In this document: piece by piece, positions 1 to 64,000 of the stretch
Layout: every line of letters starts with the position of its first letter
How positions within the stretch are numbered: the stretch's first letter is position 1
IMG/VR virus record: IMGVR_UViG_3300006802_000073
Location: 32,001 to 96,000 of that record
Origin: a virus
Length of the DNA stretch: 64,000 bases
Direction: 5' to 3' (one strand)
The notes under the pieces: model-generated
What the model was told of the DNA's origin: nothing
Database searches by the model: none
The model's input: only the letters and a program-made list of their open reading frames with translations
Made by a program: the position numbers and the translations under genes

Positions 1-285
1 TCCACTAAGAAAAATAAAACTTAATAATAATAGAATTTTATATCTCATGTTACGATCCTCGCAAATACAAAGTTATTAAAAATCATATTTCTGCCATTTC
101 AATGGGTCCAATACAAGTTCCTTTTATAAATTTAGCCCCCATACTTTCCAACATTTTGTGATTTTCCTTCAATTGAATTACACATTCTATTTCCTGGTTT
201 GTTTTTATCTTAGACATATAAAAATTACAAGATTTTTTATCTTCCATTAAACATATAAAAAAAAGTTGAATGAAAAATATATCCA

Positions 286-876
286 TTATTTCACACTTTC
301 AAAAATTTTCTTTTGTTCGTTATACCAGGTTTGCCAAGCAATTACTTGTTCTCTGGTTTGGTAATAGATGGAGTAGTTGTCGTTGATTGTTTTGAGGAGT
401 TCACTGATTTTAACATCGGAGGCACCTTCATCAGTTCCTGTGGTACTTCGGGCCACTTCATTTTGACTGGCGCTGTTATGCACCCCGATAGCAGCATTAG
501 ACAAAGTACACATGTTATCATATTTAGTAACAACCTTCTCAATATATTTAACATTATCTTTACCTTTTTCTTTAATAATTTGTACTCTATCAACATATAC
601 TGTTTTTATTCTTTCATTAACTTCCTTTGATTTTCCCTCTGCTTCCTTTATCTTTTCGTTGAAAGCGGCTACTGCTTTAAGATAATTGGAAGTACCATTT
701 AAATTTCCCTCTAGATATACTCCAGCAAGAAATAAAATGTAAAATAATGGTGCTGCAAATTTTGCAATATAAGAAAATCTTTTTACAAATTTAATTATTA
801 TAGATCCAACTAATCCTATTATAAACAATATATGAACTAAATAGGATATGTTATTTAACAAAAACCATTCAAACAT
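286..876 (-). CDS. Inner-membrane spanin (Rz-like)
   Basis: N-terminal TM segments, coiled coil, 'VYVDRVQIIKEKG...KYDNMC' Rz-like region; a lipoprotein gene is embedded in another frame. Confidence 0.7.
   Translation of the reverse strand: MFEWFLLNNISYLVHILFIIGLVGSIIIKFVKRFSYIAKFAAPLFYILFLAGVYLEGNLNGTSNYLKAVAAFNEKIKEAEGKSKEVNERIKTVYVDRVQIIKEKGKDNVKYIEKVVTKYDNMCTLSNAAIGVHNSASQNEVARSTTGTDEGASDVKISELLKTINDNYSIYYQTREQVIAWQTWYNEQKKIFESVK
342..596 (-). CDS. Outer-membrane spanin lipoprotein (Rz1-like), embedded in Rz; true start probably the internal MITCVLCLM
   Basis: Lipobox LLSGC followed by Pro-rich PVKMKWPEVPQELMKVPP; lies wholly inside the Rz-like gene. Confidence 0.65.
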   Translation of the reverse strand: MLIEYKLLKKKVKIMLNILRRLLLNMITCVLCLMLLSGCITAPVKMKWPEVPQELMKVPPMLKSVNSSKQSTTTTPSITKPENK

Positions 877-1531
877 TTTTCTCTTCTCTATAAAGATTTC
901 GATAATATAATAAACTTTTTACAAAATTATCACGTTTCTCAATAAAGATCTGTGGAATATCATCTTCAACCGCTATAATGATAACAATTTTCTGTATAGG
1001 TATTCCAGTCATTTCTTCATACATAATAGCATATGCAGAACATTGCATGAAATAGTTTTCTATATTAGATTTTTCTTTAGTTTTTGACGATGTTTTAAAA
1101 TCGATTACACTTAATCTATTCTCATGTTCTGCAATACAGTCAACAGTACCCGCAACTTTTAAATGTCTAGAAAATAAACGTTGCTCTAAACAATGTATAT
1201 TATTTATATCATCTAACAATGGCTGTATACTGTTAAATAATTCTTGTTGTCTAAATGATACAAATGGTACAGTGCGATTACTTAAATAATGTTCTACATT
1301 TTCATGTAATATAGTTCCTCTTTTAGCTGCCTGTGATGCTATCTTATTAGCATATTCTTCACCCACTCTAGACTTCCATTCAGTGATGTACTTTTGATTA
1401 TAAAGACTTAATACTGTAGTGATAGAGGGAAATTTTTCTCCCTCTATCGTTTCATAAAATCTACCTGTATCCGTATTAATTTGATTCAATAACGGCAGAT
1501 TCAAGTTATTTACATGATTAAAATGTTGCAT
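869..1531 (-). CDS. PD-(D/E)XK exonuclease (Cas4/lambda-exo-like)
   Basis: PSITTVL, RGTILH, AGTVDCI, VIDFKTS, QCSAYA motifs. Confidence 0.85.
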   Translation of the reverse strand: MQHFNHVNNLNLPLLNQINTDTGRFYETIEGEKFPSITTVLSLYNQKYITEWKSRVGEEYANKIASQAAKRGTILHENVEHYLSNRTVPFVSFRQQELFNSIQPLLDDINNIHCLEQRLFSRHLKVAGTVDCIAEHENRLSVIDFKTSSKTKEKSNIENYFMQCSAYAIMYEEMTGIPIQKIVIIIAVEDDIPQIFIEKRDNFVKSLLYYRNLYREEKNV

Positions 1532-1533
1532 AA

Positions 1534-2271
1534 TTAAGTTTGTTTTTCCTCATATTGTAATCTAGCTAATATATATTCTTTCACTAAATCAGATCTAACT
1601 ATTTCATCAACAGAAAACTCTATCATCTTAAATGAAGATATTAATTTAGCTATAGCTAAGAATTTCTTCAAACCTGAAAGATCACTTTTCTTACAAAGAT
1701 CTGTCTGTCTAAAGTCTCCACAAAAAATTATTTTAGAATTTTTACCTACACGAGTCATGATTGTATTAAATTCAGAATCGTTTAGATTTTGTGCTTCATC
1801 AACAATAATAATACTATTATCTAATGTAACTCCTCTAATAAAAGAAGTAATAATAAATTCTGCTATATTTTGTTCTTGTAATCGTTGGAATGCATCTTTG
1901 CGATTGAATAAATCAGTACATATATCTATATATGGTCTTTTGTATACCTCAACTTTTTCTGATTCATCACCGGGTAAATGACCTATCTCTCTCGCCTGTA
2001 CTGCAGATCTAACAATAATTACTTTTTTAAATGAGTTACCTTTATCTAGTACTTCTTCAAGGGCTTTATATAACGCTATATATGTTTTTCCTGTTCCCGC
2101 TACTCCATGTAACATTATAGCTTTTTCTTGATTTTTATAATACTCAAAAAATTTCTTTTGATTTGTAGTAAGAGGATTGATAATTTTTAAACTATCAATT
2201 GTTACTGTTAATCTATTGTGAGCTAATGTTAATCTTGGTTTTTTTTCTAGTTTCTCTGCTCTTTTTGTCAT
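1534..2271 (-). CDS. phoH: PhoH-family ATPase
   Basis: GVAGTGKT Walker A, IGHLPG, FIRGVTL, DEAQN, GDFRQTD. Confidence 0.95.
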   Translation of the reverse strand: MTKRAEKLEKKPRLTLAHNRLTVTIDSLKIINPLTTNQKKFFEYYKNQEKAIMLHGVAGTGKTYIALYKALEEVLDKGNSFKKVIIVRSAVQAREIGHLPGDESEKVEVYKRPYIDICTDLFNRKDAFQRLQEQNIAEFIITSFIRGVTLDNSIIIVDEAQNLNDSEFNTIMTRVGKNSKIIFCGDFRQTDLCKKSDLSGLKKFLAIAKLISSFKMIEFSVDEIVRSDLVKEYILARLQYEEKQT

Positions 2272-2287
2272 TACAGCCCTCGAAAGT

Positions 2288-2318
2288 AAAAAAGGATAGG
2301 CTGAATCAGCCTATCCTT
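2288..2318 (-). terminator. Rho-independent terminator
   Basis: Long inverted repeat AAGGATAGGCTGA/TCAGCCTATCCTT followed by a T-run on the minus strand. Confidence 0.75.
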
Positions 2319-2351
2319 ATGTTGTTTAACTGCAAAGGGTGGAAAGAGAAA

Positions 2352-2612
2352 TCATCGTGATAGTTTATCTCGCATATTACTCTTTGGAACTTTTTCAGCT
2401 ATTTTTGATAATACCTCCCTAAATCCATCATCATGAGTTCTTAACCCTAAACGAACTGAATCGCCTAAAGCAGGAGCTCCAATCTGTCTCTTGATTGTCT
2501 TTTGTTCACATTTCTCACAAGATTCATTCTCAGGATCATCCCGAGTAGAAATATTACTAATACGTGTAAAAGAATTATCACATGTACTGCATCTGTAATC
2601 GTAAAGTGGCAT
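2352..2612 (-). CDS. FmdB-family zinc-ribbon protein
   Basis: MPLYDYRCxxC...CxxC. Confidence 0.8.
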   Translation of the reverse strand: MPLYDYRCSTCDNSFTRISNISTRDDPENESCEKCEQKTIKRQIGAPALGDSVRLGLRTHDDGFREVLSKIAEKVPKSNMRDKLSR

Positions 2613-2614
2613 AA

Positions 2615-3172
2615 TTATATTGTAGTTAGTTGATTAAACCAAATAGGCTTTGAACGATTCTTCCATTTCGCAAACCCATTCTTGGCACCTATATAATAAT
2701 TTCTATATGATGCAATAGAATTACCATATACTTTATATTTATCAGGCATCGCAGGTGGAGGCTCAATAAATTCTTTATCAGAAATATTTCTCGGAATATT
2801 AATTGTAAGAGTATTCAATAATCCAGATCTCTCTACTTTATGAATCTTTTCATAGCGAAAAGTATATTCTTTACATACTGCACACAACAAATCTATTAAC
2901 CAATTATAATTGTTCACTGATTGCCTTACCCATATAGCAGATGGATGATTAATATGTGTAGCTTTGTATAAAGAAGAATCTAATAGCTGATCTTCTAATT
3001 TCCATATCTTGACTTTTCTATTATTTCTTTCTTCAATTATTTGTTGCCCATCTAAAACACGATGAGCAGTAGATAGCAGTTGTGCATATTCTAAAATCAT
3101 CTTCACTACATGTTTATCTAGATGCATTCTAGCACATTCTTCATGATCTTTACTTAAATAAAATATATTCAT
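2615..3172 (-). CDS. Pyrimidine-dimer DNA glycosylase / DenV-like family protein
   Basis: MNIFYL...DKHVVKMILEYAQLLSTAH...THINHPSAIW; start moved to ATG 3172. Confidence 0.65.
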   Translation of the reverse strand: MNIFYLSKDHEECARMHLDKHVVKMILEYAQLLSTAHRVLDGQQIIEERNNRKVKIWKLEDQLLDSSLYKATHINHPSAIWVRQSVNNYNWLIDLLCAVCKEYTFRYEKIHKVERSGLLNTLTINIPRNISDKEFIEPPPAMPDKYKVYGNSIASYRNYYIGAKNGFAKWKNRSKPIWFNQLTTI

Positions 3173-3432
3173 GTCCGCTCTACAGTTTCTAAAATTTTTT
3201 TGCACATATCTTGTTCTTCAACAGAGAAGAAAGCAAAATTTATTCTCGCCATATTGAGACAATTAATAACATGTAAAGGTTCTACAAAAGGTAGACTTCG
3301 TTTCGTTACTTTACCCTTAATAGATGAAAACATATTAACTGCTTTTAAAGTTAATTCTATTTCTTTATCTGTAAAAAGAGATAACTTAAAGGTATATGGT
3401 TTTTCTTTAAGTTTATATATTTTTGCATTCAT
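3169..3432 (-). CDS. Hypothetical protein
   Basis: ORF with 4-nt overlaps to both neighbours. Confidence 0.55.
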   Translation of the reverse strand: MNAKIYKLKEKPYTFKLSLFTDKEIELTLKAVNMFSSIKGKVTKRSLPFVEPLHVINCLNMARINFAFFSVEEQDMCKKILETVERT

Positions 3433-3645
3433 AATACATAATAATTAAACAACCCCGATAAGTATATCACACCTAAAAAGATACTTACAATAACAAGACT
3501 AGCCTTTTTCCATATTATACCAATAATTATCCAACCAGTATTACCTAAAAAAGCAACCCAGATATTGGCAGGAAAAATATTATAACTTGTCAATATTACA
3601 CCCAAAATCAAAAATATAGTACTGACCCATTCAATAACTTTTTCA

Positions 3646-3876
3646 TTAAAAATTTTCTTCTCCAATCCATGCATAGGTTTCTTCAAAAATACTTTTCTCA
3701 CATGAATAAAATTCACCCCTCACACCTTTAATCAAATAATCACCCGCAGAACCTTTCATTAAACCCTCTAGAGTATTTACAACAAAATCTTCACTCATTT
3801 GTACTGCATGAACTACAATCGGTTTCTTTCTACAGGGTTTCATAGTTTCAATAAAATCATTATTAATCACTCTCAT
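3646..3876 (-). CDS. Conserved phage protein
   Basis: RKKPIVVHAVQ...TLEGLM...GDYLIKGVRGEFYSC motif, common in phages. Confidence 0.65.
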   Translation of the reverse strand: MRVINNDFIETMKPCRKKPIVVHAVQMSEDFVVNTLEGLMKGSAGDYLIKGVRGEFYSCEKSIFEETYAWIGEENF

Positions 3877-3878
3877 TT

Positions 3879-4649
3879 CTATACCTCCAATAATTGATAT
3901 GTATATCCCAGTTCAAATACTTCATATTGCCAGTATCCTCGAGGATTACAGACAACCCTAGTCCCTCCAATCATATAATCAAACGGTGCATGAGTATGAC
4001 CATGAGTCCAAAGTTTAATTTGTGGATTGTCAAGAATCAATTCACTAAGATCAGAACAATAGGCACCATTAATCAAATGTTGATCAGCATACTGAGGTTT
4101 TACACTAAGTGTAGATGGTGCATGATGACCAACCACAACTACTTTGTCACTTTGATGCTCAGATAGAGACTTCTTCAAAAAATCAATTGTCCTTTGATGC
4201 TCTAGTAATGTATCCTCTGGAAGAAGGCGGCGATAGTTTTCTTTGGCAACTCTAATAATTTGGTAATCATTCATTGATTGCCGACACTGCCACATTGTAA
4301 TAGAATCTTTATTATTATAATCTGTCCACAATGTACCACCCATAAACACTACATCATCTATCTTTTTAATCTGCTTTTCGAGTATGTGGATGTTGGAAAA
4401 CTTTGCTAGTGATTCACGTAGAATATTTTCTGTTTTATCAAATTTACCATTATAATGCTCATGGTTGCCCATGATATAGATGATATCTGGAAACTCTGCT
4501 GCAATACGTCGGAAGAATTCTTCGAACTGAGACATCTTTCCAGCAATACAAATATCACCACCGAGAATAAGTGTGTCAATATTTTCTTTATTCGGAAGAT
4601 CTAGATCTCCAAATTCTAAATGTAAATCTGACACAAGCCCAATCTTCAT
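3879..4649 (-). CDS. Calcineurin-like metallophosphoesterase
   Basis: SDLH, GDI, GNHE, HGHTH, NPRGY. Confidence 0.9.
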   Translation of the reverse strand: MKIGLVSDLHLEFGDLDLPNKENIDTLILGGDICIAGKMSQFEEFFRRIAAEFPDIIYIMGNHEHYNGKFDKTENILRESLAKFSNIHILEKQIKKIDDVVFMGGTLWTDYNNKDSITMWQCRQSMNDYQIIRVAKENYRRLLPEDTLLEHQRTIDFLKKSLSEHQSDKVVVVGHHAPSTLSVKPQYADQHLINGAYCSDLSELILDNPQIKLWTHGHTHAPFDYMIGGTRVVCNPRGYWQYEVFELGYTYQLLEV

Positions 4650-5941
4650 TTAATGTTTTCCGATGAATCAGCCACTGTTTTATCTTCCCGAATCTCTAGA
4701 AACACAGGAAGAAACAATGACTCTGGTCCGCCATTCTTATCCTGAATCCGAGCATTATATTTAATAGCTACGATTTTACCGACTACATTTTTACGCTTGA
4801 TTGAATCACGATCTGCATCAGTAAATCCAGTACCAACGGATACTCGAATCTTTCCATCTGCAGATTCTAGTACAAGATTACCTAGACGATTAGCATTCTT
4901 GCCGGTACCTTTTTCCCACTCTACGCACTTTAGATCGCACTCTAGTTCACCCTTAAATTTCACTTGATGCTTTGCACGTTTAGCTTCCCAAGGTGCATTT
5001 AGATCTTTAAGAATGATACCTTCTTCACCTCGCTCTAGGTAGGATTGAAAAATTTCTTGAGCTTCATCTAAAGAATTTACTTCATGTGAAGTAACAAGTC
5101 CAACTCGTGGAGTGAATTTTGCGTCTTTAAGAGCTAGATAAAACCGTTTTTTATAGGTAAAGGAAGATTTTTCTTTCTTAAAATCGTCTAAAGGAATAAT
5201 ATCCCAAAGTGTTGCACAAACCAACATGGCTTCTTTTTTGGAGATAGTACCTTTCACTGCTTTATTCAGAATACCATTACCAGTTTTACGATCAAGAATC
5301 CCTGCTGCATCTTTTACCAACAATTCACCATCATATACTACACCTTTACCCGCTTGCAACTGAAATAGTTGTAGAAAATCTTCCTCTAGTTCGCCAAGAA
5401 GATCGATGGGTTTACCATTACGTGAACGAAATTCTACTTTTCCGTCTTTGACGATTGCGTTAAAGCGCATGCCATCCAACTTGTGTTGGACAACGGCTGG
5501 GAATTTGATTTTATCAACTGCCTTCTGGTCGAATCCGGAAGCCAGCATAACTGGGTATTCTGGAATGAGATTCTTCCAAATCTTGTTTGCTGTTGCCTCT
5601 GATACTCCGCAGCGGAGATCTCGTTTAATGATTTTTTCAATGACACAAGCATCACTCTCCTTCAATGAACTAAGTACAAGTTGCAGATGTGAGATTGCAG
5701 CATTACCTGTCAACTCACGACTAGAAAATCGATTCAGCTCCGTCAAAGCCCAATTCAATGTCACGAGTGATTGAGAAGTATATTCCGGAATCTTCCGAAT
5801 ATAAAAATTAATCATCGGATTAAGAGCAAGAAAAAATACTTTCTTTAGATCAGCATCGTCACGATTCTTCCGTAGAATCGCCTCCTTCTCTAGACGAGAA
5901 GATGTTGCTGCAAGTGCTTCCAAAATATCATTGCAGTTCAT
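4646..5941 (-). CDS. 30: ATP-dependent DNA ligase (gp30)
   Basis: KLDGMR motif I, DGEL, EGIILK, OB-fold LFLPVF. Confidence 0.95.
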   Translation of the reverse strand: MNCNDILEALAATSSRLEKEAILRKNRDDADLKKVFFLALNPMINFYIRKIPEYTSQSLVTLNWALTELNRFSSRELTGNAAISHLQLVLSSLKESDACVIEKIIKRDLRCGVSEATANKIWKNLIPEYPVMLASGFDQKAVDKIKFPAVVQHKLDGMRFNAIVKDGKVEFRSRNGKPIDLLGELEEDFLQLFQLQAGKGVVYDGELLVKDAAGILDRKTGNGILNKAVKGTISKKEAMLVCATLWDIIPLDDFKKEKSSFTYKKRFYLALKDAKFTPRVGLVTSHEVNSLDEAQEIFQSYLERGEEGIILKDLNAPWEAKRAKHQVKFKGELECDLKCVEWEKGTGKNANRLGNLVLESADGKIRVSVGTGFTDADRDSIKRKNVVGKIVAIKYNARIQDKNGGPESLFLPVFLEIREDKTVADSSENIK

Positions 5942-6071
5942 TTAGAGCTTCCTTTTGATTGCGATATTTACGCTTATAAACTTTTTTGAGAGAAACTACT
6001 CGTTGCTTATACTTTCCACTTGTCAACAGTTCACGAGCATACGGATCTCGGAGTTTAAAAGTCTTAGCCAT
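5928..6071 (-). CDS. Small basic 47-aa protein, ArfA-like (not in ORF track)
   Basis: Manual translation MAKTFKLRDPYARELLTSGKYKQRVVSLKKVYKRKYRNQKEALNELQ. Confidence 0.5.
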   Translation of the reverse strand: MAKTFKLRDPYARELLTSGKYKQRVVSLKKVYKRKYRNQKEALNELQ

Positions 6072-6458
6072 ATTCTTTCCTAATTGATTGCGTAATTTTT
6101 AACTTCTTTTTGAGCAAGAGCGACTTGATATTCTTTCTCGCATTCAGCTTCTGCCTCAGCCAGAATTACAAAGGCGAAGTTCTCACAAAATTCCTGAAAC
6201 CATTCCTCCTTCAGGACTTGTTTCGGAGCCTTCGCTGCCTTAATCAACTTCAGAAGTTCTTTGTTCATCTCTAATCCTATGACAGTAACTGAACTAAATG
6301 TCAAGCCTTATCAGTACGACAGATCATATCTAGATATACCATATCGAACCCAAAGTCAGAACGGAAACGATCCTCTGCTTCGTCTGCACTTTCACACTCA
6401 TATACTGCTTCCATATCTTTACCATCTAAACCAACATAAAAGTAAACGGTATATTCTT

Positions 6459-6620
6459 TCACTTAGACACTCCGCAGGCTACATAAAACTTATCATAATC
6501 GAACCGAGGATTAAACTGAGCACAAGCATTAGCAACCGCAACTGCTGCATTCAATCTACAATCAGGATTCAACATAAGACTTATCTGATATGCCAATTCT
6601 TGATAATGTTTCTTACTCAT
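6459..6620 (-). CDS. Small early protein, 53 aa (not in ORF track)
   Basis: MSKKHYQELA...NPRFDYDKFYVACG; GGAG RBS and a consensus promoter upstream. Confidence 0.65.
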   Translation of the reverse strand: MSKKHYQELAYQISLMLNPDCRLNAAVAVANACAQFNPRFDYDKFYVACGVSK

Positions 6621-6651
6621 TACTTTCTCCGTGTCATCAACTTATGCTACT

Positions 6652-6679
6652 ATTATACAGGTTTTACTCTAGATGTCAA
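6652..6679 (-). promoter_or_regulatory. Sigma70-like early promoter
   Basis: TTGACA-16nt-TATAAT. Confidence 0.8.
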
Positions 6680-6993
6680 GCAGTATTTAAGTGAGGATCG
6701 AGTTCACGTATCAATTCGCGCTCACGAGAATGCGCTGGCTTACGTCCGCGCACAACTTCAACTAAGTCTATAGTGAAGCATTCCACTCCCCAAAAGCGTA
6801 TTGCGTTGCACAAATTCCAATCAAGATTCTCATTCAATGCACGATGAACATGCTTTTGCCAGCGTACTTTTAAACTACGCTTCACTGCTGCACCCTGGCA
6901 TACAGTAATACCAATATAAAATTCTTGAGACAGTATATTGGTGATCTTGTACACTGCGTGCTTTCGATCTTGTCTACGTTTTCTCTTCAGCAT
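6676..6993 (-). CDS. GIY-YIG domain protein
   Basis: AVYKIT...FYIGIT...RWQKH...RERELI..LN; start moved to ATG 6993. Confidence 0.75.
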   Translation of the reverse strand: MLKRKRRQDRKHAVYKITNILSQEFYIGITVCQGAAVKRSLKVRWQKHVHRALNENLDWNLCNAIRFWGVECFTIDLVEVVRGRKPAHSRERELIRELDPHLNTA

Positions 6994-7000
6994 GTAAACC

Positions 7001-7029
7001 ATTATACATGGTTCTACTCTAGATGTCAA
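7001..7029 (-). promoter_or_regulatory. Sigma70-like early promoter
   Basis: TTGACA-17nt-TATAAT. Confidence 0.8.
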
Positions 7030-7043
7030 GAACTTTTTGCAAA

Positions 7044-7249
7044 GCTAACTCATTGATTTACCAGTACTTTTTTCTCATTAAAAATCAATGAGTTATGATA
7101 TACCTATCTATTAGAATTCTGACGTTCCGAGGGTCAGGGGAAATTCTGAAACCTCCCTCTAGCGCCCAAAAATTACTTAACTCATTGATTTACCAGTACT
7201 TTTTGGTTCTGTGGAGGTATTGAAAAAATGCTTAAGAATCAAAGAGTTA
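7044..7249. repeat. Non-coding cluster of TAACTCATTGATTT motifs in two inverted pairs
   Basis: Direct repeat TAACTCATTGATTTACCAGTACTTTTT at ~7046 and ~7178; inverted copies at 7082 and ~7237 (degenerate). Confidence 0.8.
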
Positions 7250-7440
7250 CTAGAATAGATCTGTATAGGGATGGATTCGAATCTCGATCTGTTTGCCGGG
7301 ATGCATATGTCGATTAACTGCTCGAATCTTTTCTACTGGTACAGATTCTGGAGTTCTCCATACGCCGATGATGCGAGATTTCTGAGCACGATTGAGAGAA
7401 TCATGTAGTTCGACTTCTACTATGTATCGAGTATCCCATT

Positions 7441-7725
7441 TCATTCTGCTGTAGTCCCGGTAGTGAGAATATTTTCGTATAGTAGCTCGAACTCCTGATG
7501 TTCTTCTTGTTCCTGAGTATAATTCTGCTTATGATAAACCTTTGCCATTCGTCGAAAAGTTTTCTTAGGAATTTCATACTTTTCAGCTACATTAGCAATA
7601 GTTTCTTTAATGAGATCTCGTTCTGCCTCAATCCGTGTTAGTGAACCCGAGATCTCACGTAATGCGTTCTTGATTACATTTTTATCTGCTGGATTAGAAA
7701 GAAATTTGCTCATATAAATCTCCAT
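7441..7725 (-). CDS. dsbA: T4 DsbA-like dsDNA-binding protein
   Basis: EISGSLTRIEAERDLIKE...IPKKTFRRMAKVYHKQ; lies near rnh as in T4-like phages. Confidence 0.6.
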   Translation of the reverse strand: MEIYMSKFLSNPADKNVIKNALREISGSLTRIEAERDLIKETIANVAEKYEIPKKTFRRMAKVYHKQNYTQEQEEHQEFELLYENILTTGTTAE

Positions 7726-7727
7726 AA

Positions 7728-8237
7728 TTAAGTATTAACTTTTTTAGGACGGCCACGTCCACGTTTTACAGGTTGAATTGTTTCAACAATCTGTTCTTCT
7801 GGTTTCTTTTCTATTTTAGGCAATAGATTGGGATATGTTTTACGAACTAGATCTTCAGTCATTGTTTTATACAATGTTGATAGTTGTTTATCTTTCATTG
7901 CACAGAGGATATCGGCTTCTTTCCAATGTACACTTTCTAACATCTCAATAAATAAAGATTCTAGTTTAACTTTAGAAAGATTTGAGGGATTTAACCAGAT
8001 GTAAAATTTACGTGCTTCTTTGTAAAGATTGGTGGGGCTATATCCCATTGGAGTATCTTTATCTACTTTAAATGGTGGTTTACCTTCAGGCAAGCGCATC
8101 TTTGTGTCTGGATTAAAGCAGATTCCTAGCACTGTTTGCAGTACTGGGCTATCATTAGTTAGAAGAATTTTGATACGTTCTTCTTCACTTTTAGCAGTTT
8201 CAACTTTCTCAAAAATTTCTGGTAGTAATAGTCTCAT
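7728..8237 (-). CDS. Conserved T4-like hypothetical protein with C-terminal AT-hook-like KRGRGRPKK
   Basis: LPEGKPPF...FIEMLESVH family usually found next to rnh. Confidence 0.65.
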   Translation of the reverse strand: MRLLLPEIFEKVETAKSEEERIKILLTNDSPVLQTVLGICFNPDTKMRLPEGKPPFKVDKDTPMGYSPTNLYKEARKFYIWLNPSNLSKVKLESLFIEMLESVHWKEADILCAMKDKQLSTLYKTMTEDLVRKTYPNLLPKIEKKPEEQIVETIQPVKRGRGRPKKVNT

Positions 8238-9113
8238 TTAAAACTCCTGTACACATTCTAAAAGCTGCTTCATTCTATTCTTCATAAAGAAATTTACAAG
8301 CTGGCTTCTATCTTTTTTGGGTTGATTGACAAATGTATTTATAATACTGTCCTTAATACCCTCAGGAATTTTTTCAAAATCTACTAATGTTCTATTACGT
8401 GAGAAATTACGTTGAAAAGTATCATCTAAGGGTAGTTCATTTCTCCATGTATTAATCCGCTTCATTGTAATAGGCTTTTGTCTGCTACCAGCAAAAACAG
8501 AATCATCTGATGATAGTACATTAGGAATACCATCTCCGGTATCACCTTTTACAATATGTTCAAATAAATATTCTTGTGGTGTTAGAGAAGATCTAAACAT
8601 CTTCTTCTGAATAGGATTATATTGTTTTACATTAGAAAATTTTTGCAATTGATAAAAATCATGATCTCCGGAGATAATTAAAAATGGTTTTGGCTCACTA
8701 TCAATTAGTGTTTCCTTTAGATCATTGGTTTGGCTCCACTCTGCTAAAACAGCAATAACATCATCTGCCTCTGCACCTTCAACATTCATTACTGTATAGG
8801 GAAAGAATTTATCTAGTTCTTCTCTAACCAAGCTCAAAGTTTCAAAAATAGATTTCCAATCAAACCCTGATGATTCTCTATCACGGCGCCTATGCGCCTT
8901 ATAATATGCAAACACCCCTCTACGCCAATAACTTCTACTATCACAGGCGATAACTATATCACCATATTCTTCATAAAATTTTTGCTTATAACCACGGATC
9001 GAATTTAAAATCATATGTCGAACTAAAGGAACATTAATATCTACATCTGTCCTTCCTTTAATCTCCATCATTAAATTAGAAATTGCTGTTTGGCTATAGT
9101 CTACTACTATCAT
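8238..9113 (-). CDS. rnh: RNase H / 5'-3' exonuclease (T4 rnh)
   Basis: YKAHR, EADDVIA, SGDHDF, GDTGDGIPN. Confidence 0.93.
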   Translation of the reverse strand: MIVVDYSQTAISNLMMEIKGRTDVDINVPLVRHMILNSIRGYKQKFYEEYGDIVIACDSRSYWRRGVFAYYKAHRRRDRESSGFDWKSIFETLSLVREELDKFFPYTVMNVEGAEADDVIAVLAEWSQTNDLKETLIDSEPKPFLIISGDHDFYQLQKFSNVKQYNPIQKKMFRSSLTPQEYLFEHIVKGDTGDGIPNVLSSDDSVFAGSRQKPITMKRINTWRNELPLDDTFQRNFSRNRTLVDFEKIPEGIKDSIINTFVNQPKKDRSQLVNFFMKNRMKQLLECVQEF

Positions 9114-10168
9114 GCTATCCTCACTATTAGTGTATCGGCATTCATTCTACCGCGTACCGGTTGAGCTTTCGCTTTAATATTATCCATAAACTTTCTTAGT
9201 TGAACCTTGCCTGCATTGACAAGATCTTTTAGTTGTGTTTCTGGTTTACGTAGAGTTTTCTGTGAAGAAAGTTCTGGTTCATAGTTTTGAAGAGTACTAC
9301 CCTTTACTTGAATACCAGAAGCACTTTCAGTTTTATATACTGCAAGTTTCCTTGTCTTAGTATTGAATACCCAAACCTGCATAGCACCCACAATATCAGT
9401 AACAGTTATCGAATTAATTTTCAATTCCTCATCACTCTTTTTATATTTAAGATTTTTGACTTGAGTAGCAGCAGGCTTTGCCTTACGTTGACGAGGTTTT
9501 CTATTCGCCTTCTTAAAATCACAGTACGATTGAACAGAAGGAATAAATGTACCTAGCACTTTAATAAGATTAACTAATGTCTTTCTTTCAATAGTATATG
9601 CCTCATCCTTAGATTCATATACATGAACAAATTCAGTAATCTTTTCTTTTACCCATACTTCGATCTGAGTATTGCATTGCTTTGGTAATTGTTTTGCTTT
9701 AAGATCAGAAAGCAGATCGAAAGATTTAATCTTTCCCTTGTATAAGGCATCAATAATAACTTCTAGTTCACCCAGATATTCATTAATCTTGTTAACAGTT
9801 GCTTCTTGAATAGAAATACGAGGTGTAGATGTTGTTGCTTGCTTTGTAATAATTTTCTTCTGCAAAGATTTAATATAAACAAGAATCCGTTCTGTATCTT
9901 TAGCTGTTAGAACGCCTCCTCGAGTTGCGATACGTGCTAACCAACCAAAAGTAGGAGTGATCTCGGAATCAGAAATTTGTGCAAGATACGGTGCATCAAT
10001 ATTTGACTTAGACACATATTGATGCAGATATTTCTTAGCATCTTTACGATCTTTTTCCAAAGAATACCAATTCAGAGCTTTAGTCAATTCTATTTTATAG
10101 TTCTCCATAGAACTATTTATAGTTGTTGCCTCAGGCTCTGTACTGGCAGAAATCACTACTTTGGTCAT
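9110..10168 (-). CDS. Conserved T4-like hypothetical protein
   Basis: 352-aa ORF; C-terminal QVWVFNTKTRKL...KTLRKP...GRMN. Confidence 0.65.
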   Translation of the reverse strand: MTKVVISASTEPEATTINSSMENYKIELTKALNWYSLEKDRKDAKKYLHQYVSKSNIDAPYLAQISDSEITPTFGWLARIATRGGVLTAKDTERILVYIKSLQKKIITKQATTSTPRISIQEATVNKINEYLGELEVIIDALYKGKIKSFDLLSDLKAKQLPKQCNTQIEVWVKEKITEFVHVYESKDEAYTIERKTLVNLIKVLGTFIPSVQSYCDFKKANRKPRQRKAKPAATQVKNLKYKKSDEELKINSITVTDIVGAMQVWVFNTKTRKLAVYKTESASGIQVKGSTLQNYEPELSSQKTLRKPETQLKDLVNAGKVQLRKFMDNIKAKAQPVRGRMNADTLIVRIA

Positions 10169-10413
10169 ACAATCTCCACTTGTTGGATAGATTCTAGACG
10201 CACACTACGCCATTCTTGTTTATCAATATCAAACACAGGAACGACTTCATCATTGACCTTTCGCACACGAGAAGTTTTCTTCTCATATGCGATAACTTTA
10301 TCTTCCTGTAGAGTGCAATTCATAACTCGAATTGTATGATCTTTTTTCTCAAATGTCAAGCAAACTTGACCTGCTTTTAGTGCAGTCAATAATTCTTCTT
10401 TTGTAATAATCAT
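10165..10413 (-). CDS. WYL-like SH3 beta-barrel protein
   Basis: TFEKKDHTIRVMNCTL...VFDIDKQEWRSVR. Confidence 0.7.
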   Translation of the reverse strand: MIITKEELLTALKAGQVCLTFEKKDHTIRVMNCTLQEDKVIAYEKKTSRVRKVNDEVVPVFDIDKQEWRSVRLESIQQVEIV

Positions 10414-10640
10414 AGTTCTGATTCCATCTCAGTAATTTTCAATTCATTTGCTTCTGCTTCTGAATCGAGTAAGAAGGTAATTGCTTCTTCTTGTTCTCTG
10501 GACATAAACTCTTTTACTTCTTCAATCCATTCTAATGGAACAAAAAGTTTTTCTTGAATTTCTGTTGCACTATAACCATCATATAGCATATCTTCAATTG
10601 TAATTGCAATTTCAGACATTCGGGACATATGCTTCTCCAA
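10410..10640 (-). CDS. Acidic hypothetical protein
   Basis: Coupled ORF; Glu-rich. Confidence 0.5.
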   Translation of the reverse strand: MEKHMSRMSEIAITIEDMLYDGYSATEIQEKLFVPLEWIEEVKEFMSREQEEAITFLLDSEAEANELKITEMESEL

Positions 10641-10803
10641 TAATCTGTTTAAATTCTTTCACTGCTGTTTCACAAGAATCCATAATAGTTTTTATGCGAT
10701 TGAATGGTTGTGCTCGTTCTGTGATCTCATAGAAATAATGTCCCCGTTGCCACAAAACCGTATTACCTTTAGCCATAATGAAATGGGGAAAGTAACCCAT
10801 CAA
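10612..10803 (-). CDS. Small early protein (paralogue of 11376..11567)
   Basis: RBS and promoter upstream; shared FxPxFI...VLWQxG motif. Confidence 0.55.
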   Translation of the reverse strand: MMGYFPHFIMAKGNTVLWQRGHYFYEITERAQPFNRIKTIMDSCETAVKEFKQIIGEAYVPNV

Positions 10804-10833
10804 AAGCTCCTTGTTATCAACGATTCAGACTTA

Positions 10834-10861
10834 ATTATAGAGGAATCTAACTATCTGTCAA
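10834..10861 (-). promoter_or_regulatory. Sigma70-like early promoter
   Basis: TTGACA-16nt-TATAAT. Confidence 0.8.
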
Positions 10862-10880
10862 GCATTTTTACTAAGAAAAA

Positions 10881-11297
10881 CTACTTAGAAATCAATGAGT
10901 AAGGTTTGTTCCATTTACCGATGTTAACATCGATATACCAGCCTACATCAAAGTAGTCGGTTTGGATGTCGCTATTATCATGGTTTCCGTTATTCATGGC
11001 AGGAATAACTTCACTAAGGAACTTGAGTGCCTTGCCATCAAAATGACTTTTGTAATGGTACGGGTTCACATCAATACAACCATTAGTCACTGGTCGGAAC
11101 TGGTTGTATGAAGGGCGTAGTTCTTCTTCGCCTAGTCGGTTAAACGATTCAACGAAATCCACCTTGCCACTCTTAATGTTTAGGCACAGGGTTCTATGAT
11201 TGCGAACTGCAAGCGAAGCCTTAACTCCGTATTTCTTGCAGATTGCTTTAATCTGGGGAGCCAACTTTGCTTTAAGATCTTGACTAACGTATGCCAT
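10881..11297 (-). CDS. Conserved phage early protein
   Basis: MAYVSQ...NHDNSDIQTDYFDVGWY; own promoter and RBS. Confidence 0.7.
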   Translation of the reverse strand: MAYVSQDLKAKLAPQIKAICKKYGVKASLAVRNHRTLCLNIKSGKVDFVESFNRLGEEELRPSYNQFRPVTNGCIDVNPYHYKSHFDGKALKFLSEVIPAMNNGNHDNSDIQTDYFDVGWYIDVNIGKWNKPYSLISK

Positions 11298-11329
11298 TTC
11301 AAACTCCTTGTCATCAACAATATACCTAC

Positions 11330-11357
11330 ATTATACATGAATCTAACTATCTGTCAA
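11330..11357 (-). promoter_or_regulatory. Sigma70-like early promoter
   Basis: TTGACA-16nt-TATAAT. Confidence 0.8.
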
Positions 11358-11563
11358 GCATTTTCTTTGGGTTCGCTAACTCATTGATTTTACAGTATTA
11401 AATATCATAATAGCTTCTTCAAAGGTATGATGGATCAGAACATGAGTAACTATCTTGTTATTTTCGATACGAAAATAATCAGGTCCATATTGCCAAAGTA
11501 CAAGAAATCCGTCTCTTGTAATAAATCTAGGCATAAAAGAAACGGATTTTTTGTAGTCAACTG

Positions 11564-11977
11564 TCATAGATGAATATGTAGGCGTTTAATATGTGATGAA
11601 GAAACCTTGACAATGATCCATCCGTTGTACCAGAGATCGGGATATTCTAGAACTCCCTGTACAAATTGCTCTCTTGCCTCGAGATAATTTGCCTCACCTT
11701 TAGATTTACATAGATATAAAATTGTACGTCTAAAACTATTTTCACCTAACTTTGCTACATCTGTTTTAAGTTCATCTGATGATGACCAATATTTTTTCCA
11801 ATCAGATTGAACTATGATTTTTTTTCTTTTACCTTTTATTTGTTTATATTTTTTAGTCCAAAATAATTTTTTGCCGATATATTTTTTACCGGTAGGTATA
11901 CAGGTAATAAGATATACAAAACCTATATCATCTGAGTTAGGAGTTGTAAAAACTTGTCCATTATATAGCCAATCCAT
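11564..11977 (-). CDS. GIY-YIG-like conserved T4-like protein
   Basis: GFVYLIT...KYIGKK...SDWKKYWSS...YLEAREQF. Confidence 0.65.
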   Translation of the reverse strand: MDWLYNGQVFTTPNSDDIGFVYLITCIPTGKKYIGKKLFWTKKYKQIKGKRKKIIVQSDWKKYWSSSDELKTDVAKLGENSFRRTILYLCKSKGEANYLEAREQFVQGVLEYPDLWYNGWIIVKVSSSHIKRLHIHL

Positions 11978-11998
11978 AAATAACCTCTTTTGGTTTAT

Positions 11999-12157
11999 TT
12001 ATGAATCATCTTCCTCATTATAATCGAATTCTTGTTCATCTGTTAATTCAGAGCCACAAAAAGCACAATACAGTACTTTATAATAATGATCATCTAGATC
12101 ATGTCTTATTTTAAATACTGCTTCACAATCGAAACATTCGTAACCTTTATTTGCCAA
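11999..12157 (-). CDS. Small zinc-ribbon protein (not in ORF track)
   Basis: TTG start after GGAG; CFDC...CAFCG with acidic tail. Confidence 0.55.
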   Translation of the reverse strand: MANKGYECFDCEAVFKIRHDLDDHYYKVLYCAFCGSELTDEQEFDYNEEDDS

Positions 12158-12166
12158 TATTAACTC

Positions 12167-12361
12167 CTATTTGCAACAATTTCTTTTTTCTTTTATAGAG
12201 GATATTTCTATCCATTTGTTAATTGGACAGCGAACACTTTTCATTAAAACTTTGCCAGGCATAAAGCAACCACATTCTTTGCAAATTTTAAGCATAGGAT
12301 TGAATCTGTCGCATTCCTTGCATATCTCCATACGAATTTGATTATAGGTCATTCCTATCAT
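12167..12361 (-). CDS. Small Cys-rich protein
   Basis: CKEC..CKECGCFM...CP..KW. Confidence 0.6.
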   Translation of the reverse strand: MIGMTYNQIRMEICKECDRFNPMLKICKECGCFMPGKVLMKSVRCPINKWIEISSIKEKRNCCK

Positions 12362-12362
12362 T

Positions 12363-12911
12363 TTATTTAGCTAGAGGATTGTTCAATGCTTCTTGTATTT
12401 TTTTAGCAACATTAGCATTAGATTCTTTAATTGCATTATCTAGTTCTTTGCGAGTTGCTCGAAGTTCTGTTTGAACCTCTTTGACGCTTATATCTGTCTC
12501 TCGTTGGCTTTGTTTAGAGCTACGTTCAACGGAATCGACTACTCCTTCAAGCCTTCGGATATCACTTTTTAAATCATTTTTAATATTGTTTGTGTATCCG
12601 GTTGCTTGATTTACAGTTTCTTTAGTTGCATCCATTTCTTTATTTAACACTTCAAGTTTTTTATTAATTTCTCCAAGATCTGGGGCAACATATTCTGTAA
12701 TAGCTTTTTTCATACCTTGATAATCTTTATATACTTCAAACGCACCATATAAACCACCAAGAACAGTTGAAACAAGAGTACCTGCAATCATGATTTTTGC
12801 AGGTGTAAAAGAATATCCTCCGATAGAAATCACAGTATTTTCGCTCATGTATTTTTCTTTAGCTGCTTCCAGCTCTTCTATTTTTGCATCAACGTCCTTA
12901 CCTTTTTCCAT
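12363..12911 (-). CDS. Membrane-anchored coiled-coil protein
   Basis: Single TM segment, long coiled coil, ends ALNNPLA. Confidence 0.7.
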   Translation of the reverse strand: MEKGKDVDAKIEELEAAKEKYMSENTVISIGGYSFTPAKIMIAGTLVSTVLGGLYGAFEVYKDYQGMKKAITEYVAPDLGEINKKLEVLNKEMDATKETVNQATGYTNNIKNDLKSDIRRLEGVVDSVERSSKQSQRETDISVKEVQTELRATRKELDNAIKESNANVAKKIQEALNNPLAK

Positions 12912-12913
12912 CT

Positions 12914-13324
12914 TTATTTACCTTTGTTTTCAAACTGCATTCTTCTTAAATTTTCTAATTCTTGATTAAGTCTCATCACCTCTATTCGTCGTTTCGTTAA
13001 TTCTAATTGATAAAATAAATTACAATCGAGACGAGTTTTTGGTGCTCCAATTGGTATTATTATTCTACCATAAACACCAACCTGTTTACCTGTATTTGCA
13101 TTTACGTTTGATCCAATAACGGTTGTATTGTTATTATTATTTGCAATACCTAAAACACCAAATTCTATATTGGTACCTGAACCAATTGCCATAGAACATT
13201 CCATATTATCTGCTCTAATATGGTCATTTTGATATTGCCCAGGTGACATAGGTATAGACAAATTTAAAGAATCGACCGCATATGCATTAGCAGATAACAT
13301 AAGAATAACGAAAATTCTTTTCAT
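12914..13324 (-). CDS. Exported protein (signal peptide)
   Basis: MKRIFVILMLSANAYA signal peptide; two Cys; C-terminal coiled coil. Confidence 0.7.
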   Translation of the reverse strand: MKRIFVILMLSANAYAVDSLNLSIPMSPGQYQNDHIRADNMECSMAIGSGTNIEFGVLGIANNNNNTTVIGSNVNANTGKQVGVYGRIIIPIGAPKTRLDCNLFYQLELTKRRIEVMRLNQELENLRRMQFENKGK

Positions 13325-13327
13325 ATT

Positions 13328-13705
13328 TCATCTTTTCCTTGAGCATATTTTAGATGCTATTACAGTCACAGTATTTTCAGTTACCATTATTTTTGATTCA
13401 CTACATATATAAGTAACTTTATCAACATTAGATGAATTCACAAATATCTCAATAGTTTTTCGTCTCAAGTATGGAATATAAATAATTCCACTTGGACTAG
13501 ACATAAAAAGTATCTTATTCCAATTTTTATCGTAAACTGTTATTTCATAATAATTAACATCTTTACGCATATTCAACAATTCCATTTTTGTACTGGATAT
13601 ACCAGATACAAAAGAAAAACTAAATCTAGGATATGTTGGTGTAAATTGATGAGCATGCGCCCACCCACTTAACATAATAAAGAATATCACGACATAACGA
13701 AACAT
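13328..13705 (-). CDS. Exported beta-rich protein, possibly pilus-chaperone-like
   Basis: Signal peptide ending AHA; HQFTPTYP N-terminus; C-terminal Cys pair. Confidence 0.5.
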   Translation of the reverse strand: MFRYVVIFFIMLSGWAHAHQFTPTYPRFSFSFVSGISSTKMELLNMRKDVNYYEITVYDKNWNKILFMSSPSGIIYIPYLRRKTIEIFVNSSNVDKVTYICSESKIMVTENTVTVIASKICSRKR

Positions 13706-13710
13706 TTATA

Positions 13711-14214
13711 TCACAATGCTATACATTCAGCCACAACAACAGCACGATAAGTACCACCTGGGAGTGCTTTTCCTACACCATATGTTGCAGTTGAAGATGA
13801 TTTAAACCATGTTGAACCTGCAAAGGTTAAATCAAATTCAGTTGTATTATTATAAACACGTTTATTGGTATCATATGCAGACATACCAGCTACAGAAACA
13901 CGGCTAACACTCGTATCTCCTACCCAATCAACAGTATCACTTAAAGTTGGAGAAGTAGAAAACGATATTGGAGTGCTGATAACTGCTTTATATGCATTTG
14001 CTGCAAATACATCATACCGAATAACAGGCATAACACCACCATCTGCAGGAGCTGTACTTAATTTATCAATAGTTGGGTTACCATAAATACCCGTTGTATC
14101 TGTTGTTATAATACATTTACTTGCTACAGTTCCAATAATTGGAACCTCAGAAGCAGTAGCAGTAATTGTAAGAGCAATCATTAATCCTACAAAACCTAAA
14201 ATCTTTTTATGCAT
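13711..14214 (-). CDS. Exported pilin/fimbrial-subunit-like protein
   Basis: Signal peptide; IIGTVASKCII N-terminal strand; LPGGTYRAVVVAEC C-terminal strand; Thr/Ser/Gly-rich. Confidence 0.55.
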   Translation of the reverse strand: MHKKILGFVGLMIALTITATASEVPIIGTVASKCIITTDTTGIYGNPTIDKLSTAPADGGVMPVIRYDVFAANAYKAVISTPISFSTSPTLSDTVDWVGDTSVSRVSVAGMSAYDTNKRVYNNTTEFDLTFAGSTWFKSSSTATYGVGKALPGGTYRAVVVAECIAL

Positions 14215-14229
14215 AAAATTCTCCGAGAA

Positions 14230-15108
14230 TTAGTTGTTATTAAAACGTTTATACTGCTCTTCTACCATTTTTTTATGTAAATTTTGTTGTGTTAAGTTTC
14301 CTCTTAACGCTTTAACATTATCTGGAAGTTTTGCATCTTGAAGTCTAACTGCATCTTTGTATGTGCCACCAGGCATACTGACACTATAACTTTCAAATCC
14401 TTTAATATTATTCATAGCAAAAAAGGCATCTGCTTGAGCTACAGCATTTGCCGTTAATAAAGTATTTTGTATTGCTTTATTAGCAATTTGTTCAATTTTC
14501 TTCTTCTTTTCTTCTGCAGCCTTTTTCAATTCTTTTTGTTTCTTTTCTTCTTCAGTTTCTAATTTTGTTTTATTTGCCATTACTTCTTTAATATATTCTT
14601 CTGTAGCAGTATCTGTTGCTATTGAAGGAGTGTCAATTGTTGGTGGAATATAATTTGGACAAGATCTATCTATTACTGGAGTAGCTGCACATGTATCAAT
14701 CTTATAATTATATATAATAACTGGATTTTTTACAGTTCCAAAACCAGTTGTGGCAATTTCACCATCACCCCATGCTTTAAAAGGAATATTGTCAACTGGA
14801 ACAGATTTAGCAATAGTATTTCCAGGAAGACCTGACCAATCATCGGTGCTTCTAAAAACAAACCCCGTCCCTGATGCATTCTTATTTTGTATTGAAACAG
14901 TAAATGCATCCGCTGGATTTTTTGTTACATTATAAGTATATATAATACCGGTTACAGAAAGACCTGTATTTTGCGGTATAACATTCGTCATAGTCCATTG
15001 CTGACCGGTTGCAGCAGCATTTGAACTTTGATTATATGTTGTCTCAGAGTAAGAATAAAAGGAACAAAATGCTAATAAGACCCCCACCCATCCAAGTTTT
15101 TTGTTCAT
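14230..15108 (-). CDS. Exported protein: beta domain plus coiled coil
   Basis: Signal peptide ending SYS; Cys pair; K/E-rich coiled coil. Confidence 0.65.
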   Translation of the reverse strand: MNKKLGWVGVLLAFCSFYSYSETTYNQSSNAAATGQQWTMTNVIPQNTGLSVTGIIYTYNVTKNPADAFTVSIQNKNASGTGFVFRSTDDWSGLPGNTIAKSVPVDNIPFKAWGDGEIATTGFGTVKNPVIIYNYKIDTCAATPVIDRSCPNYIPPTIDTPSIATDTATEEYIKEVMANKTKLETEEEKKQKELKKAAEEKKKKIEQIANKAIQNTLLTANAVAQADAFFAMNNIKGFESYSVSMPGGTYKDAVRLQDAKLPDNVKALRGNLTQQNLHKKMVEEQYKRFNNN

Positions 15109-15589
15109 CGCTCATCCCTTCTAATTTTTTAGTTTCTTGTTTAGGTATTCTTTCTGGATTAGATTGCCATGCAGCTTTTGCTTCAGAACCTATCATACCA
15201 TCATAAGGACAGGGTGTTCCTGCCATAATCATAGCATCAAAAACACGATGATCTTGACAAAGTGTTGACACTGCAGCAACTTTCATTCCCATATCATATA
15301 ATGTTTTTGATAATTTTAATCTTTCACAATTCAAATCTCGAATTGTCATACCACCAGAAAGTCCTAATATTTGAGTTTGAACAGCTCCAGCAACTCCTGT
15401 TGTGCATAAGTCCGAATTAGTATTATTAATTGTTGGACTAATTGCAGATGGAGGAGGAGATTTTAAAGTTGTTACAGAATCAGATTTTACGGTGCTTGTT
15501 GAAGTCGATTCAGTTATAATTGGTTGTGCATAAACAGAGAATGATAAAAAAATAATAAAAAACACCAAAAATGGTAGCTTTTTTTGCAT
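15044..15589 (-). CDS. Exported Cys-containing protein with C-terminal hydrophobic anchor
   Basis: Start moved to MQKKLPFLVFF (GAAGGA RBS); SAISP...DLNCERLKL...GTPCP; hydrophobic C-terminus. Confidence 0.65.
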   Translation of the reverse strand: MQKKLPFLVFFIIFLSFSVYAQPIITESTSTSTVKSDSVTTLKSPPPSAISPTINNTNSDLCTTGVAGAVQTQILGLSGGMTIRDLNCERLKLSKTLYDMGMKVAAVSTLCQDHRVFDAMIMAGTPCPYDGMIGSEAKAAWQSNPERIPKQETKKLEGMSDEQKTWMGGGLISILFLLFLL

Positions 15590-15611
15590 TTTTCCTTCTA
15601 ACATTCTATTA

Positions 15612-16592
15612 TTAAGCCCAAACTTCATCCCAAGATCCTGAAAGCGCACCTTTTGCATAATCGGTTGCACGATTTTCAAAGAAATTTGTATGAATAGGCG
15701 CATTGATAATTTCCTCAACCCACGGTAGAGGATTCTTTTTTACTTTAAAAATACCTTTCATTCCAAGAGAAATTAATCTACGATCAGCGATATAACGGAT
15801 ATAGGTTTTAACATCATCTGAAATTAAATTCTGCATATTATCTATACCAAAAGCCAAATCAATAAATTTATCTTCTAGATCCACCATCTTTGTAGCTATA
15901 GTATATATCTTTCCTTTTAATTCATCATTCCATAATTCACGATTTTCTTCAATATAAGTTCTAAATAATTTTATCATAGATTCAGCATGCATAGTTTCAT
16001 CTACAATACTCCAGCTTATAATTTGACCCATACCTTTCATTTTACCATGTCTAGGAAAATTAAGCAACATAATAAAAGAAGAAAATAATTGCATACCTTC
16101 AGTAAAGGCAGAAAAAGCTGCAATATTTGTTGCAACCGAATCCTTAGTACCATTGTTATTAGAAAGATTCGTAAAATATTCATGCTTATCCTTCATTGCC
16201 GCATATTCTAAAAATTCATTATACATAGAATCTGGCATACCTAAAGTTTCAATAAGATGACTATATGCTGCAATATGTACTGCCTCTCTTGCAGCAAATC
16301 CAGATAACATCATACGTATTTCAGGTTGAGGAAAATATGGCAGATAGTTCTTAATATAACCACCAGCTACATCAATATCTCCTTGAGTAAAAAATCTAAA
16401 TATATGAGTAAGAAATAATTTTTCAGAATCAGATAATTTATTTTTCCAATCTTTAACATCTTCAATCATCGGTACTTCACCAAATAACCAATGTGCTTGC
16501 TCATGTGCTAACCAAGAAGAATATGCCCATTCATAACTAAAAGGTCTAAAATAGTCTCTTTCATCTGTTAATTTTAATTTCTTTTTAACCAT
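15612..16592 (-). CDS. nrdB: Ribonucleotide reductase class Ia beta subunit
   Basis: EAVH, TEG, DETMH iron ligands; NFFENRATDY. Confidence 0.95.
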   Translation of the reverse strand: MVKKKLKLTDERDYFRPFSYEWAYSSWLAHEQAHWLFGEVPMIEDVKDWKNKLSDSEKLFLTHIFRFFTQGDIDVAGGYIKNYLPYFPQPEIRMMLSGFAAREAVHIAAYSHLIETLGMPDSMYNEFLEYAAMKDKHEYFTNLSNNNGTKDSVATNIAAFSAFTEGMQLFSSFIMLLNFPRHGKMKGMGQIISWSIVDETMHAESMIKLFRTYIEENRELWNDELKGKIYTIATKMVDLEDKFIDLAFGIDNMQNLISDDVKTYIRYIADRRLISLGMKGIFKVKKNPLPWVEEIINAPIHTNFFENRATDYAKGALSGSWDEVWA

Positions 16593-16935
16593 TTTTCTCT
16601 CTCACATGCTCCGCTACTTTTTTAAGTGTATTAAACACTTCTTTATATTCTTCCTCTGTTAAACCGTCCTTTTCACATGATGCAATAAATTCTGCTAACA
16701 TGTTTTCTTGATCATCTTCTGTAATGAGAAGTTTTTTCTCCATTATCTAATTCCTTTTAGTGTTTTATTATTTCTTCTTCTATAATATGTATTATAGTAT
16801 CAGTTAGAATAATTTCATGGCGAACTAAATCCATTTTTTGTTGTAGTATACTCATCTGTTCCTTATAATATTCTAATTCTCGTTCTTGTTGCTTTTTTGT
16901 TTCATAAACTTCTTTAAGAAAAATTATTGTACCCA

Positions 16936-17559
16936 TTACTTTACATAATACCCCAGTCTTTTATTTGTAATCTCCCCATTACCATCTTCTTCACCCTCTA
17001 TCCACGTACAATCATCCGGTACCAAAACATTTGTTGTATTCTCAAAAACAGGATAAAGTTCAGTATAGTCAAGCATATGATCAAATCCCCCTCGCAAATG
17101 TACTTCAATAACTTTATCACCTATAATCTCAATATTTAATCTCTCTACATCTAAATTGAATAAAACTGTAGGTAAAGCAAATTGTTTATCTATTCTTTCC
17201 CATTTCAAAAAATAAGATAAGTCATTACAATTATTATAACCTTGAAAACATACTAACTGTTCTAATATTTCACCACGTTTTACATAATCTACAGAATAGT
17301 GTCCTCCTGTAAATACTTCACACCAAAAATGACCTGCAGGTAAATGTGGTATATCGTCTTTGTTATAATAACATATTTTTGCACCAGCACCCATACCCTT
17401 AAGATTATAAGTTGGTCTAGTTATATAATAACCATCTTCAGGTATAGGAACAGATGCTGGTCCACATTTATAACCAAAAAAATCTGCTACAAATAATTTA
17501 TTAAACCAATTTCTATACTGTGGATATTTAAACCATGATTCTACATCTTCATCTATCAT
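16936..17559 (-). CDS. Hypothetical protein, possible ATP-grasp-like fold
   Basis: RPTYNLKGMGAGA, FWCEVFTGGHYSVD, NIEII..KVIEVHLR; ATGA overlap with pit. Confidence 0.5.
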   Translation of the reverse strand: MIDEDVESWFKYPQYRNWFNKLFVADFFGYKCGPASVPIPEDGYYITRPTYNLKGMGAGAKICYYNKDDIPHLPAGHFWCEVFTGGHYSVDYVKRGEILEQLVCFQGYNNCNDLSYFLKWERIDKQFALPTVLFNLDVERLNIEIIGDKVIEVHLRGGFDHMLDYTELYPVFENTTNVLVPDDCTWIEGEEDGNGEITNKRLGYYVK

Positions 17560-18548
17560 ATATGTGTACTTAAAATCCAAAAAGCATAAGCTAATAAAGC
17601 AGAACAAGGAATAGTCAATAACCATGCAATTAAAATTTCACCTGCTTTTTTCCATTTTACTTTAGGATCTGGTTGACTTGCACCTACACCTAAAATAGCA
17701 CCCGTAATAGTATGAGTTGTACTTACAGGTATACCCATTGCACTCGCACCAAATAACATCATACTTCCACCTGTTTCTGCTGCACAACCTTGTCGTGAGC
17801 TTAATTGTGTTAACTTAAATCCTAAAGTTTGCACAATTCTCCATCCCCCCGCAAGAGTTCCTAATCCCATTACAATAAAACAAATTAATACTGCCCAATA
17901 AGGAATTGTTTCTGTTGCTTGTAAATAACCACCTGCAACCATAATAAGAAAAATTATACCCGCTGTTTTTTGTGCATCATTTGCTCCATGACCCATCGAA
18001 TAGCATGCACTTGAAACTATTTGTAAACGTTTAAACCATTTATTTTGTCGATCCGTTTCAATTGGAAATATATTTCTTATAATTGTATTTAATGATGCTC
18101 CTAATACAAATCCAATAATTGGTGCTGCAACAATAAAAGAAACAATTTTTATAATATTGTTTGTATATATTACATCAATTCCTCCACTTGCAATACTTGC
18201 ACCAATCAATCCACCTATTAACGCATGGCTACTAGATGTTGGAAGTCCTAGCCACCATGTAATAAGATTCCATGTAATAGCACCCATAAGACAACCAAAT
18301 ACTACATATAATGTAACTGCTTGTGGAATTACTATACCTTTTCCTATTGTTGCAGCAACTTTAAAAGTAATAAAAAACATAATTATAAAGTTACAAAATG
18401 CTGCCATTGCAACTGCCTGTATAGGAGTCAATGTCTTAGTAGCAACAATTGTTGCTATAGAATTTGCAGCATCATGAAAACCATTTGTAAAATCAAAAAT
18501 CAATGCGATAATAATAAGACTTATTACAACCAATAATGTAGATTCCAT
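17556..18548 (-). CDS. pit: Inorganic phosphate transporter (PiT family)
   Basis: NGFHDAAN, GLPTSSSH, HGANDAQK, PVSTTH; multiple TM segments. Confidence 0.95.
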   Translation of the reverse strand: MESTLLVVISLIIIALIFDFTNGFHDAANSIATIVATKTLTPIQAVAMAAFCNFIIMFFITFKVAATIGKGIVIPQAVTLYVVFGCLMGAITWNLITWWLGLPTSSSHALIGGLIGASIASGGIDVIYTNNIIKIVSFIVAAPIIGFVLGASLNTIIRNIFPIETDRQNKWFKRLQIVSSACYSMGHGANDAQKTAGIIFLIMVAGGYLQATETIPYWAVLICFIVMGLGTLAGGWRIVQTLGFKLTQLSSRQGCAAETGGSMMLFGASAMGIPVSTTHTITGAILGVGASQPDPKVKWKKAGEILIAWLLTIPCSALLAYAFWILSTHI

Positions 18549-18553
18549 TTAAT

Positions 18554-20350
18554 TTATCCTTCACATGCTAAACAAATTTCTTCATCTTGTGCTAGAGCTT
18601 TAAGATCTAATTCTTCAATAACCTGTCTTTCAATTTGTTTTGAAACTTTATCTGCCTTTCCAATCTTTTCAGAACGACAATAATAAAGAGTTTTTAATCC
18701 TTGTTTCCATGCTTGAAAATGTACTGCATGAATATATTTCACATTAGCATTTGGACGAAAGAAGAGATTTAATGATTGAGATTGATCAATATAATCTGTT
18801 CTATCAGCAGCATGTTGGACAATCCATCGTTGATCTAACTCCATAGATGTTTTAAAGATATCTTTTTCATAATCATCTAAACAATCCAAATGTTGTACCG
18901 ATCCATCATTTGCGATAATAGATGACCAAATCTCGGTAATCTTTTCATCAGTTAAATCTTTAGATCTAAGAACTTTATCTAAAAATTTATTTTTATTTAG
19001 ATGAGCCCCTGAAAGAGTATCTTGTCTATAAGCATTTGCACGATATGGTTCGATTGAAGGACTAGTATTCCCCATAATGATAGAACTTGATGCATTTGGT
19101 GCAATTGCCATAACATGCGAAAATCTTAAGCCAGTTCCTTTAGCATCGGGTGCTTCGCCTCTTTCTTCACCCAATTCAATATTTGCTTTATCTAAACGCT
19201 TTCTAATGTGTTTAAACATCGCTTTATTTGCTGATACTGATAAAGCGGATTCCCACGGTAAACCTTTTTTCTGCAGATAGGCATGAAAACCTAATGCACC
19301 AACTCCAATACTTCTTTCACGATTAGCAGAATATTTTGCTCTCTGTATACTACGAGGTGCATTATCAATAAAGTATTGCAATACATTATCTAACATCTCA
19401 GCAATATCTTTAAGAAATAGTTTATCAGACTTCCAATCATCATAATATTCTAAATTGACTGAAGAAAGACAACATACTGCAGTTCTATCTTTATCTGTTG
19501 GAAGAATAATTTCACTACAAAGATTTGATTGCCTAATTTTCAAACCAAGTGCTTTTTGAAATCCTGGCATTTTTTCATTACTTCTATCGATAAAGTGAAG
19601 ATATGGTTCTCCAGTATGCATACGCATCTCTAAAATTCTTTGCCATAATTCTTTTGCAGATACTTTATCTCTCACTTCTCCATTATGTGGATCTTTAAGT
19701 TCCCATGTATCATCTGCAGTAGAATCTAACATACATTTTTCAATAATCTCCATAAAATCATCCGTGATATTAATACCATGATGAAGATTTAAGCAACGCA
19801 TATTTTGATCACCTGTAGATTTTCTCATCTCTACAAAAAGAAGAATATCGGGATGAGAAATATCAAGGTAAGCAGCATAGCTACCCCTACGAGTCCTGCC
19901 TTGACGATAAGCCAAGCAACTTGCATCATAAGTTTTGAGATGAGGCATAACACCAACAGACTTGTCATCAGAACTACGAATACCAATACCAATTCCAATT
20001 CCACCTCCTAACATAGATAACCAATTCACTTCAGAGAGACATTCTACTAATCCATCTGCACTATCATGCAAATAAGGTAAAAAACATGAAATAGGTAGAC
20101 CTCGTTTCGTTCTACCAAAAGCTAAAATCGGTGTACTATAACTAAGCCAATGTTTACTTGAATATTCATAAAGCCTTTGTGCGTGTTCTTCATTTGATCC
20201 AAATTTAGATGATACAAAAGCAAATCTTTCCTGTGGCGATTCTTCATCATCACGCATATAACTTTCTTTAAGTCTCTTAATACCTAACTCATCAAATAAC
20301 TTATCTCTAGTATAATCTACTTTGATACCGTGAACAATATCTGTTTGCAT
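18554..20350 (-). CDS. nrdA: Ribonucleotide reductase class Ia alpha subunit
   Basis: PISCF, SNLCSEI, VCCLSS, APNASSS, KTLYY, C-terminal CLAC. Confidence 0.95.
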   Translation of the reverse strand: MQTDIVHGIKVDYTRDKLFDELGIKRLKESYMRDDEESPQERFAFVSSKFGSNEEHAQRLYEYSSKHWLSYSTPILAFGRTKRGLPISCFLPYLHDSADGLVECLSEVNWLSMLGGGIGIGIGIRSSDDKSVGVMPHLKTYDASCLAYRQGRTRRGSYAAYLDISHPDILLFVEMRKSTGDQNMRCLNLHHGINITDDFMEIIEKCMLDSTADDTWELKDPHNGEVRDKVSAKELWQRILEMRMHTGEPYLHFIDRSNEKMPGFQKALGLKIRQSNLCSEIILPTDKDRTAVCCLSSVNLEYYDDWKSDKLFLKDIAEMLDNVLQYFIDNAPRSIQRAKYSANRERSIGVGALGFHAYLQKKGLPWESALSVSANKAMFKHIRKRLDKANIELGEERGEAPDAKGTGLRFSHVMAIAPNASSSIIMGNTSPSIEPYRANAYRQDTLSGAHLNKNKFLDKVLRSKDLTDEKITEIWSSIIANDGSVQHLDCLDDYEKDIFKTSMELDQRWIVQHAADRTDYIDQSQSLNLFFRPNANVKYIHAVHFQAWKQGLKTLYYCRSEKIGKADKVSKQIERQVIEELDLKALAQDEEICLACEG

Positions 20351-20359
20351 GTAACTTCC

Positions 20360-21361
20360 CTATTTAAAAATTTTTTCTTCTATTTGAAGAATTTTGTTAT
20401 CTAACATAGCATTTCTGTTTTGTTCACAAAGATTAGCCCATTCTATTTTTAATAAATCACTTAGAACTTTATCATTGTAATTTTTTGTGTTTTGCATTAA
20501 AGATAGAAATCTACCTTTTAGATTACAAAATTCGTTAACTAAAAATTCAGAATATTCACCTATCTGTTTCTTAATATCATCTCTAGACGGTTTTAATCCT
20601 TCATAAGTATAATATTCTGTACCATAGATAGAATGAAATAATCCCGCAATATAAACATCTCGCTCAAATTTATTTTTCTCTAAAATAATTGCTGTATTAT
20701 ATAAGTGTTCAAAGAAAGTTTTACTACTATGATTAAATTTTTGTGTCAGATTTTGTACATATGCTACTTGTGGATCTATATAATCTTTTGATATTGTTTT
20801 AAACACTAAAACAGATCTTAGAACAGGACAAGCTCTTGTAACTGGTCGAGCAGAATGTAATCTATTTGAATCAAAAATTAATACTCTACCTAATTTTGGT
20901 AATATCGATGCTACGATATCAGTAGCAGCTTCATTTAAGATAACAGTTTCTCCACCCCAATCATAATGCCATTCAGGATTAATATAAACTATTATAGTCT
21001 CAGATCTTGTATTATCACCATATTTTTCAGCAATCCAATTATCATCAGTATGAAAATAAGCATCTGTACCATATGTATAACCATTAATATAACATCTCAA
21101 CAAAGCTCTTTCTTCTATATTAGGTAAAATACTTTGCCATATAGAATCAATTAATGGGTTCTTTTTTATATATGGAGAACATGTGAAATCTAATACTAGA
21201 TTCTTATTTGATTTTAATATCTGCTTGTTCCAATGTCCATAGTCATAACTTTTACCGTTAGAAGATTTCCATCCATATTTTAAACCAGTGTTGACATAAG
21301 TTTTTACAACTTGCTCTAGAAGTTTTTCAGCTTTTATCAATTCTATTATTTTTATAGACAT
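20360..21361 (-). CDS. 2OG-Fe(II) oxygenase fused to an HD-like domain
   Basis: HTD...WGGET...LHSARP...R; C-terminal HSSKTFFEHL...AGLFHSIYGTE. Confidence 0.8.
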   Translation of the reverse strand: MSIKIIELIKAEKLLEQVVKTYVNTGLKYGWKSSNGKSYDYGHWNKQILKSNKNLVLDFTCSPYIKKNPLIDSIWQSILPNIEERALLRCYINGYTYGTDAYFHTDDNWIAEKYGDNTRSETIIVYINPEWHYDWGGETVILNEAATDIVASILPKLGRVLIFDSNRLHSARPVTRACPVLRSVLVFKTISKDYIDPQVAYVQNLTQKFNHSSKTFFEHLYNTAIILEKNKFERDVYIAGLFHSIYGTEYYTYEGLKPSRDDIKKQIGEYSEFLVNEFCNLKGRFLSLMQNTKNYNDKVLSDLLKIEWANLCEQNRNAMLDNKILQIEEKIFK

Positions 21362-21365
21362 TTTA

Positions 21366-21743
21366 TTATTTTAGTTTAAGAACTGCTTTAATATTTGGAG
21401 GAGAATATGTATCTGGTTTAAGAATTTTACCATCCTCACGTTTAAGAATTTTACCTGATGAACTAACTTTTGAAAGATTAGATCTTGCAACTTCCTTCCA
21501 TACTTGTTGTAGAGGAATACCTAAAGAATGACAAAGACCTTCAATAACCCAAATTAAATCAGCACAGGCATCTGCTGTCTCTACAATATCAAAATCTTTC
21601 ACTGCCTTTACTAATTCATAATATTCTTCTTTAACTAGATCCATATAAAGTAATGATTGATGTGTAAAAGCTCCATCTATTTCTCTCTTTACTTGATGAT
21701 CTGCTGCCTCCATAAAAATTTTTACATCATTAAATGTATTCAT
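21366..21743 (-). CDS. MazG-like nucleotide pyrophosphohydrolase
   Basis: EEYYEL...ETADACADL...EVARSNLSK...DGKILKP. Confidence 0.8.
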   Translation of the reverse strand: MNTFNDVKIFMEAADHQVKREIDGAFTHQSLLYMDLVKEEYYELVKAVKDFDIVETADACADLIWVIEGLCHSLGIPLQQVWKEVARSNLSKVSSSGKILKREDGKILKPDTYSPPNIKAVLKLK

Positions 21744-22441
21744 GCAAACTCCTTAATAATTGGAAATACTTTTGAAAGAACTTTTGCACATTCAACCGCG
21801 ATCTCTCTATGCTCTTTTTGTGTACCATTGCCAGATCGAAGCTCAATATAATGAATCCATGAGCGTAAAGTTCCATTCATATATAGTTTTGATTCAATCA
21901 ATCCTTCTGGTAAAACTGCTCTTGCTTGTTCTTTAGCAATACCTTTAGAAATAGCTCTTTTATATGCTTCTTTTGCTGCCTCTAATACTCTATATTGTTG
22001 ATATTCCCATTCCCTCTGTAAGTATTCATTCTGAACTTCTATACTATTTTGTCTATTTTTTGTATCTTGTAGACGTGGATCTCTAAGTACAAATGAAAGT
22101 TCTTTAACTGGATCGGCATATCGTTGACTAAATTCTTGAAATGAAAAACTTCTATGTCTAAGAATTTGTCTAGCAATATCTCTTGTCGTTGTAATCTCTA
22201 AACAAGCGGAGACAAGTTCAAATGGACTCCAATGTTTGTTTTTGACCAAATATTTAAGTAGTTTATCAGATGTCTCTGTATTATGTTGATTTTGTGGATT
22301 GGATACACGGGCACAAAAAGCAACTAAGTCTTGTGGTGATTTAATAAATTGTAAAAAGGTGTTATCTTCATGTGTTTCTGGATCTAAATTTGGTTGTGAA
22401 TAAGAAATAAGTCTAACTTGCATTTTTAATAAACTCCTCAA
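21740..22441 (-). CDS. thyX: Flavin-dependent thymidylate synthase
   Basis: HWSPFE, RHRSFSFQEFSQRY, QKEHR. Confidence 0.96.
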   Translation of the reverse strand: MRSLLKMQVRLISYSQPNLDPETHEDNTFLQFIKSPQDLVAFCARVSNPQNQHNTETSDKLLKYLVKNKHWSPFELVSACLEITTTRDIARQILRHRSFSFQEFSQRYADPVKELSFVLRDPRLQDTKNRQNSIEVQNEYLQREWEYQQYRVLEAAKEAYKRAISKGIAKEQARAVLPEGLIESKLYMNGTLRSWIHYIELRSGNGTQKEHREIAVECAKVLSKVFPIIKEFA

Positions 22442-22775
22442 TTGTCATTCCAGTATTTGGTATTACTTGTACTGCTCGGTCATCCCACAATTCTACCATT
22501 CCATAATCTTTAATATTTGTAATAGGTAATACTTTGCCTAAATGGTTTAAACACCATTCTTCAATTTTTTTTCTAATAGGTTCTATAGAACGTTGTACAC
22601 CTTGTGTATTAATTTCACTTACTCTAGCAGTAAAGATTCTAACATCTTTACCTTCCTTTAACCATTTAATTACTTTCTCTTGCATTGGCTTAATAGGTTG
22701 TCCAATATCTCCATTTTTCCATCCATTATAATATGCAAGAGTTCCATCTAAATCTACACCAATCCACGAGTTCAT
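22413..22775 (-). CDS. HAD-family phosphatase
   Basis: DLDGTL, FTAR, DDRA. Confidence 0.8.
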   Translation of the reverse strand: MNSWIGVDLDGTLAYYNGWKNGDIGQPIKPMQEKVIKWLKEGKDVRIFTARVSEINTQGVQRSIEPIRKKIEEWCLNHLGKVLPITNIKDYGMVELWDDRAVQVIPNTGMTIEEFIKNAS

Positions 22776-22778
22776 ATA

Positions 22779-23810
22779 TTAACACCTTTTCCAAACAATA
22801 AAATTAGCTCTAGCTTCTAATCCTCTAAAAGTTCTTTCTTTAATCATCTTAAGAATAGATGCAGATGATTTACCTGACAATACCATTTCATTGATATCTT
22901 TTTCTTTTAAAGTTTGATTCCAAATAACTACATTATAATTTTTTTCGATAAGTTTTTCAATAACCTTGCAAACATCTTTATTTCTAGGTTGATTATCCAC
23001 AATGATCGTCATATTATCTTTAGAAATATTTAATGAATCTAATTTATTAAATGATGTTCCAGTTACTGCAATTGCATTAGGTAAAAATAAACTATCAATA
23101 GGACCTTCTGTAACGTATATATGTTTGTTAGAATTAACAGATTCTAAACCAAATATCATTGGAATATCATCTTTTATATCAATAGTTAGATAACGAAGTT
23201 TTTCATTACCCAATGCTCTACATGTAACACCAATTAATTGTAATTTATCATCAAAGAAAGGTAAAACTATTCTAGGTTCATTAGATGTTATCTTATCTTT
23301 TACTTTATCTGATAATTGTTCAATCTTCTTTATATCATCAATAAAATAAAGTCTTTTGTATTGATGTTCTGGAATCATTCGTTTTTTACAAAACTTTACT
23401 GCAATATGATCCTCAGATAAAGTATCGATTCTATCAAGAATAGAATCTAATGAAGTATCAGGTTTTTTTTCAGTTATTTTAGATTCTGTAAAGACTAATT
23501 TAGGTTCTTTTTTATGTGGTTTATTTGCAGCTACACCATCTGCATAACGCTCAAAGGAATATTGTGAATATAATGAACCATCAATCATCTTTAAAAAAGT
23601 ACCAAAGTGTACTGAAATTGCACAATTATGGCATTTCATAAACATATCATTTTTAACTTTATAGAAATAACCTCTAGTTTTTGTTTTCTTTTTAGAGGAA
23701 TCTCCGCAGATAGGGCATCTAAAGTTAAATAGATAATCGTTTTTACGTTTAAAGAATTCTAAACGTGTACTAACAAAGTTTATATATTTTAGATCAATGT
23801 ATAGAGACAT
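22779..23810 (-). CDS. 61: DNA primase (gp61)
   Basis: CPICGDS..CHNC zinc finger, EGPIDSLF, KDINEM. Confidence 0.95.
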   Translation of the reverse strand: MSLYIDLKYINFVSTRLEFFKRKNDYLFNFRCPICGDSSKKKTKTRGYFYKVKNDMFMKCHNCAISVHFGTFLKMIDGSLYSQYSFERYADGVAANKPHKKEPKLVFTESKITEKKPDTSLDSILDRIDTLSEDHIAVKFCKKRMIPEHQYKRLYFIDDIKKIEQLSDKVKDKITSNEPRIVLPFFDDKLQLIGVTCRALGNEKLRYLTIDIKDDIPMIFGLESVNSNKHIYVTEGPIDSLFLPNAIAVTGTSFNKLDSLNISKDNMTIIVDNQPRNKDVCKVIEKLIEKNYNVVIWNQTLKEKDINEMVLSGKSSASILKMIKERTFRGLEARANFIVWKRC

Positions 23811-23852
23811 GGTTTACTCCTTTTAAACCATGTTAACATATTATAGTAAATT

Positions 23853-24422
23853 TTACAATGAATTTCTTTGTAGAAGTTTTTTTCTACGAAACAATCTAGA
23901 TTTACGTGTTAGTTTGTTTAGAGGGGGGACAGCAATATCATCAGAAGTTCTACCTATACCTGCAATACCAGGAGTAACGGTAGCTGTATTTGCTGGAGCA
24001 CCGCCATCTTCTTCATAAAATAAATGAAAAGGTATTATTTTCTTTCCTGTAAAAAATTCTTCAACGATTGTTGTGTCGTGTTCTAGAGTAAGAGTTTCTA
24101 AAAAGATTGATTCTAAATTTAAAGGTTCTTTTTCAGTTTGTATACATTCTCTAACTAATGCATAGGCAGCTGCATAGGAAGCAAATTTTTTATTTTCTGT
24201 TGGTAATTTTTCAATTATTCGTTTTAACCTAAATACTATTCTATGTAAGAATGTATAAGCATCTTTTTCTTCGGATGTTTTTAGTTGAGAAGATTTTTTT
24301 AAAATTTTACCTTTTTCATCTATAATACCCAATTTATATGCAGTTGTTTCATTAAAAGGAGTTACGAGCATACGTAAAATTCTATATGCAACAATATTAT
24401 CTGCAAATCTTGAAGTTGGCAT
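23853..24422 (-). CDS. Conserved T4-like late protein
   Basis: AYKLGIIDEKGK family. Confidence 0.6.
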   Translation of the reverse strand: MPTSRFADNIVAYRILRMLVTPFNETTAYKLGIIDEKGKILKKSSQLKTSEEKDAYTFLHRIVFRLKRIIEKLPTENKKFASYAAAYALVRECIQTEKEPLNLESIFLETLTLEHDTTIVEEFFTGKKIIPFHLFYEEDGGAPANTATVTPGIAGIGRTSDDIAVPPLNKLTRKSRLFRRKKLLQRNSL

Positions 24423-24808
24423 TATAGAGTCCTTAATATTTTTGCTATATTATAATCTATGGGTATATCTGTATCTTTTATATCATTATAAAGAAATACA
24501 TTTGAAGGCATCATGTTAAGATAAACAAGAAATGTTTTAAGATATGACCAATATTTTTGATCTATTTTAAAAAATAACATTTTAACTGTTGCTTCTGCTC
24601 CAAAAAGATTATAAAGAACGATTATATGGTTTAATATTAATCGTTCTTTAAGATCATTTGCTGTACTATATCTATTAAATAATCTTTTTAGATATTTTAT
24701 TCTTTTTAAATCATCATAAAATTCATGTATGCTTTTAAATGAAGAAGCATCATAACATTTTATAGCGTATAATAAGAAATTATCATTAGTTAAGTCGAAT
24801 ACCATCAA
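24422..24808 (-). CDS. Conserved T4-like hypothetical protein
   Basis: EFYDDLKRIKY...LKERLILNHIIVLYN. Confidence 0.7.
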   Translation of the reverse strand: MMVFDLTNDNFLLYAIKCYDASSFKSIHEFYDDLKRIKYLKRLFNRYSTANDLKERLILNHIIVLYNLFGAEATVKMLFFKIDQKYWSYLKTFLVYLNMMPSNVFLYNDIKDTDIPIDYNIAKILRTL

Positions 24809-25087
24809 TTACCATTCTGTTATACTAGCTCTCTTCCAAATATTGGCAGTTCCATTAGAATATGTTGCTGTACAGACATAGAAATATGTGCTATCAAAAG
24901 CAATCATACCAACCACATCACCTACAACACCTTTAGCATTTGCTGGTGCACTACTTATTTGTGTTAAACTTGCAATTAGATTGCCACCAGTAATACGTTT
25001 GCTGGCGTTAGACTGAACTATATAAAATAGATCAGTCTCGCCAACAGTTGTAGTCGATGTTAATTCAGATAATTTAGAATCAGCCAT
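24809..25087 (-). CDS. Putative virion structural protein
   Basis: MADSKLSELT N-terminus and D.TYFYVC..WKR motif typical of tail/fibre accessory proteins. Confidence 0.55.
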   Translation of the reverse strand: MADSKLSELTSTTTVGETDLFYIVQSNASKRITGGNLIASLTQISSAPANAKGVVGDVVGMIAFDSTYFYVCTATYSNGTANIWKRASITEW

Positions 25088-25635
25088 TATGAGTTAGGAA
25101 TTACTGTATCATCATTAGCATCTGTTTCAAGAGAACCTGTTGAAACATTACGATTAAAGTATTTAGATGCAGCTACAAGAACTTCTGTCTTAACTCGTGT
25201 TTGACCATATCCATCAACATATGTTGTATGATATGTCCAACCGGGTTGACTAAAGCCATTTGCTTTATTTGCTGTAACACCGACTTCAACATAATCGACT
25301 CCATATACATTTTGAATTGTATACATGCCGGAATCAGAGGTTGAACCTGTGTTATTAATTGCTTTAGGACCTTGTTGAACATTTGCTTTTACATTAGATG
25401 TAGAGCCTTCATAAACTCTATCTAGAGTTAAAGAAGTATCTGAATCAACAGTTAAAACATAATACTTAACATTAGAGTTACTTGTTACAGCACCGGCAAC
25501 AAAATAATCGCCAGGGTCTACTTCACTTAAGAAGATTGTAGTATTTCCTAAGGAATTTGAAACTGTAGCGCTGCCATTAGTAACTATAACATTAGCTGTT
25601 ATTTGTTTACTATCTAGTTTACCCCATCCTGACAT
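25087..25635 (-). CDS. Putative virion structural protein
   Basis: MSGWGKLD...PGW...RVKTEVLVA. Confidence 0.55.
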   Translation of the reverse strand: MSGWGKLDSKQITANVIVTNGSATVSNSLGNTTIFLSEVDPGDYFVAGAVTSNSNVKYYVLTVDSDTSLTLDRVYEGSTSNVKANVQQGPKAINNTGSTSDSGMYTIQNVYGVDYVEVGVTANKANGFSQPGWTYHTTYVDGYGQTRVKTEVLVAASKYFNRNVSTGSLETDANDDTVIPNS

Positions 25636-25648
25636 TTATTTTCTCCTA

Positions 25649-26431
25649 TTAATCTTCGTCGGTTGAGTCAGGTTTAACGGTCTGACCAATATTTTCAACT
25701 CTTCTAATGTTACCATGATGCAAATAGCGGCGCTTCATACCATTTTTATCAGTCATTACATAACTGACATGCGGCTTTCCATTTACAATTTTAGTTTTGA
25801 GATCTGTTACATCTTTTCTATTAGCTAATTTACCAATTTCTTCCCATGATAATGCTTCAATAACTAAATCTTCTACTCTATTTTCATATGCAACTTCTAT
25901 TGTCTCTAAAGCAAGATGTAATTGCTCTTCTGATAATTCAGAAAATGAAGTTACTCCTTCAAGTGTTAGATATGCTTTTACATAATCAGAATATTCTAAC
26001 TTTTTTGGTAAAGTAACTTCAAACGAATCTTCTTTAATAATAGTTTCTTCAATAACACCTTCCGTCACATCTTTCACGGTATGACCTGCTCTTTCTGCTG
26101 CTCTTAATATAGCACTACGATCAGCATAACTACTCCGCTTGCTGTCAATTTTGTATGTACCTTTCTTTAACCACGGCAAATATTTACGACGGTGTTCTGG
26201 TTCAATATGTTTTAATACCTCGTCTGCATCTGGATGAATATCGCCTTTTAGTTCTTCTTTGACAGTCGCTACGGTCTTACCTTTACGTAGCATCTCAAAG
26301 TCTTTTGCTGTTAACTCATCTTTTTCAGGTTCGTGGATGTCAAGTTTTTGTTGATTTGGATGAAGTGGTTTCTTTGCTTCATCCAGTTTACCATTAAGTA
26401 TATCTGCTGCTGTTTCTACTAGAGTACGCAT
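25649..26431 (-). CDS. Putative internal head protein
   Basis: Late block; LHPNQQKLD..KDFEMLR; many Glu-rich motifs resembling gp21 cleavage sites. Confidence 0.45.
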   Translation of the reverse strand: MRTLVETAADILNGKLDEAKKPLHPNQQKLDIHEPEKDELTAKDFEMLRKGKTVATVKEELKGDIHPDADEVLKHIEPEHRRKYLPWLKKGTYKIDSKRSSYADRSAILRAAERAGHTVKDVTEGVIEETIIKEDSFEVTLPKKLEYSDYVKAYLTLEGVTSFSELSEEQLHLALETIEVAYENRVEDLVIEALSWEEIGKLANRKDVTDLKTKIVNGKPHVSYVMTDKNGMKRRYLHHGNIRRVENIGQTVKPDSTDED

Positions 26432-26441
26432 ATTTTTCCTC

Positions 26442-26840
26442 TTAATCTAATTTACTAACAGGTGTTGATGACCAGTAACGACAGCTCCAGTAGTTCGCTT
26501 TCCAGCGGGGACCCGGATTATCGCAATTATGTCTTGCTCTATAATTTTTACGACGCTCAGGACTATCACGCTTAATTTCCATATTTGGATCACCAAAATT
26601 AACTTTTACAACATTTCCCTTATCATTTTTTACATAAACAGCACGTTTCTTAGGTCCAGATGGTGTTAAAAAAGGCTTGCCTAATTTTACTTTTTTACCC
26701 TGCACTTCAGCTTCTTCAACTAAATCATCACCCCAAGTTTCATATTCTATATCATCACAAATAATAAAACTTTCCTCCACAGAATCTACATCAGATTCTG
26801 CAATATAGAAGTCATTTTTAAAGGTTTTAAAAGTTTTCAT
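26442..26840 (-). CDS. Conserved late protein
   Basis: EAEVQGKKVKLGKP...VNFGDP...RARHNC..A.YWSC. Confidence 0.65.
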   Translation of the reverse strand: MKTFKTFKNDFYIAESDVDSVEESFIICDDIEYETWGDDLVEEAEVQGKKVKLGKPFLTPSGPKKRAVYVKNDKGNVVKVNFGDPNMEIKRDSPERRKNYRARHNCDNPGPRWKANYWSCRYWSSTPVSKLD

Positions 26841-26871
26841 CCTGTTTATCTATTTATTGATTTATTATTTA

Positions 26872-27711
26872 TCATCTCTTTGATTTTAAGCGTTTACTTT
26901 CAAGAGAACGAATCTTTGGTATCAATCTTTGTGCAAGTATAGTACGTATATTTTTCATAGCTTTTATACGTGCTTCTAACGAATCTTTTTCTTGTGCTGA
27001 TAATTGCGCTTTATTTCTTCCATAAAGAAATCGTTTCATTAACAATCTTCTTGCAGCAACTTTAGCTCTATTCTGTAATTGCGACATAGTGGAAGGTCTA
27101 CTTAATTTTATAGAGGCTCCCAATTGTCTCTTTGGTGTTGTTCTTTTAAAATGCATTCTTTTACGTAATCTAGAAGCAGCAGAAATTTTTTCGTCTAAAA
27201 TCTCTTCTTCTAATTGCTCTTCTTCATAAGTATCGGAAATATCATCCCATTCTAAATCATCAATTATATCATCAATATCAAGTTCTTCTTCTTCTTTAAC
27301 CGGAACACAATTTGGAACAGTTTTACCATTCTTTTTCTTTACACCTACAGGTTTATATCCATTCCAACATGGATTATCTTCAGGATCTTTTAATCCCTCA
27401 TCTACACTACCATCAGGAAAAGAAGCAGGAATATGTGTATAGGGTTCATCAAAAAAGAAAGAATCTCCATGATATGGTAAAAATTTAGCCATATCAGATA
27501 TTATAGATTCTATATAAGCATTATGATTCTGTAAATCTTTAAGATGTTTTAATGCCTCCATGGCAATAGATAATTTTACAGTAAAATCATGGACTTGTTG
27601 TTGAGTAATAATCTTTGTACGCAAAGCGTCTTTATACATACCTAAATATGCATCTGTAGCTATAATAGCACGTTTTAAAATCTCAGCTTGTATTTCTTTT
27701 TCGTTGTTCAT
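26872..27711 (-). CDS. Putative internal head protein
   Basis: PCWNGY..GVKKKNGKTVPNCV repeat module; acidic middle, basic C-terminus. Confidence 0.55.
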   Translation of the reverse strand: MNNEKEIQAEILKRAIIATDAYLGMYKDALRTKIITQQQVHDFTVKLSIAMEALKHLKDLQNHNAYIESIISDMAKFLPYHGDSFFFDEPYTHIPASFPDGSVDEGLKDPEDNPCWNGYKPVGVKKKNGKTVPNCVPVKEEEELDIDDIIDDLEWDDISDTYEEEQLEEEILDEKISAASRLRKRMHFKRTTPKRQLGASIKLSRPSTMSQLQNRAKVAARRLLMKRFLYGRNKAQLSAQEKDSLEARIKAMKNIRTILAQRLIPKIRSLESKRLKSKR

Positions 27712-27765
27712 TTAAAACTAGCCCCTAGAAACTAACAGTAGTTTTCATGTATGATTGTTGTAATA

Positions 27766-28908
27766 TCATAATTCAGTATAATTCCTAAAATGTTGTCTAC
27801 GAACATGAGATGGGTCAGCCATTGCTCCTATATAATTCTGTATCTGTTTATTTCTACTTACATCATTGATATTAATGTCAACAGGTCCTAAAGCATCTAT
27901 TAATTTATCAAACAATTCTTTTGCTTTAGGTTCAATATCAAAATTTTTTGTCTCATAATCTAAAAAAGAAATTTGATTTAAAGATTCTGCATTTTTTGCC
28001 ATTTCAGCAATCTGTGCTGGAGACATTAATAAACGGGGTATTTCTCTTCCTTTTTTTGTTTTAAATGTAAATGATTCATTATAAGGACGAGGTGTTGCCA
28101 TAACAATTGAAGATTTCTTCTCAATAATAGGTGCTTCTTCCTGTATATCAGTTAACCATCTTTTTTCTATACTACCATCTAAAGTTTCAACAGTGACATA
28201 ATTACTATTACAAGAAATTATCATAACTTCATTCTGTTCAACAAAAACTATATCTCCAACATTATAAATTTCTTTATTGTAATATTGTTCTCTAACTGTT
28301 TTAGACGCAGATTTCATACCTTCTTGTGTATCATGAAAAAGTTCTTTTGCATGTGAATCTGATATATGAGAGGGAACACCTTTACGAAATTCTTTAAAGT
28401 TATTTGCTGCAGCATGAGCACGCATCTTAGATGCTGACATACCTTCAGCACCTTCAGCATCAGGATCTCTTTCTCCGGAGGAAACAACTTTAATTGATTT
28501 AAAATTAAAAAGTTTACCCTCACCTTCTCCATTATATTTGTGTAATGTTTTATGGAATTCTTCTACTCTATCAGATCCACCAACCATAATCAAATGTTTT
28601 GTACCACTTTTATGTAACTCTGCAGCATGAGTTAGATATGATGGAGATTGCTTAGAGGATGTTCTAAAGTTAACTTTTGGAAAAAATCTTTTAGCATGTT
28701 TTAATTTCTGCTCTGGACTTAAAGGATTTTTCTTCGGATCTTGGGAATGAGACATAACGATCAGATGATCTGCTTTATGTTCTTTGGCAAGAGATATTAC
28801 AGTATTAATCAATTTTTGATGACCAGTTGTAGGTCCTGGATTCATACGCCCAAAGGCGAAAACTGTTGTTTTTTCGCTTCCCTCTACAATAAAATCTCTA
28901 AATTTCAT
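27766..28908 (-). CDS. HIGH-superfamily (cytidyltransferase-like) nucleotidyltransferase
   Basis: FGRMNPGPTTGHQKL, KNPL, GSDR, MSASKMR. Confidence 0.8.
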   Translation of the reverse strand: MKFRDFIVEGSEKTTVFAFGRMNPGPTTGHQKLINTVISLAKEHKADHLIVMSHSQDPKKNPLSPEQKLKHAKRFFPKVNFRTSSKQSPSYLTHAAELHKSGTKHLIMVGGSDRVEEFHKTLHKYNGEGEGKLFNFKSIKVVSSGERDPDAEGAEGMSASKMRAHAAANNFKEFRKGVPSHISDSHAKELFHDTQEGMKSASKTVREQYYNKEIYNVGDIVFVEQNEVMIISCNSNYVTVETLDGSIEKRWLTDIQEEAPIIEKKSSIVMATPRPYNESFTFKTKKGREIPRLLMSPAQIAEMAKNAESLNQISFLDYETKNFDIEPKAKELFDKLIDALGPVDININDVSRNKQIQNYIGAMADPSHVRRQHFRNYTEL

Positions 28909-28944
28909 TATTTTCCCGTAAAAAATAAAGTTATATATTATTTA

Positions 28945-30156
28945 TCAAATTATTTCATTCCAACCAATAATAGCACCAATATCCGCACCTGCAGTGTCGG
29001 TCATTACACAAACTGTTACAATATCACTAACATTTGCTAATGTTCTACCAAGTTGAAAATTAAAATCTTCCTGTACACCAATAGTAATAGAACCAGATTT
29101 TCCAGCTGAAAAATAACCAGATTCTAGTATTCGTCCATCAGAAATTTCGGTTGAGGTGAGAGTATATTCTACAGAACTATCGTCACTTACAGGTAAAAAA
29201 GTATTACCTGTAAGCGTACCATTTAATCTTACCTGATATTTAAAAATGGCATTATTTGTAGGTGAATAAAGATCGACAAAATTTGGTAAAACAATAGCCT
29301 CTAATCTAGTACTTTTCAATCGTATACTTAGTACTGGATACCATGTATTAGCTAACGTTAAATCATATAAAGGTGTTAAATCATGCCCCACTCTAGTATT
29401 TAAACTTCTTCCCTGAAATCCTCCATCTGATATAACTGTAGTACAAATTTGTTTCATAGTACTAGAACTTATAGTACTTCCTGTATTTTCTATCTCATAT
29501 CTTACAGGTAAACATGCAGTAGTCATATATGTGGTAGTATTTACATTATCATTGTGAAATGTATGTGCTGTTATGGGTTCGCCATGTACTATAAAACCAC
29601 ATCTTACATCTCCTACACCTAACCATTCAATATCAATCCAAAAAATATTAGCCTTACTTACATCTAATATTCTTCCTGAAGCTCCGGTTCCATCAAAAGG
29701 ATCATCTATCCAATCACTTTGCAAAACTTCTTGATTAACAACTGTTCCTGTAACATTTGATCTTAAAACTAATTTAATATCAGATCCATTTTGTTCTAGA
29801 TAAATACCATTTTTATTGCCAAAATAACCTACACGTTGCCGTAAATTTGTTTTTGCAGGTGCAAAAACAAAAGTTAACATAATACCTAGAGATTTTCCAG
29901 GTTGATAAGAAAAAACTCTTTTTGATTCTCTATAGACATATGAACCAGAATTTGCATCAACAACCATATCCAAAACACTTTCATTTGGTTTATGTTCTGT
30001 ATATGTACCTATAGAATTTGCTGTACTAAATTTATACCCCTCATTAAATCTCATTTGATTTTCAAAAAGGGTAAAAGGTTCTGAAGTTTTTAATCTATTA
30101 AACGCATCTACAGTACTGCGTATAAAGCCAACTCGATCTGAAAATAAGTGAGACAC
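28945..30156 (-). CDS. Putative virion structural protein
   Basis: DAFNRLKTSEP...YQPGKS...EWLGVG beta-rich family. Confidence 0.6.
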   Translation of the reverse strand: MSHLFSDRVGFIRSTVDAFNRLKTSEPFTLFENQMRFNEGYKFSTANSIGTYTEHKPNESVLDMVVDANSGSYVYRESKRVFSYQPGKSLGIMLTFVFAPAKTNLRQRVGYFGNKNGIYLEQNGSDIKLVLRSNVTGTVVNQEVLQSDWIDDPFDGTGASGRILDVSKANIFWIDIEWLGVGDVRCGFIVHGEPITAHTFHNDNVNTTTYMTTACLPVRYEIENTGSTISSSTMKQICTTVISDGGFQGRSLNTRVGHDLTPLYDLTLANTWYPVLSIRLKSTRLEAIVLPNFVDLYSPTNNAIFKYQVRLNGTLTGNTFLPVSDDSSVEYTLTSTEISDGRILESGYFSAGKSGSITIGVQEDFNFQLGRTLANVSDIVTVCVMTDTAGADIGAIIGWNEII

Positions 30157-30897
30157 TTAGATAATTCTCCATCCGTTTTTGTTCACAAAAGTTAAGGAGC
30201 CATAGTTTATTGCTATATTAGCAGCATTTTTACCATCAATTAAATCACTATTACTTCCACGTACTGTAATCCAACGATTTACTCCATTAGCACAATTACC
30301 TGATTCGTCTTTAACTACAACTTTTCTTCCTTGTGCTGGTTTAGAAGGTAAATAAATGTTTACTGCTCCACTATAATTAACACCTACATAATAATCTTTT
30401 CTTCCCATAGTATAAGAATTTGATGTAACTGATACTACTCTATGTGTAAGATCTACTACATCACTAGCACCACCACCAGGTCCCGTAACTGCAATCTTAC
30501 TAATGGCTTGTTCTAAAAATTTTAACTTTTTTGTAATAGCATCAAAATTTGGTTGCGTAACTAAAGGATCTGGTTGTTGAAACGAATCTTGTTCTCTAGA
30601 AACTTGTTTTTCTATTTCTTGTGCGACTCTATCTACTAAACTTTTTTCTGGCACTATAACTGGTGGTGGTGTTTCATAACGAACTTCTTCTTGTATTGGT
30701 TCAGATATAGTAATCTGTTCTTCTTCTATATTTTTTAAATCAAAAAGATCTAATGCGGAATTCTTACGTACTGATTCTATAAGATTACGCTGCATATCTT
30801 TATAACGTGTTACTTCTTCCAATAGATCAGAATCAACAGGCATTCCGAGATCCTGTGATAACTTTACAAGCATTAACTTTTCTTTAATCGTTCTCAT
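30157..30897 (-). CDS. Putative virion protein
   Basis: GPGGGA hinge; C-terminal VVKDESG..IDG..GWRII module. Confidence 0.55.
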   Translation of the reverse strand: MRTIKEKLMLVKLSQDLGMPVDSDLLEEVTRYKDMQRNLIESVRKNSALDLFDLKNIEEEQITISEPIQEEVRYETPPPVIVPEKSLVDRVAQEIEKQVSREQDSFQQPDPLVTQPNFDAITKKLKFLEQAISKIAVTGPGGGASDVVDLTHRVVSVTSNSYTMGRKDYYVGVNYSGAVNIYLPSKPAQGRKVVVKDESGNCANGVNRWITVRGSNSDLIDGKNAANIAINYGSLTFVNKNGWRII

Positions 30898-30973
30898 AAA
30901 CTTTTAAAAAGTTATCTTCTCTATTGATTAATCATTGACAACCATGTAAACTTCGCTATGTGGCGTATGATGA

Positions 30974-31591
30974 TTAAAAATCCTTTAATTCACCTGTATG
31001 CTGTACATGATGAGCATAAAAATTGGTATTAGGATAATCATGTTTTAAATCTTTAAATGTACTTAAGTTTTTAGTATCATCATCATACATATGAACATGT
31101 TTATATTTATGTTTGTTTATATACCCTCTAATAACTGTTGCTTTCTTCATATCTGATGATACAGGGGCATTTATATTACCAGCACGTATAATATGAATCT
31201 TGTTCATATTTAGTCCATGTGCTTTAAATGTATTTAAAAAAGTATTCTTATTATCCATATTTACTCTAGCAGTATTAAGAATAATATGATTATGAGGAGA
31301 TTTTTGTAAAGATTTTACTAGATTTAACGTGGAATGAATCGGATTAGATTCTTGTTTAAATTTTTTAGCATTTCTAAATTCTGTAAAATCATATTTTTCA
31401 GTTGATTTTAATAAATTATGAGTGCTATGATGAGCATATTCTTTACTAGATAAAGATTTTACTTTATTACCCGCGTTATCTACTACATTAACTTTTGCAG
31501 TAGGATGAAATAAAGTATCATCTATATCAAAAACATGTAGATGACTATATTTCTGATGTATTTCTTCTTTTAGTTGCCTTAATGTTTTCAT
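30974..31591 (-). CDS. HAD-family phosphatase
   Basis: FDIDDTL, NTAR, MYDDD..NL. Confidence 0.75.
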   Translation of the reverse strand: MKTLRQLKEEIHQKYSHLHVFDIDDTLFHPTAKVNVVDNAGNKVKSLSSKEYAHHSTHNLLKSTEKYDFTEFRNAKKFKQESNPIHSTLNLVKSLQKSPHNHIILNTARVNMDNKNTFLNTFKAHGLNMNKIHIIRAGNINAPVSSDMKKATVIRGYINKHKYKHVHMYDDDTKNLSTFKDLKHDYPNTNFYAHHVQHTGELKDF

Positions 31592-32757
31592 CTTGGTCTT
31601 GCTAAAAAATTAGCTCTACTAAATTCAGCTCTATCAACTAGTTTTGTGGGTCTATTATTTATCACTGCTACATGCCCCTCAGGCTTTGCTAATTGCCCCG
31701 AAATACTATGATGAAATTGTTGCTCAGATGCTGATAAGGTATTGTTTAATATATCTTTGGCTTTTTGTAGATGATGATGCAACTTAAATGTATGATCAAA
31801 TAAACTCTTATTAGAATCTACATGTTGTAGTGCTTCGTTTGCAATTTTTCTTTTTGCAGTTTTAGATGCTTCAGTCTTTACATCTGCAATTTTTTTATTA
31901 TGAAACGCTTCTAAATGTGATCTATATCCTTTTGTAGAGGGAGCTACTCCTTCTCTCACTGCACTATTTATATATGTCTTGACAGTATCAATATGTCCGT
32001 GTAAATGACTATAATCTGCTAATTTTTTGTGCTCATTTTCCGCCATACGCATATGAGATTCAAATTCTTTTTGATGTTCTGGTGAATAATGCGATTTTTT
32101 AGAATCATAATTGGGACTAATTAAATGTACATCTGGATGTTTTGTAAAATGACTAGTATCAGCATTATATTCTGCTTTCATATCTTCTAATTTATTTCCA
32201 TGATAAGCAGTATGAACAACTACACCAATCTTTGCATTCTTTATTGCTTGACCATGTTCAGAATTCTTTTTTGCTGAATATGTTATAGTATTTGGTTTAA
32301 AATGATAAGAATCTCGTGATGAACTAACATCATTATCACTCTTGGAATACATAAAATCGCCCTGATAAACACCAGTATGTGGAGTAACTTTTGGTAGATG
32401 TGTTAGAGCAGATTTAAGTTTTGATACTAAACCTGGTGCATGACCATGGTTCTTTTCTATATCATCTGTTGTATAATTTAACTTTGGATTCTTATTGAAA
32501 GCTGATTTTGAGGCGACAAAGAATCTTTTATTCTCTGGATGATATCCGAAAACAATGCTAGGTGAACCATCATATTTAGTTGATATAGAGACTTTAGATC
32601 CTTTACCTCGCAGTGCATCATGCACACCCATAAGAGTAGTTTTCGCATGATTAAATCCTGCCTCCCCCGCATTGATAGGATGATCCTCTGCATGCTCCAG
32701 ATGTTTTAACTTTTCTTCTGTGGCAGCTTCTGTTAAAAAAGTTTGAAATGATAACAT
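31588..32757 (-). CDS. RNA-ligase-like covalent nucleotidyltransferase (DUF6267-like)
   Basis: KYDG motif I, YQGDF, PEGHV, KLV. Confidence 0.65.
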   Translation of the reverse strand: MLSFQTFLTEAATEEKLKHLEHAEDHPINAGEAGFNHAKTTLMGVHDALRGKGSKVSISTKYDGSPSIVFGYHPENKRFFVASKSAFNKNPKLNYTTDDIEKNHGHAPGLVSKLKSALTHLPKVTPHTGVYQGDFMYSKSDNDVSSSRDSYHFKPNTITYSAKKNSEHGQAIKNAKIGVVVHTAYHGNKLEDMKAEYNADTSHFTKHPDVHLISPNYDSKKSHYSPEHQKEFESHMRMAENEHKKLADYSHLHGHIDTVKTYINSAVREGVAPSTKGYRSHLEAFHNKKIADVKTEASKTAKRKIANEALQHVDSNKSLFDHTFKLHHHLQKAKDILNNTLSASEQQFHHSISGQLAKPEGHVAVINNRPTKLVDRAEFSRANFLARPR

Positions 32758-34088
32758 TATTTTACCTTAAGTTCGTAATTTATTAAACCTTGTTTAGACT
32801 CAATATCTGAAATTGCTGACTTACTACCAATAATGTTTATAGAAACATCTCCAGATTTTGTTAATGAATATATGATTTCACCTTCCTTCCATCTATCTAT
32901 ATTTAAATTTGCCTGATAAAATTCTTTACCAGCAAGAACATCTAACATAAAGTTTACAGATTTGGAGTCAGAATTTAATTCTGACGATATTTGTCTATTG
33001 AAAAATGCAGTAATTGATTTTGGAAGATTAATTTTTATATTTGTTTCTAAATTTTTTATTGATTTTATAGCATCAACTACTGTACTACTTTCTTTAGTTA
33101 AATTTTTATCTGTCGTAGAAGTTTTTATATTAGTATACACATCATATGTATTTTTTACTTTAGTTGCAGGTATTCCTAAAATAACTCGTACTCCATACTC
33201 ATAAACTATATTTTTAGCTCCCTTGTTTCTTAAAAGATCTGCAGAGGTTATGTTTAATTTTTTAGTAATATCTGCTATTTCTTTTATAGTGGAGTTTGAG
33301 GGTAAGTATTGATACTTATCTAAGGCAATAGGAAGAAGATTACCAAAAAAAGATGCTTTGGCACCCACACCAAATTTATTAGAGATAGGGTATAATCCTG
33401 TAGTTGTTTTTATAAATGTATCAACACCTTTAAAACTGGATTCATCGGGAATAAAAAAATACTTAGGTGTGCCTTTAATTACAGGATATGAAGAAGGTGA
33501 TTTTAGAATGATATATCCTAAGAGTAATTCACCCAAATATTTACCTAATTCATTTATTTCTGGGGGTAAAACTTCAGTGTTCCAAGTAATTTTTTTAGGA
33601 TTAGAACTTTTAAAGTAATTTTCAAGCACTAAAAGTATGCCAGAATTATCTCTGTTTACCTTAGGATTTTTTCTTAAATTTGCAAGAATAGAATTAGCTA
33701 ATTGACTAGCTGTAGTAAACGAATATCCTGGTATTTTCATACCATTATACTCAAATATATCCTTTTTTCCCAAAGTTATTAGTGTATTGGACTGAATACC
33801 TAATAACTCGGTCGCCCCACCCTTTGAGATATCAATAGGTTTAGAAACAAAAGATTCGTGGATATAGCCAATAGTTTCTATGTTATTTTTTTTATATAAA
33901 ATTTTATACTTAGGGGAAAAATCTTTTACCGCGGGAACAATAATTGGAGTATTAGCATATATTGTATCAATTACGATTCCCTTCTCATTAGTTATTTTTA
34001 CTTGTTGTTTATCTTTTCCCTTGACAAAGGTAGATATCTCTTTATCTTTGAAATATTTTTCAAATTTTTCTTTACCGCGAGAAGCCAT
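32757..34088 (-). CDS. Hypothetical late protein, possibly PD-(D/E)XK-like
   Basis: 443-aa ORF after a late promoter; YLGEL...GVD...ISNK. Confidence 0.5.
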   Translation of the reverse strand: MASRGKEKFEKYFKDKEISTFVKGKDKQQVKITNEKGIVIDTIYANTPIIVPAVKDFSPKYKILYKKNNIETIGYIHESFVSKPIDISKGGATELLGIQSNTLITLGKKDIFEYNGMKIPGYSFTTASQLANSILANLRKNPKVNRDNSGILLVLENYFKSSNPKKITWNTEVLPPEINELGKYLGELLLGYIILKSPSSYPVIKGTPKYFFIPDESSFKGVDTFIKTTTGLYPISNKFGVGAKASFFGNLLPIALDKYQYLPSNSTIKEIADITKKLNITSADLLRNKGAKNIVYEYGVRVILGIPATKVKNTYDVYTNIKTSTTDKNLTKESSTVVDAIKSIKNLETNIKINLPKSITAFFNRQISSELNSDSKSVNFMLDVLAGKEFYQANLNIDRWKEGEIIYSLTKSGDVSINIIGSKSAISDIESKQGLINYELKVK

Positions 34089-34113
34089 CTACGTAATCCG
34101 TGGTTTATTTTAA

Positions 34114-34121
34114 TATTTATA
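34114..34121 (-). promoter_or_regulatory. T4-type late promoter
   Basis: TATAAATA on the minus strand, upstream of the 34088..23853 block. Confidence 0.7.
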
Positions 34122-34125
34122 CAAT

Positions 34126-34148
34126 AAAAAAGGGCGCCAAAGCGCCCT
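34126..34148 (-). terminator. Rho-independent terminator
   Basis: AGGGCGC-TTTG-GCGCCCT followed by TTTTT. Confidence 0.85.
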
Positions 34149-34171
34149 GAAAAATTTATCTACCTCTACGT

Positions 34172-34414
34172 TTACTCAAAAAATTGAGTACCCGCTAGCC
34201 TATACGCAAAACTTACCATACGTTGATTAGGACGCCCAAGACGATAACTGGTGCCCTTCTTACTAGTATTAGTGTAAATTGCCATACCAGCATCACGTAG
34301 TTCAGCAACACGTGCTGGAAGATTCTTCACTCCAAAAAGACCTCGGGCTTGGGCTTGATTCAACTTACGACCTGTCTTAAAATACGATACTAACTTCTCA
34401 TTTTGAGTTTTCAT
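34172..34414 (-). CDS. Winged-helix/HTH protein
   Basis: QARGLFGVKNLPARVAELRDAG..IYT. Confidence 0.65.
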   Translation of the reverse strand: MKTQNEKLVSYFKTGRKLNQAQARGLFGVKNLPARVAELRDAGMAIYTNTSKKGTSYRLGRPNQRMVSFAYRLAGTQFFE

Positions 34415-34432
34415 TCAAGATACTCCATAAAA

Positions 34433-34858
34433 TTATACTGCATATTGTTTGATTTCTTCAATCATTAGATCATCTTCCTCATCTTTACTAGGCTTAGATC
34501 CAATAACTACCTTGGGTTGCTTCACTGCCTTTTCCTTCTTAGAAACAGGCTGAGTCTTCTTAACAGACTTCTTGTTTTTTGTGGGTTTGGCTGACGAAAC
34601 CTTAACAGTTGTCAGACCCATCTTCTTATCATAAGTTTGATTGATAATAGCTTCGTAATCTTTGAACTTATCATTCTTTAGAAGCTTCTCGCAAATCTGC
34701 GCCTTAGTGAACTTTTCATCAAACTCTACCAACTCAATATCCGTATGCCCAGCTTTAATCATAGCCTTAATACGAGTTACCATATCACCTTGACCTACAC
34801 GGACTTTGAACTTACCCAGACGCTTAGACACACCACCAAAATTATACTTTGCATTCAT
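34433..34858 (-). CDS. Hypothetical early protein
   Basis: Probable start MNAKYNF after GAGG RBS and promoter 34889..34917; K.GHTDIELVE. Confidence 0.5.
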   Translation of the reverse strand: MNAKYNFGGVSKRLGKFKVRVGQGDMVTRIKAMIKAGHTDIELVEFDEKFTKAQICEKLLKNDKFKDYEAIINQTYDKKMGLTTVKVSSAKPTKNKKSVKKTQPVSKKEKAVKQPKVVIGSKPSKDEEDDLMIEEIKQYAV

Positions 34859-35018
34859 AATATATGCACCTCTCAAGTTAAAAAAACAATTATAACACCC
34901 TACTATACTTCTGTCAATCAATACAGAATAAAAAGAACGGGAAAAAGTACAACTGCAGTGATAAAAATTACTTTGTCCATATTCATTTTCCCGCATCCTT
35001 CTATCATCGTAAAACCAT

Positions 35019-35046
35019 ATTATACATGTTCTATACTAAATGTCAA
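35019..35046 (-). promoter_or_regulatory. Sigma70-like early promoter
   Basis: TTGACA-16nt-TATAAT; a second promoter at 34889..34917. Confidence 0.75.
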
Positions 35047-35091
35047 GCTTTTTTTTAAACTTTTTACATTAAAAAAACACTTTAAAATCAA

Positions 35092-35679
35092 TTATTTAGA
35101 TCTTATAGGATTGTGTGGTATCCCTAGCATCACTTTAGTATGCCACTCTCCTCCAATTTTTCTTTGGTAAAAATGATGTTTTAGTTCTGGATGTTTCTGA
35201 AGCTCGGGATCATCATGTGGTGGTTTGCGTAATTCTTCTTTTGCTAATTTAGCTGCTTGATGGCGCGGAATAGCAAAATCTCTGACATTGGGAAGATGTT
35301 TTTTTAAAAAAGATAGAGAGGGACCAGAAACTTCACCATACGATCTTTTTTGTTTGAAATCATCTTTCATCATAGATGCTAATCCACGTTTACCCGCATC
35401 TGTTCCATCTGTAGCTATAGCAACACGCTTTCTACCTTCTTTATCTTTATATAGTTGAACAGAACGAACTTTTCCACCTTCTTTATGTAATTTCCACATC
35501 GGTATTTTCTTTACCATATCTTCTTTTGATTCAAATCCCGAACCATGAATTCCACCTAAAGGCTTATATGCTGTCTGAAGCATATTCCACACATGATCAG
35601 CATGTTCATGCTTTTCTTTTTCATGTTGAGGAAGAAGATTGATGAATCTTTCTTCTAGAAAGGATTTAAACTCATTCAT
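35092..35679 (-). CDS. Putative internal head protein
   Basis: MNEFKSFLEE capsid-targeting-like N-terminus; AYKPLGG...ATDGT...YGEVS. Confidence 0.55.
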   Translation of the reverse strand: MNEFKSFLEERFINLLPQHEKEKHEHADHVWNMLQTAYKPLGGIHGSGFESKEDMVKKIPMWKLHKEGGKVRSVQLYKDKEGRKRVAIATDGTDAGKRGLASMMKDDFKQKRSYGEVSGPSLSFLKKHLPNVRDFAIPRHQAAKLAKEELRKPPHDDPELQKHPELKHHFYQRKIGGEWHTKVMLGIPHNPIRSK

Positions 35680-35690
35680 TTTAATTATCC

Positions 35691-36230
35691 TTAGTAATAA
35701 GTGTTGTATATTTTACGAATAATTTTATTTATTGGGTTAAAATCTTTGAAACGGTGTTTTTCTTGAGCAAAAGTATAAATTTTTGGATGAAATCTTTCAT
35801 AATACTCTAAAGTTTCTCGAGGATCTAAAACCTCATCCTGCAGACCTAAAATCAAAGTTCTATAACATACATTAGAACAGTGTTCAAGCCGCTCATTGAT
35901 AATTTTTTCATATGATAAAAAACTATCAGTATTTTCTTGATACTTTTTAAGTGATATATGTGGTTGAGTGGCTGGGTTGATTAGCACCATTCTATATGCA
36001 TATTTACATGCAAAATAATTAGCCCAAAACCCACCCAAACTAGAACCTACAATAAGAATATCATCATCTAAATGAGGGGTAAGTTGCTCCATAATTTGTT
36101 TATATGATACATCTGCATCTATAGTATCATATTGAATCAATTTCATTGGAATGCTATCAGGAATTCCCTCTTTAATCTTACCAAAAGTTTCTAATCCAGT
36201 ACTATTATAACCGTGAATATATATGATCAT
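35691..36230 (-). CDS. YqiA/YcfP-like alpha/beta esterase
   Basis: YIHGYNS, GSSLGG, INPA, DEVL, HRF. Confidence 0.85.
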   Translation of the reverse strand: MIIYIHGYNSTGLETFGKIKEGIPDSIPMKLIQYDTIDADVSYKQIMEQLTPHLDDDILIVGSSLGGFWANYFACKYAYRMVLINPATQPHISLKKYQENTDSFLSYEKIINERLEHCSNVCYRTLILGLQDEVLDPRETLEYYERFHPKIYTFAQEKHRFKDFNPINKIIRKIYNTYY

Positions 36231-36533
36231 AATGTTATAAAGGTGTAAGAAAATACCATAAAGAAGAAAAAGAATCTTACTATATATGTTACAAATGTAG
36301 GTTCTTCTATCAGAAACGTAGCTAAAAAGGCTAAAGAAAAGTACAATGCTGTTGTACTCATATATGTATCAGGACTCATCGTTTATATTCTTTTTGCATT
36401 TTAGTGCTTGTAACAATTAGATGCCATCCGCTGAAATTTTCTAAAAGTTCTTGTGCTTGTTTAAAAGTGATATTATCAAATTTAAGAGGTTTGCCGGAAT
36501 AATTGTTCAGTTTTACTGAGATTTGTGGTTGTT

Positions 36534-36944
36534 TCATTTTTTCACTCCAATCTTCTTTAGAACCGCATCATTATGTTTACAGTTTTTTCTGAACTGAAAT
36601 CCCAGGCAATCACATCTACCCCGCATTCCGTCAACAGTAACCGTATATTGTTTTTTTGAACTTTTACTAGTAATTTTGAAAATTCTTGTAACAGATTCTT
36701 CTATTTTTCTAGCCGAACCACTAAGATATTGTATCTCTGATACATTTTTCAATCTAATAATTGATTTAGGATACTTCGGATTTCCTGTTTCAATATTAAA
36801 CTCATCTCCTTGCATCCATGACTCTGGACGAATGATACGCCCAGTAAAAGTTTTGTATTCATATTCTGCATCAGAGTAGTAATATGTATTAGGAAACTTC
36901 GTCACTACTCTGACAACAGAACCTATCTCCGGCATAGATATCAT
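36534..36944 (-). CDS. SWIM zinc-finger protein
   Basis: CDCLGFQFRKNCKH; promoter at 36974..37001. Confidence 0.7.
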   Translation of the reverse strand: MISMPEIGSVVRVVTKFPNTYYYSDAEYEYKTFTGRIIRPESWMQGDEFNIETGNPKYPKSIIRLKNVSEIQYLSGSARKIEESVTRIFKITSKSSKKQYTVTVDGMRGRCDCLGFQFRKNCKHNDAVLKKIGVKK

Positions 36945-37022
36945 AACGATTCTTCCACTAAGTATACACCTATATTATACAGATTCTATAAAAAATGTCA
37001 AGCAGATTGTAATCTATTGATT

Positions 37023-37676
37023 TTAAAGGAATTTTTCTTTGATTAAAGGTAACCACTTGTAAGTTTTAAGTAAAAGCACGGCTTTGATATGATTCCATCT
37101 CGCCCCTTTAAATGTTGTAGAGTATAGATTCCATGTATATAACTTCTTATATTTACTCAAGTTATTTAATATAGTTTTGTAATTATCCTCAGGATAATAA
37201 TAAATAATCTCCATAGCAAGATCATGGGAATAAGCATCTATCTCTTCAACAATAGCCAAATATTCCATAGAAGATAATCCGCGTTTAGCGGATCCTTTAG
37301 AGAAGTTATATTGTGTAGTATAAAATTTTTCTTGTTTTTTAGCGTGCTGAAATTTATGTATTAATTCGTGCTGTAAAGTCTGATTCAATTGGAAGAGGAA
37401 ACTTTCTTTTCTTTTTTTTGAAAGATATATCTGTTGTTTATTCTGATTTATAAATAAAAAAATAGTTATAGGTTGTCTATTAGTAGAAAAGTCATATTCT
37501 CCACCAATAGCAAACAGTTTATTTTTAGAAAGTGATCTAAGTTCTATAATTACTTTTGCGCCAAATGGCTTAATAATAAACTCTAAATTTTCTTTAAATT
37601 GGCTAATTGTAAATTTGCCTGTTAACTTATCGGAATACTTATTCAATCTTTTCCAGATTTTTGGTCCTAGATGCAT
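37023..37676 (-). CDS. Hypothetical protein with HExxH motif
   Basis: QHELIH...YLAIVEEIDAYS. Confidence 0.55.
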   Translation of the reverse strand: MHLGPKIWKRLNKYSDKLTGKFTISQFKENLEFIIKPFGAKVIIELRSLSKNKLFAIGGEYDFSTNRQPITIFLFINQNKQQIYLSKKRKESFLFQLNQTLQHELIHKFQHAKKQEKFYTTQYNFSKGSAKRGLSSMEYLAIVEEIDAYSHDLAMEIIYYYPEDNYKTILNNLSKYKKLYTWNLYSTTFKGARWNHIKAVLLLKTYKWLPLIKEKFL

Positions 37677-37708
37677 AATGCACTCCTTAAAGTGTATACA
37701 TAGAGTAT

Positions 37709-39082
37709 TTATATTTTGATATCTGAATAATTCCTTTCAAATTTTCTATTAAGATTAAAAGATTCTTCCTCGCCCGCATCAGTGATACCTTTTTGTGCAG
37801 ATTCTTCTAGATCATATAATCGCATCTTTGCTCTATCTATACCCAAAAGAAATCTTTTATTTTTAGAAGGATCACGATATCTGCTTTTAAGTTGTTTAAC
37901 CATAACCTGGCTTTGTTTTTCCAGATCTTCAGTATTAATTAACGCAAACATAAAATCTGCAGTTGCTGGTAAACCAAAACTTTCAGATGTATCTGTTAAT
38001 TCTACATCTGTATTACTATAACCCGATCTTGTAGTTTGTGTTGCTGACCAAATTGGAACATTAAATTCAACTGCCAATCCTCTCAATTCTTCAGCAATCG
38101 ATTTAATAATAATATAAGAGTTTGCTCCTGAACTAGGTTTAAACCGTGAACTAGAACAGATGTTAAGATAATCAATAAAGATGGCATCTGGTATAAAGTT
38201 TCTCTTTAACTTCAGTTCATTTAATAAAGTTTTAAAATGACCAACATGTGCTGAAGCAGTTGGATACTCTTTAATAATTAATTTACCATTAGTTTTATTT
38301 GTTATCTTTGCTACTCTATCAATGAAAATATGTTTAGGTAAATCTTTTAGTTGATCAATTTGTGTATTAAGTAAGTTTGCATCAATTCTTTCAGCAATTC
38401 TTTCTTCTGCCATCTCCAATGTAATATATAAAATATTTTTACCTTGATTTAGATAAGAAGAAGCTACATGACATAGAAATAAGCTCTTCCCCCCACCAGT
38501 GCCAGATAAAATAATATTTAAAGTTTTATTTGGAATACCATTATTTGTGATCAAATTCATATAATGTAAATCAAATGGAATTCTTGCCTCTACACGATTA
38601 TAAAACTCAAATCTACTTTCAGCATCATCTAAATAATCATGCCCTACAGAAGTATCAAAACATACACTTAATGCTTCTTGAAGCAAAGATGGAATTCCAT
38701 CTTTAGAATGTACTTTGTCTCTACCATCAATAATACTAATGGAGTTTACAATAGCATTATAAACAGCTCTATCTTTACAATATTTTTCTGTTTCGTTCAA
38801 TAACCATTCTATATTAGATTCTTTTGTTGTTAATGTATCTAGATGATTAATGAGATCAGAATAAGTATCCTCATTTAAAGTTTTATCATTATGAAAAGCA
38901 ATAGTTAAAGCATCTTTAGATGGCTGTGTATTATACTTTTCTATAAATTCTGATATATGCTTGAAAAGACTCTTTGTAGTAGATTCTGTAAAATATTCCT
39001 CCTTGAGAAAGGGGATAACCTTTCTCATATAATCTTCGTTGTGAATTAAGTTAGATAAAATTGTTTGTTCAATACTTGTCAT
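37709..39082 (-). CDS. 41: Replicative helicase (gp41)
   Basis: GTGGGKS, LEMAEERIAERID, DYLNIC, SESFGLPATAD. Confidence 0.96.
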   Translation of the reverse strand: MTSIEQTILSNLIHNEDYMRKVIPFLKEEYFTESTTKSLFKHISEFIEKYNTQPSKDALTIAFHNDKTLNEDTYSDLINHLDTLTTKESNIEWLLNETEKYCKDRAVYNAIVNSISIIDGRDKVHSKDGIPSLLQEALSVCFDTSVGHDYLDDAESRFEFYNRVEARIPFDLHYMNLITNNGIPNKTLNIILSGTGGGKSLFLCHVASSYLNQGKNILYITLEMAEERIAERIDANLLNTQIDQLKDLPKHIFIDRVAKITNKTNGKLIIKEYPTASAHVGHFKTLLNELKLKRNFIPDAIFIDYLNICSSSRFKPSSGANSYIIIKSIAEELRGLAVEFNVPIWSATQTTRSGYSNTDVELTDTSESFGLPATADFMFALINTEDLEKQSQVMVKQLKSRYRDPSKNKRFLLGIDRAKMRLYDLEESAQKGITDAGEEESFNLNRKFERNYSDIKI

Positions 39083-39383
39083 CCGTGTCCTTTATAGCTC
39101 TAGCAATAAAATCAGAAATGATACATTCTATTAATTCATCAAAATCTTTTGTTTTCATTTCTTCAGTTGATATTGTATCAGGAGTATTGAGAAAATGAAA
39201 TCCTACATCTAAACTTTCATCCTTATAATCAATATTCTCAATCTCTATTACTGTATCTTTGAACTTACCCTTTAAGATTTCAAATCCCCAATGTGGAACT
39301 TTTTCTTCTTTAGTTTCTTCTAAAGAATAATCTACATTCCAAACTCTATAAACATCATTCAACATTTTCATACTCCTCATCAA
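39069..39383 (-). CDS. Hypothetical protein at the T4 gp40 position
   Basis: Synteny between uvsX and 41; acidic. Confidence 0.4.
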   Translation of the reverse strand: MMRSMKMLNDVYRVWNVDYSLEETKEEKVPHWGFEILKGKFKDTVIEIENIDYKDESLDVGFHFLNTPDTISTEEMKTKDFDELIECIISDFIARAIKDTDDKY

Positions 39384-40401
39384 TATCTGAATCAGAGTTC
39401 ACCATATTAGTTTGACTCATCTTATAGGTTTGTTCAATATATTGCTTAAATTCATTTGATTCTATAATAGAAGACCAAAATTCTTTTGTATAGGTATCTT
39501 TTTGTCTATATTTGGAAGTATCTCCTGCTTTTTGATACCATCCATTGCTAGGTTTAGTAACAAATCCACCTTCAAGGGCGATATCAAGTAATCCTGACCA
39601 TTTGCTAATGCCACCTTCAAATGATACCTCAACAGGAATTTTTGATTTTTCTCGCACATGACGAGATTTCTCTACATTGATAATAAACTTATAACCTGTA
39701 AGCTCAGAACCATCTTTTTCTTGTTGTCGTCCGATAATATAGATGTTATCACTACCATAATATGCACCGGTTCCTCCACCTACAATATCTTTAGGAAACA
39801 TACCAATTTCTTTATAAGTATGATTAACTACAATCATAGGGATATTTTTAATTGTCAGATGTGGAGTAACCATTCTAAATAAAGACTTTAATTGTTTTGC
39901 TCTAGACATATCAGCAACAGATTTACCTTCTAAAGCATCTTCAACCTCTTTCTTTGATGCAAGATTACCGATAGAGTCAATTACAACTATAACACGATCA
40001 TTTCTATTAATATTAGATAATTGAGACATTACATCATGTTTTAATTGCTCAATATCTGTAATCGGAGTATGTAAAACTTTATCTGTATCAATACCAAATG
40101 ATTTAAAATATGTTTGTGGAGAGCCAAATTCTGAATCATAAAACAATACAACAGCATCTTCATATTTGGTAAGATAAGATTTAGCTAACATCAAGGAGAA
40201 AGCACTTTTAAAATGTTTTGAAGGTCCTGCAAACATAGTAAGACCTGGTGCTAATCCTCCATCTAAACTACCAGATAAAGCAACATTTAAAATTGGAATT
40301 GGTGTAGGAATTAAATCCTTTTCAATGAAGAATTTCGATTCAGTGAGAATTTCTGATTCTTTAATTGTAGATGATTTTTTTAATTTTTCTAGTAATGACA
40401 T
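39355..40401 (-). CDS. uvsX: RecA-like recombinase UvsX
   Basis: GPSKHFKS, YDSEFG, DSIGNLASKKE. Confidence 0.96.
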   Translation of the reverse strand: MSLLEKLKKSSTIKESEILTESKFFIEKDLIPTPIPILNVALSGSLDGGLAPGLTMFAGPSKHFKSAFSLMLAKSYLTKYEDAVVLFYDSEFGSPQTYFKSFGIDTDKVLHTPITDIEQLKHDVMSQLSNINRNDRVIVVIDSIGNLASKKEVEDALEGKSVADMSRAKQLKSLFRMVTPHLTIKNIPMIVVNHTYKEIGMFPKDIVGGGTGAYYGSDNIYIIGRQQEKDGSELTGYKFIINVEKSRHVREKSKIPVEVSFEGGISKWSGLLDIALEGGFVTKPSNGWYQKAGDTSKYRQKDTYTKEFWSSIIESNEFKQYIEQTYKMSQTNMVNSDSDIDEEYENVE

Positions 40402-40409
40402 AACATTTC

Positions 40410-42902
40410 CTATGCGAAAAGAGATTCTAAACTAGCTTGTGGTCTAGCACTCCAACCTAAGCCTTGTAAAATTGTATTAATAGGTTCGATAAAAGATTTC
40501 TCAAACATTGTATCATAATCTACATAATCCGACAATGCTAATTCATCCGGAAGTTTTGACATAAACGCAATACAGTTTTCACTAATAGGATTGGGATCTT
40601 TCAAATAAAGAAACTTAATCTTATCTCCCTCTTGTATTTGTTCATACTTTTTATCTAAACGTTTCTTCTTTAAATAAAAGTTATATAACAAAGAGCCTCT
40701 CACATGCATAGGAGTTGCCAATTTATAAATTTTAGCACTATCGGTATATTTTTCTAATCCATTTACTCCACGAGGAAAAGCAATTTCATTTGAGGGAAGC
40801 TTCTTAAAATTAACTTCCAATTCCTCAATAAATTTATGTAAATCAGATTCTGTTTTTGTTAATGCAATCTTCACTGCTTCTTTTAATGCATCACGTACAG
40901 GCTCTGGTGTAGATGAACGAACAATTTCTAAACCCATAACTTTTAATTTGGGTTCTTCATATCTTACACCCTCATTATCATAAACATTCAACGCATAACG
41001 TTTCTTTGCTACCCAGATACCTCTATCACTAATAGCCTCACGCTTAAAATAAACCTTTTTATCAAAAGCATTTGTATATGCAGCCAATTCATCACATGCT
41101 GCATTAATAACTTGTACTATTTTATCTTCGCAGATCTTATCTAAAGAATTGATAAGTTTTTCTTTTGTTAGATTAGGTAAGAACTTTTTAACAAGAGGAT
41201 CTAATGTAATATAACATGAATCTGTATCACCATAAAACGCATAATCATGCTCTTCTGTTTTACAGATTTTATTCAGATAAACATTTAATGCTCTAGCTAC
41301 TTGTTGAATGATGTATTGACCTGTAATAGTAATACCTTCAGCAATTCTATCATCATAAAGACGAAACCATTCATTAGCCATAGCTCCAAATAGAGAATTT
41401 AGTTGAATCTTTCTTGCCATCTGAAAATTGTTATATTTAGCAATATCTTTTTGATATTTTTTATCTTTTGTTTCTTCATATTTCTTTTGTGCTGAAATCA
41501 TCTCTTTCTTATAGCGTTGTCTATCATCAAATAACTTTTGGACGATCTCAGGAAATAGTCCTTGTTTGCTGTTATCATAACAATATCCATTTGCTGCCAT
41601 ACAAATATTTTTTGTGATGAGATTTGTTGTATCATATCTTTCTTCTAACATTCCTTCAACAGTGGTATCATATGTAAGATTTACCATTGTTTCTGGTGAC
41701 ATATTATATTGCATAATAATAGATGGATAAAGTGATGTTGCATCAAAAGATACAACCCAATCATATTTTCCTGGACGAGGTTCTTTTACATATGCACCAA
41801 CAATTTGTCTACCCTTCTGATTAGAATCTCTCTGATGAACAACGATATTCTTATTCCAGCAATGATTATAGAGGATACAATCCCATGTACGGACTGCAGA
41901 AAAGATATCTGTAAAATTACATTTGGCATCATATGCCATAGTGATAATTAGTTCGATAAGTTTCATCTTATCTTCCAATTCATCTACTAGTTCAACGTCA
42001 ATTACATTATAATCAGTAAATTTTTGCCAATTTTTTGTATAAAATTCTTTAAAAGTATCATATTCATCATGAGAAAGTTTTTGTTTTCCCAATTCAACTT
42101 TAGCAATATAATCTAACTTATATGATTCTCTAGCAGTATAAGTAAACTTCTTATATAGATCTAAGTAATCTAAAGTTGAGATACCGACTAATTCAAATGA
42201 TGTTATCCGTTTATCATTGCGAGTAAAAGATTTGTCTTTGATGATATTCCATGGTGACAGTTTCTTTGATGCACCTTCACCTTTTAATCTTTCAATACGA
42301 TTGATAAGATAAGGGATGTCAAATATATCGCAGTTCCATCCGGTGATAACATCAGGATATGCTGTTTCAAAGAATTCGATAAATTTAGAAAGTAATGTGT
42401 ATTCATCTTTGCAAAGAATATATCTATGGTTTGATCGAGTAATTTTATAGGGGTTACATCCAAAAGTAATTAATTCTTTAGATGTATAATCTCTTACTGT
42501 AATGAGAATAACTTTCTCAATAGGATTATCTACATCTGGAAATCCATTATCTGCTGTTGTTTCAATATCGATAGAATAGATGCGTATTTGTGAGATATCA
42601 AATTGTATCTCATTTTTATAATTCTCAGTTATATATTGATATGCAAAATTTGTATTACCGAAGATATGAAAATTATCTACATCAGAATACATCTTTATAT
42701 ATTCTTTTGTATCATTTATATCTGAAAACTTGATAGGCTCTAGAATATCTCCAAAGAGAGATTTATATTGTGAAACATTTTTTGTTTTAACGAAGAGAGT
42801 AGGTGAAAAAGAATCTTTATACATAAAAGGCATACCTCTATCTATACCACGATAGAGGATCTTATTGCCATATTGTATTACACTAGTATAAAATTTTTGC
42901 AT
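40410..42902 (-). CDS. 43: B-family DNA polymerase (gp43)
   Basis: DIET exonuclease, DATSLYPS, KIQLNSLFG, YGDTDS, KKRY. Confidence 0.97.
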   Translation of the reverse strand: MQKFYTSVIQYGNKILYRGIDRGMPFMYKDSFSPTLFVKTKNVSQYKSLFGDILEPIKFSDINDTKEYIKMYSDVDNFHIFGNTNFAYQYITENYKNEIQFDISQIRIYSIDIETTADNGFPDVDNPIEKVILITVRDYTSKELITFGCNPYKITRSNHRYILCKDEYTLLSKFIEFFETAYPDVITGWNCDIFDIPYLINRIERLKGEGASKKLSPWNIIKDKSFTRNDKRITSFELVGISTLDYLDLYKKFTYTARESYKLDYIAKVELGKQKLSHDEYDTFKEFYTKNWQKFTDYNVIDVELVDELEDKMKLIELIITMAYDAKCNFTDIFSAVRTWDCILYNHCWNKNIVVHQRDSNQKGRQIVGAYVKEPRPGKYDWVVSFDATSLYPSIIMQYNMSPETMVNLTYDTTVEGMLEERYDTTNLITKNICMAANGYCYDNSKQGLFPEIVQKLFDDRQRYKKEMISAQKKYEETKDKKYQKDIAKYNNFQMARKIQLNSLFGAMANEWFRLYDDRIAEGITITGQYIIQQVARALNVYLNKICKTEEHDYAFYGDTDSCYITLDPLVKKFLPNLTKEKLINSLDKICEDKIVQVINAACDELAAYTNAFDKKVYFKREAISDRGIWVAKKRYALNVYDNEGVRYEEPKLKVMGLEIVRSSTPEPVRDALKEAVKIALTKTESDLHKFIEELEVNFKKLPSNEIAFPRGVNGLEKYTDSAKIYKLATPMHVRGSLLYNFYLKKKRLDKKYEQIQEGDKIKFLYLKDPNPISENCIAFMSKLPDELALSDYVDYDTMFEKSFIEPINTILQGLGWSARPQASLESLFA

Positions 42903-43084
42903 ATAAAGCTCTATACATCTAAATCTTTTTCTTTAGTTCTCACTTTTCGTTTTGCATGGTCTTCTTCTGATAGTTGTGCACTAATTGCCAAAGATTTATA
43001 GATACTTCTATCTTGCTTCAACATTGTTGCTAATAACCTCTTAGTGGTCTTTGAAAGTTTAAATGTGGAGGTAGCTTTCATTTA

Positions 43085-43513
43085 TTACTCCTGTAAATTA
43101 AGTAAATCAACGTTTACATTTGCTTCTTTAAATAATTTTTCTGATAACTCAAAACTTGTTTTCCATCTAGGTGAATCAGAGATTAACGAACATACACGAG
43201 TTATTCCTGATTGTATCACAATAGAGGCGCATCTTGAACATGGCATAAAGGGAAAAGTATAAAGTGTACAATTTTCTAAAGATCTTTGTGCAAAAAGAAT
43301 AGCATTAATCTCTCCATGAATGATAATCTCCAACTTTTCTTCTCTATTATTATAACGAGAAGAATGATCATGAACTGCTCGTGGAAATCCGTTATAACCA
43401 GTTGAAACAATTCTACGATTAGAATCTACAATAACAGCACCTACTTTTGTAGAAGGATCTTTAGACCATGAAGAAATTTCTTTTGCTAATTTCAAAAATC
43501 TTTCATCCCACAT
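43085..43513 (-). CDS. cd: dCMP deaminase
   Basis: SKDPSTKVGA, GYNG, HGE, PCSRC. Confidence 0.9.
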   Translation of the reverse strand: MWDERFLKLAKEISSWSKDPSTKVGAVIVDSNRRIVSTGYNGFPRAVHDHSSRYNNREEKLEIIIHGEINAILFAQRSLENCTLYTFPFMPCSRCASIVIQSGITRVCSLISDSPRWKTSFELSEKLFKEANVNVDLLNLQE

Positions 43514-43515
43514 AT

Positions 43516-43860
43516 TTACCCTCTACGCATTCTAGAAATTTCTTTAGCTTCATCAGTTGAAAAAATAGGTACAGCATTACTTTTATGCAATGTACCAATT
43601 CCAATCATAGCATCACCGGTATAGATGGGAATTGGTTTTTTAAATGTATCACCGTTAGATGATGTTATCGAAGGCAAAGATTTATAAACAGATGCGTCTG
43701 TACGAATAATAGGAGATGGTTGTACTTTCAATGGAGTGAAACTTGATCTCCTTTTTTCGATAGTGCCACCAATAGTTTGTTGAGATTTAATCCAACGGTC
43801 TTTTTGCTTTTGTTTCTGTTTACGTGTAAGTTTAGAACTCTGATTAGTATAGATCAACAT
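43516..43860 (-). CDS. Conserved T4-like hypothetical protein
   Basis: YTGDAMIGIGTLHKSNAVPIF...MRRG. Confidence 0.65.
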   Translation of the reverse strand: MLIYTNQSSKLTRKQKQKQKDRWIKSQQTIGGTIEKRRSSFTPLKVQPSPIIRTDASVYKSLPSITSSNGDTFKKPIPIYTGDAMIGIGTLHKSNAVPIFSTDEAKEISRMRRG

Positions 43861-43863
43861 ATA

Positions 43864-44070
43864 TCACCAATATCCATCACCAGCAGATGCAACATATTGA
43901 TAAACCTTCACAGGATTTTCTTCCCATGCTTCAGCTGGTGTTTTACCTAAAAAATGAGAATTTTTTCTTTGCCACCATTCTTCAACATTTCTATCTCCAA
44001 GAAGAGCAACTAAATACGCATTGGTTTCACGCAACATTCTTTTCTTTTCAAGCTTATCTCGATCTAACAT
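43864..44070 (-). CDS. Small protein resembling the Xre/MbcA/ParS antitoxin C-terminal domain
   Basis: LLG...VEEWW..KN..FLGKTP; promoter at 44091..44119. Confidence 0.5.
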   Translation of the reverse strand: MLDRDKLEKKRMLRETNAYLVALLGDRNVEEWWQRKNSHFLGKTPAEAWEENPVKVYQYVASAGDGYW

Positions 44071-44132
44071 AATGATCTCCTATAAATACAATTATAATAA
44101 AATAATTTGTTTATGTCAAGTGGAATTTATAT

Positions 44133-44405
44133 ATGAAAAAGGAACGTATAACTAAAAATTTACGTAGAATGGTTATAGAGCGTGATGGACAAAGATGTGT
44201 CTTTTGTGGAGTTGATTTAGAGATCAATGAGATACAATTGGATCATGTTATACCGGAAAGCCAAGGAGGATCAACATCGTTTGGTAATCTTCAAGTAACA
44301 TGTAAAAAATGTAATACAGAAAAAGGTGTTCTAACTGAAGAACAGTTTCTTAACAAATTAAGAACACGAGCAATTAATATTCTCAATCGTATTGGTTATA
44401 CTTAA
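44133..44405 (+). CDS. HNH endonuclease
   Basis: RDGQRCVFCG...LDHVIP..GG...NLQVTCKKCN..KG; TATAAATA at 44081. Confidence 0.9.
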   Translation: MKKERITKNLRRMVIERDGQRCVFCGVDLEINEIQLDHVIPESQGGSTSFGNLQVTCKKCNTEKGVLTEEQFLNKLRTRAINILNRIGYT

Positions 44406-44407
44406 AT

Positions 44408-44719
44408 CTAAGTATGCTCTATAATCTTAATACCAGCAGCTTTAAGCGCACTCTGACAGATTAGACATGGTTTAGCTAACATTGGATTCCCCTTTTTATC
44501 CCATCGACTCACAAAAATTTTATATGCTCTATGTAATTGTTTACACCGTACTATAGAATGAATCTCTGCATGTAGAAACATCTTTTCATGTAGACCAACT
44601 TCATTAGCATATTTTGCTTGCATTGGATGTGTCTTAAGGTATTGGTTTTTGCCTACTGACAACACTCTACCACGTTTATCATAAATTATAGCAGTGATAT
44701 TTTGCTTAGTTTTCGACAT
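44408..44719 (-). CDS. Cytidine/CMP deaminase-like protein
   Basis: LHAE...AKPCLIC. Confidence 0.7.
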   Translation of the reverse strand: MSKTKQNITAIIYDKRGRVLSVGKNQYLKTHPMQAKYANEVGLHEKMFLHAEIHSIVRCKQLHRAYKIFVSRWDKKGNPMLAKPCLICQSALKAAGIKIIEHT

Positions 44720-44858
44720 TCTTTTTCAACGACCTTTCCTTAATCAATGCAATGACTGCAAAAACGCACGAAAGAAGAAAATAATTCGTGTTACCTGTTG
44801 CTAGAAATGTAAGTGTAAGAATTATAATGATAGTATAAAGAATGATAAGCCCCATGAA

Positions 44859-45119
44859 TTAACTCCTTTCAGGAAAAAGTGTATCAAACACATATTGTGG
44901 TCCATATGTACTGAAGATTTTTGCCATTTCACTACCCTTATACGACCAAATTCCACAGTTCAATCCATCAGCAAGAAACCCCCAACTATGACTAACCTTA
45001 TCAGGATCATCTTCTACATTAGGGGGAAACCCTAAGATATTTTCAATCTCATCTGCACTATAACCTCTAATAGTGCCAGTACGATATGGGCCAGTGATAT
45101 TTACGGGCATAATATTCAT
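44859..45119 (-). CDS. Small early protein
   Basis: Own promoter (45153..45180) and RBS; DDPDKV..SW. Confidence 0.6.
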   Translation of the reverse strand: MNIMPVNITGPYRTGTIRGYSADEIENILGFPPNVEDDPDKVSHSWGFLADGLNCGIWSYKGSEMAKIFSTYGPQYVFDTLFPERS

Positions 45120-45152
45120 TGTCTAGCTCCTTGTCATCAACAGTATACCGTC

Positions 45153-45180
45153 ATTATACAGAAATCTAACTAAATGTCAA
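45153..45180 (-). promoter_or_regulatory. Sigma70-like early promoter
   Basis: TTGACA-16nt-TATAAT. Confidence 0.8.
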
Positions 45181-45189
45181 GCAGAATTT

Positions 45190-45315
45190 TTACCCAGACA
45201 CAGACCTAGACCTAGACCTAGACCTAGACCAAGACCCAGACACAGACCTAGACCCAGACCTAGACCTAGACTCAGACCTAGACCTAGAGTATTTTTGTAA
45301 TCTAGAACGAATCAT
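45190..45315 (-). CDS. 41-aa Ser-Arg dipeptide repeat peptide (not in ORF track)
   Basis: MIRSRLQKYSRSRSESRSRSGSRSVSGSWSRSRSRSRSVSG; ATGA overlap with the upstream gene. Confidence 0.6.
   Translation of the reverse strand: MIRSRLQKYSRSRSESRSRSGSRSVSGSWSRSRSRSRSVSG
45193..45288. repeat. Hexamer tandem repeat (CCTAGA)n with variants, 16 units
   Basis: Visible directly; AGA is invariant in every unit. Confidence 0.95.
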
Positions 45316-45575
45316 TTTAGAATACCAAAACTTTCAATAGTTGAAATTTGCACATACCAGTCATTGGGTAATTTTTGTGCATCTCTCCAATTCTTTTCAG
45401 AAAAAGAACCGGTTTCGTAAACGATTGCTGCATCTTCTAATAGAACACAAGAATCGTTCACACCTACGAGTTTGCCTGTGTAGATATAATTCATACAGAA
45501 TAATGTTACACGCTCACCCATTAGCTTAACAAGACCTTCGCCTGCAACTTCAGTCACATTTACAATCTTTTTCAT
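45312..45575 (-). CDS. Sm/LSm-like small beta-barrel protein
   Basis: L..LMGERVTL...YTGKLVGVNDSCVLLEDA resembles the Sm1 motif; WYVQISTIESF resembles Sm2. Confidence 0.55.
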   Translation of the reverse strand: MKKIVNVTEVAGEGLVKLMGERVTLFCMNYIYTGKLVGVNDSCVLLEDAAIVYETGSFSEKNWRDAQKLPNDWYVQISTIESFGILK

Positions 45576-45966
45576 AATATATCTCCTAAATTAATATCGA
45601 GTACCAAACCGCCTATTATAAGCAGAATAAAAATTAATAATAAAGTCCTCTACATCAGAGGTTTTTAGATCGGATGTATTGGTCATCCAATCCATTCTCC
45701 CCAAAAAGAATGCATAAGCTGACCTCGGTCCACCACCAGGACCATCATGTATAATCTGCAAATAATCCAGTGTCTGATCATCAAACTCAATCATTATTGA
45801 TTCTCCAATATATCGGCAGTATAATCACCGTAAAGATAACTCAAAGTTTTCCAGACTGAATCCTTGACAGAATTATATTCTCGATGATTAGTGTAGATCC
45901 ACTTGAAGAACGCATCGTCACCTCGTTCCTCTGCATACTTTTCTGCACGAATCAAAAAGTCCATTA

Positions 45967-46200
45967 TTAGATAGCCCCCTTAAGAATTTTCTCAACCAAC
46001 TTTTGCTCTATTTCTTGAGCAGACTTGAGCATGCTCTCAATCAACTCTTTCTGATTCTTCTTAGACAGCTTAGGTAAAAGATGAATAATGACGCTTTCCA
46101 GATATCCTGCCTCAAACCCATATGATTTGTAATACCTACTAGCAGAATCGCTAAAACATTTAAGAACATTATTCAACGTTTCTTGATTTTCAGTGTACAT
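45967..46200 (-). CDS. Small early protein
   Basis: Own promoter 46231..46258 and RBS; AGYLES motif. Confidence 0.6.
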   Translation of the reverse strand: MYTENQETLNNVLKCFSDSASRYYKSYGFEAGYLESVIIHLLPKLSKKNQKELIESMLKSAQEIEQKLVEKILKGAI

Positions 46201-46230
46201 TCAGAACTCCTCATCAACGATTCAGACTTA

Positions 46231-46258
46231 ATTATACATGAATCTAACTAAATGTCAA
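46231..46258 (-). promoter_or_regulatory. Sigma70-like early promoter
   Basis: TTGACA-16nt-TATAAT. Confidence 0.8.
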
Positions 46259-46279
46259 GCGTTTTTTGCATCAGCTAAC

Positions 46280-46486
46280 TCATTGATTTTCCGAAGTAAT
46301 TTCAGTTTCATCAATGAGAACACGCACTGTGGGTTCGCTCCTCCAACGTAATTGGACGGGGTTGTCTAAGTTAACAGTATATTGTACCTTGCCACCATAT
46401 TTTACACGGCTTGACTCAATGACACCAGAAACCATTACACCCAGATAATTGGCAGTAATGTGCTTACCATCTTTAATCCAGCCCAT
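46280..46486 (-). CDS. Small early protein
   Basis: Own promoter 46519..46546; SRVKYGGKVQYTV. Confidence 0.6.
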   Translation of the reverse strand: MGWIKDGKHITANYLGVMVSGVIESSRVKYGGKVQYTVNLDNPVQLRWRSEPTVRVLIDETEITSENQ

Positions 46487-46518
46487 TTACTTTTCCTTGT
46501 CATCAACAGTATACCGTT

Positions 46519-46546
46519 ATTATACATGGATCTAACTATCTGTCAA
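46519..46546 (-). promoter_or_regulatory. Sigma70-like early promoter
   Basis: TTGACA-16nt-TATAAT. Confidence 0.8.
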
Positions 46547-46589
46547 GCAGTTTCTTACACCAGCTAACTCATTGATTTACAAGTATTTT

Positions 46590-47252
46590 TCAATCCCACA
46601 AGCTCTGATAGTATTTTCCGAACAATCTTAAACCGTTATCGATTCTATCTTGATGCTTTTTTGTACCTTCCCAATCACATTCACCTTTTACCTTCCAACG
46701 AATTGGTATAGTTTCTTTTCCTTCATCCTCTGGATAATCTTCAAGATCTAATTCAGGTTTTACTAACCAATATTGATCTGCCCAATCAATATTAAGTTGT
46801 TCAAATGCCCAAATCATCTCTTCTAAAACCCAATCCCAACGATCATGAACATCACATTGAATATTTTGTTTGCATAGATCTGGATCATTGTAGAAATCAA
46901 ATGTTTCTTGGCATTCATAGTTTTCTGTTGTAGTAAATCGCATTTTTTCTGGAACATCATCTAGATCAACGATACCTGAACCATGTTTAGTATCTTTTAA
47001 TTGTTTCAGCATTGGAAGAATAATTAATGCTAGAGTAGAATCCATACCCCACGTATCGTATTTGTGTATATTAATTTTAATTTTTCTTTTCTTCTTACTA
47101 TAAATCCAAGTAAAGACTTTATTCACCCATGTTTTGGATAACCAGTCACCTACTGTATTGCAACGATCTTCACTTACACCGACTTTTTGTAAAAGATCTG
47201 CAAGTTGATAGGGACCAAAATAATCTTTGTAAGGTCCAATATATACTTTCAT
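46590..47252 (-). CDS. Conserved phage hypothetical protein
   Basis: YDTWGMDSTLA...GLRLFGKYYQSLWD. Confidence 0.7.
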   Translation of the reverse strand: MKVYIGPYKDYFGPYQLADLLQKVGVSEDRCNTVGDWLSKTWVNKVFTWIYSKKKRKIKINIHKYDTWGMDSTLALIILPMLKQLKDTKHGSGIVDLDDVPEKMRFTTTENYECQETFDFYNDPDLCKQNIQCDVHDRWDWVLEEMIWAFEQLNIDWADQYWLVKPELDLEDYPEDEGKETIPIRWKVKGECDWEGTKKHQDRIDNGLRLFGKYYQSLWD

Positions 47253-47798
47253 TTAATTATAATCCATGTAATATATGATATTGTTACAAATATCACAATC
47301 CATTCTATAACAGTAAATTTTTCTGTTAGTTTAAAATAGAAATTAGCAATCTTAATTTGCCACGGTTTCATGTGTTTATGTCAATTTTATTTTCATAATT
47401 CTCTTCAATTATACCTTTTGAATTGTAGAGAATATAGTTAATAAAATGTTTAGGTGAATTGTTATTAACGGAAATAAACTTATGTATTTCAGTTTCTTTA
47501 TCAGTTGTTCTTGTATAATTTGAAATAATTGTTATTGGTGTAATCGGATCAATCATTTTCTTCTTTTTTTATAGTTGTAGTAAATCGATCATTCCATTTA
47601 TTTTTAAGATTCCAATAATCTTTACAATGATCCTCAAACATTTCAAAAAGTTTTTCAAATTTCAAATTATAAAGACGTTCTATACCTAAAAGAATATTAG
47701 AAATTTCATCAACACTTAGATCACGCTCCAACACAGCTTCATTGAGCATTTTTAAATCTTCAACAATATTCCAACAATGCATTATACTTTGTTCTAGA

Positions 47799-48374
47799 TC
47801 AAAAATATCTTTCTTCATTTTTTTCTCCCTCTAAATCGTTTATATAATCAGCAACAGATTGTTCTCCATACAGTTCTTTGCCATGTTCTACACAAAGTGT
47901 ACGCATCCAACCCATATTGAACACATGAACATCTTTTGTTGTACCACATTGTTCACATACTGAATAACTAATACTTTCTACAATAGCAATCGTTTGATGT
48001 TGTTCATCAGTTGCAGATTGAACATAAAAACGTAGCCCACCATACTTTTCTTTAACTTGTAAGGCTACAGGAATATGACACTCATCTAATTCTTGTTTGC
48101 GTTTTTCTAGGTTTTCCTGAGTATATTTTTGATGATGCCATTCACGCCAAGCAGATTTATCTTTTACTTCGAGCATTTGTTTATAATGATCATAATCTTG
48201 CTTAGCTAGAGTATAATCACGCATTAGTTGCTGACAAAGAAAACGAATGATACTATACCAACCGTCACCAATATCAAAGCCCCAACACATTGCTGTAGAG
48301 CGTTTATCTGCATAGCGATTTTTGAAAATTTCAGGAAATTCTTTACACAGCTTTTGATCTAGATTAGGACTCAT
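47799..48374 (-). CDS. Conserved phage hypothetical protein
   Basis: GDGW...QVKEKYGGLRFY...CEQCG...WMRTLC..H. Confidence 0.7.
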   Translation of the reverse strand: MSPNLDQKLCKEFPEIFKNRYADKRSTAMCWGFDIGDGWYSIIRFLCQQLMRDYTLAKQDYDHYKQMLEVKDKSAWREWHHQKYTQENLEKRKQELDECHIPVALQVKEKYGGLRFYVQSATDEQHQTIAIVESISYSVCEQCGTTKDVHVFNMGWMRTLCVEHGKELYGEQSVADYINDLEGEKNEERYF

Positions 48375-48528
48375 TTTTCTTTCTTAAAGAGAACGAACCA
48401 TCGTTATTGTTAATCCATTCTATAGTATCGCCTATATTCCATCCTAAGGTTTCGCATATCTCATCGCCTAGTGGAAGTATCAGATCACCATTTTCATCTT
48501 GTTCTAGTTGAATTATTTTTTTCATCAT
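48364..48528 (-). CDS. AbrB/MazE-like DNA-binding protein (not in ORF track)
   Basis: GDLILPLGDEICETLGWNIGDTIEW. Confidence 0.6.
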   Translation of the reverse strand: MMKKIIQLEQDENGDLILPLGDEICETLGWNIGDTIEWINNNDGSFSLRKKNES

Positions 48529-51140
48529 TCGGCTCCAAAATCTCGTTTGATCATAAACTTCACATAATCGATATCGCCCGAATCATCGATGTATGATAAA
48601 CATTGTTTCAAAATCAACTCGGCAAACTTTATCGTTTCTTTTTCACTCAAACGCCATTCTCCTTCACCATCATACGATAGCATGCCATTGGCGGCTTGAT
48701 AAGCAAGTTCTCTAATTCGTTCGTTCATTTTTCTCTCATTATTAGTCGGTCTTGGTTTTTTTCAAGGCATGTGTCGCAGACAAAAATATTCAAAGTAGAT
48801 CCATCCATTGGATCAAAATAAGTAGAACCATAATGGCCCAAGCTCGAAAAGTGAACAGCACCACTGGGCTGTAGATTTTCATCAAACACTTTTTCTAACT
48901 TTTTATTACAACAAATACAAAACATTTCGCTCTCATCGTGAATTTCATGAAATGTTTTTGATACACTTTCCAAAGAATCTACTAAATCGTTCATCTGTTC
49001 AAATTACATCAACGACCACATCATAGTCTTTTTCATCATTCATTCTTCAACTCCGAAATCAGAAAGAATACCAAAATGATGGCGAATCAGATCGCCAGTG
49101 TCGGGGAGAACAAGACCTCCGAGTGCCTCGGCAAAAAAAACATACCGATCACGATTTGAGTCCGCAATTGAGGCACACTGCTCTACAATCTCCTCAACAA
49201 ACCGAAGAAGCTCACTCTCGGAGAACTCATAATACTGACAAGCCTGTCGTGCAATCTTTCGGCGACTCTGGTTGATCACCATGGGTAGGATCAGATCTTT
49301 ATCCATTACCACCACGTCCTGTGATTTTCCACCACATAATAATTAGTGCCCATCAATTACTCTCCCACGCCCAATTAACAATAACCCAATCGTCGATGCA
49401 GTCCTGTATAGTATAGTTAGCATCAACATGCTCTTTGCCAAACTTTTTACACATCTCGTTATACCAATAAGGCCAATATTCTTTTCTGATATCTTCTTCT
49501 GATTTTGTTTCTACATAATCATCAATACCTGGTTCAGTTATATACTCATTATAAGAATAATATTTCATAGATTCAACTTCCAAAATTCCATTATCTTAGT
49601 TTCTATATCGTCTATTTTATTCTGTTTACAGAATTGAGTCAACAAGTGAGTATCATGATCTTCGGACATTATTGAATTATGAATTGTCAAATATCCAGCC
49701 ATTTGTGCTTGTGCATATGCTTCTGGTCCAAATTCAAAAACACTATATAATGTACCACGATAACTTCTTTGTTCTTCTATTTCCGCTTTGTAGATTCTTC
49801 GACTTACTGCACAAAAGACTTTTAACTGATCTTCTTTGGAAAGTGAATTCCAATATTGTTCTGATTCCTTTTCGATCTCATCGTGAATTTCATGAAATGT
49901 TTTTGATACACTTTCCAAAGAATCTACTAAATCGTTCATCTGTTATGTTTCTCCTTTCAACAAGTCACTTTCGTGGGACACTTTGGATTGTTACACACAT
50001 ATCCATTGACACCACTAATACCACAGACAGGACAACTACCATCCCATTTGAAAGGATTTTGTGGAATCACTGGCTGATTGATAGTCGGATCATTCAAATA
50101 ATCACGAACATCCATTAGCAGACGCATCACCTCTTGATGATCCATCAACTCAGGGTTGAACAAACCACCATTGGCAAGATACTCTGTAATACGATTCAAT
50201 AATTCATAACGATTGATCATACTTCAACTCCGAAATGTTTCTTAATTAAATCAAAAGCCTGACCACGACTGACCATATCACGCAACATAGGGCTTAATGC
50301 TACCCCACATTCCCGAACAATCAACTCGGCGAACTTGTGTATATGATCCATGTGGTGCCCAGGATTCAATTCGTTGGGGTTAGTTTTATACTTGAAACTA
50401 AAAACTTCTAACGCAAGTTCTTTAATTCGTTCGTTCATTTCTCAATCCAATTATAAAAGTTTACAACTTCATCTACACTATTCGCCCAACGATCAAACTC
50501 TTTCAATGGGCAACTTACATCTACATAAAACTCACCAATAGCACCCCACCAACGAAAACGGTATGCCCGCCCTTTATAATGGCTTACAGAACCATACTTG
50601 AAGAAATCACGACCAATATTATGTCCACGCTTCTTCAGAAAGGTCTTGAACTGACTTGGGCTCATTCCCCATAACTGATCACGAGAGGGACGCTTGGCTT
50701 TGTATTTGAATTTCATTCTTCAACTCCGAAATATTCTTTTACCTTCAGTGATGCGTGTTTATAGTAGTTGTGGCGTCCGTAGTCTGGAAACTCGTCGAGC
50801 ATTTTGGCGCATTCCCGAACAATCAACTCAGCGAACTTTTCTAAACATTCTTCATCAGCATGACCGGATAAGAAATAGTGTCGTGGTGTTTCATGTTCCA
50901 CATAGTTCAGCATACCCGAGTCTAACCCAAGTTTAAGAATTCGTTTGTTCATTCTTCAACTCCAAAGTGTTCTAATAGTTCCCTGGCGTGAAATTCGCCA
51001 TCCTTAAATGGCGAGTTGTAATTAACTTTGGCGCATTCCCGAACAATCAACTCGGCGAACTCTTGCTTATCTTCTTCGGTCCAAAGTAGACCGCGAAACC
51101 CATTTTGGGTCTGAATCAGTTCAAAAATTCGTTCGTTCAT
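48525..51140 (-). other. Array of small translationally coupled ORFs including five MNERI/FAELIVREC/HFGVEE paralogues
   Basis: 48525..48728, 49040..49315, 50217..50438, 50713..50952, 50949..51140 share DNA modules; promoter at 51167..51195. Confidence 0.8.
48931..49944. repeat. Exact 69-bp direct repeat (48931..48999 and 49876..49944)
   Basis: Encodes the identical N-terminus MNDLVDSLESVSKTFHEIHDE of two otherwise unrelated ORFs. Confidence 0.9.
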
Positions 51141-51594
51141 AACAATTCCTTATTCAATATATTAATATTATACAAGCATTTTACTTAAATGTCAAGTCTT
51201 AAATAATGGAAGTGCTTTTTCATAAAACTCATTAACATTCAATTCTGGAAACTTCATTAAAGCATTATTCCATCTCCATTGTATGGTATCCCAATGTTCT
51301 AATACTCTATCTCTATTAATTCTAAAAACACCTAAATTTGTGTTGAAATGAACATGCTGAACTAAACACATAAAATTGATCTCTACCATTCGTTTGTTCC
51401 TACAACATTCGTAGTCACAGTCACAAGCTCATCCTTAATTCTATAAGGAAATTCAATATCGAGAGTGTAAGCTATACCACTTGTATCATGTTTGATGATT
51501 GTAAAACTGTCTACTTCATATTTGTCCAGTTTTTCCACCAAACATCTAATATCATTTCTATTAAGAATCATTCTCATTTTAATTCCTCACATAA

Positions 51595-51672
51595 TGGCAC
51601 GGCTGGAGGGACTCGAACCCCCGACCCCGAGCTTAGAAGGCTCGTGCTACTTTCCAACTGAGCTACAGCCGT
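51595..51672 (-). tRNA. tRNA-Arg(TCT)
   Basis: Cloverleaf; CGAGC-CT-TCT-AA-GCTCG; GTTCGAG; encoded CCA. Confidence 0.9.
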
Positions 51673-51719
51673 ATTATATCCAAATAGTAACATATTTTGA
51701 CGGTGGTGTCAAGAAATTT

Positions 51720-52481
51720 TTAAACTTTTCTTTCTATATCTTCTTCTATACAATCTTCACCAAATTGAATTTCTATAACTTTAAGTGGAATATCTTGTGA
51801 TGTATTACGAAGTTTATGCCATGTCCCCACCGCAATATTAATAAAAGAATGTGGATAAAGATATACAGATTTAAAATTATTTTCTGTCTCTAAATCTACA
51901 CAACCAACACCTGAAACAATATGCCAATATTCACTACGTTTAAAATGCCTTTGCATAGATAGTGAACATTGAGGATTCACTACTAATTCTTTTGTCTTGG
52001 TTCCTGGCTGAGAATCTAATACACGATAATAACCCCAATCTCTAAATGTTTTTGGATTTTTCCATTCTTCTAGAATCCAGCTCGAGGAATTTCGTTTGTT
52101 TTCTCCTCCAACTCCAAAAACAAATTCTAAGTTATTATCCTGTATATCCATTTCCGGAATATTATCTTTTGTACGATCTCCTCCATTTACAAAAATGATT
52201 TTATCTTGTGGATAAGATTGTCTTACCATATGAATTACATTTTTCGCTGAGTTATCAGAATCATCAAATCCAATAACATAACCGGTACAACTTAAACCTT
52301 TAAGAACTGCCTGTCGTTCTAAAAACGGCATAAAAGAACGACCTTTTTTTCTAGTTAACCAAGCATCAGAATTTAAACCGATGATTAATCTGTCACCTAG
52401 TTGTCTTGCAGCTTCAAGATATTTTATATGACCAGAATGTAAAGGATCAAATCCACCAGTTGCAATTACAATAGTATTCAT
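51720..52481 (-). CDS. Cytidyltransferase fused to a mannose-6-phosphate-isomerase-type cupin
   Basis: GGFDPLHSGH, NGGDR; RDWGYY...LSMQRH...SEYW...EDIER. Confidence 0.85.
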   Translation of the reverse strand: MNTIVIATGGFDPLHSGHIKYLEAARQLGDRLIIGLNSDAWLTRKKGRSFMPFLERQAVLKGLSCTGYVIGFDDSDNSAKNVIHMVRQSYPQDKIIFVNGGDRTKDNIPEMDIQDNNLEFVFGVGGENKRNSSSWILEEWKNPKTFRDWGYYRVLDSQPGTKTKELVVNPQCSLSMQRHFKRSEYWHIVSGVGCVDLETENNFKSVYLYPHSFINIAVGTWHKLRNTSQDIPLKVIEIQFGEDCIEEDIERKV

Positions 52482-52957
52482 ACTAAGATCCTTTCTTCTT
52501 TTTTGTTATTTTTTTAGATGCTTGTTTTCTTTTAATTACAGGTTTCTTAGTTTCTACAGGTAGTACAGGTTTAATGATTGGATGTAGTTGGTTTTTAATT
52601 TGAGTTTCTACGTTAGCGATTTCTTGTACTGAAATTTTATTTTTAAACAGTAAAAAGTGATATTTTACTTTCATTAAACGTAAATATTGAATCTCCTCAA
52701 TCATTTCTTCTAATGTAAGAGAGAACCCATAATCATCAGTCCATAAGATTTCTTTATTTTTCTTCATCGTTAATTAAACACTCTTCTGTTGATAATATAT
52801 CTTGATACTCGTTTTTTAGTATTTGTTCTTCATATGTTGTTTCTTTTTTGCGAAAGATTCTATCATAATTGTTTCTATATGCATCAGTTACTGTTTTTGT
52901 TTTTATTTCATCGCCAGTTATATCATTTTTTGTTGCCATATACTGACCTTTTAAATT

Positions 52958-53042
52958 TGGTGCGCGGAGCGGGATTCGAACCCGCAAGGCCTTAAGCCGT
53001 CAGATTTTAAGTCTGATGTGTAAACCGTTCCACCACCCGCGC
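52958..53042 (-). tRNA. tRNA-Leu(TAA)
   Basis: TCAGA-CT-TAA-AA-TCTGA; long variable arm; CCA. Confidence 0.92.
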
Positions 53043-53073
53043 TTGTAAAAAATTATTTATTTTTACCTCTTTT

Positions 53074-53149
53074 TGGTCTCTCTGCCTGGATTTGAACCAG
53101 GACCTCTACGTCCCAAACGTAGAACGCTACCGGATTACGCCACAGAGAG
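53074..53149 (-). tRNA. tRNA-Pro(TGG)
   Basis: CTACG-TT-TGG-GA-CGTAG; CCA. Confidence 0.9.
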
Positions 53150-53164
53150 TTTTCTGAGTTATCG

Positions 53165-53432
53165 AGTATAAGTGCTTCTTTCCCGCGGCGGTAACTATAG
53201 CGCATCAGAAACCGCGTAGTCGCAATCCCATCACGCACGCCCCATCCGCTTCACGACCGGGAAAGATTTTCGCATTGCCAGCGTCAGTTAGGTTGGACTG
53301 CGGTTTTCACCGGAGCAGATTCTCCATTCCCATTACTAGGAGTAGGCACTTGCTCAAACCACCCGTAGGTATCATCCTACTTCTCATCGTGCGGGTCACA
53401 CTAGCTGTTGATTAGACAGCACGTTCGTCTAT
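53165..53432 (-). ncRNA. Putative ~270-nt structured non-coding RNA of unknown class
   Basis: GC-rich island with many complementary stems, inside the tRNA cluster. Confidence 0.7.
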
Positions 53433-53579
53433 AACAATTCTATTTCCAAAAGAATCCTATAATAAATCCTGTTATTTTTAATAACTTTCTTTTAATCTTA
53501 CGTCTAAATAATGATCCTAAATCTCTACTACGTTGAAATTCTTTTCTTAATAAACTATTCATATATTCAAATAAAATTT

Positions 53580-53755
53580 TGGTGGGTTCACTTGGGATTG
53601 AACCAGTGACCCAGTTGAACCTTCTTTACTGGTGCCCCGTCAGAGACTTGAACTCTGCCTTATCCGTTATGAGCGGATTACTCTCGACCAGGTGAGTTAC
53701 CAGGGCATTATTTTTAATTCTTGAGTCCGCTGCTTTACCATTAAGCTATAGACCC
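53580..53755 (-). pseudogene. tRNA half-fragments flanking the CAT tRNA
   Basis: 5' half GGGTCTATAGCTTAATGGTAAAGCAGCGGACTCA (53755..53722); 3' T-arm/acceptor fragment ending ACCA (53621..53580). Confidence 0.55.
53630..53706 (-). tRNA. tRNA with CAT anticodon (Met or Ile2)
   Basis: ATCCG-CT-CAT-AA-CGGAT; GTTCAAG; CCA. Confidence 0.8.
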
Positions 53756-53765
53756 GATAAATCTA

Positions 53766-54101
53766 TTATAACAGAATTTTCTTAGCTTTGTCAAGTGTTA
53801 TCTTTAAGTTATAATCTTTTACAAGATACTTTGCAAAAAGAGTTCTTCTATTAGCAGGGCAATGTTTTAATTGTTCTTTATATGCTTCTACTTCACAATT
53901 AAGTCTATACTTTTCACTAAAAAGATACATAATACCATGAAAAAGAGGATTTTTCCACCATTGCTTAACATGAATCTTTTCATGCTCTAATAGTCCAATG
54001 TCATCTTTATATTCTGGACGAATGAAGATAAAAGGTCCTCTTGTAGTACCAGCAGAATTTTTCAAAACAAATAAATTTGTGTAAAAAACTTTATAAAACA
54101 C
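53766..54101 (-). CDS. HExxH hypothetical protein
   Basis: LLEHEKIHVKQW...EVEAY. Confidence 0.55.
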   Translation of the reverse strand: MFYKVFYTNLFVLKNSAGTTRGPFIFIRPEYKDDIGLLEHEKIHVKQWWKNPLFHGIMYLFSEKYRLNCEVEAYKEQLKHCPANRRTLFAKYLVKDYNLKITLDKAKKILL

Positions 54102-54116
54102 AATTAATCTCCTTGT

Positions 54117-54680
54117 TTAAAATAATGTTTCTTCTCTATTAAAAAATGTTGGTGAACGTACAAATTTAAATGTTTCTACAGATTCACTAAATTCAAAAGA
54201 TCTATGCCCCCTCATTGCAGTATGAAATTCTCCTGCTCTATTAGCATGGAATGTTCCAACATCATGAATTTTATTCAATCCTGGAAATCCGTCTTTTCTT
54301 GTTCCATGCAACTTTGCGTTTAAATCTGTTGATGATTTATGAAGAATGGAATCTTGATTATAATGTTTTCCATGTTTTTTCAAAAAAGACAATAACTCCC
54401 CTTTATCATCACCTTTCTTACCGATAACTAGAAAAGAATCTTCATCTACTGCTTTTGCATTTTTGGTGCCATGGTTCTCTATGTATCGACCTTTTACTTT
54501 AATAAAACCATAACCTGCTGTTTTTATATGATTTTCCAATTCTTTGTTATTAGATTGATTTTCTTTAGAAGTATTCTCACCTCTATGTGCAGTTATCATA
54601 CCTATATTTCTGTTTTTAACATGAGAATTTACACGAGATAAACTCGATTCATGTAAAAGATCTGCTACTTTTTTAGTCAT
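54117..54680 (-). CDS. Conserved T4-like hypothetical protein
   Basis: ESSLSR...GMITAHR...YNQDSIL. Confidence 0.65.
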   Translation of the reverse strand: MTKKVADLLHESSLSRVNSHVKNRNIGMITAHRGENTSKENQSNNKELENHIKTAGYGFIKVKGRYIENHGTKNAKAVDEDSFLVIGKKGDDKGELLSFLKKHGKHYNQDSILHKSSTDLNAKLHGTRKDGFPGLNKIHDVGTFHANRAGEFHTAMRGHRSFEFSESVETFKFVRSPTFFNREETLF

Positions 54681-54696
54681 TTAAATTCCTTTAAAA

Positions 54697-54771
54697 TGGT
54701 GCTCCCAGACCGACTTGCACGATCCTCACTGGGTTACAAATCCAGGTCAGCGCTTTCTCTGAGTTAGGAGC
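54697..54771 (-). tRNA. Atypical tRNA-Thr(TGT)
   Basis: Acceptor GCTCCTA/TGGGAGC, anticodon loop TT-TGT-AA, CCA; non-canonical D and T loops. Confidence 0.6.
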
Positions 54772-54778
54772 TATATAT

Positions 54779-55204
54779 CTATATATATTCGTAATTAACT
54801 GTTGTCTCATTATCTTTTAATAAAATAGCACCATTTCTTAAATGAAATCTCTTCGCCAGCTCAGTTTTTGGACTCAAAGTTACAAATCTATTCACCGATG
54901 GAAATTGTTCATGTATAAAGTTTATAGTTTCAAATAATAATTTCCTCGCAGCTCCCGGTACATAACTCCATATAGTATAAAATACTGCTGTAGTTTCTTC
55001 TTCATCCGCCTCTAATTCTTCTACAGTCACAGGAACATGATTCAATAAACTCACACATACTATAGCAGATGGGGTTTCTTCACCCAATACACATACAAAT
55101 CTATGTTTACTTACTCTAAAATCTTTTGAAATTTCTGGGCGAACAGGATCATCTTTTATATATTCCATAAAAGGGTTTTCTATATTTTTAATAATAGTAA
55201 TCAT
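54779..55204 (-). CDS. GNAT-like hypothetical protein
   Basis: DDPVRP...FYTIWSY..GA...TLSP.T..A.RFHLRNGA. Confidence 0.55.
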   Translation of the reverse strand: MITIIKNIENPFMEYIKDDPVRPEISKDFRVSKHRFVCVLGEETPSAIVCVSLLNHVPVTVEELEADEEETTAVFYTIWSYVPGAARKLLFETINFIHEQFPSVNRFVTLSPKTELAKRFHLRNGAILLKDNETTVNYEYI

Positions 55205-55221
55205 ACTATTATTTATATTTT

Positions 55222-55788
55222 TTACGTACTTTTTTGTTTAGATCTTGAATAATCTGGTAAAAAATCTGAAAGAAATTTCATCTGATCATGCAATATACTT
55301 CTATTCTGTAATATTAATCCTTCAGCTCTATCAGGAGTATATGGTATATATAATAATTGCATATTGCATTCTTCTAATAACATATCATCTTTATAAGAAT
55401 TGCATCGAGTACATGCAGTAACACAATTTGTCCAAGTATTAAGTCCACCTCTTGAAACCGGAACAATATGATCTTTTGTTAATCTGTTATCAGAATACTT
55501 TTTTCCGCAATAAGCACACAGATAAAGATCTCTTCTAAAAAGATTTCTATTACTTAATGTAGGAGTTCTACCTTTATAATAAAAATTAGTTTTAAGTGCA
55601 ATGATAGATGATATCTCAATTTTTGATTGAAGACCTGTTATTCTAGAAATTCCACCTCTAAACATAAAGTCTTTATCACCATATTCCCATGCAATCAAAC
55701 CTTTACATTTTAAAATAACTGCATCTTGCCATGGTAACCATGTATGAGGATATCCTCCTTTATTCAAAGCTAAAATGAGATTTTGCAT
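55222..55788 (-). CDS. HNH endonuclease
   Basis: RRDLYLCAYCG...DHIVP.SRGG..W.NCVTAC..CN. Confidence 0.9.
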   Translation of the reverse strand: MQNLILALNKGGYPHTWLPWQDAVILKCKGLIAWEYGDKDFMFRGGISRITGLQSKIEISSIIALKTNFYYKGRTPTLSNRNLFRRDLYLCAYCGKKYSDNRLTKDHIVPVSRGGLNTWTNCVTACTRCNSYKDDMLLEECNMQLLYIPYTPDRAEGLILQNRSILHDQMKFLSDFLPDYSRSKQKST

Positions 55789-55806
55789 CTTCTTTTTCTA
55801 TAAAAT

Positions 55807-55901
55807 TGGTCCTCCCAGTAGGATTCGAACCTACGACCTCACGCCTATCTAGCGCTAATACTGGGTATAAACCAGCTGCTCTACCGCTGAGCTATAGGAG
55901 G
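55807..55901 (-). tRNA. tRNA-Ile(TAT) with an extended variable region
   Basis: GCTGG-TT-TAT-AC-CCAGT; canonical D/T arms; 95 nt; promoter at 55921..55948. Confidence 0.75.
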
Positions 55902-55966
55902 GATTAATTAATTCTCTATCATTATATATGATCTAGCAAAAATGTCAAGAACAAATTTAACTTTTT

Positions 55967-55989
55967 AAAACCCCCCTTTGCAGGGGGTT
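55967..55989 (-). terminator. Rho-independent terminator after hsp20
   Basis: AACCCCC/GGGGGTT stem followed by Ts. Confidence 0.7.
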
Positions 55990-55996
55990 CTAGAAA

Positions 55997-56449
55997 TTAT
56001 TCAGTTAAAAATTCTTTTACATTTTCCTGTTTTCCGATTGAAACTGTTCTACGTTTCTTTGTTTCGGGGAGTTTACGAAAGAGTTTAATTTCTAAAATAC
56101 CATTTACAATATCTGCAGATTCAATCTCAACATAATCTGCTAATGTAAATTCTCGAGTGAAGTTTCTATTAGCAATACCTTTATAAACAAAGTTAGCTTC
56201 TTCTTGTTTACCGGTTCCGTTGACTGTTAACTTATTTTCGATAACTGTAATCTCAAGATCTTGAGAAGAAAATCCAGCACATGCGATCTCGATTACAAAT
56301 GTATCTTCATTAAGTTTTTTGATATTGTATGGAGGATAAGATGAATTTTTTGAAAATTCTTCAGAAATTTTTGTTGCTGTATTCAGAATATCATCAAAAC
56401 CCACAAAATGTCGTGGAAAGATTGTTTCAAATTTCATTTCTTTAAACAT
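55997..56449 (-). CDS. hsp20: Small heat-shock protein (Hsp20/IbpA-like)
   Basis: YPPYNI, IACAGF, GIANRNFTREF, NGIL; start moved to ATG 56449 after GGAGAG. Confidence 0.93.
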   Translation of the reverse strand: MFKEMKFETIFPRHFVGFDDILNTATKISEEFSKNSSYPPYNIKKLNEDTFVIEIACAGFSSQDLEITVIENKLTVNGTGKQEEANFVYKGIANRNFTREFTLADYVEIESADIVNGILEIKLFRKLPETKKRRTVSIGKQENVKEFLTE

Positions 56450-56531
56450 ATATGCTCTCCTTGTTATAAGCAAGATTTAAAAAAGTACCTACCCCGAAGG
56501 CATAGGTACTATTATTTATGACACAGAAATG

Positions 56532-56966
56532 TTATTTTTGTTTTACTTTTTTACCAAGATTGTACTTTTGGACACAATTCCATTCATTTTTTTCTTTAAA
56601 TGAAAGAATTTTGATTTGAGCCAATGGTGCCACATCATTATAATCATCGGGATTAGTAATAGATAATAAAGCCCAATCTTGTAGTAATTTTGCTATTGTA
56701 TTTCTTCTTTGTAAATCATTCTCTGAGATATCAGAGAATTTTCCATCTAAAGCGAATAGTTCCTTAAAATGTACTAAAAAGTATCTGCCCTGTTTATGTA
56801 AAATATGAACTGATTGATATAATGTTTTATCTTTCTTTGATGCCACACCGATTCTAGATAAAGTCTCTTTTACTTTTAAAAAATCATCAGGCTGTGCCAG
56901 TTTAATCTCTAGAGGCTTATATCCAGGTAGTTTGACGTTAAATGAAATATTAGTTGCTTCATTCAT
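56532..56966 (-). CDS. regA: Translational repressor RegA
   Basis: DDFLKVKETLSRIG...HILHKQGRY..VHFKELF. Confidence 0.96.
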   Translation of the reverse strand: MNEATNISFNVKLPGYKPLEIKLAQPDDFLKVKETLSRIGVASKKDKTLYQSVHILHKQGRYFLVHFKELFALDGKFSDISENDLQRRNTIAKLLQDWALLSITNPDDYNDVAPLAQIKILSFKEKNEWNCVQKYNLGKKVKQK

Positions 56967-57369
56967 TTTTTAATCCACCTTTTCTAAGTCGTTCCTTCAT
57001 TAGTTTAATACAATCTGGCGAAAGAATAGAGCAAACCTGATGAGCCTTTTCAGTACTATACCCATAGTATGCTTTTATTACTTCAATCGCTTCTACTTTT
57101 TCACCCTTTAGCCATTTATTATAACGCTTCTTGGGCTTAATTATATTTATAAGAAAATCATATTGAAGTTTTTTTGGCAAATGTGGTCTAGAATTCATTT
57201 CATTACAACATATAACAGTATCAGCACCAAAACTTAAAGCTTTGTTAACAATAAATGGATTGTATTGTTTCTCGGCCCATTCATCAATCATAAGATCTTC
57301 TTTAGAATGATGAATACTATTCACAAAATCAAAAGGTGATATAGAAGGGAGTTTATATTCCTCAGTCAT
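56959..57369 (-). CDS. 62: Clamp loader small subunit (gp62)
   Basis: YNPFIVNKALS...QYDF...YYGYS; synteny. Confidence 0.9.
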   Translation of the reverse strand: MTEEYKLPSISPFDFVNSIHHSKEDLMIDEWAEKQYNPFIVNKALSFGADTVICCNEMNSRPHLPKKLQYDFLINIIKPKKRYNKWLKGEKVEAIEVIKAYYGYSTEKAHQVCSILSPDCIKLMKERLRKGGLKNE

Positions 57370-58319
57370 ACAGAACTCTTAACAGAACAAGAAGCCATAA
57401 TCTCGGTTAAACATGCAACTAAATTGATCTCTTGATCAGCACAGAAAGCAGATTTATAACTATAATCAGCAATAATAAGAACCAGTTGTGGTACTTTATC
57501 CACTTTACTAACAAGCTCATCATAAAGTTTTCTAAAAATACCTTGAGGATCGTTATCAATATTATTGACAACCCAGCTTCGCATCTTCTTCCAATCTTTT
57601 TCTTGCAAAGAACTAATAAGCTCCTTTGTATTCTGCTCTCCTACCTTGGATAAAATACCCTCATCTATATTACCCGAGACAGAATATCTTTGTAATTCAT
57701 TAATGATTCTTCGATAATCTGGAAAATATTTCATTAAAAGAGAAGCAAGAACTTTTTGATCAAACGGAATTTGTTCATTATCTAAAATGAACTTTAACCG
57801 TTTCATGAACTGAGCTGCAATTCTCGGCTTATCATCTTTTGTAAGTTTAAATTCAAAAACTGCTGTTCTTGAATGTAAAGGTTGAATGATACGATTTTTG
57901 AAATTACATGTAAAGATAAATCTACAATTTTGTGAAAATTCCTCCATAAAAGCTCTAAGTGCGGGTTGTGTGGAATTGGGATTTAAATAGTCTGCTTCAT
58001 CTAAAATAATGACTTTTGTCTTACCTGAAAATGAAACTGTAGAGGCAAATTGTTTAATCTTTGTTCGTAGAACATCAATACCAGATTCTTCTGAACCATT
58101 GATAATAATATAATCTGTTTCAAGTTCCTCACAAAGTGCTCTTGCAACTGTGGTTTTACCCATACCCGCTCCACCACAGAGCAACATATTTGGAATCTCA
58201 CCCTTCTCAATAAAATTGGAGAAAGTATCAACCAATGCAGTAGGAAGAATACAATCTTTTAGAATTCTTGGACGATACTTCTCCACCCACAAAAACTGCT
58301 CATCACGAATTTCATGCAT
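57366..58319 (-). CDS. 44: Clamp loader large subunit (gp44)
   Basis: WVEKYRP, GMGKTT, DEADYL, PDYRR. Confidence 0.96.
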   Translation of the reverse strand: MHEIRDEQFLWVEKYRPRILKDCILPTALVDTFSNFIEKGEIPNMLLCGGAGMGKTTVARALCEELETDYIIINGSEESGIDVLRTKIKQFASTVSFSGKTKVIILDEADYLNPNSTQPALRAFMEEFSQNCRFIFTCNFKNRIIQPLHSRTAVFEFKLTKDDKPRIAAQFMKRLKFILDNEQIPFDQKVLASLLMKYFPDYRRIINELQRYSVSGNIDEGILSKVGEQNTKELISSLQEKDWKKMRSWVVNNIDNDPQGIFRKLYDELVSKVDKVPQLVLIIADYSYKSAFCADQEINLVACLTEIMASCSVKSSV

Positions 58320-58336
58320 AAAATAAATCCTCCAAA

Positions 58337-58990
58337 TTACATCTTTGATGTAGGTTCTAGAGCAATCAAATATACCATACTAGTATTCTTACTTGTAAAC
58401 TCACTTGCGAGTTTCTTTGAAAGTTTAACTTCATAATCGTCGGGAATTAGTTTTAAATTTTCAGTAGCAATATCTGCACTAAATTCTTGATCAAATTCAC
58501 CAATAATTCTATGAAAAGAATTTGATGTATCTACCTTCTTATCACCAATCTTCATTGTAACCTTTCCATTCTTTGAAACAATAGAAAGATTTGGTGCTGC
58601 GAGAAGTCCAGCAACTTTAGTAATCGATTGAATATCTTTTGATGTTAATGTAAAAGTAAATAAAGGTTCAAGTTTTACTTCTTTATCTGGAGGAGATGCG
58701 ATTGCAATGGAACAATAAAAATATTCAAACGATCCCATATCATTACTAATTGTAAGACTTTTATCTCCAAATTCAATTTCTTGATTCTCCGAAAACGAAA
58801 GAATCTGTAAAAGAGAATTAAGTTCATAGATAGAGAATTCTTTAGGAATTGTCTCTGCGATTTTAACTTTTGCTAGAATAGACTTTGCCGCATTCATAGT
58901 AGCAAGTGTATTCCCTTCTTTAAAAACAATATTTGGATTGATTGTAGCAAAATTCTTTAAAATTTGGATAGTTTCATTACTAAATTTCAT
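58337..58990 (-). CDS. 45: Sliding clamp (gp45)
   Basis: LKNFATINPNI...IYEL...ENLKLIPDDY..YLIALE; synteny. Confidence 0.92.
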   Translation of the reverse strand: MKFSNETIQILKNFATINPNIVFKEGNTLATMNAAKSILAKVKIAETIPKEFSIYELNSLLQILSFSENQEIEFGDKSLTISNDMGSFEYFYCSIAIASPPDKEVKLEPLFTFTLTSKDIQSITKVAGLLAAPNLSIVSKNGKVTMKIGDKKVDTSNSFHRIIGEFDQEFSADIATENLKLIPDDYEVKLSKKLASEFTSKNTSMVYLIALEPTSKM

Positions 58991-59316
58991 TGTGTAGTAC
59001 CTTTCTCTTTTTTCAGTTCAACATCATGAGCATATAACAGTATAACAGCATAGTGGATAACTTTCAATATATCTTTACGATTTTTTCCTTCCTTCTTTCC
59101 ATATCTTTGAGCATATTTAATAATATTGCCGATAGTAAAACCTACTCCATGTCCATTGTCAATAATGAATTCTGTGGTCTGGATATTACCTTGTGCATAA
59201 TGCTCAGTGTAAGTTTTATCAATATAGTCTTTAATCTCTTTTAAAAGTTCTCCTTCATTATATTTGTAATCAATTTCAAGTTCAAACATATTTTCTCCAG
59301 GGAAAAGTTTCGCCAT
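58987..59316 (-). CDS. DUF3310-like protein
   Basis: EHY...GFTIGNIIKYAQRYGKK...DILKVIHY. Confidence 0.75.
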   Translation of the reverse strand: MAKLFPGENMFELEIDYKYNEGELLKEIKDYIDKTYTEHYAQGNIQTTEFIIDNGHGVGFTIGNIIKYAQRYGKKEGKNRKDILKVIHYAVILLYAHDVELKKEKGTTQ

Positions 59317-60007
59317 ATTTTGCTTTCATTTGTTTATTACCATCTAAAAAGAAGGCGGATTGAACTGAATCCGCTCTATTACCTGCACGATAATTGACAG
59401 TATAAAGTCCTGTTACATTACACTCAATTTTATTATTTCTAAGCATGAATGTCAATAGGCGATCTACCTCTGGTTGCTCTTGTGGATGCCTCGCTCTTCT
59501 ATACCATAAAGGTGCTAACTGAATAGCAAGTATCTTAGGTAAAAAATAACAATTAACATCTACAAAATAATCACCAATGACTGATTCCCAGTTACCCAAA
59601 CTCTCACAATCATCATTACAGATGAAATTGCCTTCCATATCCGTAATCTTTCTAAGAGAACATGACCAAGTATTAGGTTTAGTACATTCAATCAAACTTT
59701 CTACATGGTTAGGTTCTAACCAATTATCCTCATCTAAATAGATAATATAATCACCCTTTGCAAGAAAAGTCCCTGCAGCATACATTCGATGACCATTATA
59801 ATTATCTGTACCTGTTGCATAAGGTAAAATGATTACATCTTGCGTTAGATCTAGATCAAAATCTGCTTTTGTTACATGATGTTTACCATCTATAAAGATA
59901 AGATGTTGGATATTTTTATATGTTTGATTTTGAACTGATTCTAAGTTCTGTTTAAGATACTGAGAGCAAGTTGTTGCTGTAATGATAGTTACTTGTGGAT
60001 TAGTCAT
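59282..60007 (-). CDS. Glycosyltransferase family 2
   Basis: SVQNQTY, FIDG, YLDEDNW. Confidence 0.85.
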   Translation of the reverse strand: MTNPQVTIITATTCSQYLKQNLESVQNQTYKNIQHLIFIDGKHHVTKADFDLDLTQDVIILPYATGTDNYNGHRMYAAGTFLAKGDYIIYLDEDNWLEPNHVESLIECTKPNTWSCSLRKITDMEGNFICNDDCESLGNWESVIGDYFVDVNCYFLPKILAIQLAPLWYRRARHPQEQPEVDRLLTFMLRNNKIECNVTGLYTVNYRAGNRADSVQSAFFLDGNKQMKAKYGETFPWRKYV

Positions 60008-60830
60008 AATAAATCATCAATAGTTTCAAATAAAGTTTTAGAGGGAACAAAACCTAAAGATTTAAGTTTTGTTGTATCCATATACATAGATTTAACTTGT
60101 ACCTTGGCATGAAATTCTTTTTGTGGAATATGTTTCACTATGGAGGTACTTTTAGTTTTATCTATCACATAATCAATTAACTCTTTAAAGAGATATGGTT
60201 CACCTGTTCCAATATTGTAAATCTCGTTCAAATTTCCTCTTTCGATTACTATATGTATTGCTCTTGCAATATCACTAACATCCATATAATCTCGATAAAA
60301 TCTTCCATAATCATAAAGTTCTATACTTCTATTATTCTTTAATTCTTCAATAAGATATTGGAATGCGTTTTTTTGTATAGACACTTTATTATCATTTTTA
60401 CCTAAAACATTACAAAGTCTCATTATTCTATACTTAATAGAAAATGTATTACAATAAGATTGTAATAGATCTTCCGCTGCTTTTTTAGTTATTGAATAAA
60501 TCCTCGAGGATGACATTCACTATTTTCAGTAGCAGGTAAATCTGTATTACCATAAACAAACCAAGAACTTATAAAGTTTATAGTAAAATCACTACCATAT
60601 TTTTTTCTTCCATTCTCTAATACATCTATTAACACATTTAAATTTGTATTTATATCTAAATGTGGATCAGTGAATACATTGTAATTATGTATTGTACTAA
60701 TCATATAAAGAATATCACTAGATCTAGGTATTAGATCATCTCTATCATTGATCGATACTTGATATCTATTTGCATATTCTTTTCCGATAAAGCCATTACC
60801 AAATAAGTTTATCATAAGATCACCAAACAA
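60004..60830 (-). pseudogene. NAD-dependent epimerase/dehydratase split by a 1-nt frameshift
   Basis: G.GFIG and SSWFVYG in 60489..60830; YSITK catalytic motif in 60004..60516; adding one T at ~60499 restores PRGFYSITK. Confidence 0.8.
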
Positions 60831-61764
60831 AATTGTGTTTATAAAAATCTATTAACTCTTTTAGTTTTTCGTCAAAATTTGCTTCAGGTTTCCAACCCAA
60901 TTTCTTTAACTTATTATCATTAATAGAATATCGTACATCTTGACCTGGACGATTAACTGAAAAATCTAGATATTGTTTTATATCACCTGGTAGATCCATA
61001 TATTGAATTATTTTTTGAGCTACAACTAGATTCATCTCTTCATAATTGCCAGAGATGTTATAAATTTCATTAGTTTCTCCGCTTTCAATAATTGTAATTA
61101 TAGCTGCTGCTGTATCACTAGCATGTAACCATGTTCTACGAGGATATCCATTATCATGTAAAGGTGCTTGTTTTCCCAATGCTAAGCACTTGATGGTATG
61201 GGGGATGAATTTTTCAGTATATTGACCAATTCCATAATTATTAGTTGGACGTACAATTACATAAGGGATATTAAAAGTTCTGGACCAAGCACTGATTAAC
61301 ATATCAGCAGCTGCTTTTGTTGCTGAATATGGATTACTAGGATTTAAGGGATCAGTTTCTACATGTGAACCTTGATGTATATCTCCATAAACTTCATCAG
61401 TGCTGAAGTGCAAGAATATAGGAATTTTAAATTTAGGTTGTTGTGTTATCAATTTTAATAGATGATGAACACCATTAACATTACTATTTAGAAATACATC
61501 ACTATTCATGATACTATTATCTACATGTGTTTCTGCCGCAGTGTTAATCACATAATCGCATTCATAGAGATAATTTAAATCATTAATATCCTTTTTCTCA
61601 TAAACAAACTGTTTATATTTATATAAAACATCAAGAAAATTATAATTAGCCGCATAGGTACCTGAATCAATACCTCTCACAAACCATCCTTTTTCTAGGC
61701 ATGTTTTAGTAATATGATAACCTATAAAACCTAAACATCCTGTAACATAAACTATCTTTTTCAT
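60820..61764 (-). CDS. rfbB: dTDP-glucose 4,6-dehydratase
   Basis: TGCLGFIG, AAETHVD, STDEVYG, YSATK, RPGQDVRY. Confidence 0.9.
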   Translation of the reverse strand: MKKIVYVTGCLGFIGYHITKTCLEKGWFVRGIDSGTYAANYNFLDVLYKYKQFVYEKKDINDLNYLYECDYVINTAAETHVDNSIMNSDVFLNSNVNGVHHLLKLITQQPKFKIPIFLHFSTDEVYGDIHQGSHVETDPLNPSNPYSATKAAADMLISAWSRTFNIPYVIVRPTNNYGIGQYTEKFIPHTIKCLALGKQAPLHDNGYPRRTWLHASDTAAAIITIIESGETNEIYNISGNYEEMNLVVAQKIIQYMDLPGDIKQYLDFSVNRPGQDVRYSINDNKLKKLGWKPEANFDEKLKELIDFYKHNFVW

Positions 61765-63083
61765 ATTAGTTTTCTAAAAAAACAATCAATATTTTCACCG
61801 ATATAATCTATTTGTTCTTCTGTTAGAACTGGACTTGTTCCATGAAAAAATGTATCACACATAACTTTTGTTGCAACAGGGAATTCGGTTTTTGCAGTGG
61901 TTGTATCCATTAAATGACTATATGCTGGCTGCAATAATAGATTACCCGCAAAATAAGGTCTCGTTTGAATAAGATTATCTTCTAGATATTCAACAAATTT
62001 TGTTCTTGTAAATGGTGCATTGTCTCTTATTGTAAGAGGAAATGCAAACCAACTTGGATCACTGTTTTGTTGTGCTCTTGGTAAATGGAAGAATTCTTCA
62101 TATTTTGAATAAATATCAAATAGAAGTTTATAATTTTTCTTTCTTAATTCAATGATCTTATCAATCTTCTTTAATTGAGCCAATCCAAATGCACTTTGTA
62201 TTTCTATAGGTTTTAAATTATATCCTATTTCATCATATACGTATTTATGATCAAAAATTTGATCTGGCATAGATGGAACCCAATAAGAAAACCTTTGATT
62301 ACATGTTCCACATTTTAAAGCATTCGCTTTAGCACCTACACAATAACAACCTCTTCCCCATTCACGCAATGATCTGAGTACAACTTCAGTTTCATAATCT
62401 TTACATGCAACAAATCCACCCTCTCCCATTGTAATATGATGAGCAGGATAAAAAGAACAAGATGCCATAATACCAAAAGACCCTAGTTTCTTTCCCTCAT
62501 ATGTACTACCTAAAGCATCACAGCAATCCTCAAGCAATAGAAGATTATACTTTTTAACTAGATCCATAACATCATTCATATTAGGTGGATTGCCCAATAC
62601 ATGAGCAAAAGTAATAACCTTTATATCATGTTTCTTTATTAAATCTTCTGCCTTTGTTAAATCAAGATTTAATGTCTCGATTTCTATATCAAGAAATATA
62701 GGTTCAAACCCTACCTGTAGAGTAGGGTTTAGAGTAGTAGGGAATCCTGCTACGGGCATTAATACTTTAGTACCTTTAGGTAAATTATATTTTCTTTTTG
62801 ATGTTAGAGAGGACATCATTAAAAGATTAGCACTTGAACCTGAATTAGTTAGTATACCATATTTTTTATCAAAATGTTTGGGAAACAAATTCTCAAATCT
62901 AAGAGATTTATTACCCATTGCAAGCCATCCATCAAGTAAAGAATCTAGTGCTTCTTCATATTCTGTAGTATCAAAATAAGGACCAGCATAATTAACAATA
63001 TCTTTACCTGCAATCCAAGTTTTGTTTGATTGTTTTTCTTTAATATAATCTGACACAATGCTTATAATATCTTGTTTTTCCAT
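61761..63083 (-). CDS. rfbH: CDP-4-keto-6-deoxyglucose 3-dehydrase (RfbH/DdhC; DegT family)
   Basis: NSGSSANL, EDCCDALG, SFYPAHHITMGEGG, WGRGCYC, DHKY. Confidence 0.88.
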   Translation of the reverse strand: MEKQDIISIVSDYIKEKQSNKTWIAGKDIVNYAGPYFDTTEYEEALDSLLDGWLAMGNKSLRFENLFPKHFDKKYGILTNSGSSANLLMMSSLTSKRKYNLPKGTKVLMPVAGFPTTLNPTLQVGFEPIFLDIEIETLNLDLTKAEDLIKKHDIKVITFAHVLGNPPNMNDVMDLVKKYNLLLLEDCCDALGSTYEGKKLGSFGIMASCSFYPAHHITMGEGGFVACKDYETEVVLRSLREWGRGCYCVGAKANALKCGTCNQRFSYWVPSMPDQIFDHKYVYDEIGYNLKPIEIQSAFGLAQLKKIDKIIELRKKNYKLLFDIYSKYEEFFHLPRAQQNSDPSWFAFPLTIRDNAPFTRTKFVEYLEDNLIQTRPYFAGNLLLQPAYSHLMDTTTAKTEFPVATKVMCDTFFHGTSPVLTEEQIDYIGENIDCFFRKLI

Positions 63084-63158
63084 ATTTCACCAATATGCAA
63101 TATTTGTTTCTAAGCCTCTAAAATCTTCTTGTTTTTGTAGTTTTATAACAGATATCTA

Positions 63159-64000
63159 TCATTTGTGATTGTCTAGAAAGAATTGTAGATCTTCGGGTGT
63201 GCCCAGTCCCCACATTTTAGTTACAGGAAAAGTTTTTACACGTTTCTCATCTGCAATAGCCTCATTGAAAACGGGGCATACATAAAACTCATTATTAACC
63301 CGAATGTTTTTGCTAATCATTTGCTCTGCATATTTTATATAATCTTTACCGTGTTTCCAATAGTAAATACCGCAAGTTGCATCATCACTAATAACTTCTT
63401 TTTCAGCTACCCTCTCAACATATCCGTTTTTACTAAGTTTAGCATAAGACCACTTAGAATGAGAAGATTTGAAAGTCAATATACCTGCATCAACTTTATC
63501 TGTTACAGCCCTATACATGATATCTTTTGGAGACCATTCAACAAACTGATCACTGTTAGCAATAAGAAGAGGGTTATTATTATCTAGGAGTCCTTTTGCA
63601 AGTAAAGTGGTGCGTGCGGCTCCGTCTGTTATCGTATCAACTAAAATAACTTGGTTATTTGGTGTCATTATGTTGAAAAGGTACTTCAAGTTAAACTTCT
63701 CATAATGCTCCCGCTGAATAATAAAAATATAGTTTGCTTTTATGTTTAGATTCTCTACAACTAGTTGAATCATAGGTTTCCCCTTTACATCAATAAGGGG
63801 TTTGGGTAAGGAGTATCCTGCAGAAACAAATCTACTACCTAGCCCTGCCATGGGAATAAGAACATTTAGAGTTTCGTCAACCCAAGGTTCAGTATCTTGC
63901 ACATTATTAATTTTATTCAGAGAATGCTGTATACGCTCTAAAGTTACATCATTAGTATCATTGACTTCACATACATGAGCTCCGCTATTCCTTGCCCCCT
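63159..64000 (-). CDS. Sugar nucleotidyltransferase domain, probably fused to an N-terminal HAD domain; 5'-partial
   Basis: PMAGLGSRF..GY.LPKPLI, ANSDQ, GLGTPEDL; the frame stays open to the window end (GARNSGAHVCEV). Confidence 0.85.
   Translation of the reverse strand, partial: GARNSGAHVCEVNDTNDVTLERIQHSLNKINNVQDTEPWVDETLNVLIPMAGLGSRFVSAGYSLPKPLIDVKGKPMIQLVVENLNIKANYIFIIQREHYEKFNLKYLFNIMTPNNQVILVDTITDGAARTTLLAKGLLDNNNPLLIANSDQFVEWSPKDIMYRAVTDKVDAGILTFKSSHSKWSYAKLSKNGYVERVAEKEVISDDATCGIYYWKHGKDYIKYAEQMISKNIRVNNEFYVCPVFNEAIADEKRVKTFPVTKMWGLGTPEDLQFFLDNHK

Follow-up and report, generated by a model that had tools for sequence, protein, structure and literature searches.

A phage gene pair encoding an Sm-like protein and a serine-dipeptide-repeat microprotein

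Two overlapping genes and a hexamer array

The window (the whole 64-kb stretch of DNA that we analysed) belongs to a 149-kb virus record, 87% complete, from an uncultured freshwater phage. Two small genes from its ORF list lie in tandem on the minus strand. The first (45312..45575, minus strand) encodes an acidic 87-aa protein with a predicted Sm/LSm fold, and a Shine-Dalgarno sequence, AGGAG, can be read 7 nt 5' of its ATG (45583..45587, minus strand). The second (45190..45315, minus strand) encodes a 41-aa microprotein, namely a non-repeat leader of nine codons (45289..45315, minus strand), recognized by alignment as a divergent form of the family leader, followed by 16 Ser-X dipeptides and a TAA stop. 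The sequence and ORF list place an ATGA stop/start overlap between them (45312..45315, minus strand) that would couple the two ORFs; the microprotein ATG (45315-45313) overlaps the TGA of the Sm-like gene (45314-45312) inside the sequence AAAATGA, as the original prediction had noted.

The dipeptides are encoded by a hexamer array, (TCT-NGG)16 (45193..45288, minus strand), which appears on the plus strand as (CCTAGA)n. Tandem Repeats Finder described it as a 6-nt unit in 14.5 copies (45202-45288, score 125; 145 for a period-18 description) and detected no other repeat scoring above 57 in the 64-kb window; the array occurs a single time in the 149-kb record. Reading the ORF codon by codon confirmed that the repeat encodes 16 Ser-X dipeptides with Ser given by TCT in every one, and that X in this copy is mostly Arg with Gly, Val, Trp and Glu variants, as had been proposed: the X codons are AGG (Arg, 9 of 16), GGG (Gly, 3), GTG (Val, 2), TGG (Trp, 1) and GAG (Glu, 1). 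Variation is confined to the X codon, chiefly its first base.

The unit is bracketed by two perfect (12/12) matches to the sigma-70 consensus promoter, one upstream (TTGACA, 16 nt, TATAAT; 46231..46258, minus strand) and the next lying 10 nt past the microprotein stop (45153..45180, minus strand). No equally strong match lies between the first of these and the Sm-like gene. The upstream promoter probably drives a five-ORF unit ending with the gene pair, and the downstream one, judged from its position, marks the 3' boundary of the pair. Public contigs stop at the repeat (45189-45292) and none bridges the array, while the stretch 45120-45184 is present in other contigs from the same samples. 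Array lengths here and below come from short-read assemblies, which break or may collapse at the repeat, so that these lengths and some sequence details are uncertain. No RNA sequencing runs are listed as containing the locus.

The Sm-like protein

An AlphaFold2 model of the 87-aa protein, built from a 47-sequence alignment (pLDDT 89, pTM 0.77), has a helix at residues 14-17 and strands at 22-27, 31-39, 43-54, 65-68, 73-76 and 80-84. The best 30 structural matches of this model in the PDB (Foldseek, VIA-align) were all Sm, LSm, Hfq-like or other LSm-domain proteins. Among the top structures Z reached 9.8, and rmsd was 1.6-4.2 Å over 63-73 residues. According to the model, the protein has an Sm/LSm-type fold, consisting of an N-terminal helix and a strongly bent five-stranded antiparallel SH3-like barrel; the quality of the model and the uniform nature of its top matches bear out the original assignment as Sm-like.

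Sequence comparison returned nothing of the kind. No Pfam family matched at E≤1, including LSM (PF01423), Hfq and Phage_Hfq (PF23874), the family profile found nothing among PDB sequences at E≤10, and PHROGs gave no assignment, only a 0.039 partial match. In an Atlas feature search, LSM (0.84) and Phage_Hfq (0.80) scored under the reliable range. Because sequence similarity was lacking to Sm, Hfq, Phage_Hfq and T4 GoF/MotB.1 alike, it is the fold alone that suggests RNA binding. Small beta-barrels have many uses besides RNA binding, and a net-acidic protein is not the first expectation for an RNA binder.

The family is large, with 3,690 homologues at E≤1e-3 after 90% clustering, forming 488 clusters at 50% identity. 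Net charge was between –1 and –7 in all of 82 homologues, and mean column identity was 68% among the 46 closest. Two family members, P0148 and P0158, are tandem Sm-Sm proteins, a hint that the subunits may associate; by analogy with the fold, the protein probably forms an oligomeric ring.

Conservation of the gene pair

The original prediction called for homologues of the Sm-like protein to be searched for downstream dipeptide-repeat ORFs, and such ORFs are the usual finding; the prediction thereby withstood the refutation it had itself set out, a lack of such ORFs. A Ser-X ORF with a start codon follows the Sm-like gene at 73 of 81 related viral loci (~90%), and an ORF of the same type does so on 12 of 14 independent MAG-binned contigs. 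In 78 of 82 sequences (the 81 loci and the window), hexamer periodicity exceeded 0.55 within the ~800 nt that follow the homologue, and two of the four remaining contigs end too early to score. The comparison thus indicates that the pair of genes is conserved among related viral contigs and is not peculiar to the phage of the window.

The microproteins share a plan: a short basic leader, approximately M-x-R-[GS]-x-K-Q-K-[YW]-R, then (Ser-[Gly/Arg/Trp])n. They are 23-91 aa long, with up to ~40 dipeptides, and have a net charge of +2 to +17 (median +11). Over 76 arrays the X residues were Gly in 650 cases (35%), Arg in 498 (27%) and Trp in 495 (27%). The Arg-rich copy in the window, with its single Trp, is therefore an outlier, and the original likening of the peptide to an RS domain holds for the window copy but not for the family. 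Tandem multi-copy peptide genes occur at loci L018, L027, L080, L083 and L001.

None of the isolated phages among 50,697 GenBank phage records has the Sm-like protein; the sole GenBank phage record that does is MW202825.1, with the same layout and tandem peptide ORFs, whose annotation omits both the Sm-like gene and the first peptide ORF. Some Ser-X peptides (L104, L105, L108 and L109) have no Sm-like gene close by, so the peptide may have a function of its own. A profile search with the peptide alignment, its sensitivity limited by low complexity, gave at least 11 matches, all unnamed.

Coding status of the repeat

The Ser-X frame was open in 76 of 76 arrays, but this was how the arrays were selected, and the other five frames were each open in 41 to 71 of them. 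Since other frames are so often open, an open frame across the repeat is weak evidence, and the case for coding is built on comparative data rather than on the window alone. Ser-X ORFs covered at least 80% of 85 of the 94 periodic tracts. Serine is encoded mainly by TCG (761), TCT (627), AGC (174) and TCA (165), and in six lineages (seven arrays) nearly all Ser codons are AGC/AGT; because Ser is kept in both the TCN and the AGC/AGT lineages, what is conserved is the peptide and not a GGTC motif in DNA. The stop codon TAG was absent from ~1,840 X codons, against ~20 expected from the abundance of TGG, and AAG (19), CAG (4) and GAG (27) do occur there. In the leader, which is conserved and in frame, the motif K-[QN]-[KR]-[YWFC], placed 4-7 residues from the Met, was found in 36 of 76 unique peptides, with synonymous variation beneath it (AAA/AAG, 18:18; TAT/TAC, 13:8). 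The reading frame of the peptide, counted from the upstream stop, also differs from locus to locus. These comparisons indicate that the repeat ORF is a real protein-coding small gene. The two Ser codon families, the missing TAG and the synonymous variation of the leader also bear out the selection on the peptide that had been proposed from the window.

What is selected appears to be composition and patterning, not exact sequence or length. Within arrays, the first base of X had an entropy of 1.56 bits, compared with 0.25-0.42 bits at the five remaining positions of the hexamer; one nucleotide per hexamer bears nearly all the variation because first-base changes in NGG yield Arg, Gly or Trp. 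Trp, Arg and Gly account for 0.27, 0.27 and 0.35 of X over loci whose G+C spans 32% to 69%, and adjacent Trp-Trp pairs are depleted (82 observed vs. 127 expected).

The X codons were NGG in 1,590 cases, against 53 synonymous Gly/Arg codons not ending in G, a dominance that would fit a role at the nucleic-acid level, where either the act of translation or the repeat itself matters: a stretch of rare NGG codons might tune how the Sm-like mRNA is expressed or how stable it is, the Sm-like protein might bind the repeat as structured or G-rich RNA, or the array might be bound by protein as DNA. This reading also draws on the recurrence of GG every 6 nt in all arrays, AGC-type included, and on the sense RNA of TCT-type arrays, which folds better than shuffled sequence (z = –3.6). 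But folding is not consistently favourable (z = +2.25 for TCG arrays, +4.5 for TCA and –0.6 for AGC), and Rfam gave no family, only chance matches to microRNA precursors far below gathering scores. Nor would a DNA or RNA element need Ser kept through two unrelated codon families or a leader conserved at the amino-acid level. The codon bias can be explained without any DNA or RNA motif, because no codon box other than NGG specifies exactly Arg, Arg, Gly and Trp as its first base changes, and TGG is the sole Trp codon. Within arrays, the third position of X varies as much (0.25 bits) as that of Ser (0.29 bits), where changes are synonymous, so the bias needs only that Trp be kept accessible, with no other nucleotide-level constraint. 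On balance we hold a nucleic-acid role for the repeat to be improbable.

Several narrower candidates were set aside. A DNA-level GGTC/AGACC motif is ruled out by the six AGC/AGT lineages, and an RNA hairpin (a GGUC quasi-palindrome with G-U pairs) fails as a general explanation, since folding z differs in sign between array types. The +1 frame, which would give Gly-Arg, Gly-Leu, Gly-Ala or Gly-His/Gln according to lineage, had no start or conserved flank in the loci inspected, and the antisense frames are open merely as a trivial result of composition.

Translational coupling and the question of fusion

At 35 of 73 loci the start codon shares an ATGA or GTGA with the stop codon of the Sm-like gene, and most of the non-overlapping loci start within ~25 nt of that stop; at five loci or more the microprotein gene has its own Shine-Dalgarno (AGGAG or AGGGG type) and a spacer. 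From this arrangement the microprotein gene would usually be translationally coupled to the Sm-like gene, and the coupling proposed for the window thus extends to the family as its usual state.

The further proposal that a –1 slip would fuse the two products fared less well. If the main product were such a fusion, with the Ser-X repeat as C-terminal tail of the Sm domain, the window junction would serve it: the tRNA-Lys at CTA-AAA-TGA can re-pair one base back (–1), which brings up the peptide ATG as the next codon. One natural in-frame fusion (P0287) was seen among the 150 representatives listed of 488 hits. It comes from one 1.4-kb contig and depends on one extra A in an A-run, and could for those reasons be a sequencing error. 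The slip is not conserved: counted from the upstream stop, the peptide is in frame 2 at 53 loci, in frame 0 at 13 and in frame 1 at 7, the slippery AAAATGA (an A before AAA) is found at only 7 of the 35 overlap junctions, and the loci with their own Shine-Dalgarno and spacer likewise speak against it. All 12 of 12 longer homologues proved to be N-terminal read-throughs ending at the usual C-terminal Lys, with no C-terminal fusion, and most of the 150 listed representatives of the 488 hits have no more than a few residues after the domain. We regard a frameshift fusion as the main product as extremely unlikely.

Genomic context and candidate roles of the peptide

Apart from the pair itself, no gene was common to more than six loci. 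Annotated neighbours included DNA polymerase, primase-helicase, dCMP deaminase, a PurZ-like enzyme, resolvase, replication initiator, DNA methyltransferase, a Lar-like protein and an RNA-binding protein; at L111 the gene after the pair encodes an RlmN/Cfr-like RNA methyltransferase, and in MW202825.1 a lysozyme gene lies ~1 kb off on the opposite strand.

A locus without a detected Sm-like gene raises the question of whether the peptide is modified. At L104, at least six tandem Ser-X peptide genes with a conserved leader and C-terminal tail are followed by a gene for a 340-aa radical SAM (rSAM) enzyme, with an 89-aa ORF downstream; the enzyme's best NCBIfam matches were MoaA and then the SPASM/twitch peptide modifiers PqqE, AlbA, PapB, SkfB and ScmF. 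This would fit a RiPP precursor whose W-S-R, W-S-G and W-S-W triplets are cross-linked, for example by a radical-SAM cyclophane synthase, with the Sm-like protein as precursor-binding chaperone. The tandem peptide genes listed above likewise resemble RiPP precursor arrays, and there is published precedent: rSAM enzymes form Trp-Arg or Trp-Lys cross-links within repeated W-x-R/K triplets, and one of them requires a ~100-aa chaperone, WprC (PMC11851443). A leader and repeated triplets of these three types are seen family-wide, a motif whose presence alone does not make a substrate. Against the reading, homologues of the L104 enzyme were absent within ±3 kb of 81 Sm-like loci, where three ORFs have a CxxxCxxC motif, and the only rSAM protein in the window's 149-kb record (87% complete) is QueE-like and 42 kb off. 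All matches of the L104 enzyme fell far under the curated NCBIfam cut-offs, no Sm-like gene was detected in 3.6 kb of sequence at L104, and the window peptide offers only its one Trp. We think a RiPP precursor unlikely; were it true, the peptides would be a new family of phage-encoded modified peptides.

The same composition could also make the peptide a cationic, membrane-active or toxic product, used in host shut-off, phage exclusion or lysis and neutralised by the acidic Sm-like protein in a toxin-antitoxin-like manner. Peptides rich in Arg and Trp with a net charge of +2 to +17 resemble Arg/Trp antimicrobial peptides, the acidic upstream gene overlaps the basic downstream one, and the pair is found in unrelated genomic contexts, as an accessory cassette would be. 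But neither a hydrophobic segment nor a signal sequence is present in the peptide, half of its residues are Ser, and the annotated neighbours are those of replication and nucleotide metabolism rather than lysis, the lysozyme of MW202825.1 excepted. The degree of conservation of the Sm-like protein (68% over the 46 closest) would be unusual for an antitoxin, and neither protein matched known defence, anti-defence or toxin-antitoxin families in Pfam, NCBIfam or PADLOC, with only the 0.039 partial match in PHROGs. Resemblance to type II toxin-antitoxin systems is limited to the overlapping two-gene layout. A toxic role seems to us quite unlikely.

A proposed function for the gene pair

We tentatively favour, with slightly less than even confidence, a two-gene module in which a disordered, nucleic-acid-binding polycation works with an acidic Sm-like oligomer, the mechanism being inferred. 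It would be a self-contained phage module under host-type promoters in an early, replication and nucleotide-metabolism region. Its first gene would supply the net-acidic 87-aa Sm/LSm-fold protein, ring-forming by analogy with the fold, and its second a basic leader with a hypervariable (Ser-X)n in which X is almost only Gly, Arg or Trp. The peptide would be intrinsically disordered, and with Ser and Gly as spacers between Arg and Trp side chains it could bind RNA or single-stranded DNA multivalently and with low specificity. The acidic oligomer would hold or neutralise the peptide, and together they may act on RNA early in infection, by chaperoning, protecting, sequestering or condensing it; the peptide would in effect provide in trans what a basic low-complexity tail provides in eukaryotic Sm/LSm proteins. 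The charges of the partners are complementary (–1 to –7 for the Sm-like protein, median +11 for the peptide), and the in-frame fusion P0287 and the lack of any other neighbour shared by more than six loci also link the two genes. Complex prediction with four Sm-like copies and the peptide, using alignments, scored 0.02 (mark, 0.32), which speaks neither for nor against binding.

A bolder form, which we consider doubtful, is that of a minimal phage RNP or condensate system, pairing an Sm-like ring with a free-standing 'sticker-and-spacer' (Ser-[Gly/Arg/Trp])n in lineages of locus G+C 32-69%. Slippage of the repeat would alter the length and pattern of the peptide as fast as strains diverge, and the system would capture or protect RNA during host takeover.

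The Sm-like/Ser-X pair is an overlooked gene class, common in environmental phages. The peptide gene tends to be skipped by gene callers and annotators because it is short and of low complexity; breaks of short-read assemblies at the repeat would also hide the module, and in tryptic proteomics the peptide would probably be digested to pieces below detectable length. No description of the module was found in the searchable literature, where typical peptide strings of 6-7 residues were also absent from 8.4 million papers. If the polycation mechanism is true, phages pair a compositionally selected disordered polycation with an Sm-fold protein, providing a tractable minimal system for studying Arg/Trp 'sticker' patterning in nucleic-acid binding and condensation, and the module would be a new class of early host-takeover factor.

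Comparison with known systems

Among phage proteins, the closest parallel in kind is the T4 GoF/MotB.1/Frd.2 family, whose members, according to the accessible part of their published description, are likewise small LSm-like barrels among early genes, with a role unassigned or in mRNA stability. As described there, the T4 proteins have an extra C-terminal domain, whereas the window protein is a single 87-aa domain; hhalign gave probabilities of 0.4% and 0.1% for a relation to GoF and MotB.1, with no Pfam match, and neither the deposited T4 annotation nor that part of the paper has a repeat-peptide gene beside goF or motB.1.

The precursors of cyclophane RiPPs (WprA/WprB/WprC, WgkA/B; PMC11851443) are, like the Ser-X peptides, short, with a leader and repeated Trp-x-Arg/Lys triplets. 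Those systems too have an accessory protein of ~100 aa, and at L104 a Ser-X array adjoins an rSAM enzyme of SPASM/twitch type. They differ in that the Sm-like modules have no nearby maturase and contain many more repeats (up to ~40 dipeptides), which are hypervariable; the small partner protein of the Ser-X modules has a predicted Sm fold, and peptide modification is putative.

The window peptide alternates Ser and Arg as do the RS domains of SR proteins, with Arg at 9 of 16 X positions. Unlike SR proteins, it has no RRM or other Pfam domain and belongs to a family of free-standing phage peptides of 23-91 aa, with no kinase implicated and Arg at just 27% of X family-wide.

The nearest structural relatives are the Sm/LSm proteins, which have the same five-stranded bent beta-barrel and short N-terminal helix (Z of 9.8 to SmAP1, SmF and Lsm1-7). 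Unlike them, the phage protein is acidic and has no Pfam LSM or Hfq match, and its ring and RNA binding are putative. Eukaryotic and archaeal Sm/LSm proteins include members with basic low-complexity tails, such as the RG repeats of SmD1, SmD3 and SmB and the RGG tail of LSm4. The phage repeat differs from such tails in being a separate polypeptide of Ser-[Gly/Arg/Trp] units, with Trp as frequent as Arg, but it shares with them a basic, Gly/Arg-containing dipeptide-repeat element associated with an Sm domain. If the condensate reading is true, the module would be the prokaryotic-virus counterpart of the principle, known from eukaryotic RNA granules, of joining an Sm fold to an RG/RGG tail.

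Genomic setting of the gene pair

The gene for the 87-aa Sm-like protein (minus strand, 45312-45575) has an AGGAG ribosome-binding site ahead of it and, directly downstream, a 41-aa ORF (minus strand, 45190-45315) whose ATG overlaps its TGA in an ATGA junction. This small ORF encodes a 9-residue leader (the short non-repeat N-terminal part) and then 16 Ser-X dipeptides, where X is the variable residue; the array Ser codons are TCT without exception, and the X codons are AGG (nine), GGG (three), GTG (two), TGG (one) and GAG (one). No other tandem repeat of the window comes close in strength to the hexamer array beneath the Ser-X repeat (minus strand, 45193-45288), which occurs once in the 149-kb IMG/VR record. 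The original prediction described these features accurately: overlap, codons and repeat were all confirmed.

Four perfect (12/12) sequence matches to the sigma-70 consensus promoter fall within 2.5 kb on the same strand (44091-44119, 45153-45180, 46231-46258 and 46519-46546), each with a short run of small ORFs behind it, a pattern typical of a strong early region. The match at 46258-46231 opens a series of five small ORFs, the last two being the gene pair, while that at 45180-45153 starts 10 nt past the stop codon of the small ORF. The stretch around the latter promoter (45120-45184) has matches with about seven mismatches in several other contigs from the same samples. A small GC-rich hairpin with a T-run after it on both strands (45647-45661) lies inside the 3' part of the 67-aa ORF that immediately precedes the Sm-like gene, and may be either a weak bidirectional terminator or fortuitous.

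The window's dCMP deaminase gene is 1.7 kb from the pair, and similar company is kept elsewhere. Nameable neighbours at the 81 related viral loci that encode the Sm-like protein include DNA polymerase, primase-helicase, dCMP deaminase, a PurZ-like enzyme, resolvase, replication initiator, DNA methyltransferase, a Lar-like protein, an RNA-binding protein and ferredoxin, making up a module for replication, nucleotide metabolism and host takeover; the pair lies in an early or replication-associated setting. When all ORFs within ±3 kb were clustered, no other gene was common to more than six of the 81 loci; the pair moves as a unit through genomes that are otherwise unrelated.

Distribution of the Sm-like and Ser-X genes

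Homologues of the 87-aa protein number 3,690 (E ≤ 1e-3, in a protein collection clustered at 90%), and clustering at 50% identity gives 488 clusters; the protein is encoded on 94 viral contigs, of which 80 were retrieved for comparison. Hexamer periodicity above 0.55 within ~800 nt downstream of the homologue was found for 78 of 82 sequences (the 81 related loci and the window), and two of the other four are contigs that end too soon to score. At related loci with the repeat, one translation frame always gives a Ser-X repeat behind a short non-repeat leader. The downstream dipeptide-repeat ORF proposed as a check on the original prediction is thus widespread: a scripted search found a Ser-X ORF with a start codon at 73 of the 81 loci (76 distinct peptides), and 12 of 14 contigs in an independent MAG-binned set have one. 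Among the eight loci without it, four are cut by contig ends, one (L030) has a collapsed array, and two or three lack it. The L030 peptide gene (L030:3261-3310) has shrunk to the leader and two Ser-X units (13 codons), so arrays can contract almost to nothing.

Several phages (L001, L018, L027, L080 and L083) have between two and four peptide genes in tandem. One is MW202825.1, deposited as a 34-kb 'complete' phage genome, with at least two tandem Ser-X ORFs (L001:2737-3384, corresponding to ~5395-6040 of the deposited record), each opening at an ATGA overlap with the preceding stop; the second is partly spanned by a CDS annotated as a 60-aa hypothetical protein. Other contigs (L105, L108 and L109) encode Ser-X peptides with no Sm-like gene close by, so the peptide family is broader than the two-gene module. 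In L105, a 1-kb contig in which the Sm-like gene is absent, two tandem genes (L105:211-960) fuse a ~50-aa N-terminal domain of no known family to a long Ser-X repeat.

Protein-level selection on the Ser-X peptide

Such a repeat leaves several frames open, so the window alone cannot prove coding, and we relied on comparison with relatives. Ser codon use is homogeneous inside an array yet differs between lineages (totals of TCG 761, TCT 627, TCA 165 and AGC 174), with six lineages (seven arrays) using AGC/AGT nearly throughout. Keeping Ser through both codon families indicates that the amino acid is conserved; a conserved GGTC/AGACC DNA motif is ruled out by the AGC/AGT-type arrays. X is mainly Gly (650), Arg (498) and Trp (495) of about 1,845 positions. 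Stop codons are avoided there: TAG occurs 0 times although a single change would produce it from the common codon TGG, and the corresponding second-base changes are seen in other X codons (AAG 19, CAG 4, GAG 27). The leader, with consensus M-x-R-[GS]-x-K-Q-K-[YW]-R-S in frame with the repeat, is conserved at the protein level, its codons varying synonymously (AAA/AAG 18:18, TAT/TAC 13:8). The Ser-X ORF stops within a few codons of the array end, and in 85 of 94 periodic tracts Ser-X ORFs span 80% or more of the length. Selection acts on the small gene at the protein level, for composition and patterning, and we are highly confident that this gene is genuine and has a functional link to the Sm-like gene. 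That the repeat acts purely as nucleic acid, or only through being translated, is unlikely in light of this evidence (Ser codons, stop avoidance, leader, frame and ORF end), and also because RNA-folding z-scores were inconsistent and the repeat had no Rfam match.

X codons are NGG in 1,590 cases versus 53 synonymous alternatives, a bias that we initially read as a nucleotide-level constraint, a reading since dropped. Within arrays, entropy is 1.56 bits at the first base of X versus 0.25–0.42 at the other five positions, and the third base of X (0.25 bits) is no more variable than the synonymous third base of Ser (0.29 bits), a pattern consistent with fast, slippage-driven concerted evolution and requiring no such constraint. 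Across lineages, G is the only third base on which X can settle, since Trp has the single codon TGG, and NGG is the sole codon box in which first-base changes yield Arg, Arg, Gly and Trp, which again accounts for the bias at the peptide level. The fractions of X are W 0.27, R 0.27 and G 0.35, at loci whose G+C spans 32%–69%, and adjacent W-W pairs are depleted (82 observed versus 127 expected). Peptide length differs in five of 11 informative locus pairs with identical Sm-like genes, to which repeat assembly error may contribute. Complete peptides have 23–91 aa (median 63.5) and a net charge of +2 to +17 (median +11). That of the window stands out as Arg-rich and contains just one Trp, so the original term 'RS repeat' suits this phage and not the family.

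The Sm-like protein and its junction with the peptide

An AlphaFold2 model of the 87-aa protein (47-sequence alignment) reached pLDDT 89, and its best structural matches, by Foldseek against the PDB and by an independent all-against-all structural search, were Sm, LSm, SmAP and Hfq proteins (Z up to 9.8). An Sm-type fold is thus firmly predicted, bearing out the Sm/LSm-like assignment at fold level. At sequence level the protein had no match to Pfam LSM, Hfq or Phage_Hfq or to the PDB, and no relation was found to T4 GoF and MotB.1, early LSm-like proteins (PMC12152347). Conservation in the family is very high: the 46 closest homologues share 27 invariant columns, including two Cys and the C-terminal Lys. 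The protein is net acidic in every case (−1 to −7), opposite in charge to the peptide. Most of the representatives listed are a lone domain ending a few residues from the C-terminus, whereas P0148 and P0158 are natural proteins with two tandem domain copies, as might be expected if subunits pack side by side in a putative ring. Ser-X peptide genes lie ~165 nt downstream of P0158 (L112:1501-2085).

The two genes form a conserved, coupled pair. The peptide starts at an ATGA or GTGA overlap in 35 loci and at a TAATG- or GTGATG-type junction, 2 nt past the first base of the stop, in nine; the remaining loci have a separate start, preceded in five by an AGGAG- or AGGGG-type Shine-Dalgarno sequence. 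Apart from one fusion protein, the suggestion that a −1 slip would fuse the two products finds no support, as the peptide frame relative to the upstream stop varies between loci (2 in 53, 0 in 13 and 1 in seven). Slippery AAAATGA is present in only seven of the 35 overlap junctions, and all 12 longer homologues are N-terminal read-throughs. That one in-frame fusion among the representatives listed, P0287 (L111:35-1167), joins the Sm-like domain, leader and a short Ser-X tail through one extra A in the A-run of the usual AAATGA junction, on one 1.4-kb contig where it may be a sequencing error. A gene for an RlmN/Cfr-like radical SAM RNA methyltransferase directly follows it.

Possible functions of the pair

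The Ser-X peptide would be a disordered polycation whose evenly spaced Arg and Trp, with Ser/Gly between, could bind RNA or single-stranded DNA multivalently. An acidic Sm-like oligomer may bind, neutralise or load the peptide, and together the pair might chaperone, protect, sequester or condense RNA during takeover. We advance this nucleic-acid mechanism tentatively, judging its chances to be somewhat short of even.

The most serious rival is that the peptide is the precursor of a ribosomally made, modified peptide (RiPP). A 21.5-kb JGI metagenome contig found by peptide-profile search, L104, has at least six tandem Ser-X peptide genes preceding a radical SAM enzyme whose best matches are MoaA and then peptide-modifying SPASM/twitch enzymes, and there is precedent in radical SAM enzymes that cross-link Trp to Arg/Lys in repeated W-x-R/K motifs with the help of a ~100-aa chaperone (PMC11851443). 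Such an enzyme is nevertheless absent within ±3 kb of all 81 Sm-like loci, and the only radical SAM gene in the window's genome is QueE-like and 42 kb away. The L104 genes (L104:1-2493) are 1–2 nt apart and encode peptides of 56–66 aa (X = W/R/G/K/F/Y) that share a leader of their own and a C-terminal tail, both conserved. Behind them come the gene for the radical SAM protein (340 aa, MoaA/PqqE/SPASM-twitch type), an 89-aa ORF and a MORN-like 106-aa ORF, so that by gene content L104 looks like a candidate RiPP cluster. The QueE-like gene (279 aa, outside the window at G000:C1:118768-119607, equal to L106:1393-2232) suggests 7-deazaguanine modification of this phage's DNA. Alternatively, the peptide could be membrane-active or toxic, with the Sm-like protein as its neutraliser; peptide composition and gene layout agree with this, but genomic context does not, and the peptide lacks a hydrophobic segment.

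Comparison with known systems

Among 50,697 GenBank phage records, the Sm-like protein is encoded only in the metagenome-derived MW202825.1, where its gene and the first peptide ORF are both unannotated. The repeat is a breaking point in public assemblies, with 12 of 81 contigs ending no more than 200 nt from the stop codon of the Sm-like gene, and a full-text literature search with typical peptide strings and related concepts found no description. The fold of the first gene's product is already well known; given the GenBank scarcity, the assembly breaks and the literature result, we consider that the module fits no kind of phage system yet described.

What the first reader, a model, noticed from the sequence alone, without database searches (positions are those of the whole stretch)
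48525..51195. Modular mini-gene array with three constant DNA blocks and variable inserts
Seen: five ORFs built from block A ATGAACGAACGAATT (MNERI), block B TTCGCCGAGTTGATTGTTCGGGAATG (FAELIVREC; near-identical at ~50308, 50810, 51034) and block C TTCGGAGTTGAAGAATGA (FGVEE*). The segments between blocks are unrelated. Block C contains the GGAG RBS and ATGA start for whichever gene follows. DNA-level identity of short blocks around divergent inserts suggests recombinational shuffling. Inference: a diversifying scaffold library, e.g. anti-defence or host-takeover binders, whose repeats also capture passenger genes.
Basis: partly seen in the sequence, partly recalled or inferred. Interest (0 to 1): 0.7.

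Follow-up and report, generated by a model that had tools for sequence, protein, structure and literature searches.

The report
Recombining mini-protein gene array in phage
An uncultured freshwater phage carries an operon, behind a promoter of early type, of small genes from a very large unnamed protein family; its three framework blocks are kept nearly letter-for-letter in DNA and mark the crossover points where half-genes, whole genes and unrelated passenger genes are swapped.

Summary
The genes lie on the minus strand. Five paralogs (63-88 aa) share block A (MNERI), block B (KFAELIVREC) and block C (HFGVEE-stop, which carries GGAG and an ATGA stop/start overlap). They sit behind a perfect sigma-70-type promoter.

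The family has no Pfam or PHROG model. It has at least 8,430 representatives (50%-identity clusters) in metagenomes and is essentially absent from GenBank phage records.

- In 294 proteins the N and C variable halves assort almost independently. Of 897 pairs alike in N, 774 are unrelated in C. There are six complete four-combination squares.
- Block codons are conserved against the background usage (GCC 83% against 19%, CGA 95% against 11%, GGA 100% against 21%).
- A near-identical phage in two other lake metagenomes has the 93-aa passenger gene moved, with joints inside blocks C and A.
- In other phages the block C junction precedes 158 non-family ORFs, including ligases and a peptidase.

The phage has a RecA/UvsX-type recombinase. 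No reverse transcriptase or integrase was found in the 87%-complete record.

What the proteins do is not shown. "Small helical early binders" is inference only.

This scan has already noted the same family on other DNA (42 windows, 31 genomes), and one follow-up there reached the same reading.

The closest known system is the PeSL cassettes of T4-type phages. This is a new variant of that kind.

The parts
51167..51195 (-). Sigma-70-type promoter (TTGACA, 17 nt, TATAAT; 12 of 12 matches) 27 nt upstream of the first family gene
50949..51140 (-). g1, family member of 63 aa. Block A 51126-51140, block B 51034-51059, block C 50949-50966.
50713..50952 (-). g2, family member of 79 aa. Block A 50938-50952, block B 50810-50835, block C 50713-50730. 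Its N module (cluster N0) has 29 different C partners in the sample.
50435..50716 (-). p1, passenger ORF of 93 aa. It starts at the ATGA of g2's block C and ends in an ATGA overlap with g3. It lies between g4 and g5 in a near-identical phage, and homologs sit in other arrays (L044, L062, L056).
50217..50438 (-). g3, family member of 73 aa. Block A 50424-50438, block B 50308-50333, block C 50217-50234. N cluster N1 has 18 C partners; C cluster C0 has 14 N partners.
49957..50220 (-). p2, passenger ORF of 87 aa, Cys-rich at the C-terminus. It starts at the ATGA of g3's block C.
49565..49939 (-). p3, passenger ORF of 124 aa. It carries the shared 75-nt 'MNDLV' leader, and its 3' end looks like a decayed junction block. 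Homologs in L017, L055 and L013.
49353..49568 (-). p4, passenger ORF (ATG at 49568). Its homologs in L048 and L024 follow a block C junction.
49040..49306 (-). g4, divergent family member of 88 aa from the ATG. No block A, diverged block B, doubled block C, 46% G+C.
48725..48994 (-). p5, passenger ORF of 89 aa with the same 75-nt leader as p3 (99% identical). It is replaced by p1 in the relative seen in runs X3 and X4.
48525..48728 (-). g5, family member of 67 aa. Block A 48714-48728, diverged block B, shortened block C that overlaps the start of the next ORF.
48364..48528 (-). p6, ORF of 54 aa coupled to g5 by an ATGA overlap. Weak AbrB/MazE-type match. Homologs in L079 and L019.

Best explanation
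The stretch is an operon of a large phage with T4-type replication genes. It is driven by one perfect sigma-70-type promoter, and its genes are chained by ATGA stop/start overlaps. Five of the genes belong to a very large, unnamed family of phage proteins of about 65-90 aa.

Each protein has three framework blocks: an N-terminal helix (MNERI.EL), a central helix (KFAELIVREC) and a C-terminal HFGVEE. Two unrelated variable segments lie between them.

Shown here:
- The blocks are conserved at the DNA level, synonymous sites included, across many phages.
- Similarity between relatives stops at the blocks, so N halves and C halves reassort combinatorially at block B.
- Whole genes and unrelated passenger genes are exchanged at the composite block C/block A junction. 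That junction is at once a C-terminus, a Shine-Dalgarno site, a stop and the next start, so an incoming gene stays translationally coupled.

Inferred:
- The crossovers are made by ordinary homologous recombination. The phage has its own RecA/UvsX-type recombinase.
- The blocks stay uniform because only cassettes with consensus blocks can keep spreading and being converted.
- The proteins are small helical binders made early in infection (host takeover or counter-defence), with the blocks as core and the variable segments as surface.

The confidence given (0.7) is for the statement as a whole. The recombination and mosaic part alone I put at about 0.85, the binder function at about 0.35-0.4.
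For: Family and size:
- No Pfam or PHROG model.
- At least 7,889 hits in the word-indexed search, which was capped.
- 8,430 representatives at E<=1e-3 and 1,490 at E<=1e-10 among 1.84 billion.
- Arrays of up to 14 copies per 12 kb in other viral contigs.

Mosaicism, in 294 distinct proteins:
- 774 of 897 pairs with N-variable identity >=70% have C-variable identity <=30%.
- 578 of 750 pairs alike in C are unrelated in N. Only 77 pairs share both. The correlation is 0.12.
- 171 N clusters and 182 C clusters; cluster N0 has 29 C partners.
- Six complete four-combination squares.

DNA-level conservation, over 135-181 distinct genes from about 80 contigs:
- Block B: TTC 80% (background 33%), GCC 83% (19%), GAG 87% (26%), TTG 92% (24%), CGG 54% of Arg codons (5%).
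- Block A: CGA 95% (11%), AAC 94% (37%). Block C: GGA 100% (21%), GTT 97% (37%). An ATGA overlap in 138 of 179 genes.
- Between members with unrelated N and C from different loci, codon identity at identical residues is 0.73-0.83. Background usage predicts 0.41-0.49.

Rearrangement:
- A 1,048-nt contig in run X4 (at most 3 differences per piece) reads window 48417-48712, then 50423-50711, then 49039-49501.
- That order is g4, p1, g5, with the joints in block C (21 shared letters) and block A.
- The block C joint is also seen in run X3.

Passengers:
- The junction motif precedes 78 family genes and 158 non-family ORFs.
- These include DNA ligase, RNA ligase, an M24 peptidase, an FAD oxidoreductase and MazG.

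Proteins are real:
- pN/pS is 0.21-0.26 in homologous modules.
- The AlphaFold2 model is helical, pLDDT 76.8.

Context:
- Perfect promoter.
- RecA/UvsX-type gene at window 39355-40401.
- No reverse transcriptase or integrase found.
Against: - Function is untested. There is no structural or sequence relative of known function.
- All relatives come from short-read metagenome assemblies. Shared blocks of 26-45 nt could in principle cause chimeric joins. Against that, many combinations recur on several contigs and in different archives, the blocks are shorter than a read, and the rearranged joint is seen in two samples, though of one study (P3).
- The reads were laid as contigs, not raw reads, so within-population heterogeneity was not measured.
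- Part of the conservation in block C is explained by its Shine-Dalgarno role, and in block A perhaps by translation initiation. Only block B lacks such an explanation.
- Early expression rests on a promoter consensus match alone. Across other loci, promoter-like sites upstream of uncoupled family genes were not clearly enriched (5 of 74 against 3.3% in the control).
Confidence: 0.7

Rival explanations
1. The nucleotide conservation of the blocks reflects a function of the DNA or mRNA itself, such as ribosome binding, a processing site or a small hairpin. Recombination would then be only an occasional by-product.
For: - Block C holds GGAG 7 nt before the next ATG, and Gly is GGA in 77 of 77 genes ending in the full block.
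- Block B can draw a short hairpin.
Against: - The block B hairpin is no better than shuffles (z -0.9 and -0.15). Its 3' arm alternates GTT and GTG (60 against 58), which breaks a pair in half the members.
- No Rfam family matches.
- This reading does not explain the near-independent assortment of N and C, nor the joints inside the blocks.
Confidence: 0.12
2. This is an ordinary tandem paralog family. Duplication and divergence left strongly constrained motifs, and the DNA identity is due to recent duplication or codon preference.
For: - The five genes are tandem paralogs with conserved motifs.
- The modules are under purifying selection.
Against: - The block codons are the rare ones of these genomes.
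- Members with wholly unrelated variable halves, in different phages, still share 73-83% of block codons.
- All four combinations of non-homologous halves exist. A tree without recombination cannot produce that.
Confidence: 0.06
3. The mosaic combinations are chimeras made by short-read assemblers that jump between co-occurring phages at the shared blocks.
For: - Logan contigs of the source run break exactly at the blocks (table 8).
- The blocks are shared by many contigs in one sample: depth 166 over 50213-50339 against about 23 beside it.
Against: - The blocks (26-45 nt) are shorter than reads and than the final k of common assemblers.
- Identical combinations recur on up to 8 contigs and in several archives.
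- The 21-nt shared joint is shorter than Logan's k of 31 (its k is from my own knowledge, not a tool result), so the words that span the joint are unique. The joint is seen in two samples.
- Reading frames are always kept.
Confidence: 0.05
4. A dedicated diversification machine, such as a diversity-generating retroelement or a shufflon/integron-type site-specific recombinase, acts on the blocks.
For: Short constant repeats bracketing variable segments resemble the substrates of such systems.
Against: - No reverse transcriptase and no tyrosine recombinase were found in the 87%-complete record.
- The variable segments differ in length and are unrelated, not point-mutated copies.
- The repeats are direct, not inverted.
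Confidence: 0.03

Closest known systems
PeSL (promoter-early stem-loop) cassettes of T4-type phages (Arbiol et al. 2010, PMC2839356; Comeau et al. 2014, PMC4122927)
   Same: - Short conserved DNA motifs repeated in the plastic regions of large phages.
- Recombination between copies inserts, deletes and replaces small genes of unknown function between close relatives.
- The motif carries expression signals, so the incoming gene is expressed.
   Different: - PeSLs are intergenic promoter-plus-terminator units, so they act on transcription.
- Here the repeats are coding. The junction is a Shine-Dalgarno site plus a stop/start overlap, so it acts on translation.
- A third repeat inside the gene shuffles half-proteins.
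- No promoter or terminator is found in the blocks.
gp38 adhesins of T-even phages: glycine-rich motifs separating hypervariable segments (Trojet et al. 2011, PMC3157838; Tetart et al. 1998, as cited there)
   Same: - Conserved motifs form the structural core, and variable segments between them are interchangeable.
- Recombination between conserved motifs swaps the segments.
   Different: - gp38 is a single virion gene with a known role in receptor binding.
- Here there is a multi-copy array of tiny non-structural genes with no sequence relation to gp38.
- The junction also captures unrelated genes.
Antigenic-variation cassettes of bacteria (Neisseria pilE/pilS, Borrelia vls); from general knowledge, not tested here
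   Same: Conserved blocks flank variable mini-cassettes and guide gene conversion.
   Different: - Those systems copy silent donor cassettes into one expression site within a single bacterial genome.
- Here every copy is an expressed-looking gene, and exchange appears to run between phages.
Diversity-generating retroelements
   Same: Targeted variability within a constant protein scaffold in phages.
   Different: - They need a reverse transcriptase and a template repeat, and they make adenine-specific substitutions.
- No reverse transcriptase was found in the 87%-complete record, and the variable segments are not point-mutated copies.

Membership tests
Unnamed phage family 'MNERI / KFAELIVREC / HFGVEE' | Three framework blocks in order, in a protein of 60-90 aa | tested here: met
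   g1, g2 and g3 are complete. g5 has A, a diverged B and a shortened C. g4 has a diverged B and C only. Profile E-values are 1e-31 to 4e-23.
Unnamed phage family 'MNERI / KFAELIVREC / HFGVEE' | Block C ends in an ATGA overlap that starts the next gene | tested here: met
   Four of five genes in the window. 138 of 179 genes in other loci.
PeSL cassettes | The repeat contains a sigma-70-like early promoter | tested here: not met
   There is a single promoter upstream of the array. None lies within blocks A, B or C.
PeSL cassettes | The repeat contains a stem-loop terminator | tested here: not met
   The blocks fold no better than shuffles, and no terminator-like site lies at the blocks.
PeSL cassettes | Recombination between copies makes indels or replacements between close relatives | tested here: met
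   The X3/X4 variant has p1 between g4 and g5, with joints in blocks C and A.
Diversity-generating retroelement | Reverse transcriptase gene | tested here: not met
   No PF00078 match in the 149-kb record, which is 87% complete.
Diversity-generating retroelement | Template/variable repeat pair differing by point changes | tested here: not met
   The variable segments differ in length and show no similarity.
Integron or shufflon type site-specific systems | Tyrosine recombinase | tested here: not met
   No PF00589 match in the record.
gp38-type modular adhesin | Sequence homology to gp38 or a tail-fibre context | tested here: not met
   No Pfam or PHROG match. The neighbours are replication and nucleotide-metabolism genes.
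Anti-defence proteins (anti-CRISPR, anti-restriction and the like) | Demonstrated inhibition of a host defence, or homology to a known inhibitor | not testable with these tools
   No homolog of known function. Needs an experiment.

The most novel reading that the evidence does not exclude
Freshwater phages share a natural combinatorial library of two-part mini-binders. The framework blocks double as portable recombination and translational-coupling signals. A community-wide pool of N and C half-modules, plus captured genes, would then be reassorted to keep pace with host defences or targets. The cassette, not the gene or the genome, would be the unit that spreads.
Probability: 0.3. Interest if true: 0.85.

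Novelty: new variant of a known kind. Interest (0 to 1): 0.72.

Why it matters
Exchange of genes at short conserved motifs is known in T4-type phages, but so far for intergenic promoter/terminator cassettes and for one adhesin gene. Three things are different here.
- The exchange points lie inside coding sequence.
- One of them splits a protein into two freely reassorting halves.
- Another is a C-terminus, a ribosome-binding site, a stop and a start at once.

The family is very large (thousands of 50%-identity clusters), has no name in Pfam or PHROGs, and was found only in uncultured, mainly freshwater, phages.

It gives a concrete, testable case of how phages build new small proteins and keep newly acquired genes expressed. 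If the proteins are binders, it is also a ready-made natural scaffold library.

Tried and rejected
The contigs of the hybrid proteins P0003 and P0029 could not be fetched.
- **Homodimer prediction for g3**: no verdict. It is not used as evidence either way.
- **Searches for a known relative**: nothing came from Foldseek against the PDB, an HMM search of PDB sequences, the ESM Atlas, Pfam on 63 members, or PHROGs. Foldseek against BFVD returned only uncharacterized proteins of uncultured phages.
- **tblastn of two members against 50,697 GenBank phage records**: no match at E<=0.1 (one partial match at E=0.2). blastn of 8 kb around the array matched only tRNAs and one short unannotated stretch.
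- **Scan of 185,579 species genomes**: only 18 loci, all short contigs of freshwater MAGs of inconsistent taxonomy. These are probably mis-binned phage DNA, so they give no host.
- **Are arrays in other phages generally headed by a sigma-70-type promoter?** 5 of 74 against 3.3% in random controls. Not convincing, so it is not claimed.
- **RNA structure in the blocks**: not better than shuffles. No Rfam match except the tRNA.
- **Breakpoint mapping between IMG/VR loci**: similarity ends near the edges of block B, but only 12 and 24 pairs were available and the window method is crude.
- **Short "joints" with a side under 35 letters**: these are other family members that match only the blocks. 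They are not counted as deletions.
- **P0185** (676 aa): an unrelated repeat protein, a spurious partial match.
- **G+C of family genes**: it varies less than that of their phages (slope 0.24). The constant blocks contribute to this, so it is only supportive.
Full report
**What is there.**
All genes of the stretch lie on the minus strand. Five ORFs form one family: g1 50949-51140, g2 50713-50952, g3 50217-50438, g4 49040-49306 and g5 48525-48728. A profile built from them finds exactly these five in the whole 149-kb virus record, which is 87% complete.

- Block B has three copies with 0-1 mismatch. None appeared in 100 shuffles.
- Block C has four copies.
- Block A has four copies.

g4 is a divergent member. 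It has no block A, a diverged block B and a doubled block C. g5 has a diverged block B and a shortened block C.

Between the family genes lie unrelated ORFs (p1 to p6). From g1 to the 191-aa ORF after p6, 11 of 13 starts read ATGA. Six of them (g2, p1, g3, p2, p4 and p6) verifiably overlap the stop of the ORF before. Block C provides GGAG 7 nt before each such start.

A perfect sigma-70-type promoter (12 of 12) sits at 51195-51167, just upstream of g1. The junction motif occurs nowhere else in the 149-kb record.

**Context.**
- The window holds a T4-type DNA polymerase, a DnaB-like helicase, ribonucleotide reductase and a ligase.
- It holds a RecA/UvsX-type recombinase at 39355-40401.
- It has five tRNA genes.
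- Within 5 kb of the array are an S-adenosylmethionine lyase family gene and an HNH endonuclease.
- G+C is 32% for the window but 39-46% for the family genes.
- The DNA is found in freshwater metagenomes.

**The family.**
- Pfam and PHROGs give nothing.
- A word-indexed profile search returned 7,889 hits and was capped.
- An exhaustive HMM search of 1.84 billion cluster representatives found 8,430 at E<=1e-3 and 1,490 at E<=1e-10.
- IMG/VR holds at least 345 encoding stretches. In the 80 loci fetched there are 287 family domains, with up to 14 per 12 kb.
- GenBank phage records hold essentially none.
- Among 185,579 species genomes there are only 18 loci, all on freshwater MAG contigs of inconsistent taxonomy.

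They do not. I split 294 distinct proteins at block B and compared the variable parts separately.
- Of 897 pairs with >=70% identity in the N part, 774 have <=30% in the C part.
- Of 750 pairs alike in C, 578 are unrelated in N.
- Only 77 pairs share both, and the correlation is 0.12.

Clustering gives 171 N types and 182 C types. The N type of g2 has 29 different C partners, and the C type of g3 has 14 N partners.

Six complete squares exist in which two N types are each seen with the same two C types. The types are not alignable with each other, so this needs recombination at or near block B.

Every abundant module of the window is found elsewhere with another partner. For example, P0003 joins g2's N half to a g5-type C half, and P0007 joins another N half to g3's C half.

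Scars fit this picture:
- fused tandem dimers (P0001, P0020, P0122, P0188);
- a triplicated block B (P0124);
- doubled block C (g4, P0027).

**Test 2: do the blocks show normal synonymous divergence?**
They do not. I looked at 135-181 distinct genes from about 80 contigs. The block codons are nearly fixed, and they are mostly the rare codons of these genomes.

| Block | Codon | Share in block | Background |
|---|---|---|---|
| B | GCC | 83% | 19% |
| B | GAG | 87% | 26% |
| B | TTG | 92% | 24% |
| B | TTC | 80% | 33% |
| B | CGG | 54% of Arg | 5% |
| A | CGA | 95% | 11% |
| A | AAC | 94% | 37% |
| C | GGA | 100% | 21% |
| C | GTT | 97% | 37% |

Between members from different loci whose N and C parts are both unrelated, 73-83% of block codons are identical at identical residues. 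Background usage predicts 41-49%. The value for demonstrably homologous variable modules is about 70%.

Those modules are under purifying selection (pN/pS 0.21-0.26, with pS about 0.5). They therefore encode real protein, and the diversity is reassortment, not hypermutation.

**Direct rearrangement.**
I laid contigs of four freshwater runs on the stretch.
- A 1,048-nt contig of run X4 matches the window with at most 3 differences per piece, in the order 48417-48712, 50423-50711, 49039-49501.
- On the coding strand this is g4, then passenger p1, then g5. In the window p1 lies between g2 and g3, and p5 lies between g4 and g5.
- One joint lies in block C, with 21 letters common to both sides. The other lies in block A.
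- The block C joint is also in a contig of run X3.
- These are contigs, not raw reads, and X3 and X4 belong to one study.

**Passenger capture.**
In the fetched loci the junction motif (2 mismatches or fewer) precedes 78 family genes and 158 non-family ORFs. Of the non-family ORFs, 128 are 40 aa or longer.

They include an ATP-dependent DNA ligase, a T4-type RNA ligase, an M24 peptidase, an FAD oxidoreductase, a P-loop kinase-like protein and MazG. Some non-family ORFs themselves end in the GVEE-stop block.

The window's passengers p1, p2, p3, p4 and p6 have homologs in other loci fetched through their family genes. Those of p1 (in L044) and p4 (in L048) are seen to start at a block C junction.

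**Mechanism.**
No reverse transcriptase and no tyrosine recombinase was found in the record. The repeats are direct. The variable parts are unrelated in sequence and length. A retroelement or a site-specific system is therefore unlikely.

The phage has its own RecA/UvsX-type recombinase. I infer ordinary homologous recombination at blocks of 26-45 nt, both between tandem copies (unequal exchange, giving hybrids, fusions, gains and losses) and between co-infecting phages.

The uniformity of the blocks is most simply explained by two things. The exchange itself converts them, and only cassettes with consensus blocks can keep moving.

Part of block C's constraint is its Shine-Dalgarno role. Block B has no such explanation:
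- its small hairpin is no better than shuffles;
- half the members break the hairpin (GTT against GTG);
- Rfam finds nothing.

**What the proteins do.**
This is not shown. The AlphaFold2 model of g3 is helical (residues 3-16, 26-47, 49-53 and 58-69; pLDDT 76.8, pTM 0.57). It has no match of known function.

By position along the chain, the invariant residues fall in the first, second and last helices, and the variable parts fall in the loop after helix 1 and the stretch after the conserved Cys. I had no coordinates to check how they pack.

Combined with the promoter of early type and the many variants per genome, I commit to [quoted passage not shown] as the most likely role. I put this at about 35-40%, as inference only.

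**Comparison with what is known.**
- The closest system is the PeSL cassette of T4-type phages (PMC2839356, PMC4122927). It shows the same logic of repeated motifs that mediate modular shuffling and carry expression signals. However, PeSLs are intergenic promoter/terminator units, and those defining features are not met here.
- The gp38 adhesin (PMC3157838) shows conserved motifs separating swappable hypervariable segments, but in one structural gene.
- This case combines both ideas in coding DNA and adds a junction that works through translation.

**Earlier notes of this scan.**
The same family has been noted on other DNA: 42 windows of 31 genomes. One follow-up (e1-5337252) reached the same reading. 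I had written PeSL down as the likely closest system before seeing it, and I tested the claims independently here.

**Caveats.**
- All relatives are short-read assemblies. Chimeras at shared blocks are possible in principle, though recurrence across contigs and archives and the block lengths argue against it.
- The background codon usage comes from stop-to-stop frames of 200 aa or more in the loci.
- The top-120 database hits are biased towards the window's own module types.

Noticed in passing
window 48925-48999 and 49870-49944 (minus-strand ORFs 48725-48994 and 49565-49939): A second mosaic pair. A 75-nt direct repeat, 99% identical, encodes a shared N-terminus of about 25 aa (MNDLVDSLE...) on two otherwise unrelated ORFs. 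The source run's contig for this repeat has about double depth.
   Followed up: partly
window 53422-53464: A 43-nt stretch, 72% identical to the region around g1's start and its upstream leader (51130-51172), but without an ATG. It may be a relic of another array head or a repeated leader (family D6).
   Followed up: no
window 54117-54680 and 55222-55788: An S-adenosylmethionine lyase family gene (the family of the T3 anti-restriction enzyme) and an HNH endonuclease gene lie among the tRNA genes, a few kb upstream of the array's promoter.
   Followed up: no
window 55807-55901: tRNA-Ile with anticodon TAT is called at 95 nt, unusually long for a tRNA. It may hold an insertion or intron.
   Followed up: no
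window 48364-48528: An ORF of 54 aa, coupled to g5, with a weak AbrB/MazE-type (SpoVT-AbrB) match below the Pfam cut-off (E 5e-4). Homologs in L079 and L019.
   Followed up: partly
window 47799-48374; L067 1712-2251: The 191-aa ORF just downstream of the array looks by eye like the 179-aa ORF that follows a junction motif in L067 (shared CWGF.GDGW stretch). Neither has a Pfam match.
   Followed up: no
P0124, P0027, P0001, P0020, P0122, P0188 (database proteins): Family members with a triplicated block B, a doubled block C, or two complete units fused in frame. These look like scars of misaligned exchange at the blocks.
   Followed up: partly
window 50213-50339: In all four freshwater runs the summed contig depth over g3's C module plus block B is 5-25 times that of the flanks. 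Many different contigs in these lakes therefore carry DNA at least 90% identical to this module.
   Followed up: partly

Follow-up and report, generated by a model that had tools for sequence, protein, structure and literature searches.

A structured and apparently undescribed RNA family of phages, often encoded within tRNA arrays

Here, we describe a structured RNA class of phages which, as far as can be told, is both real and previously undescribed. It was recognised in a window of 64,000 nucleotides, corresponding to bases 32001-96000 of a 149-kb IMG/VR virus record, where a preliminary description made from the letters alone had claimed a large structured non-coding RNA of unrecognised class. 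That claim has held up: no Rfam family matches the element at any threshold, and strong covariation is seen across its homologues. The gathering of homologues and the accompanying covariation analysis, both suggested at the outset as a check, yielded at least 193 distinct members (nhmmer profile search over all fetched loci), all of them from viral or metagenome contigs, and revealed changes on both sides in 27 of 45 base pairs. We favour, at somewhat better than even chances, the view that this is an uncatalogued, single-copy phage RNA family, processed from tRNA arrays to give a stable, trans-acting RNA that works on tRNA or translation.

The GC-rich island and its relatives

The record can be assigned to a T4-like myovirus on the strength of PHROG matches to a T4-type DNA polymerase, a clamp loader, a DnaB-like helicase and a ribonucleotide reductase. 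Within the window, GC content reaches 0.53-0.545 at positions 53100-53399, as compared to 0.26-0.32 (~30%) in the flanks, in agreement with the GC-rich island originally noted upstream of tRNA-Pro. The element itself spans window positions 53173-53428 on the minus strand, about 250 nt, and represents one member of the RNA family. The island lies between tRNA-Met (53630-53706, minus strand), which is upstream, and tRNA-Pro (UGG) (53074-53149, minus strand), which is directly downstream and separated from the element by a trailer of ~23 nt; beyond tRNA-Pro lies tRNA-Leu (52958-53042, minus strand). On the other side, an ORF of 40 aa (53440-53562, minus strand) stops 8 nt short of the RNA; its product is basic in the N-terminal part and hydrophobic at the C-terminus. 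ORFs that overlap the island are fragments of 30-61 aa only, and the marks of a protein-coding gene (an open frame over the conserved block, codon-like substitution, in-frame indels) were not found. Variation in the family instead takes the form of compensatory changes in stems and helix-sized indels of arbitrary length.

Other tRNA-related features of the window deserve mention. Two tRNA fragments bracket tRNA-Met(CAT) at 53630-53706, within the segment 53585-53765 (minus strand). The upstream fragment (53721-53757) comes from a second tRNA-Met-like gene, of which it retains the 5′ half as far as the anticodon loop, and shares 95% identity over 37 nt with the intact tRNA-Met of another locus (L116:7813-7887), while the downstream fragment (53585-53632) is an acceptor/T-arm minihelix with a CCA end. 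This arrangement looks like a tRNA gene split by insertion or duplication. Farther away, the variable region of tRNA-Ile(UAU) (55807-55901, minus strand) contains a 21-nt insert, the whole gene being 95 nt in length; an HNH endonuclease ORF (55222-55788, minus strand) lies directly downstream of this tRNA.

Relatives of the window copy were first sought in loci fetched via the phage clamp loader, which gave three, with 67-84% identity. Conserved blocks of the first alignment were then used as patterns, giving 10, 54 and 119 stretches from viral contigs, and the same approach applied to metagenome contigs gave at least 120 stretches; a first scan of viral contigs with an exact 28-mer had returned no match. 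We collected 137 complete members, which range in length from 177 to 302 nt (median 248). In size, the contigs that carry them extend from the 150-200 kb of T4-like genomes to the 330-370 kb of jumbo genomes, the latter rated complete or near complete. Most of the carrier phages come from JGI metagenomes that would represent lake samples, a freshwater origin suggested by the accession series of the contigs rather than by metadata. Three family members gave no blastn match among 50,697 cultured phage genomes, even at E<=1, and one exact-pattern scan of 185,579 species genomes (one per prokaryote species) produced a single chance match (L139), which shows no other similarity. Each of 21 long carrier records (21/21) contains one copy of the RNA, and four related T4-like records, two of them complete, have none.

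Ten covarying helices and a kissing-loop interaction

We tested the structure on a 37-sequence alignment (A3), using an RNAalifold consensus that was refined by hand. The alignments are MAFFT and HMM based, and the variable regions D, E and J are poorly aligned in them. Ten helices and a kissing-loop interaction between hairpins A and C are backed by strong covariation. Standard pairs occupy 99.0% of cells in the 37-sequence alignment, as compared to 85% when 3′ partners are shuffled among sequences, and pairing falls to 33-54% when partners are slid by 1-3 columns. Not one of 500 shuffles reaches the real alignment in any of five measures. A single-sequence fold of the window copy is no better than that of shuffled sequences (z = -1.15, not significant), and so proof of the structure comes from covariation and not from folding energy. 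About 60 positions are invariant, most of them in junctions and loops. Seven of the pairings in the preliminary description, namely those of hairpins A (GCUGU/ACAGC), C, D, E and F and of helices H and I, are retained and covary in homologues. Hairpin B, hairpin G, helix J with its possible k-turn, and the A:C kissing loops are parts of the structure that had escaped that first reading.

The 5′ domain consists of three hairpins held together by the A:C kissing loops. It is preceded by a single-stranded leader, ACGAACGU (53421..53428; this and all features below are on the minus strand), for which the family consensus is R-R-ACGU. Hairpin A (53404..53420), with stem GCUGU/ACAGC and loop CUAAUCA, exhibits double changes in 5/5 pairs. 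Hairpin B (53389..53401) has the stem GUGU/GCAC, with covariation in 4/4 stem pairs, and a near-invariant loop, GACCC. The conserved junction GAUGAGAA (53381..53388) joins hairpin B to hairpin C (53365..53380), in which the stem GUAGG/CCUAC covaries and the loop is AUGAUA (family consensus GUGAYA). These assignments displace two of the pairings first proposed. In place of a terminal GUGCU/AGCAC helix, GUGCU belongs to the covarying hairpin A and AGCA pairs with UGGUU; likewise, the strands of a suggested GCACG/CGUGC pseudoknot each have a covarying partner of their own, one in hairpin B and the other in helix J.

In the kissing interaction, AUCA of loop A pairs with UGAU of loop C, forming 4 bp that read AUCA:UGAU or GUCA:UGAC. 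A mutual-information scan of the 37 sequences shows the variable pair as A-U in 19 and G-C in 18, that is, 100% paired with no mismatch. Among the 137 complete members, this pair is A-U in 72, G-C in 47 and G.U in 12; the remaining 6 form a sublineage in which loops A and C contain the same quasi-palindromic sequence, UGUAGCA. Mapped onto a tree of the remainder of the RNA, the state of the pair changes ~21 times. Other sublineages have wholly different yet complementary loops (UAACG:CGUUA and UAAU:AUUA).

Following hairpin C is the invariant segment GGGUGGUU (53357..53364), in which GGGU is the 3′ strand of a probable pseudoknot and UGGUU is the 5′ strand of helix X. The pseudoknot, between ACCC of loop B and GGGU at 53361-53364, is likely, as judged from the sequences, though weakly tested. 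Both strands, which had been paired with each other from the start, are invariant in the 37-sequence alignment, such that covariation barely tests their pairing. What stands is that they are compatible with a pseudoknot and that one compensated double change is seen, in L182, where UACUC is accompanied by GAGU; this change is not matched by the 3′ end. In addition, ten members show a correlated indel, whereby the G of loop B is missing and an extra A precedes GGGU. In one member (L090), the pseudoknot pairing is broken.

A multi-helix junction is closed by helix X, which adjoins helix H on the 3′ strand. Helix X is a long-range pairing of 53357-53361 with 53173-53177, the latter providing the 3′ strand AAGCA (53173..53177). 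Changes in helix X are exclusively wobble-compatible, and all U75C variants carry G344, but its bases are near-invariant and covariation barely tests it. Helix H pairs UCUUUCCCG (53258..53266) with CGGGAAAGA (53177..53185) over 9 bp; two sequence types of this helix exist in the family, with pairing kept by compensation. Helix I also covaries. Its 5′ strands, CG and GCGG (53246..53255), are separated by a conserved UGAA, and its 3′ strands, CCGC and CG (53186..53191), are preceded by a conserved CUAUAGUUA.

Two of the hairpins attached to this core are dispensable. Hairpin D (53313..53355; GAGCA/UGCUC) is peripheral and covarying, and closes a variable extension. Hairpin E (53301..53312; CGGU-GAAA-ACCG), likewise peripheral, has a tetraloop that fits GNRA in all long forms and may be read, more tentatively, as a GNRA cap. 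Both D and E are missing from minimal members of 197-200 nt, such as L121 and L111. Hairpin F (53285..53300; CAGU/ACUG) covaries (G-C 27 / A-U 8) and displays a conserved loop, CCAACCUA, with family consensus NNAACCNA. We considered a pseudoknot between AACC of this loop and GGUU, and rejected it upon finding U75C variants without compensation. Hairpin G (53271..53283) has the stem CGC/GCG (C-G 21 / U-A 16) and a loop of 7 nt, UGGCAAU, whose U1...A5 pattern could be that of a T-loop-like fold.

Arm J (53200..53240) is built on the helix GCGUG/UGCGC, in which double changes are seen in 5/5 pairs, and ends in a variable distal hairpin; this distal part ranges from a few to ~80 nt. At the base of the arm, the alignment columns read GYGUG-NGU-GAUGG opposite YUGA-UGCRC, to which a consensus of the C/D-box type can be fitted in most members. 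In the window copy, the bulge is CGU, followed by GAUGG opposite CUGA, and in some members, for example L121, the bulge is longer. A C/D-box-like kink-turn may thus form at the base of arm J, although this is one of the weaker readings of the sequences.

Placement in tRNA arrays and proposed processing

We surveyed the genomic setting of 122 distinct members that have at least 600 nt of flanking sequence on each side. A tRNA gene on the same strand is found within 3 kb of 98 of these (80%), a tRNA on the opposite strand is found in one case, and 24 have no tRNA. An upstream tRNA is abutted by 49/122 (40%), with a constant offset of 3-6 nt in which CCA is followed by 1-2 nt and then ACGU. In 40/122 (33%), the 5′ end of a downstream tRNA lies no more than 25 nt from the end of the RNA. 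The RNA is hence placed on the tRNA strand, inside phage tRNA arrays, with fixed spacing from neighbouring tRNAs. The link to tRNAs is not obligatory, given the 24 of 122 members that are away from any tRNA.

From the spacing to the upstream CCA and to the next tRNA, release by tRNA-processing enzymes is expected. In the reading we favour, the RNA would be transcribed along with the tRNAs and cut out by the tRNA maturation enzymes of the host. On the 3′ side, RNase P cleavage at the 5′ end of the next tRNA (here tRNA-Pro) would set the 3′ boundary of the precursor; on the 5′ side, a 3′-trailer endonuclease or exonucleases would act after the CCA of the previous tRNA. The product would then accumulate as a compact, stable, trans-acting RNA. 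Our guess, from genomic setting and anatomy only, is that its invariant loops would bind host components, most likely tRNA or the translation apparatus.

This processing scheme draws on analogy with phage T4, whose tRNA cluster includes, immediately behind tRNA-Arg, the species 1 and 2 RNAs encoded by rnaC and rnaD. These are stable RNAs, matured together with the tRNAs of the T4 cluster, and to our knowledge they still have no assigned function. By setting they are the closest counterparts of the new RNA, since both lie in a phage tRNA cluster, on the tRNA strand; moreover, T4 rnaD starts directly after the CCA of tRNA-Arg, as the new RNA does after the CCA of the upstream tRNA in some members. 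The T4 pair are separate RNAs of 119 and 139 nt (together 264 nt), their predicted folds are unlike that of the new RNA, and rnaC has a tRNA-like 3′ arm. Nearly all matches to T4 rnaD (blastn, E<=0.001) are T-even relatives from among the coliphages and other enterobacterial phages, whereas the new family is absent from the cultured phages searched. Homology was tried and rejected, as the family profile found nothing in the T4 tRNA region (nhmmer --max, E<=10).

Copies outside arrays are located in intergenic DNA and would be transcribed from promoters of their own. In one such case (L087), a sigma-70 promoter close to consensus, TTGACA-17-TATAAT, lies about 15 nt ahead of the RNA (L087:3150-3200, minus strand). 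This promoter, together with U-rich 3′ tails in several copies, favours an independent unit. At the same locus, a box similar to the promoter, AAATTTGTTATATA, recurs ~90 nt downstream.

Could the element simply act in cis within the tRNA operon, for example as a processing spacer, terminator, insulator or stabiliser, and have no function as a free RNA? It runs co-linear with tRNAs, directly adjoining them, and several copies have U-rich 3′ tails after helix X. We nonetheless regard this as very improbable. The 24 of 122 copies that are not near any tRNA argue against it, as does the finding of a single copy in each genome, however large the array (10-23 tRNAs in some), and the invariant loops and junctions, together with covarying tertiary contacts, far exceed what a spacer or terminator needs.

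A separate observation concerns a sublineage (L123, L128, L137, L101, L133, L110) in which a spacer of constant length, ~70-77 nt, lies between tRNA-Asp and the RNA. A further small RNA, or a tRNA-like element that escaped detection, may be encoded in this spacer.

Known RNA classes and possible modes of action

Searches against Rfam 15, at the gathering threshold and at E<=10, a check proposed with the preliminary description, found nothing on the element in the window copy or in 15 relatives. The relatives were drawn from two isolated members and 14 loci holding diverse members. These searches did recover the surrounding tRNAs and, elsewhere, a group I intron. The latter (RF00028; L130:4150-4348, minus strand) scores 58.8 bits, above the gathering score, and lies within a tRNA array; the phage contig in question, of 191 kb, is itself a carrier of the new RNA. 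ARAGORN, run on the window, made no tRNA or tmRNA call on the element. Literature searches by topic and by sequence strings turned up no description of the RNA; it, or part of its motif, could nonetheless be one of the 8,495 IMG/VR candidates that PMC10690425 leaves unnamed.

A very divergent version of a known class (RNase P RNA, tmRNA, a group I intron, a T-box, Y RNA or T4 species 1/2) is, in our estimation, exceedingly improbable. Some short features do bring such classes to mind, by eye: GGGUGGU and UACCGCC recall T-box sequence, and T4 rnaD is suggested by AUGAGAA with a hairpin, by UGGUUC and by GCACC at the 3′ side. Against this, 16 family members were searched at E<=10, and not one Rfam model of these classes gave a match on the element. 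RNase P RNA models (bacterial A/B, archaeal, type T) find no match at that level in the window copy or the 15 relatives, and the order of helices differs from that of the RNase P core. A resemblance to RNase P helix P4, raised at first sight, finds no support: relative to the CR-I GGAAAGUC-like and CR-V ACAGAA...GGCUUA-like strands, the window sequence GGGAAAGAAGC is not conserved, and relatives have CAGGGAGGAAGC or GGGGACGCAGAGC. For tmRNA, which combines a tRNA-like acceptor/T-arm domain, including CCA, with a tag frame, neither ARAGORN nor Rfam gives a match on the element, consistent with the initial view that a tmRNA-type tRNA-like end is lacking. For group I introns, there is again no Rfam match on the element, and the flanks are complete tRNAs or intergenic DNA, without exons or splice context. 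For T-box leaders, Rfam is equally silent; GGGUGGU and UACCGCC are ~150 nt apart, and what lies downstream is a tRNA rather than a regulated ORF. The nhmmer search of the T4 tRNA region, described above, adds to this. To the extent that covariance models can detect them, all of RNase P RNA, tmRNA, group I introns, T-box leaders and Y RNAs are excluded.

Large RNAs of other classes were also compared. No Rfam model for GOLLD, ROOL, HEARO, OLE, raiA or other large bacterial RNAs matches. GOLLD and ROOL are large ornate RNAs of phages or bacteria, often beside tRNA genes and known via metagenomes (PMC12286853). The likeness to these RNAs that was pointed out early on is fair for the genomic setting and does not extend to homology. 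The tRNA neighbourhood is common to both; sequence, size and fold are not, GOLLD and ROOL being more than twice the length of the new RNA. The new RNA is not known to multimerise.

Might the RNA be a new ribozyme, acting on tRNA precursors or tRNA ends, or releasing itself beside the upstream CCA in the manner of theta ribozymes, which are small, self-cleaving and folded as double pseudoknots? The HDV-like theta ribozymes of gut phages are found directly beside phage tRNAs (PMC10879173), so that ribozymes in such a position have precedent. The anatomy of the new RNA is also ribozyme-like, with a conserved core, dispensable peripheral helices, and what may be a GNRA loop, a k-turn and a pseudoknot in addition to the kissing loop, and a fixed 1-2 nt separates the upstream CCA from the conserved ACGU. 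At 177-302 nt, however, the new RNA differs from theta ribozymes in its order of helices, and it has no similarity to any Rfam ribozyme model. Furthermore, roughly half of the members lack a tRNA that adjoins them on the upstream side, and complex folds are also typical of riboswitch-like binders and scaffolds. We therefore consider a ribozyme doubtful.

We also looked for a protein partner. No conserved neighbouring protein was found within 4 kb of family members, and L7Ae, RnpA and Ro60/TROVE are absent from 21 carrier and 4 non-carrier records. In a whole-genome comparison of ORFs between 4 carriers and 3 non-carriers, no convincing carrier-specific ORF emerged; the sole ORF present in all other carriers and in no non-carrier is a weak match, at 24% identity, to giant proteins. 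The window also encodes an Sm-like ORF of 87 aa, which overlaps the start of a 41-aa Arg/Ser-repeat ORF (45190-45575, minus strand). As a partner, the Sm-like ORF was rejected, having no homologue in 25 related virus records. Since none of these searches revealed a phage protein inherited together with the RNA, a partner from the host or an activity of the RNA alone is more likely.

Alternatively, the RNA could be a decoy that serves anti-defence or host takeover: a stable RNA tying up some protein of the host, for instance a tRNA-directed nuclease, an RNase or an RNA chaperone. The RNA would in that case travel with the spare tRNAs of the phage, which serve the same arms race. Its location in tRNA arrays is in line with this, any partner would have to be the host's in view of the lack of a phage-encoded one, and the distribution of the family, patchy among related phages yet extending to very different lineages, fits an accessory gene exchanged horizontally. 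On the other hand, no tRNA mimicry is evident. The 7-nt loop of hairpin A has a pyrimidine where tRNA has purine 37, this loop is 5 nt in many members, and Rfam tRNA-clan models have no match on the element. On these grounds, a decoy strikes us as unlikely.

A bolder proposal, to which we give a small chance, is that the RNA accompanies phage tRNA arrays as a new natural ribozyme or as a riboregulator that binds tRNA. For example, tRNA could dock via the T-loop-like UGGCAAU hairpin and via UGGU/UGGC motifs complementary to the NCCA end. The new RNA, at 200-300 nt, would have building blocks in common with the RNase P specificity domain and T-box stem I, namely a k-turn, a T-loop-like hairpin, a GNRA loop and a pseudoknot. 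In both of those tRNA-binding RNAs, T-loops and a k-turn are put to use (PMC4919913). The new RNA differs in having neither the CR-I/CR-V sequences of RNase P nor a contiguous T-box, and Rfam searches detect no sequence or covariance-model similarity to these classes. If the proposal is true, the tRNAs of phage or host would be processed, protected or gated by the RNA in the course of infection.

Few RNA classes combine this size with such structural complexity, and most of those studied are ribozymes, riboswitch-like sensors or cores of ribonucleoproteins. Compared to T4 species 1 and 2, the new family offers a much richer alignment: it comprises no fewer than 193 sequences, its secondary structure is defined and one of its tertiary contacts covaries. 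It is ready for chemical probing, cryo-EM and biochemical tests. The RNA is abundant in metagenomes that, going by accession series, apparently come from lakes, and it is conserved across very different large phages. Its wiring into tRNA arrays points to an unexplored layer in the way phages manage tRNA or translation in their hosts.
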